Shown here piece by piece: positions 1 through 42,886 of a DNA stretch of 42,886 nucleotides. Position 1 is the first letter of the stretch; each line of letters opens with the position of its first letter. Location: the NCBI GenBank assembly GCA_040235515.1, contig JBECKX010000164.1, positions 1 through 42,886 on the forward strand. The letters run 5' to 3'. The notes under the pieces are model-generated. The model was given only the letters and a program-made list of their open reading frames with translations, was not told where the DNA came from and did no database searches. The position numbers and the translations under genes were made by a program. The DNA is from Candidatus Zixiibacteriota bacterium. GTDB taxonomy: Bacteria > Zixibacteria > MSB-5A5 > CAIYYT01.

Positions 1-1253
1 GTCTATGGCTGTACAGCGAGGGGGACAAAGTCCTTATCAGTTCCGCCCTGGCAACTGACTCAGCCACGCTCACCTGGGGGAAGGATATGGGTAGCCTGCA
101 CGCGCGGATTCACACGCAGGGCTTCAATACAATCGTGCGTAGCTGGGACTACAAGAAGAAGGAGGCGATTGTCGCCAAATCGTCCAGTTCGACCGAACTC
201 TCATCGGCGGCCAAGAACGCCTCGAAAGTGGCAAAAGAAACCAAGTTATTCAGGGATGAGTCGTATATTGATATCAGGATGACTGGCACGGTGCCTGTCG
301 ATAGTTTCAAAACTGCTGCCAACGCCGCCGCCGAGGGTGCAAAGTCGGGCCTGGCGCGATGCAATGGGCAGACGAACGTGCCCGGTCTGAGAGTCGGTTT
401 TACCGTCAAGATCGAAGGCAGCGGCGCCGCCTGGAACAGCCAATATTTCGTGACCAAGGTCACGCACGTTATCGAGGAGGGGAGCTATTACAATTTCTTC
501 GAATCGCTTCCGCTCGATATCGCACACCCGGAGTGGCAAAATCCGAATCCTCCGATATCCGACTTCATCGTCGGGATCGTAACTAACCTGGATGATCCTG
601 ACAAGCTTGGTCGAGTAAAGGTAAAATTCCCCACTCTTGACAGTGCCGGCTCAGAGTTGGAAAGTGATTGGGCGCGAATCAGCTCACTGTATGCCGGCAA
701 TGAGCGCGGGATTTTCTTCCTGCCGGAAGTCGGTGATGAGGTGCTGGTCTGCTTCGAACGGGGCGATATCAATCACCCGATCGTGGTCGGCTGCCTCTGG
801 AATGGCAAAGACCAGCCTTCGATGGCTGATGCGAGCAACAGCGCTGCGGAAAATGACATCAAGACCATCTACACCAGGTCTGGTCACCAGATAACGTTCT
901 GCGACAAATCCGGGGGAGAGTCGATCAAGATTATCGACAGTAGCGAAGGCAACTTCATCATTATCAATACCTCAGAGCAAAAGATCAGCATAGTCTCGGA
1001 CAAAGATATCGCCATCGAAGCAGGCAAGGATATCACGCTGACTGCCAAGGGTGATATCAAACTCGAAGGGGCTAATATTTCGATGTCGGCGAAACAGAAG
1101 TTTGGTGTCGAGGGTGGATCCCAGGTCGATGTGAAATCGAACGGAATGATGAGCCTGGAGGCCAGCGCGACCGGCAAATTGAAGGGTGCCATGCTCGACC
1201 TGGATGGCGGTTCGATGTGTAATGTCAAGGGTGCCATGATTAAGCTGAACTAA
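1..1253 (+). CDS. vgrG: VgrG / baseplate spike protein (Gp5 OB-fold plus beta-helix), 5'-truncated by window edge
   Basis: Frame is open from base 3 (LWLYSEGDKV...). Gp5-OB motifs DPDKLGRVKVKFP and WARISSLYAG..RGIFFLPEVGDEVLVCFERGD; C-terminal beta-helix repeats end in GAMIKLN. Confidence 0.88.
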   Translation, partial: LWLYSEGDKVLISSALATDSATLTWGKDMGSLHARIHTQGFNTIVRSWDYKKKEAIVAKSSSSTELSSAAKNASKVAKETKLFRDESYIDIRMTGTVPVDSFKTAANAAAEGAKSGLARCNGQTNVPGLRVGFTVKIEGSGAAWNSQYFVTKVTHVIEEGSYYNFFESLPLDIAHPEWQNPNPPISDFIVGIVTNLDDPDKLGRVKVKFPTLDSAGSELESDWARISSLYAGNERGIFFLPEVGDEVLVCFERGDINHPIVVGCLWNGKDQPSMADASNSAAENDIKTIYTRSGHQITFCDKSGGESIKIIDSSEGNFIIINTSEQKISIVSDKDIAIEAGKDITLTAKGDIKLEGANISMSAKQKFGVEGGSQVDVKSNGMMSLEASATGKLKGAMLDLDGGSMCNVKGAMIKLN

Positions 1254-1276
1254 CGTTTGCAACGTATTGGAGATTG

Positions 1277-1621
1277 ATGGCCAACGAAGCTCTACGTGTT
1301 CCAATCGAATTAAAGGGTAGTCAATTTGTGCGCTCCACCTCCACGGTGGAGTTTGCCCGTTTTCTATTGGAAACTGAACTGGGCAGCTACGAACCTGATC
1401 TGGAATTCGGCTGCCGCTCTCCTTATTTCACTCCGGAGTATACCGAAGACCTGAGGGTCACGGTACGCAACCACGTGATCGAGCAGTTTCGTCGTTACAT
1501 GGGGCTTGATGTCAATGTCTTGATCTCTGAAAACGTGCAATCGGCGGTTGCGACCTTTGCCTGCGAGATCACCGGGACCGATAACCGCGGTGAGCGGTTC
1601 AAGCTAATCTGGGAGATATAG
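1277..1621 (+). CDS. tssE: gp25/TssE-like baseplate wedge protein
   Basis: 114 aa between vgrG and tssF; LLETELGSYEPDLEFGC resembles the gp25/TssE T..GE...D.EFGC motif; GGAG just upstream of ATG 1277. Confidence 0.62.
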   Translation: MANEALRVPIELKGSQFVRSTSTVEFARFLLETELGSYEPDLEFGCRSPYFTPEYTEDLRVTVRNHVIEQFRRYMGLDVNVLISENVQSAVATFACEITGTDNRGERFKLIWEI

Positions 1622-1624
1622 TCG

Positions 1625-3382
1625 ATGGCGGAAAAATGGAGTGATCGTCACGAACAAGCATACCAGGAAGTAGTGGATCGGCTGCGTTTCTGGGGTTATC
1701 CGGTACCGACCGGCGAGAAGCAGATGGACCCGGCGCTGCTGCTGATGCTAAAGACATTTGCGCATCACACCGTCGCGACCGAGGATCGCCTCAGGAAAGC
1801 TTCCGAAGAAGTGATCGACTCTTTTGTCAGCGAGTTCTTCCTGACCGGGTTGAAACGTCCGACGCCGGCATTCACGATGGTGTCGTGCACCTGCACCGAG
1901 CAACGCGCGATCGTTGAGGACGATCTGGAGTTCCGCTGTTCGATCGGTGGCCATAACCCTAAGGAGTATTCGTTCTATCCACTCTATTCCCAGGAGATCT
2001 ACGAGATCAACTCCGACCTGGTGATCTTCACTTCAGGTGAGTACCTGCGAGTGCTCAAGACCCTGCCGGAAGAAACGGAGAAGTGGGAAGAGGCACTTGA
2101 CTCGCCGGCGTATCGCAACATGAAACGACAGGAACCGCCGCCGCGCGGTGGCAGCTTCTATATCGGCGTGACCAGCTCACTCAATCTCGAGAATGTCGAG
2201 GGCATCACACTCTATCTCGGGCCCGACAGTCGAGTCGCCAATTCGTTGAAATGGGCGGACTGGAGCATCTTGAGCGAGAGCGGCTATGGCGACAGATTCA
2301 AGGCGGGCGCGTTCGAGGACCGCCTCGAGATATTCAAACATCTCGACATTCGTGAGTATGAATTCGATACGAACTTTTCCAGTCGTCTATACAGTTCCGA
2401 TTTGCTGACTTCGGGCAAGACGATGTGGCACTTCAAGCACTACCTGGGAGCGGCACGCAACTTCATTTATCTGCCGTCGGAGCATTTGAGTGTGGCAACC
2501 AAGATGACGGTACCGCCTGAGATCGAGCGCCGATTCGCTCATCTCGATTACTCCGGCCTCTCCACACCGCGCTGGTGGATCAAGGTTGATCTTGCGCCGG
2601 ACCACGAAATCGGCGACCTGCGGCGCTACCGGTACTTCGACACCAATACACTTCTGCTGATAAACCGCCAGAAATTGCATCGCAACAAGTACACGATGGG
2701 ACAGCCGGTGCTTGAAGTTAACCTGTTCGACAGTCCGACCGATGATGGTGAGCATCTACCTGACAAGCTATTTGCAATCGAGCGCGTCTGGGATTCGCGC
2801 GAGGATGAGTACGTCAACAGTCTGGACATGAGTGCCTACGGCAACCCCAGAAAGTACGTCGTTGCCGATGAGGAGGGCTCGATCAAGATCAAGTTCGACT
2901 TCCAGGTGAGCGGCAAATTGCCACCCGACTTCGTGGTGGTGGAGTACTCACTCACCGACGGCGAGAACGGTAACGGTATCGGCTCCGACGTCGAGATAGA
3001 GCTGGCGGGGGAGCATCCTCAGATAGAGGGTGTCCGCAATCTGCTCACATCCTCCGGGGGATCGAACGCCAAGACTCCGGAGGAGATCAAGCGGCTGATC
3101 GGTTTCTTCCTGCGCAACCATGGTACCGCTCTTTCCAATTCTGAGATCGAGTTTCTGGCTCGCAGTTTCGACACGAGGATTACCCGCGCTCGCGCGGAGC
3201 GAACGATTCTGCCCACCGACGGCGGATTGGTGCCATCGGTTCGGGTGGCGATCAATCTTGATCCCGGTGCAAAGATGGCCGATGAGGAAAAGCGCTGGAT
3301 GCTCGACCGGCTCAGTTCTTACCTCGACTGCTATACACCCCTTAACCTCAGGCTGATCGCCGAAATGGCCCCTGAAGGGTAG
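1625..3382 (+). CDS. tssF: T6SS baseplate protein TssF (Bacteroidota T6SS-iii-like)
   Basis: 585 aa; N-terminus RLRFWGY...MDPALLLMLKTFA matches the T6SS-iii TssF pattern (WG...DP...L); C-terminal TDGENGNGI and NLLTSSGG baseplate-J-like motifs. Confidence 0.75.
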   Translation: MAEKWSDRHEQAYQEVVDRLRFWGYPVPTGEKQMDPALLLMLKTFAHHTVATEDRLRKASEEVIDSFVSEFFLTGLKRPTPAFTMVSCTCTEQRAIVEDDLEFRCSIGGHNPKEYSFYPLYSQEIYEINSDLVIFTSGEYLRVLKTLPEETEKWEEALDSPAYRNMKRQEPPPRGGSFYIGVTSSLNLENVEGITLYLGPDSRVANSLKWADWSILSESGYGDRFKAGAFEDRLEIFKHLDIREYEFDTNFSSRLYSSDLLTSGKTMWHFKHYLGAARNFIYLPSEHLSVATKMTVPPEIERRFAHLDYSGLSTPRWWIKVDLAPDHEIGDLRRYRYFDTNTLLLINRQKLHRNKYTMGQPVLEVNLFDSPTDDGEHLPDKLFAIERVWDSREDEYVNSLDMSAYGNPRKYVVADEEGSIKIKFDFQVSGKLPPDFVVVEYSLTDGENGNGIGSDVEIELAGEHPQIEGVRNLLTSSGGSNAKTPEEIKRLIGFFLRNHGTALSNSEIEFLARSFDTRITRARAERTILPTDGGLVPSVRVAINLDPGAKMADEEKRWMLDRLSSYLDCYTPLNLRLIAEMAPEG

Positions 3383-3424
3383 TGCCGGAGTGTGGATGGA
3401 ATCGAAAGCTGCCATGGTGACTGA

Positions 3425-4345
3425 ATGAAGACCGGATTTATTACACAGCATCAGCCAGTCAACAAGCGCACCCGGCTGTCGGAGTTTTCACTGCTGCTGG
3501 CAAAGCTCGATGTTAAGGCGCAGCAGTTTTATTTCCGCAGCCTGGAGGCGCACGGCAATTATCACACGGACATCAAGTCGATCCGAACGGTGGCCACCCG
3601 CGGCGAGGGGCGCAGGGAGGAGCGTGTCGTCGACGCGCATCTGCCCTCATTCAAGAATTACTTCCCGGAATCTTTCTTTGTAGAGCTTCTCGAGGAATCG
3701 GACACGCTCGCGGGCAGATTCGAGGACCGTTTCCTCGAGTTCTGGAGCGCCTTCGACACGACAACCTACCGGAACTGGATCGACATTTACACGCTGCAGC
3801 TGCGGATGCTCTTTGTCGTGTCAGACGAGGAAACCGAAAACCTCTACTGGCAGCGACTCGGTGGCGATATGCCGAGCCTGCCGCCGGAAGAACGGAGATT
3901 TCTTTTGCTCCTGCGGTTCTTTGGCCCATTCCTGCGTGGTCGCTCGCTCCTCTTTGATCGGATCATTCCAGCTTTCACGGGCAAGCCGACCCATGTCGAA
4001 GAGTTTGTGCCGGCCCAGACCGAGATCCCGGAGCAGTTGCAATGGTCATTGGGCAAGAAAAACAGCCGCCTGGGGCGTGACATTTTCCCGGGTCGCCAAT
4101 TCACGCAAAACTCGACGCGGTTCCGGGTAGTCCTGGAGCAACTGGACGAAGAAGATATTCCTGATTTTATTCCTCATGGTAAACGCCGGGTGTTGTTGGA
4201 GAACCTGAGCAGGCTGTTTGCGCCTGCACATCAGGATTCGCAGCTCGAATACCGATTCAAGGCGGGTCTGCAATTGTTCACTCCGGGCACGCAACACCAA
4301 ACAGCTTACCTGGGACTTTCAACATACTTGCGGGAGACCTTTTAG
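3425..4345 (+). CDS. tssG: T6SS baseplate protein TssG
   Basis: 306 aa directly after tssF; C-terminal WSLGKKNSRLGRD..PG, DFIPHGK and YLGLSTYL motifs are typical of TssG. Confidence 0.7.
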   Translation: MKTGFITQHQPVNKRTRLSEFSLLLAKLDVKAQQFYFRSLEAHGNYHTDIKSIRTVATRGEGRREERVVDAHLPSFKNYFPESFFVELLEESDTLAGRFEDRFLEFWSAFDTTTYRNWIDIYTLQLRMLFVVSDEETENLYWQRLGGDMPSLPPEERRFLLLLRFFGPFLRGRSLLFDRIIPAFTGKPTHVEEFVPAQTEIPEQLQWSLGKKNSRLGRDIFPGRQFTQNSTRFRVVLEQLDEEDIPDFIPHGKRRVLLENLSRLFAPAHQDSQLEYRFKAGLQLFTPGTQHQTAYLGLSTYLRETF

Positions 4346-4420
4346 CGGGGTATATTGCTGGCCAAATTGCCGGCTAATCTGCGCGGTTTTATCATCGGTG
4401 CTACAGGTTTGCAGCGCAGG

Positions 4421-4429
4421 TGGTAAACT
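4421..4429 (+). promoter_or_regulatory. Possible extended -10 internal promoter upstream of tssK
   Basis: TGGTAAACT (TGn-TAAACT) in the 134-bp tssG-tssK gap, about 50 nt before ATG 4480; no clear -35. Confidence 0.25.
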
Positions 4430-4479
4430 CCCGACAAGAGTCTTGGCAGAACTCTTTATCTGAATGGGCAGAAAGCAGT

Positions 4480-5952
4480 ATGGATAATCTAAATGTATGG
4501 GGCGTAAACTGGATCGACGGTATGCTCGTAACCAGTCGCCACTTGAATCAACAGGAAGAATTCGCGCAGAACCTGACTCGCTGGTCAGCATTAGCGCTTG
4601 CCCCCGGCTATGGCCTTGCCAAGAGCGCCATCAGCAACAGCGAACCGCTCGAGATCCAATTGAGGCGCAGCGGGAATACGCTGACAGTGGAAGTACAACA
4701 TTGCACCGCGTTGTTGCCCAACGGCACAATCGTCAACATCAACGACGCCTTCCGCAAACACAAGGCGGTTGAGTTGAAGATCGATGTCTCCAAGCGCAAC
4801 GATGATACGATCCCGGTGTTCCTCTACTCTGCAACCGACAAAGTCACACAGTTCGGCGAGCCGCTGCAGGGTGAACAACTGAGCCGGTTGCCTTACCAGA
4901 CTCCCAAGATCATCCTGACCGATAAGCCGTCGGAGGATTTGCCGAGTTCCGCGTCGATACAACTTGCCGAGATCAAGTACGATGGGACCGACTACGAGTT
5001 GAATGAGCGATTCGTCCCGCCGGTGCTTTCGACCTCGTGCGGTAAAGCGGTCGGCAATCGTATGGAGCAGGTTCGCAAGAATGTTGACCAGATACAGCGC
5101 GCCGCGCTGCAGGCGGTGGCGGAGGTTCGCAACCTGGTCAAAGCCAAGCCATCCGCCGGTGAGGAGGAGCGGCTGCGCGGGATTTTCCTGCAGTCGGAGA
5201 ATCTCCTGCACCTGTTGAGCTTCAACTACAACAGAATCTTCGCCAACGCGGTCGGCGTTGACTTTCCGACCCTGCATTGCTTCTTCACAGGTATCGTCGG
5301 CAGTTTCCAGCAGGCATTCCTGATCTATCCCGATCTGCGCGAGTATGTTCGAGCCGCAGAATTGCAGGCAGGCGAGCGCACGGTGAACGGCGGGGACGCC
5401 CTCTCCTCTCTCCGTGACTATCAGACCGGCAACTTCGGTTTCCATGAGATGACACAGTTCTTCGACGCAACAGACAAGACATTCGAGAACCTGCAGGCGA
5501 TCTTGAGCTACTACTCCTCCGGTAAGGAGGGTCCGAAGGGTGACTCTATCGAACAGGACGGATTCCGTTTCCTGGCGCAACGTCACGGAGCAGTCCGTTA
5601 CACAGCCAGCGGTGGAAGACACCTGATCGTCATCGACGGTGTCGATCCGCGCGCTACAGAGGATGTTGTGGTGAGATTGCACAAGAAGGTCCTGCCGATG
5701 CAGTATGCGGGCAACGTGATCATCTACCTCGGCGCCAATGAGATCGACGATATCGCTGCCGCGTCGGTGGCACGCAAGCCGGTGGAGGATGTATCCGATC
5801 CCGATTACTGGCTGATCCAGCCGAATGAATATTTCCCGCTCAAAGCGAGCCGCCTTGATCGACTCAATGTGATCATTGATGGTGAGGTTGATGCTGCAGC
5901 CTTGAAAGCGGTACAGATGAATCACGTCGCAATCTTCTCGCGGTCGCGTTAG
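4480..5952 (+). CDS. tssK: T6SS baseplate-membrane connector TssK with C-terminal extra domain
   Basis: VNWIDGMLVTSRHLNQQE is the TssK N-terminal signature, with GYGL and LNERFVPPVLS motifs; ATG 4480 preferred over GTG 4420; 490 aa. Confidence 0.75.
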   Translation: MDNLNVWGVNWIDGMLVTSRHLNQQEEFAQNLTRWSALALAPGYGLAKSAISNSEPLEIQLRRSGNTLTVEVQHCTALLPNGTIVNINDAFRKHKAVELKIDVSKRNDDTIPVFLYSATDKVTQFGEPLQGEQLSRLPYQTPKIILTDKPSEDLPSSASIQLAEIKYDGTDYELNERFVPPVLSTSCGKAVGNRMEQVRKNVDQIQRAALQAVAEVRNLVKAKPSAGEEERLRGIFLQSENLLHLLSFNYNRIFANAVGVDFPTLHCFFTGIVGSFQQAFLIYPDLREYVRAAELQAGERTVNGGDALSSLRDYQTGNFGFHEMTQFFDATDKTFENLQAILSYYSSGKEGPKGDSIEQDGFRFLAQRHGAVRYTASGGRHLIVIDGVDPRATEDVVVRLHKKVLPMQYAGNVIIYLGANEIDDIAAASVARKPVEDVSDPDYWLIQPNEYFPLKASRLDRLNVIIDGEVDAAALKAVQMNHVAIFSRSR

Positions 5953-5972
5953 GCGAGGTTCAGAGAGAGAGC

Positions 5973-6971
5973 ATGTCGGAACGCGTTAAAGCTGTCATCA
6001 ATTCCCTCTTCGTTCAGCTTAATCGAGCAGAGCGCCAGCAATCTGATTTCAGCGCTGATACATTCATGCGCGACTTCGCTGCGTTCTTTTCGGGCGTGGA
6101 CAGTGCTGACATGCAGACTCAGGGTGGGGAAATCGACGAGCAGCTCAAGCTGCGCATCAATAATGTCCCACGCAACGCCCAGCCCCTGACACTCGTTACC
6201 GCCAACGTCCTGGCTCTCTATTTCTGGTATGTGCGTCGCCCACCCCAGCAGTGCCAGAACGCGTTCCTGGCCGCGAAGAAGCTCCGCGGAATCACCGACG
6301 ACAGCCAGTTCGTCGAACAGGCGATAGCGCCATTGATTTTCGGCGGCAAGATCCCGGCACTGAAGAAATCGGATCGCGACTTCCGCGAGGCGTTGCTTGA
6401 ACGGACGGCACAGATTGCCGTCAATTTCCGCGAGAGCGATCAGGTTCCGCAATCGGCGACTCGTATCATTCGCTCCGATTCGTGGCAGAAGAAGATGCTG
6501 CACATCGAGGCACTGCGGCAGCGCGGGGCGATGGCGGAAATCCAGGACTTCGCGCCGAAAGATCACCTCGAGGCGATCTCGCGCACCAATGATTTTGCAG
6601 CCTACTATCTGCGTAAACACAATATCTACAAAGGCGAAAACCGTTTCCTGCGCTGGCTGCGAAACCTGTTCGCCAATTTCTTCTCACTGCTGTTTTCGTT
6701 CCTCAACTGGCGTTTCGTCATGCACCTGTTCAAGAACAAGTGGCCGGTATACCTGGTCTACCTTTTCGTCGCGGTGCTGTTTGTTGCGGCAGCGTACTTC
6801 GCTCGCGTACCGTGGCAGTATGTCCATGAACAGAAAGTGGAAGAACTGCAGGAGATGAACCCGATCGGCGTCGATAAAGCCGTATCGGCGGCATCGACCA
6901 AACCAACACCAGCGGTTAATCCAGCCGGTGCGGATTCTGTGGATACCTCTGATCAAGAGAGTGAGGGATAA
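5973..6971 (+). CDS. Hypothetical membrane protein, helical N-terminal domain plus C-terminal TM helix (TssL-like topology)
   Basis: 332 aa; hydrophobic stretch WPVYLVYLFVAVLFVAAAYF near the C-terminus, followed by a short low-complexity tail; co-oriented and tightly spaced after tssK. Confidence 0.8.
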   Translation: MSERVKAVINSLFVQLNRAERQQSDFSADTFMRDFAAFFSGVDSADMQTQGGEIDEQLKLRINNVPRNAQPLTLVTANVLALYFWYVRRPPQQCQNAFLAAKKLRGITDDSQFVEQAIAPLIFGGKIPALKKSDRDFREALLERTAQIAVNFRESDQVPQSATRIIRSDSWQKKMLHIEALRQRGAMAEIQDFAPKDHLEAISRTNDFAAYYLRKHNIYKGENRFLRWLRNLFANFFSLLFSFLNWRFVMHLFKNKWPVYLVYLFVAVLFVAAAYFARVPWQYVHEQKVEELQEMNPIGVDKAVSAASTKPTPAVNPAGADSVDTSDQESEG

Positions 6972-6973
6972 CG

Positions 6974-8887
6974 ATGAATCCGTTTGCTCTGATCAAGAAA
7001 GTGTTCACTGCCTTCAAGAAGAAGTCGGCAGAACAGGCTGAAGCCGATAAGGGGCCGGCCGGTGCGCCATTTGAGAAGGATGATAACGTTGTCCTGGTCT
7101 TCGGCCATTCCAATGCCGGAAAGACGGTATACTTCTCCGTCCTGTACGAACTGCTAAAAGGCGATTCTTCCTACAAGCTATCTCCCTTAAACAATGAGAC
7201 CGCCGCCACGCTGATCGAGAATTTCAATCTGATGCGGGGCAAGCAGCTCAAGATCAAAGATGGACGGCAGGTGGAGGTGGAAGGGGAGCGGAAATTCCCG
7301 ACGATGACTTCCGAGACCAGAATCTTGAAGTTTGGGCTCGATATGTCGCTCCGCAAGGGAGTCAAGTTCTATACGGTCGACTACAAGGGCGAGACGCTTT
7401 CGATCGCCGAACCGGGTGGTCTGCGCAAGCAATTCGCCAAGTTCTTCCCGCACGCGCGCGCGGCACTATTTTTCATTGATGCATCGGTACTCGATACCGA
7501 CGTCCTGCTGCGGGAACAGATTGCGGCGTTCCAGACGATCATCGCCGACCTGCGTGATTGTTCACCCGGCAGGGTCCCGATCGGTATCGTCATCACCAAG
7601 GCGGATTTCCTGGATGGCTATTCTCCCTCCAACCCGGTCGACCTGATACCGGCCAATGCCGCGATTTTCAAGGGCCGCAGCTCACAGTCGTTTATCAAGG
7701 GTCTGGCGCGGGTGAATCGCGAACGCTTCGGGGAGAAGTGGGCCAATACATGTGAACGCGTGACTCAAAACTTGCGGAACCTGATCGATTCGATGATCAG
7801 CTACAACCTCGATTTCCAATTCTTCTTCGTCTCCGCGACCGGCGGCCTTGAAAAGACTCCCAGTGGGGACGTCCTCCCCCCACGTGAGTTGGCGCCCGCC
7901 GGAGTCCCGCAACCACTCATCTGGGGATTCAACCGCATCCTCTTCAACAAGAGCAAGGCGCGCTGGAGGAAGATAATGAAGTGGGCCATCGGGTTGAGCC
8001 TGGTCTGGATTGCATTGGTCAGCCTGATCAACCTGTACCACATGTATGCCACCTACGATGTTCTGGAGAGGGCTGAGACGCAATTCCGCAAACGCTTCAA
8101 CCTGGAGGCGCCGGAGATCAGCAAAGAGGAGGCGGAGCGGATCACTGATTCGTACGATGATTACCTCAGCCGCCTGCCGGTAGCGGAGTTCTTCGGCGCA
8201 GGAGCACTGATCGAGCACAGCAAGGAGCGAAAGAATTTCGCAATCTCAAGGACCAACAATCTGCTCAAGCCACCGGCGGACTTCAACCAGGAGGATGCCG
8301 CCCCTGTCACCAATGAGGAACTCGGGTATAGTCCTGAGAAGACCAAACAAGCTCGTGAGAGTTACAACCGCATGACCGGAGATGTCGGGGATCTGCCTCC
8401 TGCTGAGCAGATTGCTGCGTTTGAGGCGGCAATCAACAAGCTCTGGACCGAGTTTCCGAAGGATAGCCTGAATCCGAAGTTCGTGGAGAAGGTGATGCAG
8501 GCGCTCGACAACTTCAAGTCCGGTGTGGGGGCTGTATCAGAAGTCAAGTTTACACTTACGCTGGCTGTCGATGGTCTGCGTGAAGCTACGAAGATTTCTA
8601 TGAAGATCGGGACCGAGCCGGAAGCGGAATTCGTCAACTTCTCGACAAAGAAGAACCTGCAGAGCAAAGTCACTGGTATCGGAAACCAGCCGGTGGAACT
8701 CAAGTGGTTCGACTACGGACCCTCCAGTACCGGTCAGCCGCTAACGATGCGGTTCGACAACCCGATGCAGGACTTCTATCCCGAACTACGTAAAGGTGTG
8801 CGTCTCGATTTCGGAAAGGATTATGAGATTACACTCAAGCTGATTTCCGGATCGCCGCCACAACCTTCGGGACCTCCGAAGATCTAG
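6974..8887 (+). CDS. Membrane-anchored TRAFAC-class GTPase with C-terminal extracytoplasmic domain (TssM-like topology)
   Basis: G1 GHSNAGKT (7103-7126), G3 DYKG, G4 TKAD, G5 SAT; TM helix WAIGLSLVWIALVSLINL; about 280 aa helical then beta-rich region after the TM. Confidence 0.85.
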   Translation: MNPFALIKKVFTAFKKKSAEQAEADKGPAGAPFEKDDNVVLVFGHSNAGKTVYFSVLYELLKGDSSYKLSPLNNETAATLIENFNLMRGKQLKIKDGRQVEVEGERKFPTMTSETRILKFGLDMSLRKGVKFYTVDYKGETLSIAEPGGLRKQFAKFFPHARAALFFIDASVLDTDVLLREQIAAFQTIIADLRDCSPGRVPIGIVITKADFLDGYSPSNPVDLIPANAAIFKGRSSQSFIKGLARVNRERFGEKWANTCERVTQNLRNLIDSMISYNLDFQFFFVSATGGLEKTPSGDVLPPRELAPAGVPQPLIWGFNRILFNKSKARWRKIMKWAIGLSLVWIALVSLINLYHMYATYDVLERAETQFRKRFNLEAPEISKEEAERITDSYDDYLSRLPVAEFFGAGALIEHSKERKNFAISRTNNLLKPPADFNQEDAAPVTNEELGYSPEKTKQARESYNRMTGDVGDLPPAEQIAAFEAAINKLWTEFPKDSLNPKFVEKVMQALDNFKSGVGAVSEVKFTLTLAVDGLREATKISMKIGTEPEAEFVNFSTKKNLQSKVTGIGNQPVELKWFDYGPSSTGQPLTMRFDNPMQDFYPELRKGVRLDFGKDYEITLKLISGSPPQPSGPPKI

Positions 8888-8941
8888 CAACCACTTCAAT
8901 CGGCCAACTCCCAAACCACCGGCAATTCGAGGGCAGCTAGC

Positions 8942-9835
8942 ATGCAAATCGCTGACTTGATTTATGGCACCTTCCCCGATTTACCGGGATCGCAGCAGGT
9001 AGTCCACAGGTCAGACTCGATCGACGAAACACTGCTTGAGTGGTTGATCACGAGCTATGATCGTTTCGGTGATTGCCGCAGCGAGGAGTTCAAGAACTCG
9101 GTCACGGTGGTCTGGTATCGACACGACCCCTCGAATCCTCTCACCTGCATCACCAAAGTCACTCAACAATCGAAAGATTTCTCAGGCAGATGGGGTGCGC
9201 TGCTGCGGCATACCGTGATCGTACCGCAGGCCGAGTACGAGCGTCACGCCTGCCTGCCGCTCCTGTTCGCCAGTCGTCTGGTCGAATCAGGTGGCTCAGA
9301 AGAATTGGGCGCGCGGGAGGATCTGCAACTGGAAATAGCGCAGCCATTGCACTCGAGTGAGATAATCGCCGGTGCCTCGATCGAAAGCTACAAGGAGAAC
9401 ATCGGCAAGCTGCTACTCGGCGAAAGGTTGGTTTTGTACTCCGATGCACTCAACGATTACCTGAGCGGTTACCTGAGCACACTGGTTGCCCTGTTGCCGC
9501 TTCAGGCAAGACGGATGCTGAATTGGTCACAGTTCCTCTTTCGGGAATGGGAGGCGCTGGACCTCAGCGTGGTTTACAACTCGCGCTACGAAGCGCCGAC
9601 GGGCGGCCCGGTAACCTTCGCCGCCCAGGGTAAGAACCTCTTGAGTGCGCTGCAGCTTTCCTCAGCCGACGTCGCCTCCTATCTTGATCGTTTGGAGCGG
9701 GCATTCGCTGCTGAGGATCACGCCGAACTCGCGGCATTGCTGGATTCAGAGGATTGGCGGAGTGAGGCTACGACTGCCGCGGCGGAATCGCCGCGGGCTG
9801 ATGTGGAAAGAAAAAGCGATGAGTCAGAGAACTGA
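8942..9835 (+). CDS. GTPase-associated protein 1 N-terminal (GAP1-N)-like / TagF-like protein
   Basis: 297 aa; IADLIYGTF...QQVVHRS and KDFSGRWGALLRHTVIV resemble GAP1-N domain motifs (D..GR.G....H.L); last gene of the operon. Confidence 0.55.
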   Translation: MQIADLIYGTFPDLPGSQQVVHRSDSIDETLLEWLITSYDRFGDCRSEEFKNSVTVVWYRHDPSNPLTCITKVTQQSKDFSGRWGALLRHTVIVPQAEYERHACLPLLFASRLVESGGSEELGAREDLQLEIAQPLHSSEIIAGASIESYKENIGKLLLGERLVLYSDALNDYLSGYLSTLVALLPLQARRMLNWSQFLFREWEALDLSVVYNSRYEAPTGGPVTFAAQGKNLLSALQLSSADVASYLDRLERAFAAEDHAELAALLDSEDWRSEATTAAAESPRADVERKSDESEN

Positions 9836-9871
9836 CTCACCGCTTCATGATTACTCTGGTGTTGTCTGCGG

Positions 9872-10399
9872 TTACTTCTGGTAGACGACCGGTGTGTCTT
9901 CCTTGACAACCGGCTTGAAGAGATTCTGACCCTCCGGGAATTTTACATCATTGCCCTTCAGGATGAATCCCTGCAACCACGGCGGTATGTAGGAGACTAT
10001 TTTCTTTACGCCGCCACCTTCACCCTTGAACTCCACGACACCGCGCAGCGGGATCAATGTTCCGCCGGATGATTTAGTCGAATCGAAGTTGATCGTCATC
10101 ATGCCGTTGCGGCCGAATGAGCTGCCGCCACGACGCTTGATCATCGTCGCATAAACGACTTCACGCTTGTTGACCAGTTTCTGGTCGAACCTCATGACGT
10201 TCTCCAGCACCTTCAGGGTCACAACCTGACCGGGGCGTGCAGATTTCATGGCAGTGAAATCATCCTGATCAAGGTAGACTGGAATGGAGTCACCCTGATT
10301 GAGCAATGCGTCACCGGTCGCCTGCGCGGCGGCATTCGGTGCGCAGAACGCCAGGGCCAGAGCCACAAGCCCGATTAATATAATCCCTGTTAACTTCAT
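9872..10399 (-). CDS. Secreted protein, possible TrbI/VirB10-like beta domain
   Basis: Sec signal MKLTGIILIGLVALALAFCAPNAAA; strong SD (GGAGGT); pattern KSARPGQ.V.L.V.ENV...FGRNG.M.I.FDS....G..IPLRG. Confidence 0.75.
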   Translation of the reverse strand: MKLTGIILIGLVALALAFCAPNAAAQATGDALLNQGDSIPVYLDQDDFTAMKSARPGQVVTLKVLENVMRFDQKLVNKREVVYATMIKRRGGSSFGRNGMMTINFDSTKSSGGTLIPLRGVVEFKGEGGGVKKIVSYIPPWLQGFILKGNDVKFPEGQNLFKPVVKEDTPVVYQK

Positions 10400-10522
10400 G
10401 TTAACTCACCTACCTCCTCTGTACTACAGGTAATTTTCCCAATGCGGGCAACTAACGCAGTCAGCGCTCAAGAGTCAATCTAAAACAGAGCCTGCGCGAC
10501 GCGCAACCGCCCCTCAGACAGA

Positions 10523-12349
10523 CTACTCGACAGTTACCGACTTGGCGAGGTTACGGGGCTGGTCGACATCGCAGCCGCGCATCACGGCGATATAATAAGC
10601 CAACAGCTGTAGCGGAATCGCCGCGACCAGCGGGTTGAGATGATATGGCACCTTTGGCAGATAGATCACGTGATTCGCCAGGCGCCTGATATCCTCGTCA
10701 CCCTCCGTGGCGATAGCGATTACTTTGCCATTGCGGGCTTTGATCTCCTGGATATTGGAGATAACCTTGTCATAAACCTGATCCTGCTGGGCCAGTACCA
10801 CGACCGGCATATTCTCATCGATCAGGGCGATCGGTCCATGCTTCATTTCGGCGGCCGGATAACCCTCGGCGTGGATATAGGAGATTTCTTTAAGTTTGAG
10901 TGCTCCCTCGAGCGCCACCGGGAAATTGATCCCGCGGCCGAGGTAGAGGAAGTTTTCTTTTCCGGCATACATTTCAGCGATCTTCTTGATCTCGTCGTCG
11001 CGCTGAAGTAGTTCCTCTACCATCCCCGGAATGCTCTCCATCGCGGCAATGATCTGGCGCCCCTTCTCGAGGGAGACATCACGCTGACGGGCCAGCAACA
11101 GGGTTAACAGCGACAGCACCGCGACCTGGGAAGTGAATGCCTTTGTGGACGCAACCCCGATTTCCGGTCCGGCGTGGATATAGATGCCGCCATCAGATTC
11201 CCGGGCGATTGTCGAGCCAACCACGTTGCAGATTCCAAGGACGGTTGCTCCCTTGCGCTTCGCTTCACGCAAAGCCGCCAGCGTATCGGCTGTCTCGCCC
11301 GACTGGCTTATCACGAATACCAGCGTTCCGTGATCAATGATCGGGGAGCGATAGCGGAACTCGGACGCGTACTCGACTTCGACCGGAATGCGCGCGAGGT
11401 CCTCGATCATATATTCGCCAATCAGGGCCGAGTGCCAGGAAGTCCCGCAGGCCGAGAAGATGATCCGCTTGACATTGAGAAGTTCTTCATACTGCAGTTT
11501 GAGGCCGTTAAGACGCGCGGTGCCATCCTCGTAATTGAGGCGCCCGCGGGTGGCGTTGCGCAGCGTGGTAGGCTGCTCATAGATCTCTTTGAGCATGAAG
11601 TGGTCAAAACCGCTCTTCTCGAGCTGTTCCAGATCCCACTCGATATCATGATAGCGCTGCGAAACCGGGACGTTGTCCATGGTTGAGATCTGGACACCAT
11701 CCCGCGAGATCGTGGCAACTTCACCCTCGCCGAGATAGACGACGCGCTTGGTGTGCTCCAGCATCGCTGCGACATCGGAAGCAATCATGTTTTCTCCGTC
11801 ACCGACTCCCACGACCAGCGGCGAGCCATGTCTGGCGGCCACGATGACATCAGGATTGTCGAGAGAGACAACGGCGATTCCATAGGTTCCTTCAACCTGC
11901 GACATCGCCAGCTGGACCGCGCGCGTGAGGTTGCCTTCATAGAATTCTTCGATCAGGTGAGCGATCACTTCGGTGTCGGTGTCGGAGCTGAAGGTGTGCC
12001 CTTTCTGCTCCAGCAGGGAACGCAACGGTCCGAAGTTCTCGATGATCCCGTTGTGCACCACAGCGATCTTGCCCGCGCCATCGAAGTGTGGATGTGCATT
12101 GAGGTCGTTCGGTACGCCATGGGTTGCCCAGCGCGTATGCGCCACACCCACCGTACCGCTGAAGGTCTGGTCCTTCAGCTTCGACTCGAGGTTCTTGATC
12201 TTGCCGGCAGCCTTCTCGGCAGTGACACGACCATCCTCGATTATCGCGATTCCGGCTGAATCATAGCCACGATATTCAAGCCGCTTGAGGCCATTCATCA
12301 AAATCGGATATGCCGGACGGTCCCCAATGTAAGCAACTATTCCGCACAT
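10523..12349 (-). CDS. glmS: Glutamine-fructose-6-phosphate aminotransferase
   Basis: MCGIV start, RLEYRGYDSAG, HTRWATHG, EMKHGP, C-terminal PRNLAKSVTVE. Confidence 0.99.
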   Translation of the reverse strand: MCGIVAYIGDRPAYPILMNGLKRLEYRGYDSAGIAIIEDGRVTAEKAAGKIKNLESKLKDQTFSGTVGVAHTRWATHGVPNDLNAHPHFDGAGKIAVVHNGIIENFGPLRSLLEQKGHTFSSDTDTEVIAHLIEEFYEGNLTRAVQLAMSQVEGTYGIAVVSLDNPDVIVAARHGSPLVVGVGDGENMIASDVAAMLEHTKRVVYLGEGEVATISRDGVQISTMDNVPVSQRYHDIEWDLEQLEKSGFDHFMLKEIYEQPTTLRNATRGRLNYEDGTARLNGLKLQYEELLNVKRIIFSACGTSWHSALIGEYMIEDLARIPVEVEYASEFRYRSPIIDHGTLVFVISQSGETADTLAALREAKRKGATVLGICNVVGSTIARESDGGIYIHAGPEIGVASTKAFTSQVAVLSLLTLLLARQRDVSLEKGRQIIAAMESIPGMVEELLQRDDEIKKIAEMYAGKENFLYLGRGINFPVALEGALKLKEISYIHAEGYPAAEMKHGPIALIDENMPVVVLAQQDQVYDKVISNIQEIKARNGKVIAIATEGDEDIRRLANHVIYLPKVPYHLNPLVAAIPLQLLAYYIAVMRGCDVDQPRNLAKSVTVE

Positions 12350-12920
12350 TTCTCAACCATGTCCTTCCGTCGGAGATTATATCTTGACCGCTCTTGAGTA
12401 ATCATCCACGACCCGCTGGCAGAAGCCCGAAGCTATTTCTCGCCCTGCTCAAGCCGTGTCGGATGACTACAACCTCTGTTCAAAGATACTATTTATACGG
12501 CAACTGCGTAATGTTGATCAGAAAAGTTGACTGCCAAGAGCTATAATTGTGACTACCCTTATCATATCGGAATCGCCGCCGGTTTGGATACCTGAATTCA
12601 GCGTAAGAACCGTTCCGGCCCTTGCTCTCCCCGGGCAAGGTGTTGCCGCAGACTAGAGCTAATCTTCCTGATATAGATTTGAATAAAGATATGCGCCGGT
12701 GGGAATTCTACAAGCTGAAACGAGCGCGGCTGCAGATGCCGAAGCGCTTGTTTCGGGCTTTTTGCGCCGCTTGATTGTGTCAAAACTGTGAACCCGGCTT
12801 CAGGGCGAAATCCGCTGCACACTGGTAACTTTTTATAAGTAACTGTTCCGCCGCGAGTTAAATCGTCGTCCACTTCGGCACGCCTGTTGAGTCAATGTGA
12901 AACAGGAGAGGAGTGGATTG

Positions 12921-13382
12921 ATGAGCAGCAAATTCCTGGCATACTTCAGAGCATTTCTACCCTTCGGAGTGATCTTCTCGATCATCTTCATCTTCGGTGT
13001 AACTGACACCGCTGAAGCCAACAACTATCCCAAGGATGGCATCTTCAAGCAGCTCCCGACAGAGAAAGATTATTGGTTCTACGTGGACAAATTTCACTGG
13101 GAGATTGTCGCGCCCGATAAATGGACGCATATGATGGGTTCGATGGGTTCGACATCGCTGCTGAGTCGCTGCATGAATAAATACGCCGCCGGGGCACTGG
13201 TTTTTACCCTGGGGCTTTTTAAGGAATATGATGACGCATACCGCGAAGGATGGTCCTACCGTGATATCCTGGCGGATGCGCTGGGGGTGGCGGCGTCGAT
13301 AACGGCAACGGAGGATTATCGCCTGCTGGCGAAATATGATAAGAATAGCATCACCTTTCTGTTCAATGTCACGCTCGACTAG
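12921..13382 (+). CDS. YfiM-like exported/membrane protein
   Basis: Signal-like N-terminus; DKWTH, GLFKEYDD and GWSYRDILADALG motifs of the YfiM/DUF2279-like family; SD GAGGAG before ATG 12921. Confidence 0.7.
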   Translation: MSSKFLAYFRAFLPFGVIFSIIFIFGVTDTAEANNYPKDGIFKQLPTEKDYWFYVDKFHWEIVAPDKWTHMMGSMGSTSLLSRCMNKYAAGALVFTLGLFKEYDDAYREGWSYRDILADALGVAASITATEDYRLLAKYDKNSITFLFNVTLD

Positions 13383-13418
13383 TCATTCGGTCGATTCGTG
13401 GCGAATGACAATCGGAAC

Positions 13419-13545
13419 TTCTGTCTGAGAACTCCTTGTCAGAGTGGTTTGTGGGTATTCGGGCGGCTGGCGGAACAGAGATTTATCCAAGAATCTCTGG
13501 TCACAGCCGCTCGAAATAGTATCTGACGGGCAGGATTTCAGGGAA
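13419..13545 (+). ncRNA. Candidate structured intergenic RNA (long interrupted hairpin)
   Basis: Nested helices 13438-43/13522-27, 13458-69/13504-15 and 13476-83/13492-99; G-U pairs favour the + strand; no family recognised. Confidence 0.3.
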
Positions 13546-13571
13546 AAAAGACCGTGTAAGCAAATTTATGC

Positions 13572-13617
13572 TTGACACTGGCTTGCCTCGATTTATCTTT
13601 TGTGAAACCTTTCACAA
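13572..13617 (+). promoter_or_regulatory. sigma70 promoter plus Rex operator (rex autoregulation)
   Basis: TTGACA 13572-77, 16 bp spacer, TATCTT 13594-99, then perfect TTGTGAA-acct-TTCACAA 13600-13617. Confidence 0.9.
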
Positions 13618-13656
13618 CGGGACGCTCAACTCGAACTGCAAGCGACACAACCTAGT

Positions 13657-14307
13657 ATGAAAGAACGCAAGATATCTGAATCGACAATTCACCGCCTGTC
13701 ACATTACTATCGGGCCCTCAATATCCTCGAAAAGGAGCACTACGAGACGGTCTCGTCCAAGGAGCTTGCGCGGCGCGAGAAGTTGACCCCGGCGCAGGTA
13801 CGTAAGGACCTCTCCTTCTTCGGTTCATTCGGTACTCGTGGGCTGGGATATCCGGTGAAGGAACTCAAGGCACGCATCGCCAAGATCCTCGGGATTGACA
13901 GGATGTGGAATGTCGCCCTGATCGGCGTCGGTAACATCGGTTCGGCTTTGGTGTCGTACAAGGAGTTCCAGCGGCAGGGGTTCAACATCGTAGCGCTCTT
14001 CGACTCCGATCAGCGCAAGATCGGCTCGAACCACAAGGGGATAACAGTGATGGGGATTGACGATCTCGAAGCTGAGCTTCAACGCCACCAGATCGAGATT
14101 GTAATCCTGGCGGTTCCGGCGGCTTCGGCGCAAAGCATCGTCGACCATGTTGTGCATTGTGGGGTTAAAGCGATCCTGAATTTCGCCCCGATCAAGCTAA
14201 AGGTACCGGATGATGTGGAGATCCGGACTGAGAATATGGCGATGGAGTTGGAGTATCTCTCCTTTACTCTGGTCAGTTCCCGGCGATCTGACCGGAAAAA
14301 ACCTTGA
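13657..14307 (+). CDS. rex: Redox-sensing transcriptional repressor Rex
   Basis: RLSHYYR, QVRKDLSFFGSFGTRGLGY, IGVGNIGSAL, ILNFAP. Confidence 0.97.
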   Translation: MKERKISESTIHRLSHYYRALNILEKEHYETVSSKELARREKLTPAQVRKDLSFFGSFGTRGLGYPVKELKARIAKILGIDRMWNVALIGVGNIGSALVSYKEFQRQGFNIVALFDSDQRKIGSNHKGITVMGIDDLEAELQRHQIEIVILAVPAASAQSIVDHVVHCGVKAILNFAPIKLKVPDDVEIRTENMAMELEYLSFTLVSSRRSDRKKP

Positions 14308-14332
14308 CACTGTTCAATAAGCTAGCTAATTT
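14304..14332 (+). promoter_or_regulatory. sigma70-like promoter overlapping the rex stop codon
   Basis: TTGACA 14304-09, 17 bp spacer, TAATTT 14327-32. Confidence 0.55.
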
Positions 14333-14370
14333 TTAGTCGGTGCGATCTATTGGCACCGGCTATTTCTATT

Positions 14371-14793
14371 ATGATTAAGAAAGCGCTGATGCGATTCATA
14401 TTCCTTTGTCTTGCCATCATGCTCCTGCTTAGCAGTGCGCATGGCTTGATCTATTCCAACGTATTTGTCGTTACCGGCACTATCCAGTTCCAGGGCCGTC
14501 CTGCCGCCAAGGATCTTAACCTCGCAGCCTATATCGAAGATACGCGGGTTGCCGAGGGTAAAACCTCCGAGGATGGCAAATTCGAGCTGAGAATCCCCGA
14601 GTATGACCCCAACGCCCCGGAGGTCAATGGATTCCACAGCTTCGACGACGTGATCCTGGTGAAGCTGGAGGGTAAGGAAGCCAAACCGACCTTTAATCCA
14701 AAGCCCGATAAGTTGAAAATCGATCTCAAAGTCGAGACGACTCTGGATGTGAAATTGTCAACATGGGGTAAGATTAAAGCGTTATTCAAGTAG
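14371..14793 (+). CDS. Small secreted beta-sandwich protein with C-terminal STWGKIKALFK motif
   Basis: Signal peptide MRFIFLCLAIMLLLSSAHG (alternative start 14389); TSEDGKFEL carboxypeptidase-regulatory-like motif; terminal TWGKIKALFK. Confidence 0.85.
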   Translation: MIKKALMRFIFLCLAIMLLLSSAHGLIYSNVFVVTGTIQFQGRPAAKDLNLAAYIEDTRVAEGKTSEDGKFELRIPEYDPNAPEVNGFHSFDDVILVKLEGKEAKPTFNPKPDKLKIDLKVETTLDVKLSTWGKIKALFK

Positions 14794-14826
14794 AGGGTGC
14801 ACTCAGCATCCCGCATAGATTCGAAT

Positions 14827-14906
14827 AAAAACTGTCAGCCTTGACAGTTTTTGTTTCTCATCCATTCTGTGGTCAGGCCCGTCGCCTCGGGCTTGGCCAG
14901 TTTTTA
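14827..14906 (+). terminator. Two hairpins, probable intrinsic terminator(s)
   Basis: AAAAACTGTCA-gcct-TGACAGTTTTT (14827-52) and GGTCAGGCCCG/CGGGCTTGGCC (14871-98) followed by a T run. Confidence 0.6.
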
Positions 14907-14985
14907 TTCCCCCCGCACCTCGCGATTTTTATCCAGGAAGTCTCGCAGCTCAGAACCCGACACGAATTAGAGTCGAGTTTTCTGC

Positions 14986-15014
14986 TTGACTTTATGTTAC
15001 TGTTTAGTAACATA
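14986..15014 (+). promoter_or_regulatory. Promoter with 9-4-9 palindromic ArsR operator
   Basis: TTGACT 14986-91, TAACAT 15008-13; TATGTTACT-gttt-AGTAACATA 14993-15014. Confidence 0.75.
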
Positions 15015-15019
15015 TCTTT

Positions 15020-15343
15020 ATGGACAAACTCGATCCAGTCTTTAAGGCGCTCGCTGATCCGACACGGCGACAGATACTTGATCATCTGCGCGGACAACCC
15101 CTCACCACGGGCGACATCTGCGACTTGATCCCGGAACTGTCGCGCTGCGGGGTGATGAAGCATCTCGAGATACTCGTCGATGCCCGCCTCGTATTCGTGC
15201 GGCGCGAGGGGCGGATGCGTTGGAACTACCTGAACCCGGTGCCGATCCAGCAAATTCATGATCGCTGGATCAGTCCCTATGTGGCGATGCATGCACGCAA
15301 CCTGTTGAGATTGAAACAAGCAGTAGAAGATAAACCTGACTAA
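15020..15343 (+). CDS. ArsR/SmtB family transcriptional regulator
   Basis: VFKALADPTRRQILDHL, MKHLEIL, RREGR..WNYLNPVPI. Confidence 0.92.
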   Translation: MDKLDPVFKALADPTRRQILDHLRGQPLTTGDICDLIPELSRCGVMKHLEILVDARLVFVRREGRMRWNYLNPVPIQQIHDRWISPYVAMHARNLLRLKQAVEDKPD

Positions 15344-15356
15344 GAGGAGAGTTGCG

Positions 15357-15824
15357 ATGAAGGAAGCTATTAAGACAATTCAGGCAGCCCGCACCGCCAG
15401 CGTGAAACTTGAAATCGAAATCAATGCGCCACGCGAGAAAGTATTCGCGGCGCTCACCACCAATGTCACCGAATGGTGGCCTAAGGAACTGCATGCCTGC
15501 GGCGCCGGCAGCTGGTTTGAGTTCGAGGCGAAACCGGGCGGCAAGTTCGTCGAGCTGGTCGAGGGAGGCGGAGTCGTATGGGGAACGGTTCTCACATTTC
15601 TGCCGCCGCAGAGTTTTCAGTCGGTTGGGCATATTCTCCCACCCTGGGGCGGGCCCTGCGTGTCGTACGTCGACTATCAACTCGAGGAGAATGGCGCGGG
15701 CAAGACCCTGCTGAAGTTTACCGACTACCTGGTGGGTGAGTTCAGCGATAAGATGGTTGATAGCCTTGATGGTGGCTGGAAACTGGCGTTCGAGGATAAT
15801 CTGAAGCCATATTGTGAGAAGTAG
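15357..15824 (+). CDS. SRPBCC (Aha1/START-like) domain protein
   Basis: EIEINAPREKVFAALT..WW, PGG.F, GW...DNLK.Y.E; the usual ArsR-SRPBCC gene pair. Confidence 0.9.
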   Translation: MKEAIKTIQAARTASVKLEIEINAPREKVFAALTTNVTEWWPKELHACGAGSWFEFEAKPGGKFVELVEGGGVVWGTVLTFLPPQSFQSVGHILPPWGGPCVSYVDYQLEENGAGKTLLKFTDYLVGEFSDKMVDSLDGGWKLAFEDNLKPYCEK

Positions 15825-15970
15825 AGGTGAGTGGTACTCGCCGAATTCAGTTGAACATGGCGAGGGCGAATGCCATTCGCCCCTACGACAATGCCCCGAA
15901 CTTAGCGTGACGTCAGACAGAAATGTCTGACCTCCTGCCGTCATGCCCCAAGAGGGCATGACCTACTTCA
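15821..15970 (+). repeat. 150-bp composite REP element, copy 1
   Basis: 140/150 identical to 17162-17311; contains a GTAG...CTAC REP pair plus GTCAGACAGAAATGTCTGAC and GTCATGCCCCAAGAGGGCATGAC palindromes. Confidence 0.95.
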
Positions 15971-16004
15971 ACGGCTCGAGGCTCAATTGGGATTCGTAGC
16001 CCAA

Positions 16005-16067
16005 CCCCTCTTGAGAGGGGTCGCATCGAGGGCTTCGCAATGCGAAGTCATCGAGGCGGGGGTGTGT
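16005..16067 (-). repeat. ACACACCCC...CCCCTCTCAAGAGGGG palindromic repeat family member
   Basis: Same ends as the copies at 21838, 22613 and 41101. Confidence 0.8.
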
Positions 16068-16082
16068 CAGGACACAGGACTG

Positions 16083-17066
16083 CTACTTTAACGAATCAAG
16101 ATAGTCGAACAGCGCCAATGCATGGTTGCGGACGGCTTCCTCACGGACCAGCAACAGCGACTCAAGAGTGGCTCGCAACACCGGCGTGTCGTGGAAGAGT
16201 TCGAAGTCGCTCTCGTTGATGTAAAGGATAAAGATGCTCGACTTGCCCAGGTCGTAAGTTGTCTCCATAAACTTAGCAATCAACTCTCGCAGCGGAATGA
16301 TGGGGAGGGAGTCGAGCGTCATTGGAGTTGCCTGAAGTCCTGAGTAGACTGCAGCTGCTTTCGCGTGATGTTCTGCGAGTGGGCGGAAATAGATATCAGG
16401 ATACTGCTTCAGCAGGCGGCAGATGAGGTCGTAACGATATATCTCAGAGTCGATGATGTTGCGCTTACCCTTGTTCCCCTCACCTGCAAACTCATCTGGC
16501 ACGATTGCAAAGCTGGCCGAATCGAAAAGCGCCAGCGCTGACAATGAACGCGCATCGGTGGGCATAATGACCTCAAACCATGTAGTATCTGATACTATCT
16601 TCGGGCAGGTGAGGTAGTAGCTGCCGACCGGCAGGTAGCCGCAGTGAAAGCCGGCGGTTTTGCCGAAGTACTCAAGCAAGTCATAGTGCCCTTGAGCCGA
16701 TAATCCGTGAGGATTGAGCACTTCACAGGTTTCCACCACTCGACCGAGGCTATCAGTTTGCATCACTCTGCTAATTGTCGGGCGCAGACCGCAGTAATCG
16801 GCCGGTTCACCAGCTTCGTGATATAGCACACAGTCCAGCGCGCTGATCTCAGATTCATTGTAGAGCTGCTCCTTTTCGGTTGTATTCTCGATCCAGGTAT
16901 CGCACGCGATTGGTTCGGCTACGAAGTATGTCTCCTTCGACATCTCAATGCGGAACCTAAGCCCGCGCTCTTCGAGTGGCGGGAGGTCTTCACGGGGAAC
17001 GGTGCGCGTCTCAGCAAGAGAGGTGACAAAGAGGCACAGGATGATGAGGGTAATAGTGGAATTCAT
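16083..17066 (-). CDS. Hypothetical secreted protein (327 aa)
   Basis: SD GGAGGT before ATG 17066; signal peptide MNSTITLIILCLFVTSLA; Ig-like start K..YFVAEPI followed by a helical C-terminus. The longer ORF from 17300 runs through the REP repeat. Confidence 0.75.
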   Translation of the reverse strand: MNSTITLIILCLFVTSLAETRTVPREDLPPLEERGLRFRIEMSKETYFVAEPIACDTWIENTTEKEQLYNESEISALDCVLYHEAGEPADYCGLRPTISRVMQTDSLGRVVETCEVLNPHGLSAQGHYDLLEYFGKTAGFHCGYLPVGSYYLTCPKIVSDTTWFEVIMPTDARSLSALALFDSASFAIVPDEFAGEGNKGKRNIIDSEIYRYDLICRLLKQYPDIYFRPLAEHHAKAAAVYSGLQATPMTLDSLPIIPLRELIAKFMETTYDLGKSSIFILYINESDFELFHDTPVLRATLESLLLVREEAVRNHALALFDYLDSLK

Positions 17067-17161
17067 TAGTCCACCTCCCCTGACGGTGCGGATTTCGTTG
17101 CGTATTTCCATGCACGCAAAAGAAGGAATGGGGTAGGCATTGTCAAACGCATTCTGGAGTT

Positions 17162-17311
17162 GTAGGGGCGAGTGGTACTCGCCTGATTCAATTGAGTATG
17201 ACGAGGGCGAATGCCATTCGCCCCTACGACAATGCCCCGAACTTGGCGTGACGTCAGACAGAAATATCTGACCTCCTGCCGTCATGCCCCAAGAGGGCAT
17301 GACCTACTTCA
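17162..17311 (+). repeat. 150-bp composite REP element, copy 2
   Basis: Direct repeat of 15821-15970 (10 mismatches). Confidence 0.95.
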
Positions 17312-17314
17312 TGT

Positions 17315-17373
17315 GAGATCGCCACGTCGCTCCTCCGACCCGCCTGCGGCGGGGAGTCACTCCCCGCGATGAC
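17315..17373 (+). repeat. GAGATCGCCACGTCG...CGCGATGAC repeat
   Basis: Related inverted partial copy at 42063-42103. Confidence 0.7.
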
Positions 17374-17471
17374 ACCTCTGATGCTGTGGCATTTCATCTA
17401 CAGTTCAACTCAAAGTTGCCTCATCGAGGCGGGGTTTGTTAATGACAGTCGGAAGCGTGTGCGGGAGAATT

Positions 17472-17813
17472 TTACCCGTAGCTCTGATTCGCCTCGACAT
17501 CCGATCCCGACTGGGTGGTGAAGCGGATCACGGTCTGCAGGCCGATCTTGATCAGATCGTTACTCTTCAGCAGGGTTTGATCGGTGCGGACTCCATTGAT
17601 GGTGGAGCCATTGCGAGATAGGTTGTTGAAGAGAAACTGATCACCGCGCCTGATCACCGCAAAATGTTCGCGGCTAACAGCGGAATCCTCGTCAGAAATC
17701 ACGAAATCACACTTTTCGGCGCTACGTCCAACCCGGAACTGCACCGCCTCGGTACTGAACTGACGACCCCGATCGGGGCCCTCTTCAACTTTCATAACTG
17801 GTGTTACTGCCAT
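17472..17813 (-). CDS. Stand-alone FHA domain protein
   Basis: VGRS..CDFVISD..VSREH, SRNGSTING, L...DLIKIG. Confidence 0.9.
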   Translation of the reverse strand: MAVTPVMKVEEGPDRGRQFSTEAVQFRVGRSAEKCDFVISDEDSAVSREHFAVIRRGDQFLFNNLSRNGSTINGVRTDQTLLKSNDLIKIGLQTVIRFTTQSGSDVEANQSYG

Positions 17814-17993
17814 ACGGATAGGGAATTTACGCTCTGTCCGGTCAAAATCAATTGGTTTTTAATCACACCGTATTTATCGATCAGCAAGCGGTTAACTTCA
17901 CCCCGTAACTGCTGAAAAGCTGCAACATCCCCGATATTCTGACGTAATTCAGCTTAAAATAGACTTGTCCTATCCAGAGAGGGATGAAACCGA

Positions 17994-18200
17994 ATGACCG
18001 GCAAGCATTTTTCGGGCGATCGTTTTAGAGCGATATCGCTGTTGTTGATTGGAATAGCATTGGGCGCAGCCATCGGTGCAGCTTCAGACTCAATTGCCGT
18101 CTGGGTGAGCGTCGGCGCTGCGGTCGGAGTGGCATTGTCAACCACCCAGGTGGGAGCACGCCGCTGTTCACTGAACCGCAGAAAGCGAGAACAGTCTTGA
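17994..18200 (+). CDS. Small glycine-zipper membrane protein (tentative)
   Basis: 68 aa, IGIALGAAIGAA.D.IAVWVSVGAAVGVAL two-helix pattern. Confidence 0.45.
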   Translation: MTGKHFSGDRFRAISLLLIGIALGAAIGAASDSIAVWVSVGAAVGVALSTTQVGARRCSLNRRKREQS

Positions 18201-18396
18201 TCGCCAAAGCATTCTGAGAATTCCGCGACTGAACTGGGGGGCTGAAGCTACCGCTTTGTAGAGCTACAGAAGGGGGGTAGATCGCCGGCACGGCTAACAT
18301 GGCAATCCCACTACATTTTTATCGATTTTTGATTTGACTGCATCTACCCTGTTACCTATTTTCCTCAGGTTTTAGGGAAAGAGAGGTTGCTAATAG

Positions 18397-19128
18397 ATGA
18401 GTACAACAAGCACTGCAAAAGATTCTGCCCTCTCGAAACCTGCCAGCTTGACGTCTATCTCATTGGGAAAGAAGTACTTCGTGGCAATCAGCGGGGCTGT
18501 GCTCCTGCTCTTTGCCGTGGGGCATATGTTGGGCAACCTGCAGGTTTTCATTGGCCAGGATCAGATGAACACCTACGCCGAGAAACTGCAAGCGATGGGC
18601 CCGATACTATGGTTGATACGGGGGGCCTTGATTGTCATCGCGATTCTCCATATCTGGTTTGCCACCAAGCTGAAGCTGGAGAACGTTGCCGCGCGTCCCG
18701 TCCCCTACGCGCACAAGACCTGGGTTGAGGCAAGTCTCGCCTCACGTACGATGATCTGGAGCGGGCTGCTGATTCTGGCGTTCATCGCCTATCACCTGGC
18801 GCACTACACGCTGCACTGGACCAATCCTGAGTATGACAAACTGGTCGATTCGCTCGGCCGCAAAGATGTCTTCTCGATGGTGGTGTTCGGTTTCAAGAAC
18901 TACATCATATCAGGAATCTACATCATCATGATGTTCCTCCTGGCGCTTCACCTCAGTCACGGCACCAAGAGCATGTTTCAATCGATGGGCTGGAATAATG
19001 CCCGTTGGGAACCGAGGCTCCACAAACTTGCCTGGGCGGTAGCAACGATTCTCTTTCTCGGCTACATCTCGATTCCGATCGCGATCATGCTCGGGGTAAT
19101 CACTCTTCCTGCGGGGGTGACACTATGA
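18397..19128 (+). CDS. sdhC: Succinate dehydrogenase cytochrome b subunit
   Basis: [36 protein letters not shown]; five TM helices. Confidence 0.93.
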
Positions 19129-21050
19129 CCGACTCGATAAAACTGGATTCCAAGGTTCCATCCGGCCCGTTGGCTGAGAAATGGGATAAACATAAATTCA
19201 ACCTCAAACTGGTAGCTCCGGCCAATCGCCGCAAGTACAAGGTGATCATCGTCGGTAGCGGTCTTGCCGGCGGCTCGGCAGCAGCCACGCTGGCTGAACT
19301 TGGCTACGACGTTTCCTGTTTCTGTTATCAGGATAGCCCCCGGCGGGCACACTCGATCGCAGCGCAGGGAGGCATCAACGCCGCCAAGAACTACCAGAAT
19401 GATGGCGATTCCGTATTCCGCCTTTTCTATGACACAATCAAGGGAGGTGACTTCCGCTCACGCGAGGCCAACACCTACCGGCTGGCACAGGTATCGGAAA
19501 ACATCATCGACCAGTGTGTGGCGCAGGGCGTTCCCTTCGCGCGTGAATATGGCGGTCATCTAGCCAATCGTTCGTTCGGCGGCGCACAGGTGTCGCGAAC
19601 CTTCTATGCCCGTGGCCAAACGGGCCAGCAATTGCTGTTGGGCTGCTACCAGGCGCTGGCACGCCAAATCGGAGCCGGCAAGGTGAAGATGTATCCCCGC
19701 ACCGAGATGCTTGACCTGGTGGTTGTGGATGGTCACGCCAAAGGGATCATCGTACGTGACATGGAGACCGGTCGGATCAGTCCTTACGCGGCTGACGCGG
19801 TGGTGCTGGCTACGGGTGGATACAGCAATGTCTTTTTCCTCTCGACCAATGCCACTGGCTGTAACGTCACGGCGGCTTACCGCGCCTATAAGAAGGGTGC
19901 GCTGTTCGCCAATCCCTGCTACACGCAGATTCACCCGACCTGCATCCCGGTTTCAGGCGATCACCAGTCGAAGCTGACTCTGATGTCTGAGTCACTCCGC
20001 AATGATGGTCGCATCTGGGTTCCCAAGGAAGCCGGGGATATGCGGAAGCCGAACGATATACCGGAATCAGAACGTGACTATTATCTCGAGCGCAAGTATC
20101 CCTCCTTCGGGAACCTGGCGCCACGCGATATTTCGTCTCGGTCCGCCAAGGAGGTGTGCGACGAGGGTCGCGGAGTGGGTGAGACCGGCCGCGGCGTCTA
20201 TCTCGATTTCTCGGATGCGATCAAGCGTTTGGGTGAAGACACGATCCGTGACCGCTACGGCAACCTCTTCGATATGTACGAGCGAATCACCGGTGAGAAT
20301 CCTTACCAGGTGCCGATGCGTATCTACCCGGCACCCCACTATACGATGGGCGGGCTCTGGGTTGATTACAACCTCGAGAGCAACCTGCCGGGACTGTTCG
20401 TTCTGGGTGAGGCCAATTTCTCGGACCATGGCGCCAACCGGCTGGGGGCGTCTGCGCTGATGCAGGGGCTTGCCGATGGGTATTTCGTGATTCCCTACAC
20501 GATCGGCGATTACTTCGCGCGCAATAAGCCGAATGTTCCACCGACCGATCACCCCGAATTCAAGCATGCGGAAGGGGAGGCGCGCAACAAGATCAAGAAG
20601 CTGCTCTCGATCAAGGGCAAGAAGACCGTGATGGAGTTGCACCGCCAGCTTGGTCACCTCATCTGGGAATATTGCGGCATGTCTCGCTCTGCAGAGGGTC
20701 TCAGGAAAGCTCTCGAAGAGATCCCGCAGATTCGTGAGGAGTTCTGGAGCAACGTCAATGTAACCGGTGGCAATGAGGAACTGAACCAGGCGCTTGAACG
20801 CGCCGGTCGCGTTGCCGATTTCCTCGAATTCGGTGAGTTGATGTGCCGTGACGCGCTCGATCGCGATGAGTCGTGCGGCGGGCATTTCCGTGTGGAACAC
20901 CAGACGGAAGAGGGTGAAGCCAAACGCAACGACGAAAAGTTCAGCTATGTTTCGGCATGGCAGTATGCCGGAGAGGGCAAGGAGCCGGTTCTCCACAAGG
21001 AAGAACTGACATTCGAATTCGTAAAGCCGGGACAGAGGAGTTACAAGTAA
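19125..21050 (+). CDS. sdhA: Succinate dehydrogenase/fumarate reductase flavoprotein
   Basis: [42 protein letters not shown] 19125 overlaps the sdhC stop. Confidence 0.96.
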
Positions 21051-21793
21051 TGAATCTCAAGCTCAAAGTCTGGCGGCAGAAGAATCGCCAGGATAAGGGA
21101 AAGATGGTCGAGTACCCGGCGAATGATATCAATGAACATATGTCGTTTCTGGAGATGCTCGATGTCGTCAATGAGAATCTGATCAAGCATGGCGAGGAGC
21201 CGATCGCGTTCGATCATGATTGCCGTGAGGGGATCTGCGGGACTTGCTCGTTGACAATCAATGGTATTCCGCACGGGCCGGAGCGGGCAACGACCGCCTG
21301 CCAGCTGCATATGCGGCACTTCAAGGATGGCGATACGATATATATCGAGCCGTGGCGCGCCAAGGCGTTCCCGGTAATCAAGGATTTGATCGTCGACCGT
21401 TCGGCGTTCGACAAGATCATCCAGGCGGGTGGCTTCATCTCCGTTAATACCGGCGGGGCACCCGATGCCAACGCTCTGCCGATTCCGAAGGATGATGCCG
21501 AGGTCGCGTTCGATGCCGCTGCTTGTATCGGTTGCGGTGCTTGTGTGGCGGCGTGCAAGAATGCCTCGGCGATGCTCTTTGTTTCGGCCAAGGTAGGCCA
21601 CCTGGCGATGTTGCCGCAGGGACAGGTCGAGCGGGAACGTCGCGTCCTCAGTATGGTTAAGGCAATGGATGAAGCGGGCTTCGGCAACTGCACCAACTAC
21701 TACGAGTGTGAAGCCGTATGTCCGAAAGAGATCAAGGTGAGCTTCATCGCCAAGATGAACCGCGAGTACGCGAAGGCGCTGCGGGCTGGGTAG
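21050..21793 (+). CDS. sdhB: Succinate dehydrogenase Fe-S subunit
   Basis: [37 protein letters not shown] overlaps the sdhA TAA. Confidence 0.96.
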
Positions 21794-21837
21794 GAAGTTC
21801 GCAAGGGCGTCCATTGTGGACGTCTGATTCGAGAGAT

Positions 21838-22092
21838 ACACACCCCGACTTCCGCGTTCGACAGATCGAACGCAGAATCCGCCCCTCTTGAGAGGGGAAT
21901 TAGTCTCGCGCGTCGCGTGATACATGTGCGAAGGAGCCGAATTCCTCCGGTAAACGGGGGGAAGGGTGCAAGTCGCTGAGGTGAAGCATAGCTTCATCGT
22001 CATTCCCGCGCAGGCGGGAATCCAGACTCGCAGGTCAAGCCGTTTTGGGGTTGACAGGTTCAACCGTCGGAACCACAAGAGTTCCGACCTAC
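21838..22092. repeat. Intergenic cluster of palindromic repeats
   Basis: ACACACCCC...CCCCTCTTGAGAGGGG (21838-97); GTCATTCCCGCGCAGGCGGGAATCCAG (21999-22025); REP-like pair 22031-22092 ending GACCTAC. Confidence 0.8.
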
Positions 22093-22187
22093 TCATCGAG
22101 ATCTCAATTGATTCGAAGATTCTGTTGCTCGGCAGCCGGGAATGCCTCCTGACTGCCATAACCATAACTTGAGGGACCTGAATTTAT

Positions 22188-22604
22188 ATGTACCCCGAAG
22201 AATTAGTTACCCCGATGCGCAGGGAGCTGACTGAACTCGGATTTGAAGAGTGGAAGTCGGCCAAGGATGTGGATAGCGTGCTCGGCAAGAAGCGTGGCAC
22301 GGTACTGGTCGTGTTCAACTCTGTTTGCGGCTGTGCTGCAGGCAACGCTCGACCAGGTGTAAAAATGGCGCTGAAACACCCGACGCTGCCACAGAAGCTG
22401 GCGACTGTGTTCGCCGGACAAGACACCGAAGCAGTCGCCCGAGCCCGTGAGTATGTCAAAGGCTATCCGCCGTCATCCCCGTCGATGGCACTGTTTAAGG
22501 ACGGGAAGCTGGTTCATATGGTCGAGCGGCATGACATCGAGGGGCATCATCCCGAGACGATTGCGCAGAATCTGCAGCATGCGTTTGATGCATATTTGAA
22601 GTAG
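22188..22604 (+). CDS. BrxA/BrxB family bacilliredoxin
   Basis: MYPEELVTPMR, NSVCGCAAGNARP, TVFAGQD.EA, PPSSPS.ALFKDG. Confidence 0.93.
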   Translation: MYPEELVTPMRRELTELGFEEWKSAKDVDSVLGKKRGTVLVVFNSVCGCAAGNARPGVKMALKHPTLPQKLATVFAGQDTEAVARAREYVKGYPPSSPSMALFKDGKLVHMVERHDIEGHHPETIAQNLQHAFDAYLK

Positions 22605-22612
22605 GGGTTCTA

Positions 22613-22983
22613 ACACACCCCCGTACCAAACCAGTCGCTTCGCGCCTGGATTGGTACGACCCCTCTCAAGAGGGGTTAGCGTTTCGTTGGCTATAAAGTG
22701 TTGGTGTATCGCGCCGTCAGGAGTCCTTTCCTGACGGCAGAATTGATGTGCGGCAGGAGAGGACTCCTACCACTGCAACTGGCGAAAGTAACTTGTAGAG
22801 TGGTGCTCAAGAATGACGCCAGATGGGTACGTCGTAGGTCCGAACCCCGGTGGTTCGGACAACAGTTGTAGATCAAGCCCTCTTGGGGCTTGACAGGTTG
22901 CAGAGAATGGTAGGGGCGAGTGGCACTCGCCCAGAGACCAACAATCAGAGATATGCTCATGGGCGAATACCATCCGCCCTTAC
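22613..22983. repeat. Mosaic REP cluster
   Basis: Elements at 22613-75, 22713-38, 22834-60, 22868-94, and a GTAGGGGCGAGTGGCACTCGCCC...GGGCGAATACCATCCGCCCTTAC pair at 22910-83. Confidence 0.85.
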
Positions 22984-22995
22984 GGAAGAGGACCA

Positions 22996-23490
22996 ATGAC
23001 CACAACCGACATCTTCAAAGAGTTCCGGCCCGACACGCGGCTGTGGGTCTACGCTTTCCCGCAGAAGCTGGATCGCCAACAACTCCACCTGGTCCGTACG
23101 ATCCTGAATGAATTCGTCCAGGACTGGAAATCGCATCAGGATGATGTTCGCGGCGAGTTTGAGATTCTCCACGATCAGTTCGTGTTCATCGCAGGAGAGA
23201 GCATCGACAAGATTTCAGGTTGCTCAATTGACTCCAGCGTGAGAGTTTTCAAGTTCCTGCGCGACCAGCATGGTCTTGATGCTCTTGATCGCAACCGTGT
23301 TTACTACCGGGAAGGGGATAAGATCATGATGACGCCGCGATCGGAGTTCCAGCCACTCGTCGATTCCGGCAAAGTCAACTCTGATACTATCGTCTTCGAC
23401 ACCTCGATCCACACTGTTGGCGAGCTACATGCCGGCAAATGGGAGTTACCCTTCAGACAAAGCTGGCATGCGGAGGCATTTGCGGGGTAG
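22996..23490 (+). CDS. Conserved hypothetical protein (SGCSIDS family, common in Bacteroidota)
   Basis: RLWVY, W.SH, SGCSIDSSV, SWH motifs; no Walker A. Confidence 0.8.
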   Translation: MTTTDIFKEFRPDTRLWVYAFPQKLDRQQLHLVRTILNEFVQDWKSHQDDVRGEFEILHDQFVFIAGESIDKISGCSIDSSVRVFKFLRDQHGLDALDRNRVYYREGDKIMMTPRSEFQPLVDSGKVNSDTIVFDTSIHTVGELHAGKWELPFRQSWHAEAFAG

Positions 23491-23656
23491 GGGGGGTGAA
23501 CTAGTTCACCGCGCTTCGAATGTATAGCACCGAAACGGGGCTGGGCCTGATTCTTCGCACAATCTCTTCATAGCTGCATTTGGATTGATGGCCGAACCTG
23601 CTCGGCCCGCATTATTCATAGTAGCATGCGGCTACTGCCCATATATCTTTCCACCC

Positions 23657-24115
23657 ATGCTTTTCCTCAAGACCGTAATCTCAATACTCGCTTTGCCGGG
23701 AATCGTGGTCGGTGCAATACCGACGCTCCTGATTTCGAACGATCCGTGGCGCTGGAGTGGACATTGGCTCGGCTACATCCCGACAATGCTCGGTTTGGCA
23801 ATCCTTGCGATGTCGATCGGCGCGTTTTACGTCGCCGGTAAAGGCACCCTCGCGCCCTGGGCGCCGCCGAAGAGTGTAGTGCGTGTGGGGCTCTACAGAT
23901 TCGTCCGCAGCCCCATGTATGTGGGGGTTCTGCTGTGCCTCCTCGGCCTCGCTATCAGCTACGGATCACCGCTGGTGGGGTGTTACTTCATCTTCATCGG
24001 AGTGATCTTCCATTTGAACCTCGTCTATATCGAGGAGCCGCGTCTGGCCAAGCAGTTCGGCGAGAAATGGAAACAGTATGCCGCTGCGGTACCACGCTGG
24101 CTACCGCGGGTTTGA
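23657..24115 (+). CDS. Isoprenylcysteine carboxyl methyltransferase / PEMT family membrane protein
   Basis: GKGTLAPWAPP, GLYRFVRSPMYVG, EEPRL..FGE.W..Y...VPRW. Confidence 0.88.
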   Translation: MLFLKTVISILALPGIVVGAIPTLLISNDPWRWSGHWLGYIPTMLGLAILAMSIGAFYVAGKGTLAPWAPPKSVVRVGLYRFVRSPMYVGVLLCLLGLAISYGSPLVGCYFIFIGVIFHLNLVYIEEPRLAKQFGEKWKQYAAAVPRWLPRV

Positions 24116-24156
24116 GGAGTTGATTCGCCTGCGCCAGCGCACTCTGCAGGCGCACT

Positions 24157-25926
24157 CTACTTCATCTGATAGAGATCTATAGTCTTCATGCGCAGCAGCA
24201 TGTTGATCAATGGATGATAGTAACCTCGCACGCCGCGCGCGATAGTAGCGCGAATCCTCTCTTGATCAAAGAGTGGACTGTTCAAACTTGCGATCAGGTC
24301 AAAGAGAGTCTGGGAATCTCGAAGAAACTGAAAATTCGCCCAACCGGAACGCGGCTGCCAGGCATAGTCGTTCTGCCGCGCCTTGATCTTCGCCTGCATC
24401 GACTCACCGAGCTTTCGGTACGCCCGTGACACTTCCTGAATCAAAACCGGACGTTTCGTCTTTACGAGCACGGCGGCTGTGGGGAAATCAAGCAGTTGCG
24501 GCGCCAATCGTTTGAGCACAAGTCGGCACAGTTTGTTGTTCGTTCGACAGGGAAAGGGCAAGCCGAAGGCGAACTCTGAGAGGCTGCGCGCTGCAAATGG
24601 CACCAGCGGTGGCAGCTTCCACACGGCTGTCCGCAATTGATCTGCGATACTCTGGCTGGCGCGCTGCTCGGCGCTGAACGCCTCAATGGTAGAATCTACA
24701 GTCGGTGCACCCTGATCGACGTAGCCATGCACAACCTGTTCTAAGTCAGCGTTGACTTGCTCGTGCAGCCCCCGAAATCGATCGTTCCATATCTCTTCGT
24801 TGAAATACCAGGGAACCTGGTACTCCGCCTGCCTCAAAATTGCCATCGCTCCCGACAGAACCGCGGCGGGGCTTACTCTCCGGCCCGTACCCATTTTACC
24901 GCCAACCGTCAACGCTGGCAGCAAAGCCAGGTATTTCCTTACTCCCCTAATCGACATTGAGGCTCCATACCCGCCTCCGAATATTTCTCCATAGATTCCG
25001 GATGAAACCGAATTGCATCCCGCACTGACCGCCTCAAGACCGGCATCAAACCAGGAGGGTGACATCACGCTCTCGGTTCGATCAAAAACTTCAGCCAGTC
25101 TGCCGGGTGTAAACGACTCTGAACCCAGGGGGCGAGAAATCAGGCGAATTCCTGTAGCCGCGGCGATCTGTTTCACGATTGCCGCCTCGCGGCTTTCCAT
25201 GTCGCCATGATTGTAGAGAACCAATCCGGCCGTGCTTCCGGATGCCAGCGCAGCGGCGAGAAGAGTGCGCGAGTCCCAACCTGCAGACATCATCAACATG
25301 CTGCCAGCCATCTTTTCGCTCGAAGCCGTCAGGAGTTCCGCTGCTGTGTCAACCGCCGCTCCCGCTTCGAGAGTCCCCCCTCTCTCCCACCAAGAGGCAT
25401 AAGTGCTGGAGTCGATCGAGTTTGAGTCGGCGACAAAAGTGACTCTCTGCGCCGGCCTGATGCGTGATATCCCCTTGAATAGTGTGCGCGCGCCGACAGT
25501 TCCGGCATATTTCAGCATTTCGAGAACACCGATGTCGTCCGGCTCATTGCCACCATGCTGCGCCAGTTCGCGCAGACTATCTGAAACGGCGAAGCTCGTA
25601 CCGTCGTGACTCCAGAAGAGCGGATAATAGCCGACGAAGTCAGATTGTGCCATCATCCGGCGCTGTTTCAGGTCAATCAACACGATCGCACCCGGTTCTT
25701 CGAAGCGGGAATCAAGCAGGCGATCTAGTGCGGGCGGTGCGGTGTTCTTCAAGAGCGCGCCGAGTTCCGCGATGAACCCGTGCGTGCCAACTCCCCAAAT
25801 GTGTCCAGCTGCGGAGGACGCAGTCAGGAGGGGTTTTGGGAGGGCGCACGAATCCCTGACTTCCCAGTTGTCAGCCGCAGTTCCCCTTGGCAGCCGTTGC
25901 AAATATTCGGACGATAAGATCAGCAT
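24157..25926 (-). CDS. Asparagine synthetase-related amidotransferase/ATP pyrophosphatase
   Basis: D.VG.YPLFW, RTLFKGISRI, PP-loop MSAGWDSR, SG.YGEIFGG; no N-terminal catalytic Cys. Confidence 0.75.
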   Translation of the reverse strand: MLILSSEYLQRLPRGTAADNWEVRDSCALPKPLLTASSAAGHIWGVGTHGFIAELGALLKNTAPPALDRLLDSRFEEPGAIVLIDLKQRRMMAQSDFVGYYPLFWSHDGTSFAVSDSLRELAQHGGNEPDDIGVLEMLKYAGTVGARTLFKGISRIRPAQRVTFVADSNSIDSSTYASWWERGGTLEAGAAVDTAAELLTASSEKMAGSMLMMSAGWDSRTLLAAALASGSTAGLVLYNHGDMESREAAIVKQIAAATGIRLISRPLGSESFTPGRLAEVFDRTESVMSPSWFDAGLEAVSAGCNSVSSGIYGEIFGGGYGASMSIRGVRKYLALLPALTVGGKMGTGRRVSPAAVLSGAMAILRQAEYQVPWYFNEEIWNDRFRGLHEQVNADLEQVVHGYVDQGAPTVDSTIEAFSAEQRASQSIADQLRTAVWKLPPLVPFAARSLSEFAFGLPFPCRTNNKLCRLVLKRLAPQLLDFPTAAVLVKTKRPVLIQEVSRAYRKLGESMQAKIKARQNDYAWQPRSGWANFQFLRDSQTLFDLIASLNSPLFDQERIRATIARGVRGYYHPLINMLLRMKTIDLYQMK

Positions 25927-26052
25927 CTTATGAATGATATCGGCAAAAACCGATTCTCAAAAACGGTAATTGACTCGGCTTGAATCACCTTAGTATCGAG
26001 CCGCTCTTCCAATGGTGAGCGCATCCCAGGCGTCTAATTCTAAAATCCTCAT

Positions 26053-26099
26053 TTGACAAAGTTAGGGGAATAGAATAATATTTCGTCGATTAGCGAAAT
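26053..26099 (+). promoter_or_regulatory. ars operon promoter and ArsR operator
   Basis: TTGACA 26053-58, 17 bp spacer, TAATAT 26076-81; ATTTCG-N8-CGAAAT 26080-99 overlaps the start codon. Confidence 0.75.
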
Positions 26100-26487
26100 G
26101 GAGAAACAGGTGACTGAACAGCTTGACAGGGTATTGGAAATCACGAAGGCGCTCGCTGATGAAAGCCGTGTTCGCGCGCTGATGGCATTGCGTGGCCGCG
26201 AGCTTTGCGTGTGCCAGATCATCGAACTGCTGCAACTGGCGGGTTCGACGATTTCCAAGCATATGTCGATTCTGAAGCAGGCGGGCCTGGTAGCGGCGCG
26301 CAAAGAGGGTCGGTGGATCTATTTCCGGTTAGCCGAGGATTCGGAACAAGCGGAGGTCGTCGAAGCAATTGCGTATCTTCGGCAACAACTACGTAACGAT
26401 GAGAGAATCAGAGCTGATCGCAGGCGTCTGCGCGAAATCCTTCAACTTGACAAAGAGGTGTTATGCAGCGCGCAACGGGCAGGCTGA
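26098..26487 (+). CDS. arsR: Arsenic-responsive repressor
   Basis: KALADESR, ELCVCQI, STISKHM..L. Confidence 0.9.
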   Translation: MEKQVTEQLDRVLEITKALADESRVRALMALRGRELCVCQIIELLQLAGSTISKHMSILKQAGLVAARKEGRWIYFRLAEDSEQAEVVEAIAYLRQQLRNDERIRADRRRLREILQLDKEVLCSAQRAG

Positions 26488-26915
26488 GGGTATTGTTCCT
26501 CTGCACCGGAAACTCGTGTCGTTCGCAGATGGCCGAAGGTTGGGCGCGACATCTTCTGGGGGACAAAGTCGAAGCGTTCAGCGCAGGAACGGAACCGCAT
26601 GGGCTCAATCCTGATGCAGTGCGTGTGATGGCGGATGCCGGTGTAGATATCAGCATCCAGAAATCGCAGCATCTTTCAGAGTTTCTTGAGGAAGATTTTG
26701 ACCTGGTAGTTACCGTGTGCGACAATGCCAGAGAGAGTTGTCCAACATTTCCGGGCGCGAAGCGCACGATCCACCGCAGTTTCGACGACCCACCGCGTCT
26801 GGCAGCCGGCGCCGGTTCAGCAGCGGAAGCGCTGGAGCACTATCGCCGGGTTCGCGACGAGATCAGGGAATTCGTTAGTTCGCTGCCAAACCTCATCAGC
26901 CAATCGGAGCAGTAA
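26463..26915 (+). CDS. arsC: Arsenate reductase (thioredoxin-type, LMW-PTP fold)
   Basis: [32 protein letters not shown]. Confidence 0.93.
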
Positions 26916-26916
26916 C

Positions 26917-28002
26917 TTGAGTAACCAAAACACAGAATGTCCGCGTAGATCGCGACTTGGATTCATCGATCGATTCCTGACCCTCTGGATATTCCTGGCG
27001 ATGGCCGTTGGAGTGGGACTGGGGCATTTTCTTCCCTCGATTGAAGGGGTGATTAACCGGTTCCAGTCAGGTACGACAAATATCCCGATCGCTATCGGTC
27101 TGATCCTGATGATGTACCCGCCACTGGCAAAGGTAAAGTACGAGAAGCTGGGAGAGGTTTTCCGCAACTGGCGCATCCTGACGCTCTCTCTTGTGCAGAA
27201 TTGGGTTATCGGTCCAATCTTGATGTTCGCACTCGCGGTGCTGCTCCTGCCCAACTATCCGGATTACATGACCGGGTTGATTCTGATCGGGCTGGCTCGT
27301 TGTATCGCGATGGTAATAGTCTGGAACGAACTCGCAGGTGGAGACTCGGAGTACGCCGCCGGACTGGTGGCTTTCAATAGTGTCTTCCAGATTTTGTTCT
27401 ACAGCGTGTACGCCTGGATCTTCGTAACATTGCTGCCAGAGTGGCTGGGCTTGCAGGGCAGCGTTGTCGATATCTCGATGGGACAGGTAGCCGAGAGCGT
27501 AGCGATATATCTCGGAATACCATTCTTCGCAGGCATGCTCACCCGTTTCCTGCTGGTGAAGGCCAAAGGGAAGGAGTGGTACGAGAGCTGGTTCATTCCA
27601 CGTATTAGCCCCATCACGCTGGTGGCGTTGCTGTTCACGATACTCGTGATGTTCTCCCTCAAAGGGGATATGATCGTGCAGATACCGTTGGATGTACTGC
27701 GGATCGCCGTGCCGCTGCTGATCTATTTCGTCGTGATGTTCTTTATCAGCTTCTTGATGGGTCGCAAAGTCGGCGCAGACTACTCCCGAACAGCCACGCT
27801 CTCCTTCACAGCAGCCAGCAATAATTTCGAGCTGGCGATCGCCGTGGCGGTTGCGGTATTCGGTATAGATTCCGGCGTGGCGTTCGCAGCTGTGATTGGG
27901 CCATTGGTGGAGGTACCGGTGCTCATTGCGCTGGTAAACGTCGCCATCTACTTCCAGCGGCGCTATTTCGGCAATGCCGAGGTAGCCACAGATCCGACCT
28001 GA
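26917..28002 (+). CDS. acr3: ACR3 family arsenite efflux transporter
   Basis: [47 protein letters not shown] start 26917 after GGAG. Confidence 0.95.
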
Positions 28003-28430
28003 TTCGCTCCCCCGCCGCTGCGCCTGGGGTGAAGCGATTTTAGAGTGGCGGTGAGATATTCCACAAGCTGCAGGGGTTGATTGTTGTCAAAAAGGGGAGA
28101 CTAAGTAGTTAACCGCTTACCACAGTGAGATTTAAACTTCCCACAACCCGTGCTGGAGCCCGGTCGACTCGTGATTTCCATTGGTTGCCGGGCTCCAATC
28201 TGTCCCGGAATAGCACGGAAGACTGGGCTGGTAGCCTTCCAATCGTGCCGAATTCCGCTTCAAACATCACATTTCTATCACAATTCTGAGTTGCTGGAAC
28301 CCCGCTGAATGTTGATTCGTTTGAGTAATTGAACAACGAGTTGTTGGGCCCAGAATGGTCTCGCTCGATAGAAATAGAGAGTCGCCGAATCGAGAGACAA
28401 ATAATCCTTTTAGTGAAGGAGTAAGATGAT

Positions 28431-29039
28431 ATGAAGAAGCAGATGATTGTGCCGATGCTGATTCTGCTGTCGGTCTCTGCGTTAGCTTTGATATTCGCTG
28501 GAAACAGCGGTTATCTGAAGAGTTCCGTCGCACAGGCTGAAACTGAGAGTGGAGAAAAGATGGCTGCGAAGAAGATGAGTAACAAGATGGGGATGAAGAA
28601 GATCCAGAAGAGCGATCAGGAGTGGCGCAAGGAGCTCACGGAGGAAGAGTACTACATCCTGCGCGAGAAGGGTACGGAGCGTGCGTTCACCGGTAAGTAT
28701 TACAAGACGAAAGATGCCGGAGTTTATGTTTGTGCGGCTTGCGGGAATGAGTTGTTCAGTTCGGACACCAAGTATGAGTCAGGTAGTGGTTGGCCAAGCT
28801 ACTATCAGCCAGTCTCTTCCGAAAGTGTAGAAGAAAACTCCGATATGACTCTTGGTATGATTCGTACTGAGGTCTCCTGCGCGCGCTGTGGCGGACACCT
28901 TGGTCATGTGTTCGATGATGGTCCTCAGCCTACCGGATTGCGTTACTGCATTAACTCGGCAGCGCTCGATTTCGTGGCTGCAGATTCGGCAAAGCCGAAG
29001 ATGGAAACCATGACTGAAAAAAATTCTGAAAATAAGTAA
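28431..29039 (+). CDS. msrB: Peptide-methionine (R)-S-oxide reductase with N-terminal export signal
   Basis: [50 protein letters not shown]; hydrophobic N-terminus. Confidence 0.95.
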
Positions 29040-29121
29040 AAAACCGCGAGAATGACGTGAACCGATCCACGTTATTTCGGTTGTAACTATCACATCTTTG
29101 ATAACACATCATTGGAGCAAG

Positions 29122-29154
29122 GCCTGAATCTGTGCACAGATTCGGGCTTTTTTT
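29122..29154 (+). terminator. Rho-independent terminator after msrB
   Basis: GCCTGAATCTG-tgca-CAGATTCGGGC followed by T7. Confidence 0.85.
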
Positions 29155-29273
29155 ATTTCCCGCCCATTACTGACTGCTCTTTCCGGCCAAACGACCTTGG
29201 GAAATCCCTTACCTTTTGTTAAGATGAGTTTCGCAGGCGATCTAATTGAAGCATCCCACGGGAGATAGTCTCT

Positions 29274-30449
29274 ATCGAATCAGAAGCGCTAATCCATAGT
29301 CCGGCGGCTATCCTGGCCCTCCTTGCCGGTGTCGCCGGATTCTTTTTCTTTCTCGAAAAGAAGTCCGGCTGGAAATTCTTCAATTTCGTGCCACCGCTGA
29401 TCTTCATTTATCTGGTTCCTGCGTTTTTCTCCAATGTCGGCTTGACCGTCAACAAGTCGCCCGTCTACAGCATGATGTCATCTATCGTGCTGCCGATGTT
29501 CCTCACCATTCTGCTGCTCAACATCGATGTCAAATCCACCGTCAAGGTGATGGGGCGCGGTGTATTCGTGATGCTGATCGGTACGGTCGGTGTGATCATC
29601 GGAGCACCCCTGGCTTTATTGCTGGTAAAGAGTGGTCTGGGTCCGGACGGCTGGAGAGGCTTTGCGGCGCTCTCAGGTAGCTGGGTGGGCGGGACCGGCA
29701 ATATGGCCGTCGCACAGGTAATGTGGGATGTGGGTGGGACCGAATTCGGGCTGGCGGTGATCGCCGATAACGCGGTGTATTTGATCTGGCTTCCGATCAT
29801 GCTCGGCTCGAAGAATCTCGCGAGTCGTTTCAACAAGTTTACCGGCGTCAGTGCACAGCGCCTGAAACAACTTCACGCCGCGGCTGAGGCCATGGAATCG
29901 GATGATCGGGCGCCGGCGATGCGCCACTACCTCTACCTGATTTTCTTCGGGTTGGCGGTTACCGCCGTTTCAGACCAGTTGAGTCAGTTGCTGCCAACCT
30001 TCGGGAAAATCCTCTCCACCTCTACATGGCGTATCCTGCTGGTAACCACCCTGGGGATTGCACTATCGTTTACCCGGGTGCGTGAGATTCCCGGCTCACA
30101 CAATCTGGCGATGGCACTGGTGTATATCTTTGTTGCGAACATGGGTGCCAAGGCTGAACTGGCCGGCATAGCTTCTCAAGCAGGTTGGTTTCTGCTGGGA
30201 GCATACATCTGGATTTTTATCCACGGGGCGTTCATACTCCTCGCGGCCCGGCTGCTGCGGGTGGATGTCCATACTGCGGCGATTTGCAGCGCGGCAAACA
30301 TCGGAGGTGCCGCCTCTGCGCCGATCGTTGCAGCCTATCACAGTGAGTCGCTCGTCCCAGTTTCCATATTGATGGCATTGATTGGATATGCCATCGGCAA
30401 CTATGCGGCGTACTTAACCGGATTGTTCTGCCAGATCGTGGCTGGTTAG
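29274..30449 (+). CDS. DUF819 family membrane protein (probable non-canonical start)
   Basis: GSWVGGTGNM and SAANIGG.ASAP motifs; the first TM helix is encoded in frame upstream of GTG 29388. Confidence 0.85.
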   Translation: MESEALIHSPAAILALLAGVAGFFFFLEKKSGWKFFNFVPPLIFIYLVPAFFSNVGLTVNKSPVYSMMSSIVLPMFLTILLLNIDVKSTVKVMGRGVFVMLIGTVGVIIGAPLALLLVKSGLGPDGWRGFAALSGSWVGGTGNMAVAQVMWDVGGTEFGLAVIADNAVYLIWLPIMLGSKNLASRFNKFTGVSAQRLKQLHAAAEAMESDDRAPAMRHYLYLIFFGLAVTAVSDQLSQLLPTFGKILSTSTWRILLVTTLGIALSFTRVREIPGSHNLAMALVYIFVANMGAKAELAGIASQAGWFLLGAYIWIFIHGAFILLAARLLRVDVHTAAICSAANIGGAASAPIVAAYHSESLVPVSILMALIGYAIGNYAAYLTGLFCQIVAG

Positions 30450-30718
30450 TCCGGGTGGCCAAACACTCGAACACACGCCGCGAGCAGGAAAATCAGCCGA
30501 GCCACCTGATGATCGATAGAGGGAGAGTGACCGGAATGATCGCCGCTTCAATCAGAACAACGGCGAAAGCCCAACTCAATCACTCTTGCACTCGTTACCA
30601 GGTTGCGAGTTGCTGTGCCTCATCCTGCTCGTTGTTGGTGCGTCAGACTGCAATGAGGCTGGAGTGAGCCGCTGCATATTTCTGTTTCCCTTTACCCGGT
30701 GGGGATATATCATTCGAC

Positions 30719-31924
30719 GTGACTGAAACAAGCCCATTCGGACAATTCATACTCCATGTGCTGGCACCTGTCGGCACGGTGATGCTGCTCGGCTTGCTGG
30801 GCGGCAAAGGCGCCAAGCTGATCAAGTTGCCCAAAGTGACGGGCTACTTGCTCATCGGTGTCATCATTGGCCCCTCATTGCTCGGTCTGCTATCCAATGA
30901 AGCGGTTCAGGGCATCAACCTGATCAACGACATCGCTCTTGGTTTGATCATGTTTAACATCGGTGCGGTGTTCGAGATTCACCACATTCGTCAGGTTGGA
31001 ACGAAGATCGCGTGGATCACCGGCGCGCAGGCGTTGGTGAGTTTCGTGCTCACGACCCTCGGCCTCTATTTCATTGGCGGCCTCGATTTCTTTACCAGCG
31101 CATTGATCGGCACGATCAGTATGGAGGTGGCGCCCGCAGCGATCCTGATGGTAATCCGGGAATACAACGCCAAGGGCGAGTTCACCGACACGCTGCTCTC
31201 TGTGGTTGCAGCATCCACCGTCGTCTGCATCCTGGCATTCGAATTCGTTTACTCACTCGGCAACATAGGAAGAGATCTCGGTGTCGTTGGGGGCATGGTT
31301 CGTCCGTTCTACGAGTTCTTCGGTTCACTGCTCGTCGGTGGCACGGTCGGTTACCTGATCTCGCGCTGGGAAGAGCATATCGATGACCAGGCTGAGTTGT
31401 TGATGATCATCATCGCGTCGATCATGCTTGTGGTGGGAATCTCGCACACAATGCAGCTTCAACCGCTACTGGCCACGCTGATCATGGGGGCAATCACCAA
31501 CAACCTCTCGCCGATGCATCGGTTGGTTTATGTTGAGATGAAGCAGGTGGAGCAGCCACTCTATATCGCATTCTTCGTGCTGGCGGGAGCTTCACTCCAT
31601 CTGGACCTGTTGCCGACACTCGGGTTGGCCGGGCTGGTTTACCTGGTGCTGCGAGCTTCCGGCAAAGTGATCGGTACGTGGGTGATTGCCAAGGTCAAAA
31701 ATCTTGGCGGCTCGATTCGCAATAATCTTGGCTTTGCGATGATGGTGCACGCCGGTGTGGCGATCGGATTGGTGGATACGTTAAGCCGCAATTCGCCGGA
31801 ACTGGCAAAGATCGTTTCCCCGATTGTATTGGTTTCAGTACTGATTTACGAAACTGCGGGGCCGCCCCTGATTCGCTTGATCCTGCTGAAGGTTGGTGAC
31901 GCCACAGCAGATGAGGCGGACTAG
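30719..31924 (+). CDS. CPA2-type cation:proton antiporter
   Basis: KLPKVTGYLL.GV.IGPS, FFVLAGASL, R..GK..G, AGVAIGL; about 12 TM helices. Confidence 0.88.
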   Translation: MTETSPFGQFILHVLAPVGTVMLLGLLGGKGAKLIKLPKVTGYLLIGVIIGPSLLGLLSNEAVQGINLINDIALGLIMFNIGAVFEIHHIRQVGTKIAWITGAQALVSFVLTTLGLYFIGGLDFFTSALIGTISMEVAPAAILMVIREYNAKGEFTDTLLSVVAASTVVCILAFEFVYSLGNIGRDLGVVGGMVRPFYEFFGSLLVGGTVGYLISRWEEHIDDQAELLMIIIASIMLVVGISHTMQLQPLLATLIMGAITNNLSPMHRLVYVEMKQVEQPLYIAFFVLAGASLHLDLLPTLGLAGLVYLVLRASGKVIGTWVIAKVKNLGGSIRNNLGFAMMVHAGVAIGLVDTLSRNSPELAKIVSPIVLVSVLIYETAGPPLIRLILLKVGDATADEAD

Positions 31925-31976
31925 GCTGCGGAGGTGGTCGGTGAGTCGGATCTCTTCGCAGTTTACTAATTACGCA

Positions 31977-32120
31977 TCAGCGCCCGCCGTTTATCTCTGA
32001 CCCTACCTTCTTTCGTGATTCCTCGAGAAACTTTTCAGCTTCCTTGCGAATCTTCTCGCGTTCTTTCTTCGAGACTATAACGTTCGCGTAGTCTCGGTCA
32101 GTCGCTTTTCTTATCTCCAT
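31977..32120 (-). CDS. Small charged protein, 47 aa (MEIRKATDRDYANV...)
   Basis: SD AGGAG 6 nt before ATG, overlapping the stop of the upstream GAF fragment; below the ORF-track cutoff. Confidence 0.5.
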   Translation of the reverse strand: MEIRKATDRDYANVIVSKKEREKIRKEAEKFLEESRKKVGSEINGGR

Positions 32121-32129
32121 CGTTGGCTC

Positions 32130-32477
32130 CTACATCCGGACATATCTCTCCGGAATTGCATAAGAAATTAATGCGGCCTCTCTCATGAGCTGGTCGATTA
32201 CGGCCTTCTGACCGAACTTTGTAACCTCAATGTTTCTTTCGCTATCTAAACTTAACACGCCGATGATACGATCTTCGTTTATCGCGAATATCGGCGCGCT
32301 CAAGACCGACTTGATCTTCCGGATTTTGGGGACAATGCGTTGTCGGTTGTCAAGCCTGTCAGCGGGACTGCTGTAGTCAGGGTTGCTTGCATCAAACAGT
32401 ACAGGGCTTGCTAATGCCCACGCCTGCCCGCAGGTTCCGCTGCCTTTGGAGCCCGTGTACCAGTTGCAGTGATTGCG
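32130..32477 (-). pseudogene. 5'-truncated GAF-domain gene fragment
   Basis: Open frame KGSGTCGQAW...IKSVLSAPIF...RIIGVLSLDS...; upstream in-frame TGA at 32478-80 and no start codon before the GAF motifs. Confidence 0.7.
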
Positions 32478-32661
32478 TCACGATCTCTCCGCGCAGGGGG
32501 GCAAACAGAATTAGGGCAATGATGAATTGCAGTGCGCGTCTTCCCATCGCGGCATCCTCTTTTTGATTACAATCAGGTTATGAATTGTAGTGAGGATTCT
32601 ACCGAACTCCCGCGAAACGCACAATCACTTGTTATGGGTCAGATTCTGGGTGCGCAGACAA

Positions 32662-33084
32662 CTACTGCTGGCGAAGTTCCTGAGCCAGAAAATCCTTCAG
32701 CCCCAGGAGATCCTCCTGATATACCCGCTCAAACTCGGCGCCAATCTCGAACATGCCATCGGGGAGTTTCTTTGATCTCACCACGCGACAAACGGCGGTC
32801 AGTTCAGCCGTTGCTGCGTCGTGGCAATCGGTCAGTTTCACGCGGCCCGACTTGTCGCGTCCGAGACAAATCGCAACCTTAAACTGCTCATCGGCATGGA
32901 ACTCCTGTTCCGAAACGAACAGCACGCCGTTGGCACTGATATTTCTAGCTTCCGCCAGAGTTTTGGTGTCCGCCTTGGCGGAATAATGTATTCTATCCGC
33001 AATTACGTGGCATTTAGCCGGCACGCGGACGAAGCGGCGACGCTCCTTCACGTGTGTTTCGGGAGTCGTTGATGATGGGGTCAT
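32662..33084 (-). CDS. PilZ domain c-di-GMP-binding protein
   Basis: ERRRFVR (RxxxR) and NISANG (D/NxSxxG), CRVVR, IGAEF. Confidence 0.9.
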   Translation of the reverse strand: MTPSSTTPETHVKERRRFVRVPAKCHVIADRIHYSAKADTKTLAEARNISANGVLFVSEQEFHADEQFKVAICLGRDKSGRVKLTDCHDAATAELTAVCRVVRSKKLPDGMFEIGAEFERVYQEDLLGLKDFLAQELRQQ

Positions 33085-33128
33085 CTGAAGATTCCTTTCT
33101 GTAAGGCTCCAAATAGTAACTATCCCAT

Positions 33129-33155
33129 TTATCGGAAATCACCGCTGAAATTGAA
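33129..33155 (-). promoter_or_regulatory. Possible sigma28-like promoter for the PilZ gene
   Basis: Minus strand TCAA-N14-TCCGATAA versus consensus TAAA-N15-GCCGATAA. Confidence 0.35.
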
Positions 33156-33218
33156 CCGCCGCCGGGCGCGAAAAAGCTTGCTCAACAGGGAGTCATCTAG
33201 TACCGTATCCTTCCTGTT

Positions 33219-34085
33219 ATGGCGATAGAACGCATGCAAAAGCCGAAGTGGCTGGCGATGAAGCCGCAATTCGGCGAAGGTTATCGACGGGTTCGCAGCC
33301 TGTTAAAAGAGCACGGGTTACACTCCGTCTGCCAGGAGGCATCCTGCCCCAATATGGGCGAATGCTTCGAATCGGGTACGGCGACATTCCTGATTCTGGG
33401 CCATGTCTGTACTCGTTCCTGCGGATTCTGCGATATTCTGAAAGGTAAACCGAAGGTATACGATCTTGGTGAACCGGAACGGCTCGCCGGCGCGGTAGCC
33501 AAGCTGGGGCTGAAGCATGTTGTCATCACCTCTGTAACCCGCGACGATATCGACGACGGCGGGGCGGGCATTTTCGCCGAAACCGTCTACAAGCTGCGCG
33601 AGTACGACCCCGGAATCCAGATCGAACTGCTGATTCCCGATTTCCAGGGCCAGAAATCGGCGGTTGATAAAATCCTCGAGGCGGCGCCGGAAGTCTTCAA
33701 TCATAACATCGAGACGGTGCCACGCTTGTATAAGAAAGTACGGCCGCGGATGGGATACCGACGCAGCCTGTCGATTCTGCGCTATGCCGCAGGCTCCGGC
33801 AAGGTGAAGCTTGTCAAATCAGGCATCTTCGTCGGTGTCGGCGAGCGCGATGATGAGATTAAACAGACGATGCAGGACATTCGCGATTGCGGTGTGGATA
33901 TCTTGACGATCGGGCAGTACCTCTCCCCGTCGAGTCTGCATCTCCCAGTAATAAAATATTACCCACCCGAGGATTTTGCGAAATTCAAGGAGTGGGGTGA
34001 TGAGATGGGATTCAAGCACACCGAATCAGGCCCGTTGGTGAGAAGCTCGTACAAGGCTTCGCACCAGAGTTCAACTTTGATCTGA
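33219..34085 (+). CDS. lipA: Lipoyl synthase
   Basis: CQEASCPNMGEC, CTRSCGFC, HNIETV, GPLVRSSY. Confidence 0.97.
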   Translation: MAIERMQKPKWLAMKPQFGEGYRRVRSLLKEHGLHSVCQEASCPNMGECFESGTATFLILGHVCTRSCGFCDILKGKPKVYDLGEPERLAGAVAKLGLKHVVITSVTRDDIDDGGAGIFAETVYKLREYDPGIQIELLIPDFQGQKSAVDKILEAAPEVFNHNIETVPRLYKKVRPRMGYRRSLSILRYAAGSGKVKLVKSGIFVGVGERDDEIKQTMQDIRDCGVDILTIGQYLSPSSLHLPVIKYYPPEDFAKFKEWGDEMGFKHTESGPLVRSSYKASHQSSTLI

Positions 34086-34139
34086 GAAACGACTAAACAT
34101 CCGACAGCTGGGATCTCAAGTACAGCAATACCGGGAAAC

Positions 34140-35099
34140 ATGTTAGTGAAAGTTTACTTCGCAAAAGAGCTAGGATTTTGCTGGGGGGTAGAGCGCGCCA
34201 TCAACCTCGCCGCCGAGGCAAAAACCAAATTCCCGGGGGATGTGACGATCCTCAAGGAAATCGTTCACAATCGCCAGGTGGTGGATTTCTTTAAGAAGAA
34301 GGGCGTGGGTCAGCAAAACACGCTTGATGAGATCAACGATGGCACACTCGTCATCTCCGCACATGGTCTCAGCCCCAAGCTCAAGACGGAAGCACGCCGC
34401 AAAGGGCTCAACATCGTCGACACGACCTGTCCGCTCGTCGAGAATGTGCATATCTTCACCCGGCAACTGCTCAAGGAGGGGTACCAGGTGGTGCTCTATG
34501 GTGAGCCGGGTCATGATGAAGTGCAAGGCGTGATGGGGATCGATGATCAGAATATTCATCTGCTCGCAGAACTGGAAGATATCTACAAGCTACCGAAATT
34601 CGAGAATGGTAAAGTCGCGCTGATCACGCAAACAACGCGCGGTGTGAAGGCATTCGAGGAAGTCTGCCGTCAGATGCAGGAAATCTACCCCGATATCAAG
34701 ATTGTCAATACGATCTGTGATGCCACAGACCAACGGCAGGCGGCGATTCATGAACTGGCGCCGAACATGGATCTGGTGCTGGTTATCGGGTCACAAAGTT
34801 CAGGAAATTCCCAGAGATTGCGTGATATCGCCGAAGAGTTATGCGGCAAAGCCTACTTGATAGATCATCCCACACAGGTCCAATGGGAATGGTTCGAGGG
34901 TGTCGAGAAACTGGGAATCACGGCAGGCGCATCCACACCGAACTTTGCAGTGGAGGCGATCCTCAAAGCTGTGCACGCCGGTAAGGGTATCGATTTAGAA
35001 AATTCCGACGCACGACTCTTCACCTACAAGAGTTTTGCTCCTCTCAAGCCGGGCTCATCCGAAGAGGCCGTGAATAACAATGTTCAACAATCCGCGTAG
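34140..35099 (+). CDS. ispH: 4-hydroxy-3-methylbut-2-enyl diphosphate reductase
   Basis: GFCWGV, IVHN, TTCPLV, TICDAT, SSGNS, TAGASTP. Confidence 0.96.
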   Translation: MLVKVYFAKELGFCWGVERAINLAAEAKTKFPGDVTILKEIVHNRQVVDFFKKKGVGQQNTLDEINDGTLVISAHGLSPKLKTEARRKGLNIVDTTCPLVENVHIFTRQLLKEGYQVVLYGEPGHDEVQGVMGIDDQNIHLLAELEDIYKLPKFENGKVALITQTTRGVKAFEEVCRQMQEIYPDIKIVNTICDATDQRQAAIHELAPNMDLVLVIGSQSSGNSQRLRDIAEELCGKAYLIDHPTQVQWEWFEGVEKLGITAGASTPNFAVEAILKAVHAGKGIDLENSDARLFTYKSFAPLKPGSSEEAVNNNVQQSA

Positions 35100-36195
35100 A
35101 AAATCACGACAGATCAAAGCCGGTAGTGTGCTGATCGGTGGCGACGCCCCGATTTCAGTGCAATCGATGACCACGACCGATACCCGCGATATCGATAAAA
35201 CCGTCGCGCAGATTCATGCGTTGGAGAAAGCTGGTTGCGATATAGTCCGTGTTGCGGTACTCAACAAGGATGCAGCCAACTCACTGGCCGAGATCAAGAA
35301 CCAGATCAGCATCCCGCTGATTGCGGATATCCACTTCCATTACCGTCTCGCGCTGATTGCTGCCGAACAGGGTGTCGACAAGGTCCGCACCAACCCCGGC
35401 AACATCGGTGACGATGTTAAGATGGAAGCGGTGGTGGAAGCCTGCAAGGAGCGTGGAATCCCGATCAGGATCGGTGTTAACACCGGTTCGCTCGAACATG
35501 ATCTGGTGAAGTCAATGGGGCGTTACAATCCCGATGCGCTGGTGGAGTCGGCTCTGCGCAAAGTGCGCTTCCTGGAGGAGAATGATTTCTACGACATCTG
35601 TATCTCGCTGAAATCCTCTGAAGTCCCCGGTATGGTGACTGCCTATCGCACGATTGCTGAAAAAGTTGATTACCCTCTTCACCTCGGAGTGACTGAAGCT
35701 GGTCCGCTGATGGGCGGCACGATTAAGTCATCGGTTGCCTTCGGACTGCTGCTGCATGAGGGTATCGGTGATACGATTCGTGTCTCGCTCTCTGCCGATC
35801 CGGTCGAGGAAATCAAGGTGGGTAAGAAGATCCTGCAGTCACTCGGCTTCCCCACGAATCAACCCGACCTGGTGAGTTGTCCCACGTGCGGGCGCCTGCA
35901 AACCGATCTGTTCGGATTGATCGGGCGTGTCGAAAAGGTGCTCGAGGGCATCAAGAAGCCGATCAAAGTTGCTGTGATGGGCTGCAATGTCAATGGCCCG
36001 GGTGAAGTGGGTGATGCTGATCTTGGTGTTGTCGGTTCAGCAGACTACCTCGCGTTGGTTCGCAAGGGCAAAGTAATCGGCAAGTTCCCTCCCGACGAGT
36101 TAGAGAAAGAGCTGGTCAAGCAACTCGATACCTTCCGTGACGACGAGCTGGTCGCCAACCAGCCGGTGCTTCCGCAGACTATCCCGACAGAATAA
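35080..36195 (+). CDS. ispG: HMBPP synthase
   Basis: ISVQSMT, ADIHF, NPGNIG, HLGVTEAG, SCPTCGR, VMGCNVNGPGE. Confidence 0.97.
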   Translation: MFNNPRRKSRQIKAGSVLIGGDAPISVQSMTTTDTRDIDKTVAQIHALEKAGCDIVRVAVLNKDAANSLAEIKNQISIPLIADIHFHYRLALIAAEQGVDKVRTNPGNIGDDVKMEAVVEACKERGIPIRIGVNTGSLEHDLVKSMGRYNPDALVESALRKVRFLEENDFYDICISLKSSEVPGMVTAYRTIAEKVDYPLHLGVTEAGPLMGGTIKSSVAFGLLLHEGIGDTIRVSLSADPVEEIKVGKKILQSLGFPTNQPDLVSCPTCGRLQTDLFGLIGRVEKVLEGIKKPIKVAVMGCNVNGPGEVGDADLGVVGSADYLALVRKGKVIGKFPPDELEKELVKQLDTFRDDELVANQPVLPQTIPTE

Positions 36196-36231
36196 AATTC
36201 TCCGAACAGGTATCTGCACCTTCGGTGCAGT

Positions 36232-36257
36232 GTCAGACAGGAATGTCTGCCGCCTAC
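36232..36257 (-). repeat. REP-like element
   Basis: GTCAGACAGGAATGTCTGCCGCCTAC, related to the palindrome inside the 150-bp repeats. Confidence 0.65.
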
Positions 36258-36318
36258 AATTGTCGCGTGCCCGCCAGTTTTCGTCGTCCGGCGGGCTGAG
36301 TAGTGCACAACTGCCGCT

Positions 36319-37029
36319 CTATTCCGTTTCGGTGGCAGTCGAATCTTTCGGCAGCATTGCGTGGGCAGGCAGGTAATACATCGCCGGCATCGCTTCAAAT
36401 TTCGCCGCATTTCCTTCGTTGGCGAAATAGTAATCAACGCCTTCATACTCACGAACCGCAGAGGAAGCGTTGGGACTGAAGCGTTCTCCGGTTACGGGAT
36501 CAGTCAGCCTGCCACAATAATCCGTGACATGCGCAAGGAATTCCTCTTTGGCTCCGTGATCCGCAAAAAAGTAGCACTCGTAGCCGATACGCACACGATG
36601 CAGCGAATCAATAACCGCGCTGCGGGAAGGATCAACAGCGCAGGTTAGTTCCAATCCCAATTCATTCAAATAAATTTCAGGGTCTTGCACGAAGACCTTC
36701 TGGCAGGGGGTTCAGCAGAAGCCTATCGGTTTGTCATTAACAAACAGAGATGGCAGCCTGCGATTGAGCGAAGCCTTGCGGACAGGGCAGCGGTCGTTGA
36801 GCGTGATAGTGCCATCCTCCATCAGCAGATGGGGATAGCGATTCTCCAGCGTGTCTCTCGTGGTCCTCGGGTTGGAGCCGTCAGCGTTGACGTAGAATGC
36901 TGGAATATTGTCACGCCCGGAGATTGATTCCTCGTTTTGACTGCATCCGAGTGACATCAGCGAGACGACGACTGCTGCAGCCAATAAGCTGATAGAGATG
37001 GAAAGTACTGTTTTCATTTTCTCCGCCAT
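36319..37029 (-). CDS. YHS/TRASH-repeat lipoprotein, predicted selenoprotein (Sec106)
   Basis: ORFs 36712-37029 and 36319-36690 are in one frame joined by TGA 36712-14, reading IGFC-U-TPCQKVFVQDPEIYL (YHS FCCxxC..F..DP..Y); lipobox SLGC. Confidence 0.85.
36678..36702 (-). promoter_or_regulatory. Bacterial SECIS-like hairpin
   Basis: mRNA CAG-AA-GGUCUU-CGUGC-AAGACC-CUG; the apical loop begins 21 nt after UGA and has G in position 2. Confidence 0.7.
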
Positions 37030-37208
37030 GAGTTAGGATATTGGATCTGGATGGTATACAATCTAATGGTGAAATTGGTTTCGTGCGACCACTACATTAC
37101 CGAGACCTGTCACAGAAATTTTCACGCCTCGCTACATATCTTCTTGCATCAACCTTATCTTCTCCTACATCGTTTGATCCCGTCACGTACAAACCTGGAG
37201 AGAACAAG

Positions 37209-37610
37209 ATGACGAGCGAAAAGAGACAATCAACCGAAGCTCAGTATCCTTACGTCGGAGCGATACTGATTCAATCAGCAAATGCGGAGGAGCTTGCTGA
37301 GTTTTACGCCGCCGGCCTGCGGCTTGCCCCTCCCAAACCGGTGGGAGAGCATCACATCGGATTGATGGTGGGCGGCACATTTCTGGGTATCGAGAAAGTG
37401 CGCTCACAACCGAAGAATGATGAGCCCTCGACAACTGTGTGGTTTCAGGTTGAGGATTCCACGTCCACCTATGATCGCTTTGTCGAACTCGGCGCCAAGG
37501 AGAAGACCCCGCCAACCTATCAACCATGGGGAGAAACGCTGGCAGAGGTGGTTGATCCGGAGGGCAACGTCATCGGACTAATCAGCAAAGCGGTATCCGA
37601 AAAGTCCTGA
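37209..37610 (+). CDS. VOC/glyoxalase family protein
   Basis: LAEFY..GL, WFQVED, PWGETLAEVVDPEGNVIGL; SD GGAG before ATG 37209. Confidence 0.88.
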   Translation: MTSEKRQSTEAQYPYVGAILIQSANAEELAEFYAAGLRLAPPKPVGEHHIGLMVGGTFLGIEKVRSQPKNDEPSTTVWFQVEDSTSTYDRFVELGAKEKTPPTYQPWGETLAEVVDPEGNVIGLISKAVSEKS

Positions 37611-37627
37611 CAGGAGTTACGACTACG

Positions 37628-38563
37628 ATGGACAACGATCTTCATGTAATTTTCGGTAGCGGTCCCCTGGGCCAATCAGTGATGAGGGAACTGGTTAGGC
37701 GGGGCAAGAATGTCAGAATCACCAGCAGACATCCCGGCTTGCAGGGTGAAGGCAAGCTTGAGGTGATCGCCGGGGACGCCACCGATCCACAATTCTGCAA
37801 ACAGGCTTGCAAGGGCGCGGCGGTGGTCTACAATTGCGCCAACGCTCCCTATGACAAATGGCCCGAGCTGCTCGAACCTCTCTTCACCAATATTCTCGAG
37901 GGAGCGGCATCCGCGGACGCGGGACTGATTATGGTGGACAATCTCTACATGTACAATAGTACCGCCGGCCCGATGACCGAATCGACGGCGATTGCACCGA
38001 TCAGCCGCAAGGGAGAGATTCGTGCCAGGGTCGCGGCAAAGATGCTGCAGGCGCACAAGGATGGAAAAGCCAGGGTATTGATCGCGCGGGCATCCGATTT
38101 CTTCGGACCACTGGTCATGATGGCGGCGGCGGGCGCACAGGTTTTCAAGCCGGCAATCAAGGGTGGTCGCGCTCAACTGATCGGTGACCCGGAGAAGCTT
38201 CATACCTACTCGTTCATTGATGATGTGGGCCGCGCACTGGCAGTATTGGGGGAACACGAAGATGCATACGGAGAGGTATGGCATGTTCCCAGCGGCGAGA
38301 CTCTAAAGACCAGGGAGTTTGTAGAATTGATCTATGACGTGGCCGGGCATAAGGCAAAGATGATCAAGGCGCCGCGCTGGCTCTTCACGGTGATGGGTTG
38401 GTTCAATCCGCCGATGGGGGAGATAAAAGAGATGCTCTACCAGTTTGAGAATGATTTTGTGATGGACAGTTCCAAATTCAGGAATAGATTTGGTGATACG
38501 AGCACACCTAACTGGAAGGCCATCGAATTGACGGTTGACTGGTTCAGGAAGAACAGTAACTGA
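37628..38563 (+). CDS. NAD-dependent epimerase/dehydratase (atypical SDR)
   Basis: HVIFGSGPLG, DNLYMY, RKGEIRA, RASDFFGP. Confidence 0.9.
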   Translation: MDNDLHVIFGSGPLGQSVMRELVRRGKNVRITSRHPGLQGEGKLEVIAGDATDPQFCKQACKGAAVVYNCANAPYDKWPELLEPLFTNILEGAASADAGLIMVDNLYMYNSTAGPMTESTAIAPISRKGEIRARVAAKMLQAHKDGKARVLIARASDFFGPLVMMAAAGAQVFKPAIKGGRAQLIGDPEKLHTYSFIDDVGRALAVLGEHEDAYGEVWHVPSGETLKTREFVELIYDVAGHKAKMIKAPRWLFTVMGWFNPPMGEIKEMLYQFENDFVMDSSKFRNRFGDTSTPNWKAIELTVDWFRKNSN

Positions 38564-38600
38564 TTGCCGTCGCAGGCCCCGGGAGCGCGTTGCAACCTGA

Positions 38601-39377
38601 ATGACCAGAATCCTGCGTGAACATTTGGTGAAGCGGAGAAGGGAAGCGGAACCGCACTTTTATTGGCGCGGTGGAGAGGTATCTCGCATAGAGGGATTCT
38701 CGGATGCCGTGTTTGCGTTCTCGGTTACGCTCCTGGTGGTTTCGCTCGAGGTGCCCGGTTCCTTTGGTGAGCTGGTCAATTCTATGCGCGGCTTCGTGGC
38801 GTTCGCATTGTCGTTCGCGGTGCTTGTGATGATCTGGCATTCTCACTACATCTACTTTCGCAGGTACGGCATTGAAGATTTCCCGGCCGTCATACTCAAT
38901 GCGATTCTGCTTTTTGTCGTGCTGTTCTATATCTACCCTCTTAAGTTCCTGTTCGGGTATCTCGTGGACCTGATACTTGGACTTGATCAGGGTATCGCCG
39001 TTGCGAGCACGATCAGCCGGGAGGATATGCCGACGCTGATGATAATCTACTCTCTCGGCTACCTGACTATCTTTCTGGTTATCTCGATCCTCTACCTGCG
39101 CGCTTATCATCTGCGCGAGAGTCTGGGACTGGATGAGCCGGAACGAATCAGCACGCGCGCCAGCATACAGATGTATCTCATCCACGTCGTTACGGCCATC
39201 GCCTCGCTCATTCTTGCCGCTACCCGGGACCCCAGGTTGACTGTGTATGCGGGGTTGATATATGCCACTCTTGGTATCACCCAGACGCTGAATGGTGTGC
39301 TGATGGGGCGTAAACTCGAGCGAGCGATTGCGGCAGCTTCTGAACCTGACGCTCCCGTCGCTGAGGATGGTGAGTAA
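38601..39377 (+). CDS. TMEM175 (DUF1211) family potassium channel
   Basis: RIEGFSDAVFAFSVTLLV, W.SH..F. Confidence 0.9.
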   Translation: MTRILREHLVKRRREAEPHFYWRGGEVSRIEGFSDAVFAFSVTLLVVSLEVPGSFGELVNSMRGFVAFALSFAVLVMIWHSHYIYFRRYGIEDFPAVILNAILLFVVLFYIYPLKFLFGYLVDLILGLDQGIAVASTISREDMPTLMIIYSLGYLTIFLVISILYLRAYHLRESLGLDEPERISTRASIQMYLIHVVTAIASLILAATRDPRLTVYAGLIYATLGITQTLNGVLMGRKLERAIAAASEPDAPVAEDGE

Positions 39378-39380
39378 CAT

Positions 39381-40292
39381 ATAGCCTTAAGAGTTCTGAT
39401 ATATTCGCTGCTGTGCCTGATCTGGGGTTCTACCTGGGTGGTAATCAAGATCGGGCTGCAGGATGCTCCCCCGATGTGGAGTGTGGCGTTTCGCTTCGTG
39501 CTGGCCGCCTCGCTCCTGCTCATCTATAATGCCGTCACCCGCGCTCGCTATCCTCAAGGGTGGCTGAACAGGCTCAAGATTGCGACGCCCGGGATTTTTA
39601 CCTACCTCTTCTCCTATACGTTCACCTACCTGGGGACACAGTATATTCCCTCGGCACTCGCCTCGATTCTCTTCGCGGTGTTTCCCTTCCTGGTATTGAT
39701 CCTGATGACCATTATGATAAAGGATGAGAAGGTGACGATACCGGCGTTGTTTGGGACCGTTGTCGGATTCGTGGGCATTGTCGTAATCTTCCTTGAGCCG
39801 GTCGAATGGAGTGAGAACGCTCTGGTCGGAATGATCCTGCTGCTGATTTCACCGTTGGCCGCTGCGCTGGGCACAGTATCGATCAAGAAGTGGTTCGGCA
39901 AGGAACCGGTGGTGCCGATGATTACGCTACAGATGTCGCTCGGCGCATTGCTGCTTCTCCTCACCGCGATATTCTTTGAGGATCTTGGCCGCTTTCAAGC
40001 GACGACGCGCGCGGTGACATCGATCTTGTACCTCGCTGTGCCTGGCTCGATCGTGACTTTCACCGGATATTACTGGTTGCTGCAGCGGATGCGGCTGGTG
40101 ACGATGTCTCTGGTGGCGTTGATTGCCCCGATCGTCTCGCTGTTTCTCGGCTGGCTCTGGTTGGGTGAACTTCTGACGGTGCGCGATTACATTGGCGCGG
40201 CTCTGGTGCTCTCAGGCGTCGCGATAGTAAATCTTAGGGGAAGACGAAACAGGGTCGCAGAGGGAGCTACGGTTCGAGCAAGTGAGACTTGA
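39381..40292 (+). CDS. EamA/DMT family transporter (probable ATA start)
   Basis: LCLIWGSTW is encoded in frame upstream of GTG 39438; RF..A, YLAVPGS, LGWLWLGE. Confidence 0.88.
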   Translation: MALRVLIYSLLCLIWGSTWVVIKIGLQDAPPMWSVAFRFVLAASLLLIYNAVTRARYPQGWLNRLKIATPGIFTYLFSYTFTYLGTQYIPSALASILFAVFPFLVLILMTIMIKDEKVTIPALFGTVVGFVGIVVIFLEPVEWSENALVGMILLLISPLAAALGTVSIKKWFGKEPVVPMITLQMSLGALLLLLTAIFFEDLGRFQATTRAVTSILYLAVPGSIVTFTGYYWLLQRMRLVTMSLVALIAPIVSLFLGWLWLGELLTVRDYIGAALVLSGVAIVNLRGRRNRVAEGATVRASET

Positions 40293-40896
40293 TGCGATTT
40301 TCTACCAGCATCTCATGGCAATGCTTGCACTTGACCGCATCCTTCTTGATCACCTCACTGCAATAGGGGCACTTCTTCTGGTCAAACAATAGCGGGGCGA
40401 TGTGTGGTTTACGGAAACGTAAGAGAGTGGCAACATCATTGTTAGCCCTGGTTTTCGCAAACGGTCCCACATATTCGAAGATGACGTTGTGCCGTTCGTT
40501 TGCCAGGTCGCGCCAGTCAATCACGAGACAATGGCCCGTTAGCGGCATCGGCTTCTTCGGATTGATCCCCAGCGCGGGGAAACTGACATGCTTCGTTGAG
40601 CTGAGTTTGTTCAGTAACTCCGATTTTTCCACGGCGAAGATGTTAACAATCGCGGCGCGTGGGATACGGCCGAAATCATCGCGGTCATTGCTGGCAAAGT
40701 GATATGCAGCTTCGTCGATACGACACTCGATTGTGTCAAGCGGAGTTGTGGCATCGGCGAAACCAGCCAGGTAACGTCCCAGTGGTACTCTGGCAGGTTT
40801 AGCGAGATTGATCGGGCGGCGGTCACGTGCAGCCACGATGGCGGCAACGATCGCAGCGCCGATAATCATACCGACTATGAGCGCGTTCGATTCCAT
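40267..40896 (-). CDS. Membrane-anchored protein with C-terminal zinc ribbon
   Basis: N-terminal TM ALIVGMIIGAAIVAAIVAA; KKCPYCSEVIKKDAVKCKHC. Confidence 0.8.
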   Translation of the reverse strand: MESNALIVGMIIGAAIVAAIVAARDRRPINLAKPARVPLGRYLAGFADATTPLDTIECRIDEAAYHFASNDRDDFGRIPRAAIVNIFAVEKSELLNKLSSTKHVSFPALGINPKKPMPLTGHCLVIDWRDLANERHNVIFEYVGPFAKTRANNDVATLLRFRKPHIAPLLFDQKKCPYCSEVIKKDAVKCKHCHEMLVENRIKSHLLEP

Positions 40897-41100
40897 TCGC
40901 TGTTCAGACAACCTTTCATTGCGAAGTCAGACGAACAAACCTCTACAATTCGATTATCGGAGTTTGTGTGCAGAACTTGAACAGGGGAAAGCGGAATTTG
41001 ATGCGGTTTCTGAGTCCGCCGTGGAACGATGCTCCATCCTCACTGCAGCCTTCTCCCTCCAGAGGGAGAAACTTCAGGAAATAGGGACAGATCTCTGGAA

Positions 41101-41160
41101 ACACACCCCGTCCTCGCTTCTCGCAAGCTCGAATCGAGTCCACCCCTCTTTTAGAAGGGA
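41101..41160 (+). repeat. Degenerate ACACACCCC...CCCCTCT repeat family member
   Basis: Same ends as the copies at 16005, 21838 and 22613. Confidence 0.65.
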
Positions 41161-41271
41161 ATACGAGCGCGCGAACCTTACAACCGATACATCGCGTAAT
41201 GGCTGTCTTGAGTATCGTCGCAACGATCCTCGAGTTGTCAGGATTGGCGGATGAGGTTCTTATTCAATGTA

Positions 41272-41748
41272 TCAGGCTTGATACCGCTCGATCGCGGCAT
41301 TGACAATACGGATGGCATCCTCGCGGTCGCCCCAGCCCTCAACGCTGACCTTCTTCTTCTCGAGATCTTTGTACACGGTAAAGAAATGCTCAATCTCCTT
41401 GAGCAGATGGGGTGGGACATCCTCGAGTTGCTCGATGTGATTCCACAATGGATCGCGCACCGGTACGCAAAGGATTTTCTCGTCCTTGCCCTTCTCGTCG
41501 GTCATGTGGAAGACACCGACCGGCTTGGCGGTGATCAAACAACCGGGGAAGGTTGGTTCCCACACGAGCACAAGCGCATCGAGCGGGTCGGAGTCGAGCG
41601 CGAGCGTATTGGGGATGTAGCCGTAGTCGGACGGGTAATGCACGGCGGAGAAGAGCATCCGGTCGAACCGGATGACCTGCCGCTCTTTGTCATACTCGTA
41701 CTTGTTGCGGCTGCCTTTGGGGATCTCTATCAGGACGTCAAGTTCCAT
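41272..41748 (-). CDS. ppa: Inorganic pyrophosphatase (family I)
   Basis: IEIPKGSRNKYE, DR.L...HYPSDYG, DSDPLD, D.K..DEK, FFTVYKDLE. Confidence 0.96.
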   Translation of the reverse strand: MELDVLIEIPKGSRNKYEYDKERQVIRFDRMLFSAVHYPSDYGYIPNTLALDSDPLDALVLVWEPTFPGCLITAKPVGVFHMTDEKGKDEKILCVPVRDPLWNHIEQLEDVPPHLLKEIEHFFTVYKDLEKKKVSVEGWGDREDAIRIVNAAIERYQA

Positions 41749-41781
41749 AGTGTTTGATGAGTAACGTTTGAGCGAGGTATT

Positions 41782-42103
41782 GTCAAGCCCCAAGAGGGCT
41801 TGCCCAACGCTATCACTCCAGAGTACCGGTACCCTAACCCTTGGGTTGTGGCTGAACTCAGGTTCGAGTAGCTATCTCCCCAGCCCAAGGGCTGGGGCAC
41901 CCAGACCAACACGCTCACCCTCGGCCCCTCTCCCACAAGTGGGAGAGGGGGGAAAGATGCAATCTAAGCATCAATCTCCATATCCAGGGCAAGCAAATCC
42001 GCGCCTCGAAAGGGCGTGTTAAGAAAGCCATGAAGTTGTCGACTCAGGATCGTGAGATGCGGCATCGCGAGGAGTGATTCCCCGCCGTAGGCGGATCGCA
42101 GGA
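41782..42103. repeat. Intergenic cluster of palindromic repeats
   Basis: GTCAAGCCCCAAGAGGGCTTG (41782), CCCCAGCCCAAGGGCTGGGG, CCCCTCTCCCACAAGTGGGAGAGGGG (41925-50), and an inverted copy of the 17315 repeat at 42063. Confidence 0.75.
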
Positions 42104-42214
42104 ACTGACAGTTTTCGTTCTATGACGATGACTTGCACACCTTTTCAACAATCTCTTGAGAGACGGGGTGTGTACTCGCGGACTCAGCCCGCCGCGGCGA
42201 GAGCCTCTACATCC

Positions 42215-42886
42215 CTACGCCCTTACCCCCGAATGCTCTTCCTTGAATGACTTGAATACCGCTACCAGCTTCTCGATCTCGTCCGACGTGTTGTAGAAAT
42301 TCACCGCGATGCGAACACCACCCTCACGGTAGACTTGATAGATCCCTTCACGTAGCAGGTGCTTGTGCAGGTCTGCTCCGGCAGGGGAACTGATGTTGAT
42401 AATCTGTGAACGATGCTTTGGATCAAGCGAGCTATTGACCGAATAGAAATCATCCGCTTGCACGAACTCCAAGAGTTGATCTATCAAGGTCTGGGTGTGC
42501 TTAAAGATATTCTCTACACCAAGATCAAGGATGTACTTAAGTGCGGCTTCCATACCCCACGTTTGCAAGTAGGGGTAAGTCCCAAGGTTGTAGCGGCGGG
42601 CATCAGCGAACTGCTCGCGGTCAGTGTGGAGCAGATCCGTGTAGTCAAGGTGCCAGTCAACACCGAGCCAACCGTTAGTACGCGACTTGACATCGCGTTT
42701 GGCATTATCTGATACATAGAAGAACCCCGACCCAAGCGGCGAAAGCAGCCACTTCTGCGCACCACTGGCAAGGAGGTCGATGTGGCACTCCTTGACATCA
42801 AGCGGACAGACGCCAAGGCCCTGGATGGCGTCCACCACAAAGAAGATATCGCGTTCCTTGCAGAATTCGCCCAGCCGCTTGATATC
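42215..42886 (-). CDS. Class V PLP-dependent aminotransferase (cysteine desulfurase-like), 5'-truncated by window edge
   Basis: FFVVDAIQGLG, SGAQKWLLSP.GSG, RIAVNFYN; frame open to base 42886. Confidence 0.9.
   Translation of the reverse strand, partial: DIKRLGEFCKERDIFFVVDAIQGLGVCPLDVKECHIDLLASGAQKWLLSPLGSGFFYVSDNAKRDVKSRTNGWLGVDWHLDYTDLLHTDREQFADARRYNLGTYPYLQTWGMEAALKYILDLGVENIFKHTQTLIDQLLEFVQADDFYSVNSSLDPKHRSQIINISSPAGADLHKHLLREGIYQVYREGGVRIAVNFYNTSDEIEKLVAVFKSFKEEHSGVRA

Follow-up and report, generated by a model that had tools for sequence, protein, structure and literature searches.

A Zixibacteria type VI secretion locus with a T6SS-iii-like tail and a candidate GTPase-based envelope module

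In type VI secretion systems (T6SSs), contraction of a TssBC sheath drives an Hcp tube tipped by VgrG, PAAR, and cargo, and ClpV recycles the sheath. Extracellular contractile injection systems (eCISs) and T6SS-iv have a single-chain sheath and are without TssK and ClpV. TssJ binds TssM at its C-terminal periplasmic domain. A 2026 review distinguishes four T6SS clades, of which T6SS-iii is confined to Bacteroidota (PMC13584744). The T6SS-iii membrane complex of Bacteroidota is TssNQOPR, in which TssN is a multi-transmembrane (TM), ubiquitin-like protein; profiles often fail to detect TssOQR even within this phylum, no T6SS-iii was found in >20,000 genomes outside it, and the origin of the two membrane complexes was left open (PMC10781749). 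The DO-GTPase-GAP1 pair of GAP1-N2 conflict systems is described as lacking close relatives elsewhere (PMC7159879).

Locus layout and tail genes

The window, the whole 42,886-nucleotide stretch of a Zixibacteria contig analyzed here, opens inside vgrG of a T6SS locus, with the 5' part of that gene off the contig (Table 1). Full-length VgrG orthologues in relatives have ~615 aa, and the partial protein also matches NF033848 (E 6e-54). The preliminary description gave a run of eight co-oriented plus-strand ORFs from vgrG to ORF8942, and all are found where it had located them. They are separated by 20, 3, 42, 134, 20, 2, and 54 bp, with the tssG-tssK gap of 134 bp shrinking to 74 bp if the GTG start of tssK is used. 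Neighborhood comparison showed that gene order is kept in relatives, so the run is not a product of chance. The unit reaches past position 9835 to the minus-strand ORF c12.

Table 1 Features of the locus in the window
Feature	Coordinates	Strand	Basis and remarks
vgrG, C-terminal ~416 aa	3..1253	+	PF04717 E 4e-27, PF05954 E 3e-8
tssE, gp25-like wedge	1274..1621	+	Family HMM E 5e-32
tssF	1625..3382	+	PHROG baseplate wedge E 9e-5
tssG	3425..4345	+	PF06996 E 4e-16
tssK	4420..5952	+	TIGR03353 E 1.5e-13; start may be ATG 4480
ORF5973, core, all-helical cytoplasmic part and C-terminal TM	5973..6971	+	AF2, hydropathy
ORF6974, core, bitopic GTPase	6974..8887	+	PF19993 E 6e-5
ORF8942, accessory, GAP1, proposed GTPase regulator	8942..9835	+	PF20013 E 1e-4
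c12, exported, ~175 aa	9872..10399	-	Family HMM E 3e-37

The full locus of relatives reads clpV-tssB-tssC-hcp-vgrG-tssE-tssF-tssG-tssK-ORF5973-GTPase, and, as to TssA, locus comparison revealed no unassigned conserved gene within the conserved block; loci of the window's family carry a kinase gene upstream. In the genome of the window, clpV-tssB-tssC lie on contig C177, ending 162 bp from the contig end, and a PAAR-DcrB cassette lies on contig C129. A search of this assembly's contigs did not find hcp, which would sit in the unassembled DNA separating C177 from the window. ClpV, often encoded as separate D1 and D2 genes, is linked in all loci whose upstream side was examined. PAAR genes adjoin DcrB-like adaptors and variable cargo, some of it with peptidoglycan-binding or peptidase domains. 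The general T6SS parts, namely TssB/TssC, Hcp (from relatives), VgrG, PAAR, TssEFGK, and ClpV, are therefore present. TssK, separate TssB and TssC, and ClpV rule out an eCIS or T6SS-iv, in agreement with the initial reading of a T6SS rather than an extracellular system.

TssC of the same genome matches PF17541 (E 1e-52), and Hcp of relatives matches PF17642. Against T6SS-iii, TssC scores 251 to 264 bits and TssF 65 to 101 bits; against T6SS-i, the values are at most 13 and 4 to 30 bits, respectively. A T6SS-iii-like placing of TssC was recovered in its tree (100/100), with a p-AU of 0.40 for the new type as one clade. Overall, TssB, TssC, Hcp, TssE, TssF, and TssK are far nearer T6SS-iii than T6SS-i. 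The T6SS-iii-like baseplate proposed earlier is thus supported by the scores of TssE, TssF, and TssK, while TssG is ambiguous. TssE and TssF of the window themselves gave no Pfam match, although orthologues do: those in relative G033 match gp25 (PF04965, E 8e-13) plus TIGR03357 and T6SS_TssF (PF05947, E 3e-4), respectively. TssK is like its T6SS-iii counterpart only up to profile position 341 of 482, so its C-terminal domain is lineage specific.

Candidate envelope proteins

Profiles of TssJ (SciN), TssL (DotU), and TssM (IcmF) gave no match in the window's genome or in near-closed relatives, where controls matched. TssN (PF17555) was found in none of four near-closed relatives, with the positive control matching, nor in the window's own genome, where the control too gave no match. 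TssR (PF17643) was likewise not found in either (the control matched in the relatives), and no match to TssO, TssP, or TssQ emerged when module profiles were compared with single sequences. Hence, no full tssNOPQR or tssJLM set, which would have spoken against a separate module, came to light in this genome or its relatives. No TssM loci were found on viral contigs.

In 75 of 79 loci, ORF5973 lies right after tssK, and the other four loci are cut; among uncut loci, it is immediately 3' of tssK in 75/75 and 59/60. The AF2 model (pLDDT 87.8) consists of helices only, and a hydropathy scan predicts a sole TM segment (aa 259 to 277). With one TM and no beta strands, this neighbor of tssK is unlike TssN. 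No Pfam family is common to 80 members, and ORF5973 has no usable Atlas match and no Foldseek match at an E value of ≤0.001. The fold searches covered mainly residues 1 to 117, which gave only generic helical matches; TssL is absent among the matches listed, chiefly for these residues. Profile comparison gave no match of ORF5973 to TssL: a first weak alignment had a probability of 1.8%, and with larger alignments it dropped to null level, with 2 of 60 shuffles as high. We propose ORF5973 as a baseplate dock in the position of tssL or tssN.

ORF6974 comprises a cytoplasmic G domain of the DO-GTPase family, a single TM segment predicted by hydropathy scan (aa 334 to 352), and a periplasmic region. 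It carries motifs G1 to G5, with G1, G3, and G4 conserved in 81, 82, and 81 of 82 GTPases. It also has DxxGE, with a Glu after Walker B/G3 that is retained in 28 of 82 relatives. Its own DO-GTPase Pfam score of 23 bits is below the cut-off of 27 bits; among 70 scanned relatives, 57 match DO-GTPase models and none matches IcmF-related_N. These features identify ORF6974 as a predicted TRAFAC GTPase of the DO-GTPase family. In a comparison with the TssM N-terminal domain, HHalign gave a probability of 68% (E 4.6e-5) and a score higher than all 60 shuffles, marking the G domain as a remote homologue of the NTPase domain of TssM. TssM has a long branch of its own, and profile comparison detected no likeness between the GTPase periplasmic region and TssM. 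The periplasmic C-terminal domain of the window type is, at profile level, not detectably homologous to that of the majority type (HHalign probability 2%; 2/40 shuffles as high). ORF6974 is proposed to serve as an envelope-spanning scaffold and switch.

Besides a signal peptide, the exported protein c12 has a hydrophobic stretch that is conserved. It lies outside the range of positions 1 to 9835 covered by the preliminary description. It comes after the GTPase in 57/80 loci and after GAP1 in 10/15, and it accompanies the GTPase where the latter leaves the T6SS locus. For relative L059, which represents the majority type and not that of the window, modeling c12 with the GTPase periplasmic domain gave a complex score of 0.61 (best of three controls, 0.01). 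The mark set for such models is reached by 116/157 solved and 2/215 mismatched pairs and holds only roughly with our own alignments. The runs share at least 88% of contacts, and the partner pLDDT is at least 82. We propose c12 as the putative outer protein that pairs with the periplasmic domain of the GTPase. It has no Pfam or PDB sequence match and no profile match to TssJ. A VirB10/TrbI-like assignment was unsupported (TraM probability 0.8%), and a c12 paralogue on contig C14 (probability 77%) gave weak glycine-zipper matches only.

Among 285 Zixibacteria genomes, ORF5973 occurs in 145, ORF6974 in 144, and TssC in 145, so that about half of the surveyed genomes have a T6SS-iii-type tail. TssC, ORF5973, and ORF6974 are found together in 140 of the 147 genomes having any of them; 138 have none. 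In a second phylum, ORF5973 was detected in 21 of 201 genomes. The co-occurrence with the tail expected for all three genes after tssK therefore applies to ORF5973 and ORF6974, not to ORF8942 (25/285).

Interpretation and alternatives

At a probability of roughly two in three, we consider the locus to represent an undescribed, cell-anchored T6SS subtype whose envelope complex is of a third kind. The subtype would extend across the Zixibacteria clade and to some members of a second phylum. Its contraction, tube, VgrG-PAAR tip, and ClpV recycling are assumed to follow established T6SSs. The C-terminal domain of TssK would join the TssEFGK baseplate to those domains of ORF5973 and ORF6974 that lie on the cytoplasmic side of the inner membrane, and ORF6974 would span into the periplasm and bind c12. 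Together, these three proteins would do the job of TssLMJ or TssNOPQR. The ORF6974 GTPase cycle may gate assembly or firing, with ORF8942, where present, serving this GTPase as an exchange factor or as an activating protein. A GTP switch of the envelope complex is thus probable, and anchoring, secretion, and control by GTP are what we infer for the system. Counting against this explanation, window-type c12 is in convergent orientation and not co-transcribed, and the GTPase lies away from tssK-ORF5973 in at least five genomes. Contact with the outer membrane is a weak point, since c12 is without a lipobox (present in 1/54). The novel T6SS with its own module envisaged at the outset is thus supported for the core; it had overlooked c12 and counted in ORF8942, which is accessory.

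The locus shares with T6SS-iii its tail and baseplate scores and a membrane-protein gene adjoining tssK. It differs in that TssN and TssR were not found, the host is outside Bacteroidota, the TssK C-terminal domain is different, ClpV is often split, and a GTPase module is present. With T6SS-i it shares the order of tssK, a single-TM helical protein, an NTPase-TM-periplasmic protein, and a protein with a TagF-like modeled fold, as well as the G-domain homology and the upstream kinase gene of the window's family. This likeness to tssL-tssM-tagF in order and topology had been recognized before; the accompanying view that the genes show no recognizable motifs of those families needs correction, given the DO-GTPase assignment and remote TssM link of ORF6974 and the GAP1 assignment and TagF-like model of ORF8942. 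A strongly diverged TssL-TssM-TagF(-TssJ) set, making the system a T6SS-iii tail on a T6SS-i-type complex of hybrid or ancestral state, would account for these parallels and for c12 modeled on the C-terminal periplasmic domain, the place of TssJ on TssM. This is rather unlikely, however: the GTPase is far nearer DO-GTPases, TssM branches separately, and no profile match links ORF5973 to TssL, c12 to TssJ, or the periplasmic region to TssM. In addition, the GTPase, with one TM and 620 to 830 aa, is half the size of TssM (~1,200 aa). Further differences from T6SS-i are the tail, which is of the other class, and an exported partner that is no lipoprotein.

DO-GTPase-GAP1 pairs are described as membrane-proximal switches of conflict systems, predicted to act against invaders (PMC7159879). 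A contractile system tethered to the inner membrane and not firing through the outer one, triggered by this pair inside the cell or periplasm for defense or self-lysis, would fit such a role and a core devoid of lipoproteins and barrel proteins. We judge it improbable, since linked ClpV fits repeated firing and the PAAR genes come with DcrB-like adaptors and variable cargo, in part with peptidoglycan-binding or peptidase domains. Compared with the GAP1-N2 systems described there, the locus has the same DO-GTPase-then-GAP1 order, the DxxGE of the window, and a membrane link. It has one GTPase and no zinc ribbons, its conserved block is without partners of the FNIII, tubulin, or HSP70 type, and it adds a contractile tail, with GAP1 in few genomes and the Glu in a minority of GTPases. 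Across 80 + 80 loci, the conserved block contains neither FNIII-repeat partners nor variable fused effectors. That the GTPase genes are a merely co-located conflict module, the true anchor being encoded by unrecognized genes elsewhere, would suit the genomes with a separate GTPase locus and the frequent escape of TssOQR from profiles (PMC10781749). It is very improbable, as co-occurrence is near-perfect even when unlinked, ORF5973 keeps its place behind tssK, and the FNIII or GASH partners of described systems are missing from the conserved block.

A search of mainly open literature found no published description of this system, although neighborhoods of this sort may appear in the source data of PMC7159879; PMC12210884 does not mention the terms sought for it. 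A T6SS-iii-type tail combined in Zixibacteria with a third module, made up of three or four proteins, breaks the Bacteroidota-only picture, and detection models needing TssN-R or TssJLM would miss it.

ORF8942 and its candidate TagF- and DENN-like fold

ORF8942 has no TM by hydropathy scan and an Atlas match of 0.95 (204/256 features). Its structure model combines longin, alpha/beta, and helical domains in a DENN/TagF-like arrangement, and TagF (9t0n) is its best Foldseek match (E 1.3e-4). Near-full-length alignments were obtained with TagF (Z 7.5, rmsd 5.4, 214 aligned), DENND10 (Z 7.9, rmsd 5.3, 229 aligned), and DENND1B (Z 7.5, rmsd 5.7, 226 aligned); Z values of 7 to 8 are middling, though consistent. 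Profile comparison of GAP1 with TagF found no likeness, with 8 of 60 shuffles as high. The ORF8942 model resembles the longin-DENN-dDENN modules of Rab GEFs (PMC3521125) in its longin N-terminal domain and near-full-length structural alignment; it differs in being bacterial, with ~10% identity, Z 6.5 to 7.9, and rmsd 5 to 6 Å.

Remote homology probably links the GTPase-GAP1 pair to the TssM(N)-TagF pair. The GTPase-TssM(N) and GAP1-TagF-DENN links suggest roles, open to testing, for two T6SS-i parts that are poorly understood, and they tie the DO-GTPase-GAP1 pair to a secretion machine. More speculatively, and with considerable doubt, the system could represent a fifth T6SS class in which the ancestral T6SS-i/T6SS-iii envelope complex, a membrane GTPase with a DENN-like regulator, has been retained, with TssM-TagF derived from it and TssNOPQR a later Bacteroidota replacement. 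If so, a Rab/DENN-like GTP switch would control T6SS assembly, TagF would be the relic of a GTPase regulator, and bacteria would possess complete tripartite DENN-like modules in GAP1/TagF.

In ~120 genomes with the core, no GAP1 was detected, so it cannot be required; ORF8942 is accessory, not core. The GAP1 copy of a deep lineage lies above the Pfam cut-off, with an E value of 4e-9.

Locus organization and tail class

The window, which spans the whole of contig C108, starts inside vgrG, and the eight plus-strand ORFs of the preliminary description do form one co-oriented run, closely packed and of a G+C content ordinary relative to the window. VgrG, TssG and TssK give direct profile matches, TssE and TssF were identified via orthologues, and the named homologues of the three ORFs after tssK (ORF5973, ORF6974 and ORF8942) are Zixibacteria proteins, on which basis the host is assigned to this phylum. 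The rest of the machine, expected upstream, was recovered in part: contig C177 of the same genome carries kinase-clpV(D1)-clpV(D2)-tssB-tssC, running toward the contig end and stopping 162 bp short of it, and a search of the assembly did not find hcp. Because relatives have hcp between tssC and vgrG, this gene most likely lies within the assembly gap between C177 and the window. The gap-free order in relatives is clpV-tssB-tssC-hcp-vgrG-tssE-tssF-tssG-tssK-ORF5973-GTPase, often with PAAR, variable genes and DcrB upstream; in the window's own genome, a PAAR gene stands with a DcrB-like gene on contig C129.

Profiles made from new-type loci were scored on T6SS-iii versus T6SS-i proteins. The T6SS-iii likeness described earlier holds for TssE (42-63 versus 6-17 bits), TssF (65-101 versus 4-30) and TssK (77-126 versus 16-27; a third ORF, entered as a TssK candidate, reached just -1 and probably represents another protein), while TssG is ambiguous (14-57 versus 37-63). 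The same preference is seen for TssC (251-264 versus 0-13; 4 versus 5 sequences), TssB (70-79 versus 18-33) and Hcp (26-69 versus at most 6). In a TssC tree of 15 rows, the new type and Bacteroidota group together at 100/100, apart from T6SS-i; the new type may be a single clade (p-AU 0.40) or may include Bacteroidota. The TssK resemblance stops at position 341 of 482, and the C-terminal domain is, judged from the alignment, distinct. In T6SS-i, TssK contacts the membrane complex through this domain.

Features with coordinates in the window, its genome and related loci
Feature	Sequence	Position	Strand	Description
ORF5973	window	5973-6971	+	core membrane protein
ORF6974	window	6974-8887	+	bitopic GTPase
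ORF8942	window	8942-9835	+	accessory GAP1 protein
c12	window	9872-10399	-	exported protein, ~175 aa
glmS	window	10523-12349	-	housekeeping gene bordering the locus; no mobile-element gene seen at this edge
clpV	C177 (L131)	2182-4700		two genes, Clp-N+D1 (473 aa) and D2 (361 aa)
Ser/Thr kinase	L131	5019-6260		immediately 5' of clpV
Ser/Thr kinase	L027	14156-15193		immediately 5' of clpV
PAAR block	L132	5089-12074		C-terminally extended PAAR gene, variable large ORFs, DcrB-like gene
c12 paralogue	L244 (contig C14)	1366-2181		exported; glycine zipper in place of the c12 hydrophobic stretch
Block after c12	L233	1066-6106		convergent, four to five genes: LamG, unknown, TPR/CsgG-like, unknown, kinase-like
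GAP1 fusion	L230	7108-10134		GAP1 joined to ~730 extra residues without Pfam match

Membrane components

A full known anchor set upstream had been named as evidence against a new type; profile searches gave no TssN, TssR, TssJ, TssL or TssM. IcmF-related_N and DotU were not found in the window's own genome (0/1, control positive), nor were TssN and TssR (0/1), for which the control gave no signal there. In genomes of 1 to 5 contigs, TssN and TssR were each found in 0/4, with a Bacteroidota record as positive control. IcmF was found in 0/4 genomes and DotU and TssJ in 0/4, the window's genome among the latter (controls positive). As its membrane complex matches neither that of T6SS-iii (TssN and TssR not found by profile) nor that of T6SS-i (TssJ, DotU and IcmF not found by profile), the system, which otherwise resembles a T6SS, fits neither class and is a candidate new subtype.

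ORF6974 retains intact GTPase motifs, with G1, G3 and G4 kept in 81/82, 82/82 and 81/82 full-length proteins. A profile search over 1.84 billion representatives had 150 proteins among the matches listed; of the 70 scanned, 57 match DO-GTPase models and none IcmF-related_N (0/70). One relative weakly matches IcmF-related_N (E 0.003). HHalign against 11 TssM N-terminal domains gave a P of 68% and an E of 4.6e-5 over the G4-G5 region, beating 60 of 60 shuffles, and the G1, G3, G4 and G5 motifs of TssM correspond to those of the GTPase. A quick 86-row tree (2 rows excluded for want of a Walker A match) intermixes the new GTPases with DO-GTPases and sets TssM on a long branch of its own. Based on these matches, alignment, motifs and tree, ORF6974 is assigned to the DO-GTPase family, with only remote homology to TssM.

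For ORF8942, Atlas features indicate GAP1-N2/GAP1-M (0.95, 204/256; recognition value under the tool's mark), and Pfam weakly agrees. Foldseek with its predicted model (pLDDT 93) ranked Acinetobacter baylyi TagF first (E 1.3e-4), then FLCN/FNIP and DENND1. A longin domain gave the highest Z (9.4; rmsd 3.6 over 126 aligned residues); for alignments of almost full length, values were middling for TagF (7.5; 5.4, 214), DENND10 (7.9; 5.3, 229) and DENND1A/B (7.3-7.5; 5.5-5.7, 226-234). TagF kinship was not detected by profile comparison. DENN modules are presented as Rab GEFs in a passage of PMC3521125, and TagF as a repressor that sequesters TagH in one of PMC13584744. The predicted DENN/TagF-like fold points to a putative GTPase regulator.

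ORF5973 is helical throughout (model pLDDT 87.8) and has a single TM; Pfam, Atlas and Foldseek did not place it in any family or fold. Its fixed slot after tssK parallels tssK-tssL in T6SS-i and tssK-tssN in T6SS-iii, whose products interact physically according to a passage of PMC10781749. The earlier view that the three genes show no recognizable tssL-tssM-tagF motifs needs amending for ORF6974, a remote TssM relative, and ORF8942, whose model is TagF-like.

The exported c12 carries a signal peptide and, close to its end, a conserved hydrophobic stretch; a lipobox occurs in 1 of 54 sequences. A complex model of c12 with the GTPase periplasmic region of locus L059 scored 0.61 versus 0.01 for the best control, over a mark that 116 of 157 solved pairs and 2 of 215 mismatched ones attain, a calibration that applies roughly here. 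Contacts agree between runs to 88% or more, the partner pLDDT is 82 or higher, and the predicted interface covers GTPase residues 639-690 of 739. The model supports binding in L059; it is hard to extend to the window because the window-type GTPase C-terminal domain shows no detectable homology to that of the majority type, in which c12 directly follows the GTPase.

Occurrence and interpretation

Among 285 Zixibacteria genomes, ORF5973 occurs in 145, the GTPase in 144 and TssC in 145. When the lists were compared, 140 had all three, 147 any and 138 none, the seven mismatches being assemblies of 260-620 contigs. Positive genomes, related ones not being independent, fall in 7 of 20 families, mostly with a single copy. 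In the best 80 of 132 GTDB loci chosen by the GTPase, ORF5973 is immediately upstream in 79 (1 cut), tssK precedes ORF5973 in 75 (4 cut), and the GTPase is followed by same-strand c12 in 57, GAP1 in 15 and the contig end in 8. In metagenomes, the best 80 of 113 loci comprise 67 with ORF5973 adjacent to the GTPase, 10 cut and 3 relocated. The proposed co-occurrence with tssK is thus seen for ORF5973 and ORF6974 and fails for ORF8942, as GAP1 is found in just 25/285 genomes. Three distant groups have it, which suggests loss in the majority type. In a second phylum (that of genome G285, labelled Krumholzibacteriota), ORF5973 occurs in 21 of 201 genomes sampled, and G346 and G330 hold a deep variant, tssK-ORF5973-GTPase-GAP1(1008 aa fusion)-c12, all in one orientation.

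The sequences establish a complete T6SS-iii-like tail, two core inner-membrane proteins, intact GTPase motifs and the co-occurrence of these parts. We favor, at a probability of about two in three, a cell-anchored T6SS of undescribed subtype in which the tail would stand on a GTP-gated, GTPase-based envelope complex. TssK would dock on ORF5973 and/or the G domain of ORF6974, ORF6974 and c12 would bridge the periplasm, GTP would control assembly, PAAR/DcrB may load cargo, and split ClpV would recycle the sheath. No description of such a system was among the papers listed in literature searches; PMC7159879 describes the GTPase-GAP1 pair, in passages that mention no T6SS-locus context.

A diverged TssLM-TagF module, partly overlapping with this reading, would accord with the HHalign match and the TagF-like model, but in view of the intermixing with DO-GTPases it appears rather unlikely. 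A contractile system working internally is considered improbable. Mere co-location of the GTPase module with the tail would suit five genomes (G264, G265, G058, G255 and G044) in which the GTPase lies away from the locus and ORF5973 remains with tssK, c12 still adjoining the GTPase in four of the five (the four examinable). Set against the joint occurrence of the three markers, it is very improbable.

Accessory genes and locus variants

ClpV is split in 8 of 11 loci of one set and 6 of 9 clear cases of another, the remainder being fused; since the split recurs in most loci examined, it is, on this sequence evidence, natural and not an assembly error. Within the window's family, several genomes have the kinase gene immediately before clpV, and no FHA or phosphatase gene was seen in the block. 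PAAR blocks like that of L132 recur in L237-L243; they include a conserved ~300 aa protein akin to the PAAR extension, most ORFs lack a Pfam match, and the block is a probable cargo cassette. The convergent block after c12, a possible envelope partner, is found in many majority-type loci of L059-L120. Variable large ORFs (~1100-1900 aa) immediately follow c12 in many metagenome loci, L164, L170, L174, L216 and L219 among them.

In L121, L122, L124 and L126, the relocated GTPase gene comes after arrays of PD40 beta-propeller genes and PEGA/barrel genes, with c12 and PAAR behind it. The GAP1 fusion is also present in L232, and G346 carries hcp twice and has clpV in inverted orientation. Titles of L062 and L105 name other phyla, whereas genome search puts these genomes in the window's phylum; depositor labels are therefore no guide to the system's range. 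Several core genes are broken into pieces in L048, L051, L077 and L083, probably by sequencing frameshifts.

Follow-up and report, generated by a model that had tools for sequence, protein, structure and literature searches.

A Membrane-Anchored, DO-GTPase-like Protein Encoded at the TssM Position of a T6SS Locus in Candidatus Zixiibacteriota

Closest Described Systems and Comparison with the Locus

For TssM of the T6SS, the accessible parts of Ma et al. (2012; PMC3346141) give Walker A, DxxG, and (N/T)KxD as hallmarks, describe ATPase activity, or nucleotide hydrolysis, of the Agrobacterium protein as being required for Hcp secretion, and mention GTP hydrolysis by TssM in passing. The GTPase hallmarks are likewise noted in the available sections of a further publication (PMC8508121). 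Among published syntenies, the arrangements tssJKLM and tssG-K-N are found in the available text of PMC10781749. For TagF, the partners published in the accessible portions of PMC5995506 and of a 2025 TagF preprint are Fha and Hcp, not TssM; G8 and D81/R85 are conserved residues of the P. aeruginosa protein (Lin et al. 2018, PMC5995506), and neither DENN nor GTP is mentioned in the available part of the preprint. Longin-DENN folds are described as regulators of GTPases in eukaryotes (Zhang et al. 2012, PMC3521125).

In the window, i.e., the whole stretch of 42,886 nucleotides analyzed here, a gene on the forward strand (6974..8887) encodes a membrane-anchored, DO-GTPase-like, and TssM-related GTPase of 637 aa. 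It occupies the same place as tssM in the TssJ-TssL-TssM systems with TagF, namely after tssK and a gene for a C-terminally anchored helical protein. Like TssM, the GTPase features a cytoplasmic P-loop domain with DxxG and [TS]KxD and profile homology from beta4 to the next TM helix, and, as in tssM-tagF, its gene is followed by one for a protein with a predicted TagF-like fold. Unlike TssM with its about 1150-1250 aa, it lacks N-terminal TM helices, and its external part is unrelated, much shorter, and matched by no IcmF Pfam domain. In contrast to T6SS-i, no TssJ or DotU was found, and the core genes are Bacteroidota-like. With the T6SS-iii of Bacteroidota (TssNOPQR), as far as it is described in the available text of Bongiovanni et al. 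(2024; PMC10781749), the locus shares the TssC (PF17541) and TssD (PF17642) families and a membrane protein gene adjoining tssG-tssK. It differs from T6SS-iii in that the conserved membrane gene is that of the GTPase and ClpV is usually split into two genes; TssN and TssR searches, run without a positive control, gave no match in the genome.

The DO-GTPase/GAP1 conflict systems of the GAP1-N2 type (Kaur et al. 2020, PMC7159879; PF19993, PF20013), termed "GTPase-centric" and considered here in the accessible part of their description, resemble the locus in their TRAFAC GTPase, the Walker B region of which has a Glu, in a GAP1-N2/M gene directly downstream, and in a position near the membrane. 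Unlike in these systems, the loci read contain a single GTPase and neither zinc ribbons nor variable effectors, partners of the FNIII (N2 type) or GASH (N1 type) kind are missing from them, and the GTPase has a C-terminal TM helix and an external domain and is embedded in a T6SS; its flanks consist of T6SS core genes, orf332, orf175, and unrelated housekeeping genes. The accessible text and two supplements of Kaur et al. (PMC7159879) do not link DO-GTPase systems to T6SS. A further likeness is to longin-DENN regulators (DENND1-Rab35 and FLCN-Rag, in the available part of PMC3521125), since the model of the GAP1-like protein aligns with DENND1A and the GTPase model best matches Rag. Asgard DENN genes also adjoin a GTPase gene, according to the part of Liu et al. 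(bioRxiv 2020.10.19.343400) available. Unlike the eukaryotic and Asgard proteins, the one considered here is bacterial and tied to a secretion machine, its fold is a predicted one, and the comparisons yielded 8-14% identity at an rmsd of 4.5-5.4. In the literature covered, which largely excludes subscription journals, no description of a GTPase-anchored T6SS and no paper joining TagF with DENN was found.

Gene Content of the T6SS Locus

The locus starts on the forward strand with the 3' part of vgrG, cut by the contig start (3..1253; Phage_base_V E 4e-27, VgrG_rel E 6e-54), followed by a tssE-like baseplate gene (1274..1621) without a Pfam match of its own, the same-cluster orthologue of which matches gp25 (E 4e-15). 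A tssF-like baseplate gene (1625..3382; TIGR02243 E 1e-3; orthologue T6SS_TssF E 1e-4, under the cut-off), tssG (3425..4345; T6SS_TssG E 4e-16), and tssK (4420..5952; T6SS_VasE E 2e-6, TIGR03353 E 1.5e-13) come next on the same strand; judging from orthologue length, the true start of tssK probably lies about 20 codons downstream. These genes are followed by orf332, the GTPase gene, and the GAP1-like gene, and by orf175 on the opposite strand. Contig C177 of the same genome carries, at its start, a kinase gene, clpV in two pieces, tssB, and tssC. No hcp was found in this assembly, the gene probably falling in an assembly gap. TssB, TssC, Hcp, VgrG, TssEFGK, and ClpV are all present in relatives, and the window together with contig C177 holds all of them but hcp. 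The gene set is that of a T6SS, with a Bacteroidota-type sheath, tube, and baseplate. DotU gave no Pfam match in the source genome and TssJ none in five genomes (0/5), the positive control being matched in both searches, and a tssA-like gene was not observed within the conserved cluster of the loci read.

Motifs, Conservation, and Topology of the GTPase

Motif conservation was scored over 68 aligned homologues with identities down to 20%. G1, the P-loop GHSNAGKT (aa 44-51; 7103..7126, forward strand as for all motifs of this gene), features G44, G49, and K50 in 68/68 homologues, and T51 is Thr in 62 and Ser in 6 of them. Thr112 represents G2 in switch I (7307..7309; T in 63, S in 5). In G3, consisting of DYKG and the following Glu140 (7379..7393), G139 occurs in 68/68 homologues, D136 is Asp in 65 and Glu in 3, and the Glu is present in 29. 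G4, TKAD (aa 208-211; 7595..7606), with K209 and D211 in all 68, is aligned with TssM and succeeded by xxGF as in that protein, and G5, SAT (aa 287-289; 7832..7840; S in 65, T in 3), aligns with GVYFTS of TssM. Glu140 is located at the position of Ras Gln61 and represents the signature Glu of DO-GTPases. G1 to G5 are thus present in the order that defines TRAFAC-class P-loop GTPases throughout the 68 homologues. The initial annotation had described G1, G3, G4, and G5 as intact, with which both the translation and the alignment agree, G2 being added here. The invariant Gly/Gly/Lys of G1, Gly of G3, and Lys/Asp of G4 suggest that guanine-nucleotide binding is under selection.

Among 25 close homologues, mean column identity amounted to 0.86-0.90 for aa 41-200 compared to 0.33-0.42 for aa 361-600. 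The most hydrophobic 19-mer (Kyte-Doolittle 2.07), aa 334-352 (7973..8029), represents the single TM helix; the net charge is +5 before and -1 after it, indicating an N-in, C-out orientation. In 51/51 full-length family members, the start of the best hydrophobic segment falls within aa 330-345; its N-terminal flank is the more positive one in 50/51, and a Kyte-Doolittle value of 1.6 is reached in 41/51. The external part comprises 285 aa here (269-387 aa across full-length members) and, according to the predicted model, is composed of a helical region, a beta-sandwich (aa 524-630; 8543..8863), and a Pro-rich tail, all poorly conserved. These results bear out the TM helix, the external helical plus beta domain, and the Pro-rich tail that had been read from the sequence before. 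The beta-sandwich is weakly C2-like, as deduced by Foldseek (E 0.009 or weaker) and VIA (Z 6.6-6.7, 96-106 aligned, rmsd 3.6-4.1), values that are middling. The full-length model retrieved no Foldseek match at E<=0.001, and the profile of the family none among PDB sequences below E 0.001. The low-confidence model, poor over the G domain, gave fold matches to Rag, Arf, and G-alpha, the best ones being Rag GTPases (Z 9.1-9.8, 118-135 aligned, rmsd 3.1-3.7). Altogether, the GTPase consists of a strongly constrained TRAFAC-type G domain in the cytoplasm, a single helix in the inner membrane, and an external part of modest length.

Relation of the GTPase to DO-GTPases and TssM

The Pfam profile DO-GTPase2 (PF19993) matched the GTPase at E 6e-5, which is under the cut-off, and several homologues exceeded the cut-off. 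IcmF-related_N, also named for searching in the initial annotation, gave no match at the cut-off in the source genome (the positive control matched) and sub-threshold matches in 6 of 45 homologues. In hhalign comparisons, the family profile aligned with 14 standalone DO-GTPase-like proteins, themselves retrieved with that same profile, at 100% (E 6.5e-43), and with nine TssM cytoplasmic regions at 95.7% (E 1e-8, 188 columns). The latter alignment spans beta4, TKADxxxGF (G4), the G5 strand, and a basic stretch, and extends into the TM helix; 11 other pairings in the same comparison reached at most 0.6%, and TssM versus the DO-GTPase set 79.8%. The conserved Glu in the Walker B region that marks DO-GTPase domains is represented by Glu140. 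According to these profile comparisons, the G domain is distantly homologous to the cytoplasmic region of TssM and has its far closer relatives among standalone DO-GTPases. The initial annotation had supposed a link of TssM with the GTPase conflict systems, which is supported. The description as a compact TssM analogue stood with respect to position and role and has to be revised insofar as the likeness is one of remote homology and not of analogy only. No IcmF Pfam domain was matched anywhere in the GTPase, including the 285-aa external part, and Pfam and fold comparison revealed no likeness of this part to TssM periplasmic domains.

The intact motifs had also been regarded as setting the protein apart from an often degenerate TssM domain, a distinction that did not hold. 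Walker A, DxxG, and [TS]KxD were present in 9/9 proteobacterial TssMs examined, a biased sample chosen as tagF neighbours, and, given also the report by Ma et al. (2012), intact motifs are in themselves not new. A quick tree was built from 93 of 158 rows, and TssM is placed on a long branch in it, so no direction of descent is claimed. Several distant homologues (P0063, P0072, P0075, P0077, P0082, and P0093) are 720-1310 aa long, one of them being fused to a protein kinase, and may bridge T6SS-linked and standalone DO-GTPases.

Distribution and Synteny Across the Phylum

Across the phylum, co-occurrence was surveyed in 285 genomes. The GTPase and the Bacteroidota-type TssC (PF17541) were each detected in 145 of them: 142 genomes carried both, 3 the GTPase only, 3 TssC only, and 137 neither, all six discordant genomes being 58-86% complete. 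Since kin genomes are not independent, these counts show co-inheritance and do not represent a statistic. Canonical TssM (PF14331) was found in 23/285 genomes, and among the 145 GTPase carriers in a single one (G179). The GTPase is thus strictly co-inherited with the T6SS core and nearly excludes canonical TssM. The 23 TssM genomes belong to families f3, f19, and f20 and four others, G179 having both types, and the phylum accordingly holds two nearly exclusive T6SS types.

In relatives, the order tssB-C-hcp-vgrG-E-F-G-K-orf332-GTPase is conserved. Within the synteny set (119 loci, partly redundant), the GTPase gene was located apart from T6SS genes in 9/111 loci. Six of these represent genomes in which the T6SS core cluster lies elsewhere and ends at orf332, and the other three are metagenome contigs. 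The linkage of GTPase homologues to T6SS genes, on which the initial annotation depended, is supported. In four metagenome contigs of high GC content that stem from other lineages (L073, L074, L103, and L106), orf332 likewise precedes the GTPase gene, with tssK in view in two. In proteobacteria, tssK-tssL-tssM-tagF was observed in 6/7 annotated loci with tagF, the seventh being without an adjacent tssK, and the order tssK-orf332-GTPase-GAP1 mirrors this arrangement.

Displaced GTPase genes (L032, L036, L037, L065, L066, L075, and L083) follow two to four tandem lipoprotein genes, the products of which carry beta-propeller-like repeats, and a gene for a PEGA-domain protein. Several of them are then followed by orf175 and PAAR genes, so that an enlarged envelope module is possible.

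The Neighbouring Genes orf332 and orf175

The gene orf332 (5973..6971, forward strand), at the tssL/tssN position, encodes a helical protein featuring a TM helix in its C-terminal part (aa 259-277) and was found in 102 of the 111 loci that extend 500 or more bases upstream. Neither Pfam nor the ESM Atlas nor the PDB sequences yielded a family match. TssL was considered as its identity; the hhalign comparison (0.6%) was not significant, and the DotU Pfam profile gave no match in the source genome (control matched).

A small signal-peptide protein is encoded by orf175 (9872..10399, reverse strand), which adjoins the GTPase gene in 74 of the 79 loci that extend 1600 or more bases downstream and remains with it when the operon is split. 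As the only conserved exported protein, it is a candidate periplasmic or outer-membrane subunit. The orf175 family includes small exported proteins more widely, and a Sphingobium plasmid protein matches at E 1e-21. When an identity as VirB10/TrbI was considered, no match to R388 VirB10 was obtained (99 shuffles scored as high), nor any TrbI/TraM match at the orf175 locus. The VirB10/TrbI identity is therefore a lead at most, given by a weak two-step link via a pair of TrbI-like proteins below the threshold (E about 2e-6 to 9e-6) and by a TraM match at E 0.028 in 2 of 39 family members.

The GAP1-like Protein

Directly downstream of the GTPase gene, a GAP1-like protein (8942..9835, forward strand) with GAP1-N2 and GAP1-M regions (GAP1-N2 E 1e-4; ESM Atlas 0.95) is encoded, for which a longin-DENN/TagF-like fold is predicted (pLDDT of the model 93). 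Foldseek returned eight matches at E<=0.001, all being DENN-family or TagF chains: folliculin, DENND1A/B, C9orf72, and Acinetobacter TagF. By VIA, the model aligned with TagF 9T0N (Z 8.8, 225 aligned, rmsd 4.5), TagF 6IZ8 (Z 6.9, 120 aligned, rmsd 3.2), DENND1A (Z 8.0, 229 of 272 residues aligned, rmsd 5.4), and an Asgard longin domain (Z 9.4, 126 aligned), TagF being tied with the DENN and longin rows; a Z near 8 is little above background, and all rows above Z 7 are longin, DENN, or TagF. A TagF-like, longin-DENN fold over the full length of the protein is therefore predicted. The hhalign comparison with TagF (0.2%) was not significant and aligned a DxxGR motif, and a TagF_N profile search, run without a positive control, gave no match. 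The invariant residues G9, D79, G82, and R83 coincide in position with G8 and D81/R85, which are conserved in P. aeruginosa TagF, the profile score being not significant. The predicted complex of the G domain with GAP1 (score 0.00, mark 0.32) was not counted as evidence.

The GAP1 gene occurs in 25 of the 145 GTPase-carrier genomes, all 25 GAP1 genomes carrying the GTPase, and its absence from the other 120 carriers indicates that it is dispensable. At positions 8888-8941, one stop codon and 18 open codons separate the GTPase and GAP1 genes, which share one reading frame. Fusions of GTPase and GAP1 have been reported for DO-GTPase systems.

Presence of the Glu after G3 and of an adjacent GAP1 gene was scorable at 97 of the 119 loci, 22 with too little downstream DNA being dropped. 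Both features were present at 26 and both absent at 71 loci, with no exception. On the quick tree, the GAP1-less state requires two changes and the GAP1 state four, making two independent joint losses the probable, tree-based reading of a pattern that is suggestive and not a proof.

Proposed Role and Alternative Explanations

We consider it likely that the GTPase is the counterpart of TssM in the T6SS envelope anchor, within a membrane module that is apparently neither TssJLM nor TssNOPQR. Co-inheritance with the T6SS core, the near exclusion of canonical TssM, the conserved gene order, and the profile homology with TssM speak for this reading. By analogy, GTPase, orf332, and orf175 would probably form this anchor together, with TssK docking on the cytoplasmic domains as it does with TssL/TssM and TssN. 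The GTPase would oligomerize with orf332, in the role of TssL/TssN with TssK docking, and with orf175 on the envelope side into a channel on which the baseplate docks. Against the anchor role stands the external part (269-387 aa), which is much shorter than that of TssM and might fall short of the outer membrane. Further points against the explanation as a whole are the nine loci with a displaced GTPase gene, the lack of a TssJ match in five genomes, the non-significant profile comparisons of orf332 with TssL and of GAP1 with TagF, the two changes that suffice for the Glu/GAP1 pattern, the dispensability of GAP1, the poor model of the G domain, and the published TagF partners.

The idea of a GTP cycle that is driven by GAP1 and gates T6SS assembly goes one step further and is put forward tentatively, with the chances slightly against it. 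The nucleotide state of the GTPase would then set whether TssK docks or the tail is built. Where GAP1 is present, as in the lineage studied here, it might serve as a checkpoint in concert with Glu140, acting on the G domain as a GEF or a GAP. Where Glu and GAP1 have both been lost, the G domain would probably still bind GTP, cycle slowly or not at all, and be mainly structural.

A somewhat unlikely alternative, which shares the anchor role with the preferred explanation and differs only on the switch, is that of a structural TssM counterpart in which GTP serves only as a cofactor of folding or oligomerization, the target of GAP1 being Hcp, as for TagF, or some other protein. The 71 of 97 scorable loci that keep a full T6SS without Glu and GAP1 would fit it, as would the binding of TagF to Fha or Hcp in the published work available; it accounts less well for the G2 Thr/Ser, a switch residue kept in 68/68 homologues, for a Glu kept exactly where GAP1 is kept, and for the regulation of eukaryotic GTPases by longin-DENN folds (PMC3521125, accessible part).

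Less probable still is an accessory DO-GTPase/GAP1 switch captured beside the T6SS, which would regulate assembly or sense envelope attack, the anchor being orf332 with genes so far unrecognized. The G domain is indeed far closer to standalone DO-GTPases (E 6.5e-43, for a set retrieved with its own profile) than to TssM (E 1e-8), operon splits occur between orf332 and the GTPase gene, and in several split genomes the latter adjoins lipoprotein and PEGA-domain genes. Against it stand the near-perfect co-inheritance with TssC even after operon splits, the near exclusion of canonical TssM from carriers, and an alignment with TssM extending into the TM helix, and orf332 and orf175 are the only other conserved membrane genes in the loci read. 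That the system is no T6SS but a contractile injection system of the extracellular or cytoplasmic kind, with the GTPase as an unrelated neighbour, is highly improbable. VgrG scoring best with VgrG_rel, the very divergent TssF, and a conserved cluster in which no tssA-like gene was noticed would fit such a system; against it stand separate TssB and TssC, a TssD-family Hcp, TssK, and a ClpV-type ATPase, all of them T6SS traits.

The proposed envelope anchor built on the GTPase points to a third architecture of the T6SS membrane complex, in 145 of 285 genomes of a little-studied phylum. It also bears on the open question of the purpose of the TssM NTPase domain, which is represented here by a compact G domain that looks soluble, has the gene of a candidate regulator as its neighbour, and is directly assayable. 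The predicted fold link between GAP1, TagF, and DENN suggests a hypothesis on TagF that can be tested and offers a bacterial counterpart of the regulators of eukaryotic GTPases. As a rather speculative extension, tssM-tagF and DO-GTPase-GAP1 pairs could represent one ancient module of a small GTPase and a longin-DENN regulator, of which the T6SS studied here would keep the working form, its gate being a switch of the Rab/Rag kind under a DENN-type GEF or GAP; proteobacterial TagF may then act, or once have acted, on the nucleotide state of TssM.

Further Observations on the T6SS Genes

In most relatives, ClpV/TssH is encoded by two adjacent genes, one for Clp_N and the first AAA domain (~480 aa) and one for the second AAA domain (~365 aa), as also seen on contig C177 of the source genome (L059:2185-4700; G000:C177). 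A conserved split Clp ATPase is unusual. ClpV is a single gene product of 813-852 aa in families f16 and f17 and in one f6 genome. A Ser/Thr kinase gene directly upstream of clpV (L059:5022-6260; L039-L044), found in all six upstream regions of family f1 except L041, recalls PpkA-type control. Two PAAR-domain genes are located on other contigs of the same genome (C53:9769-10764 and C129:38973-40082).
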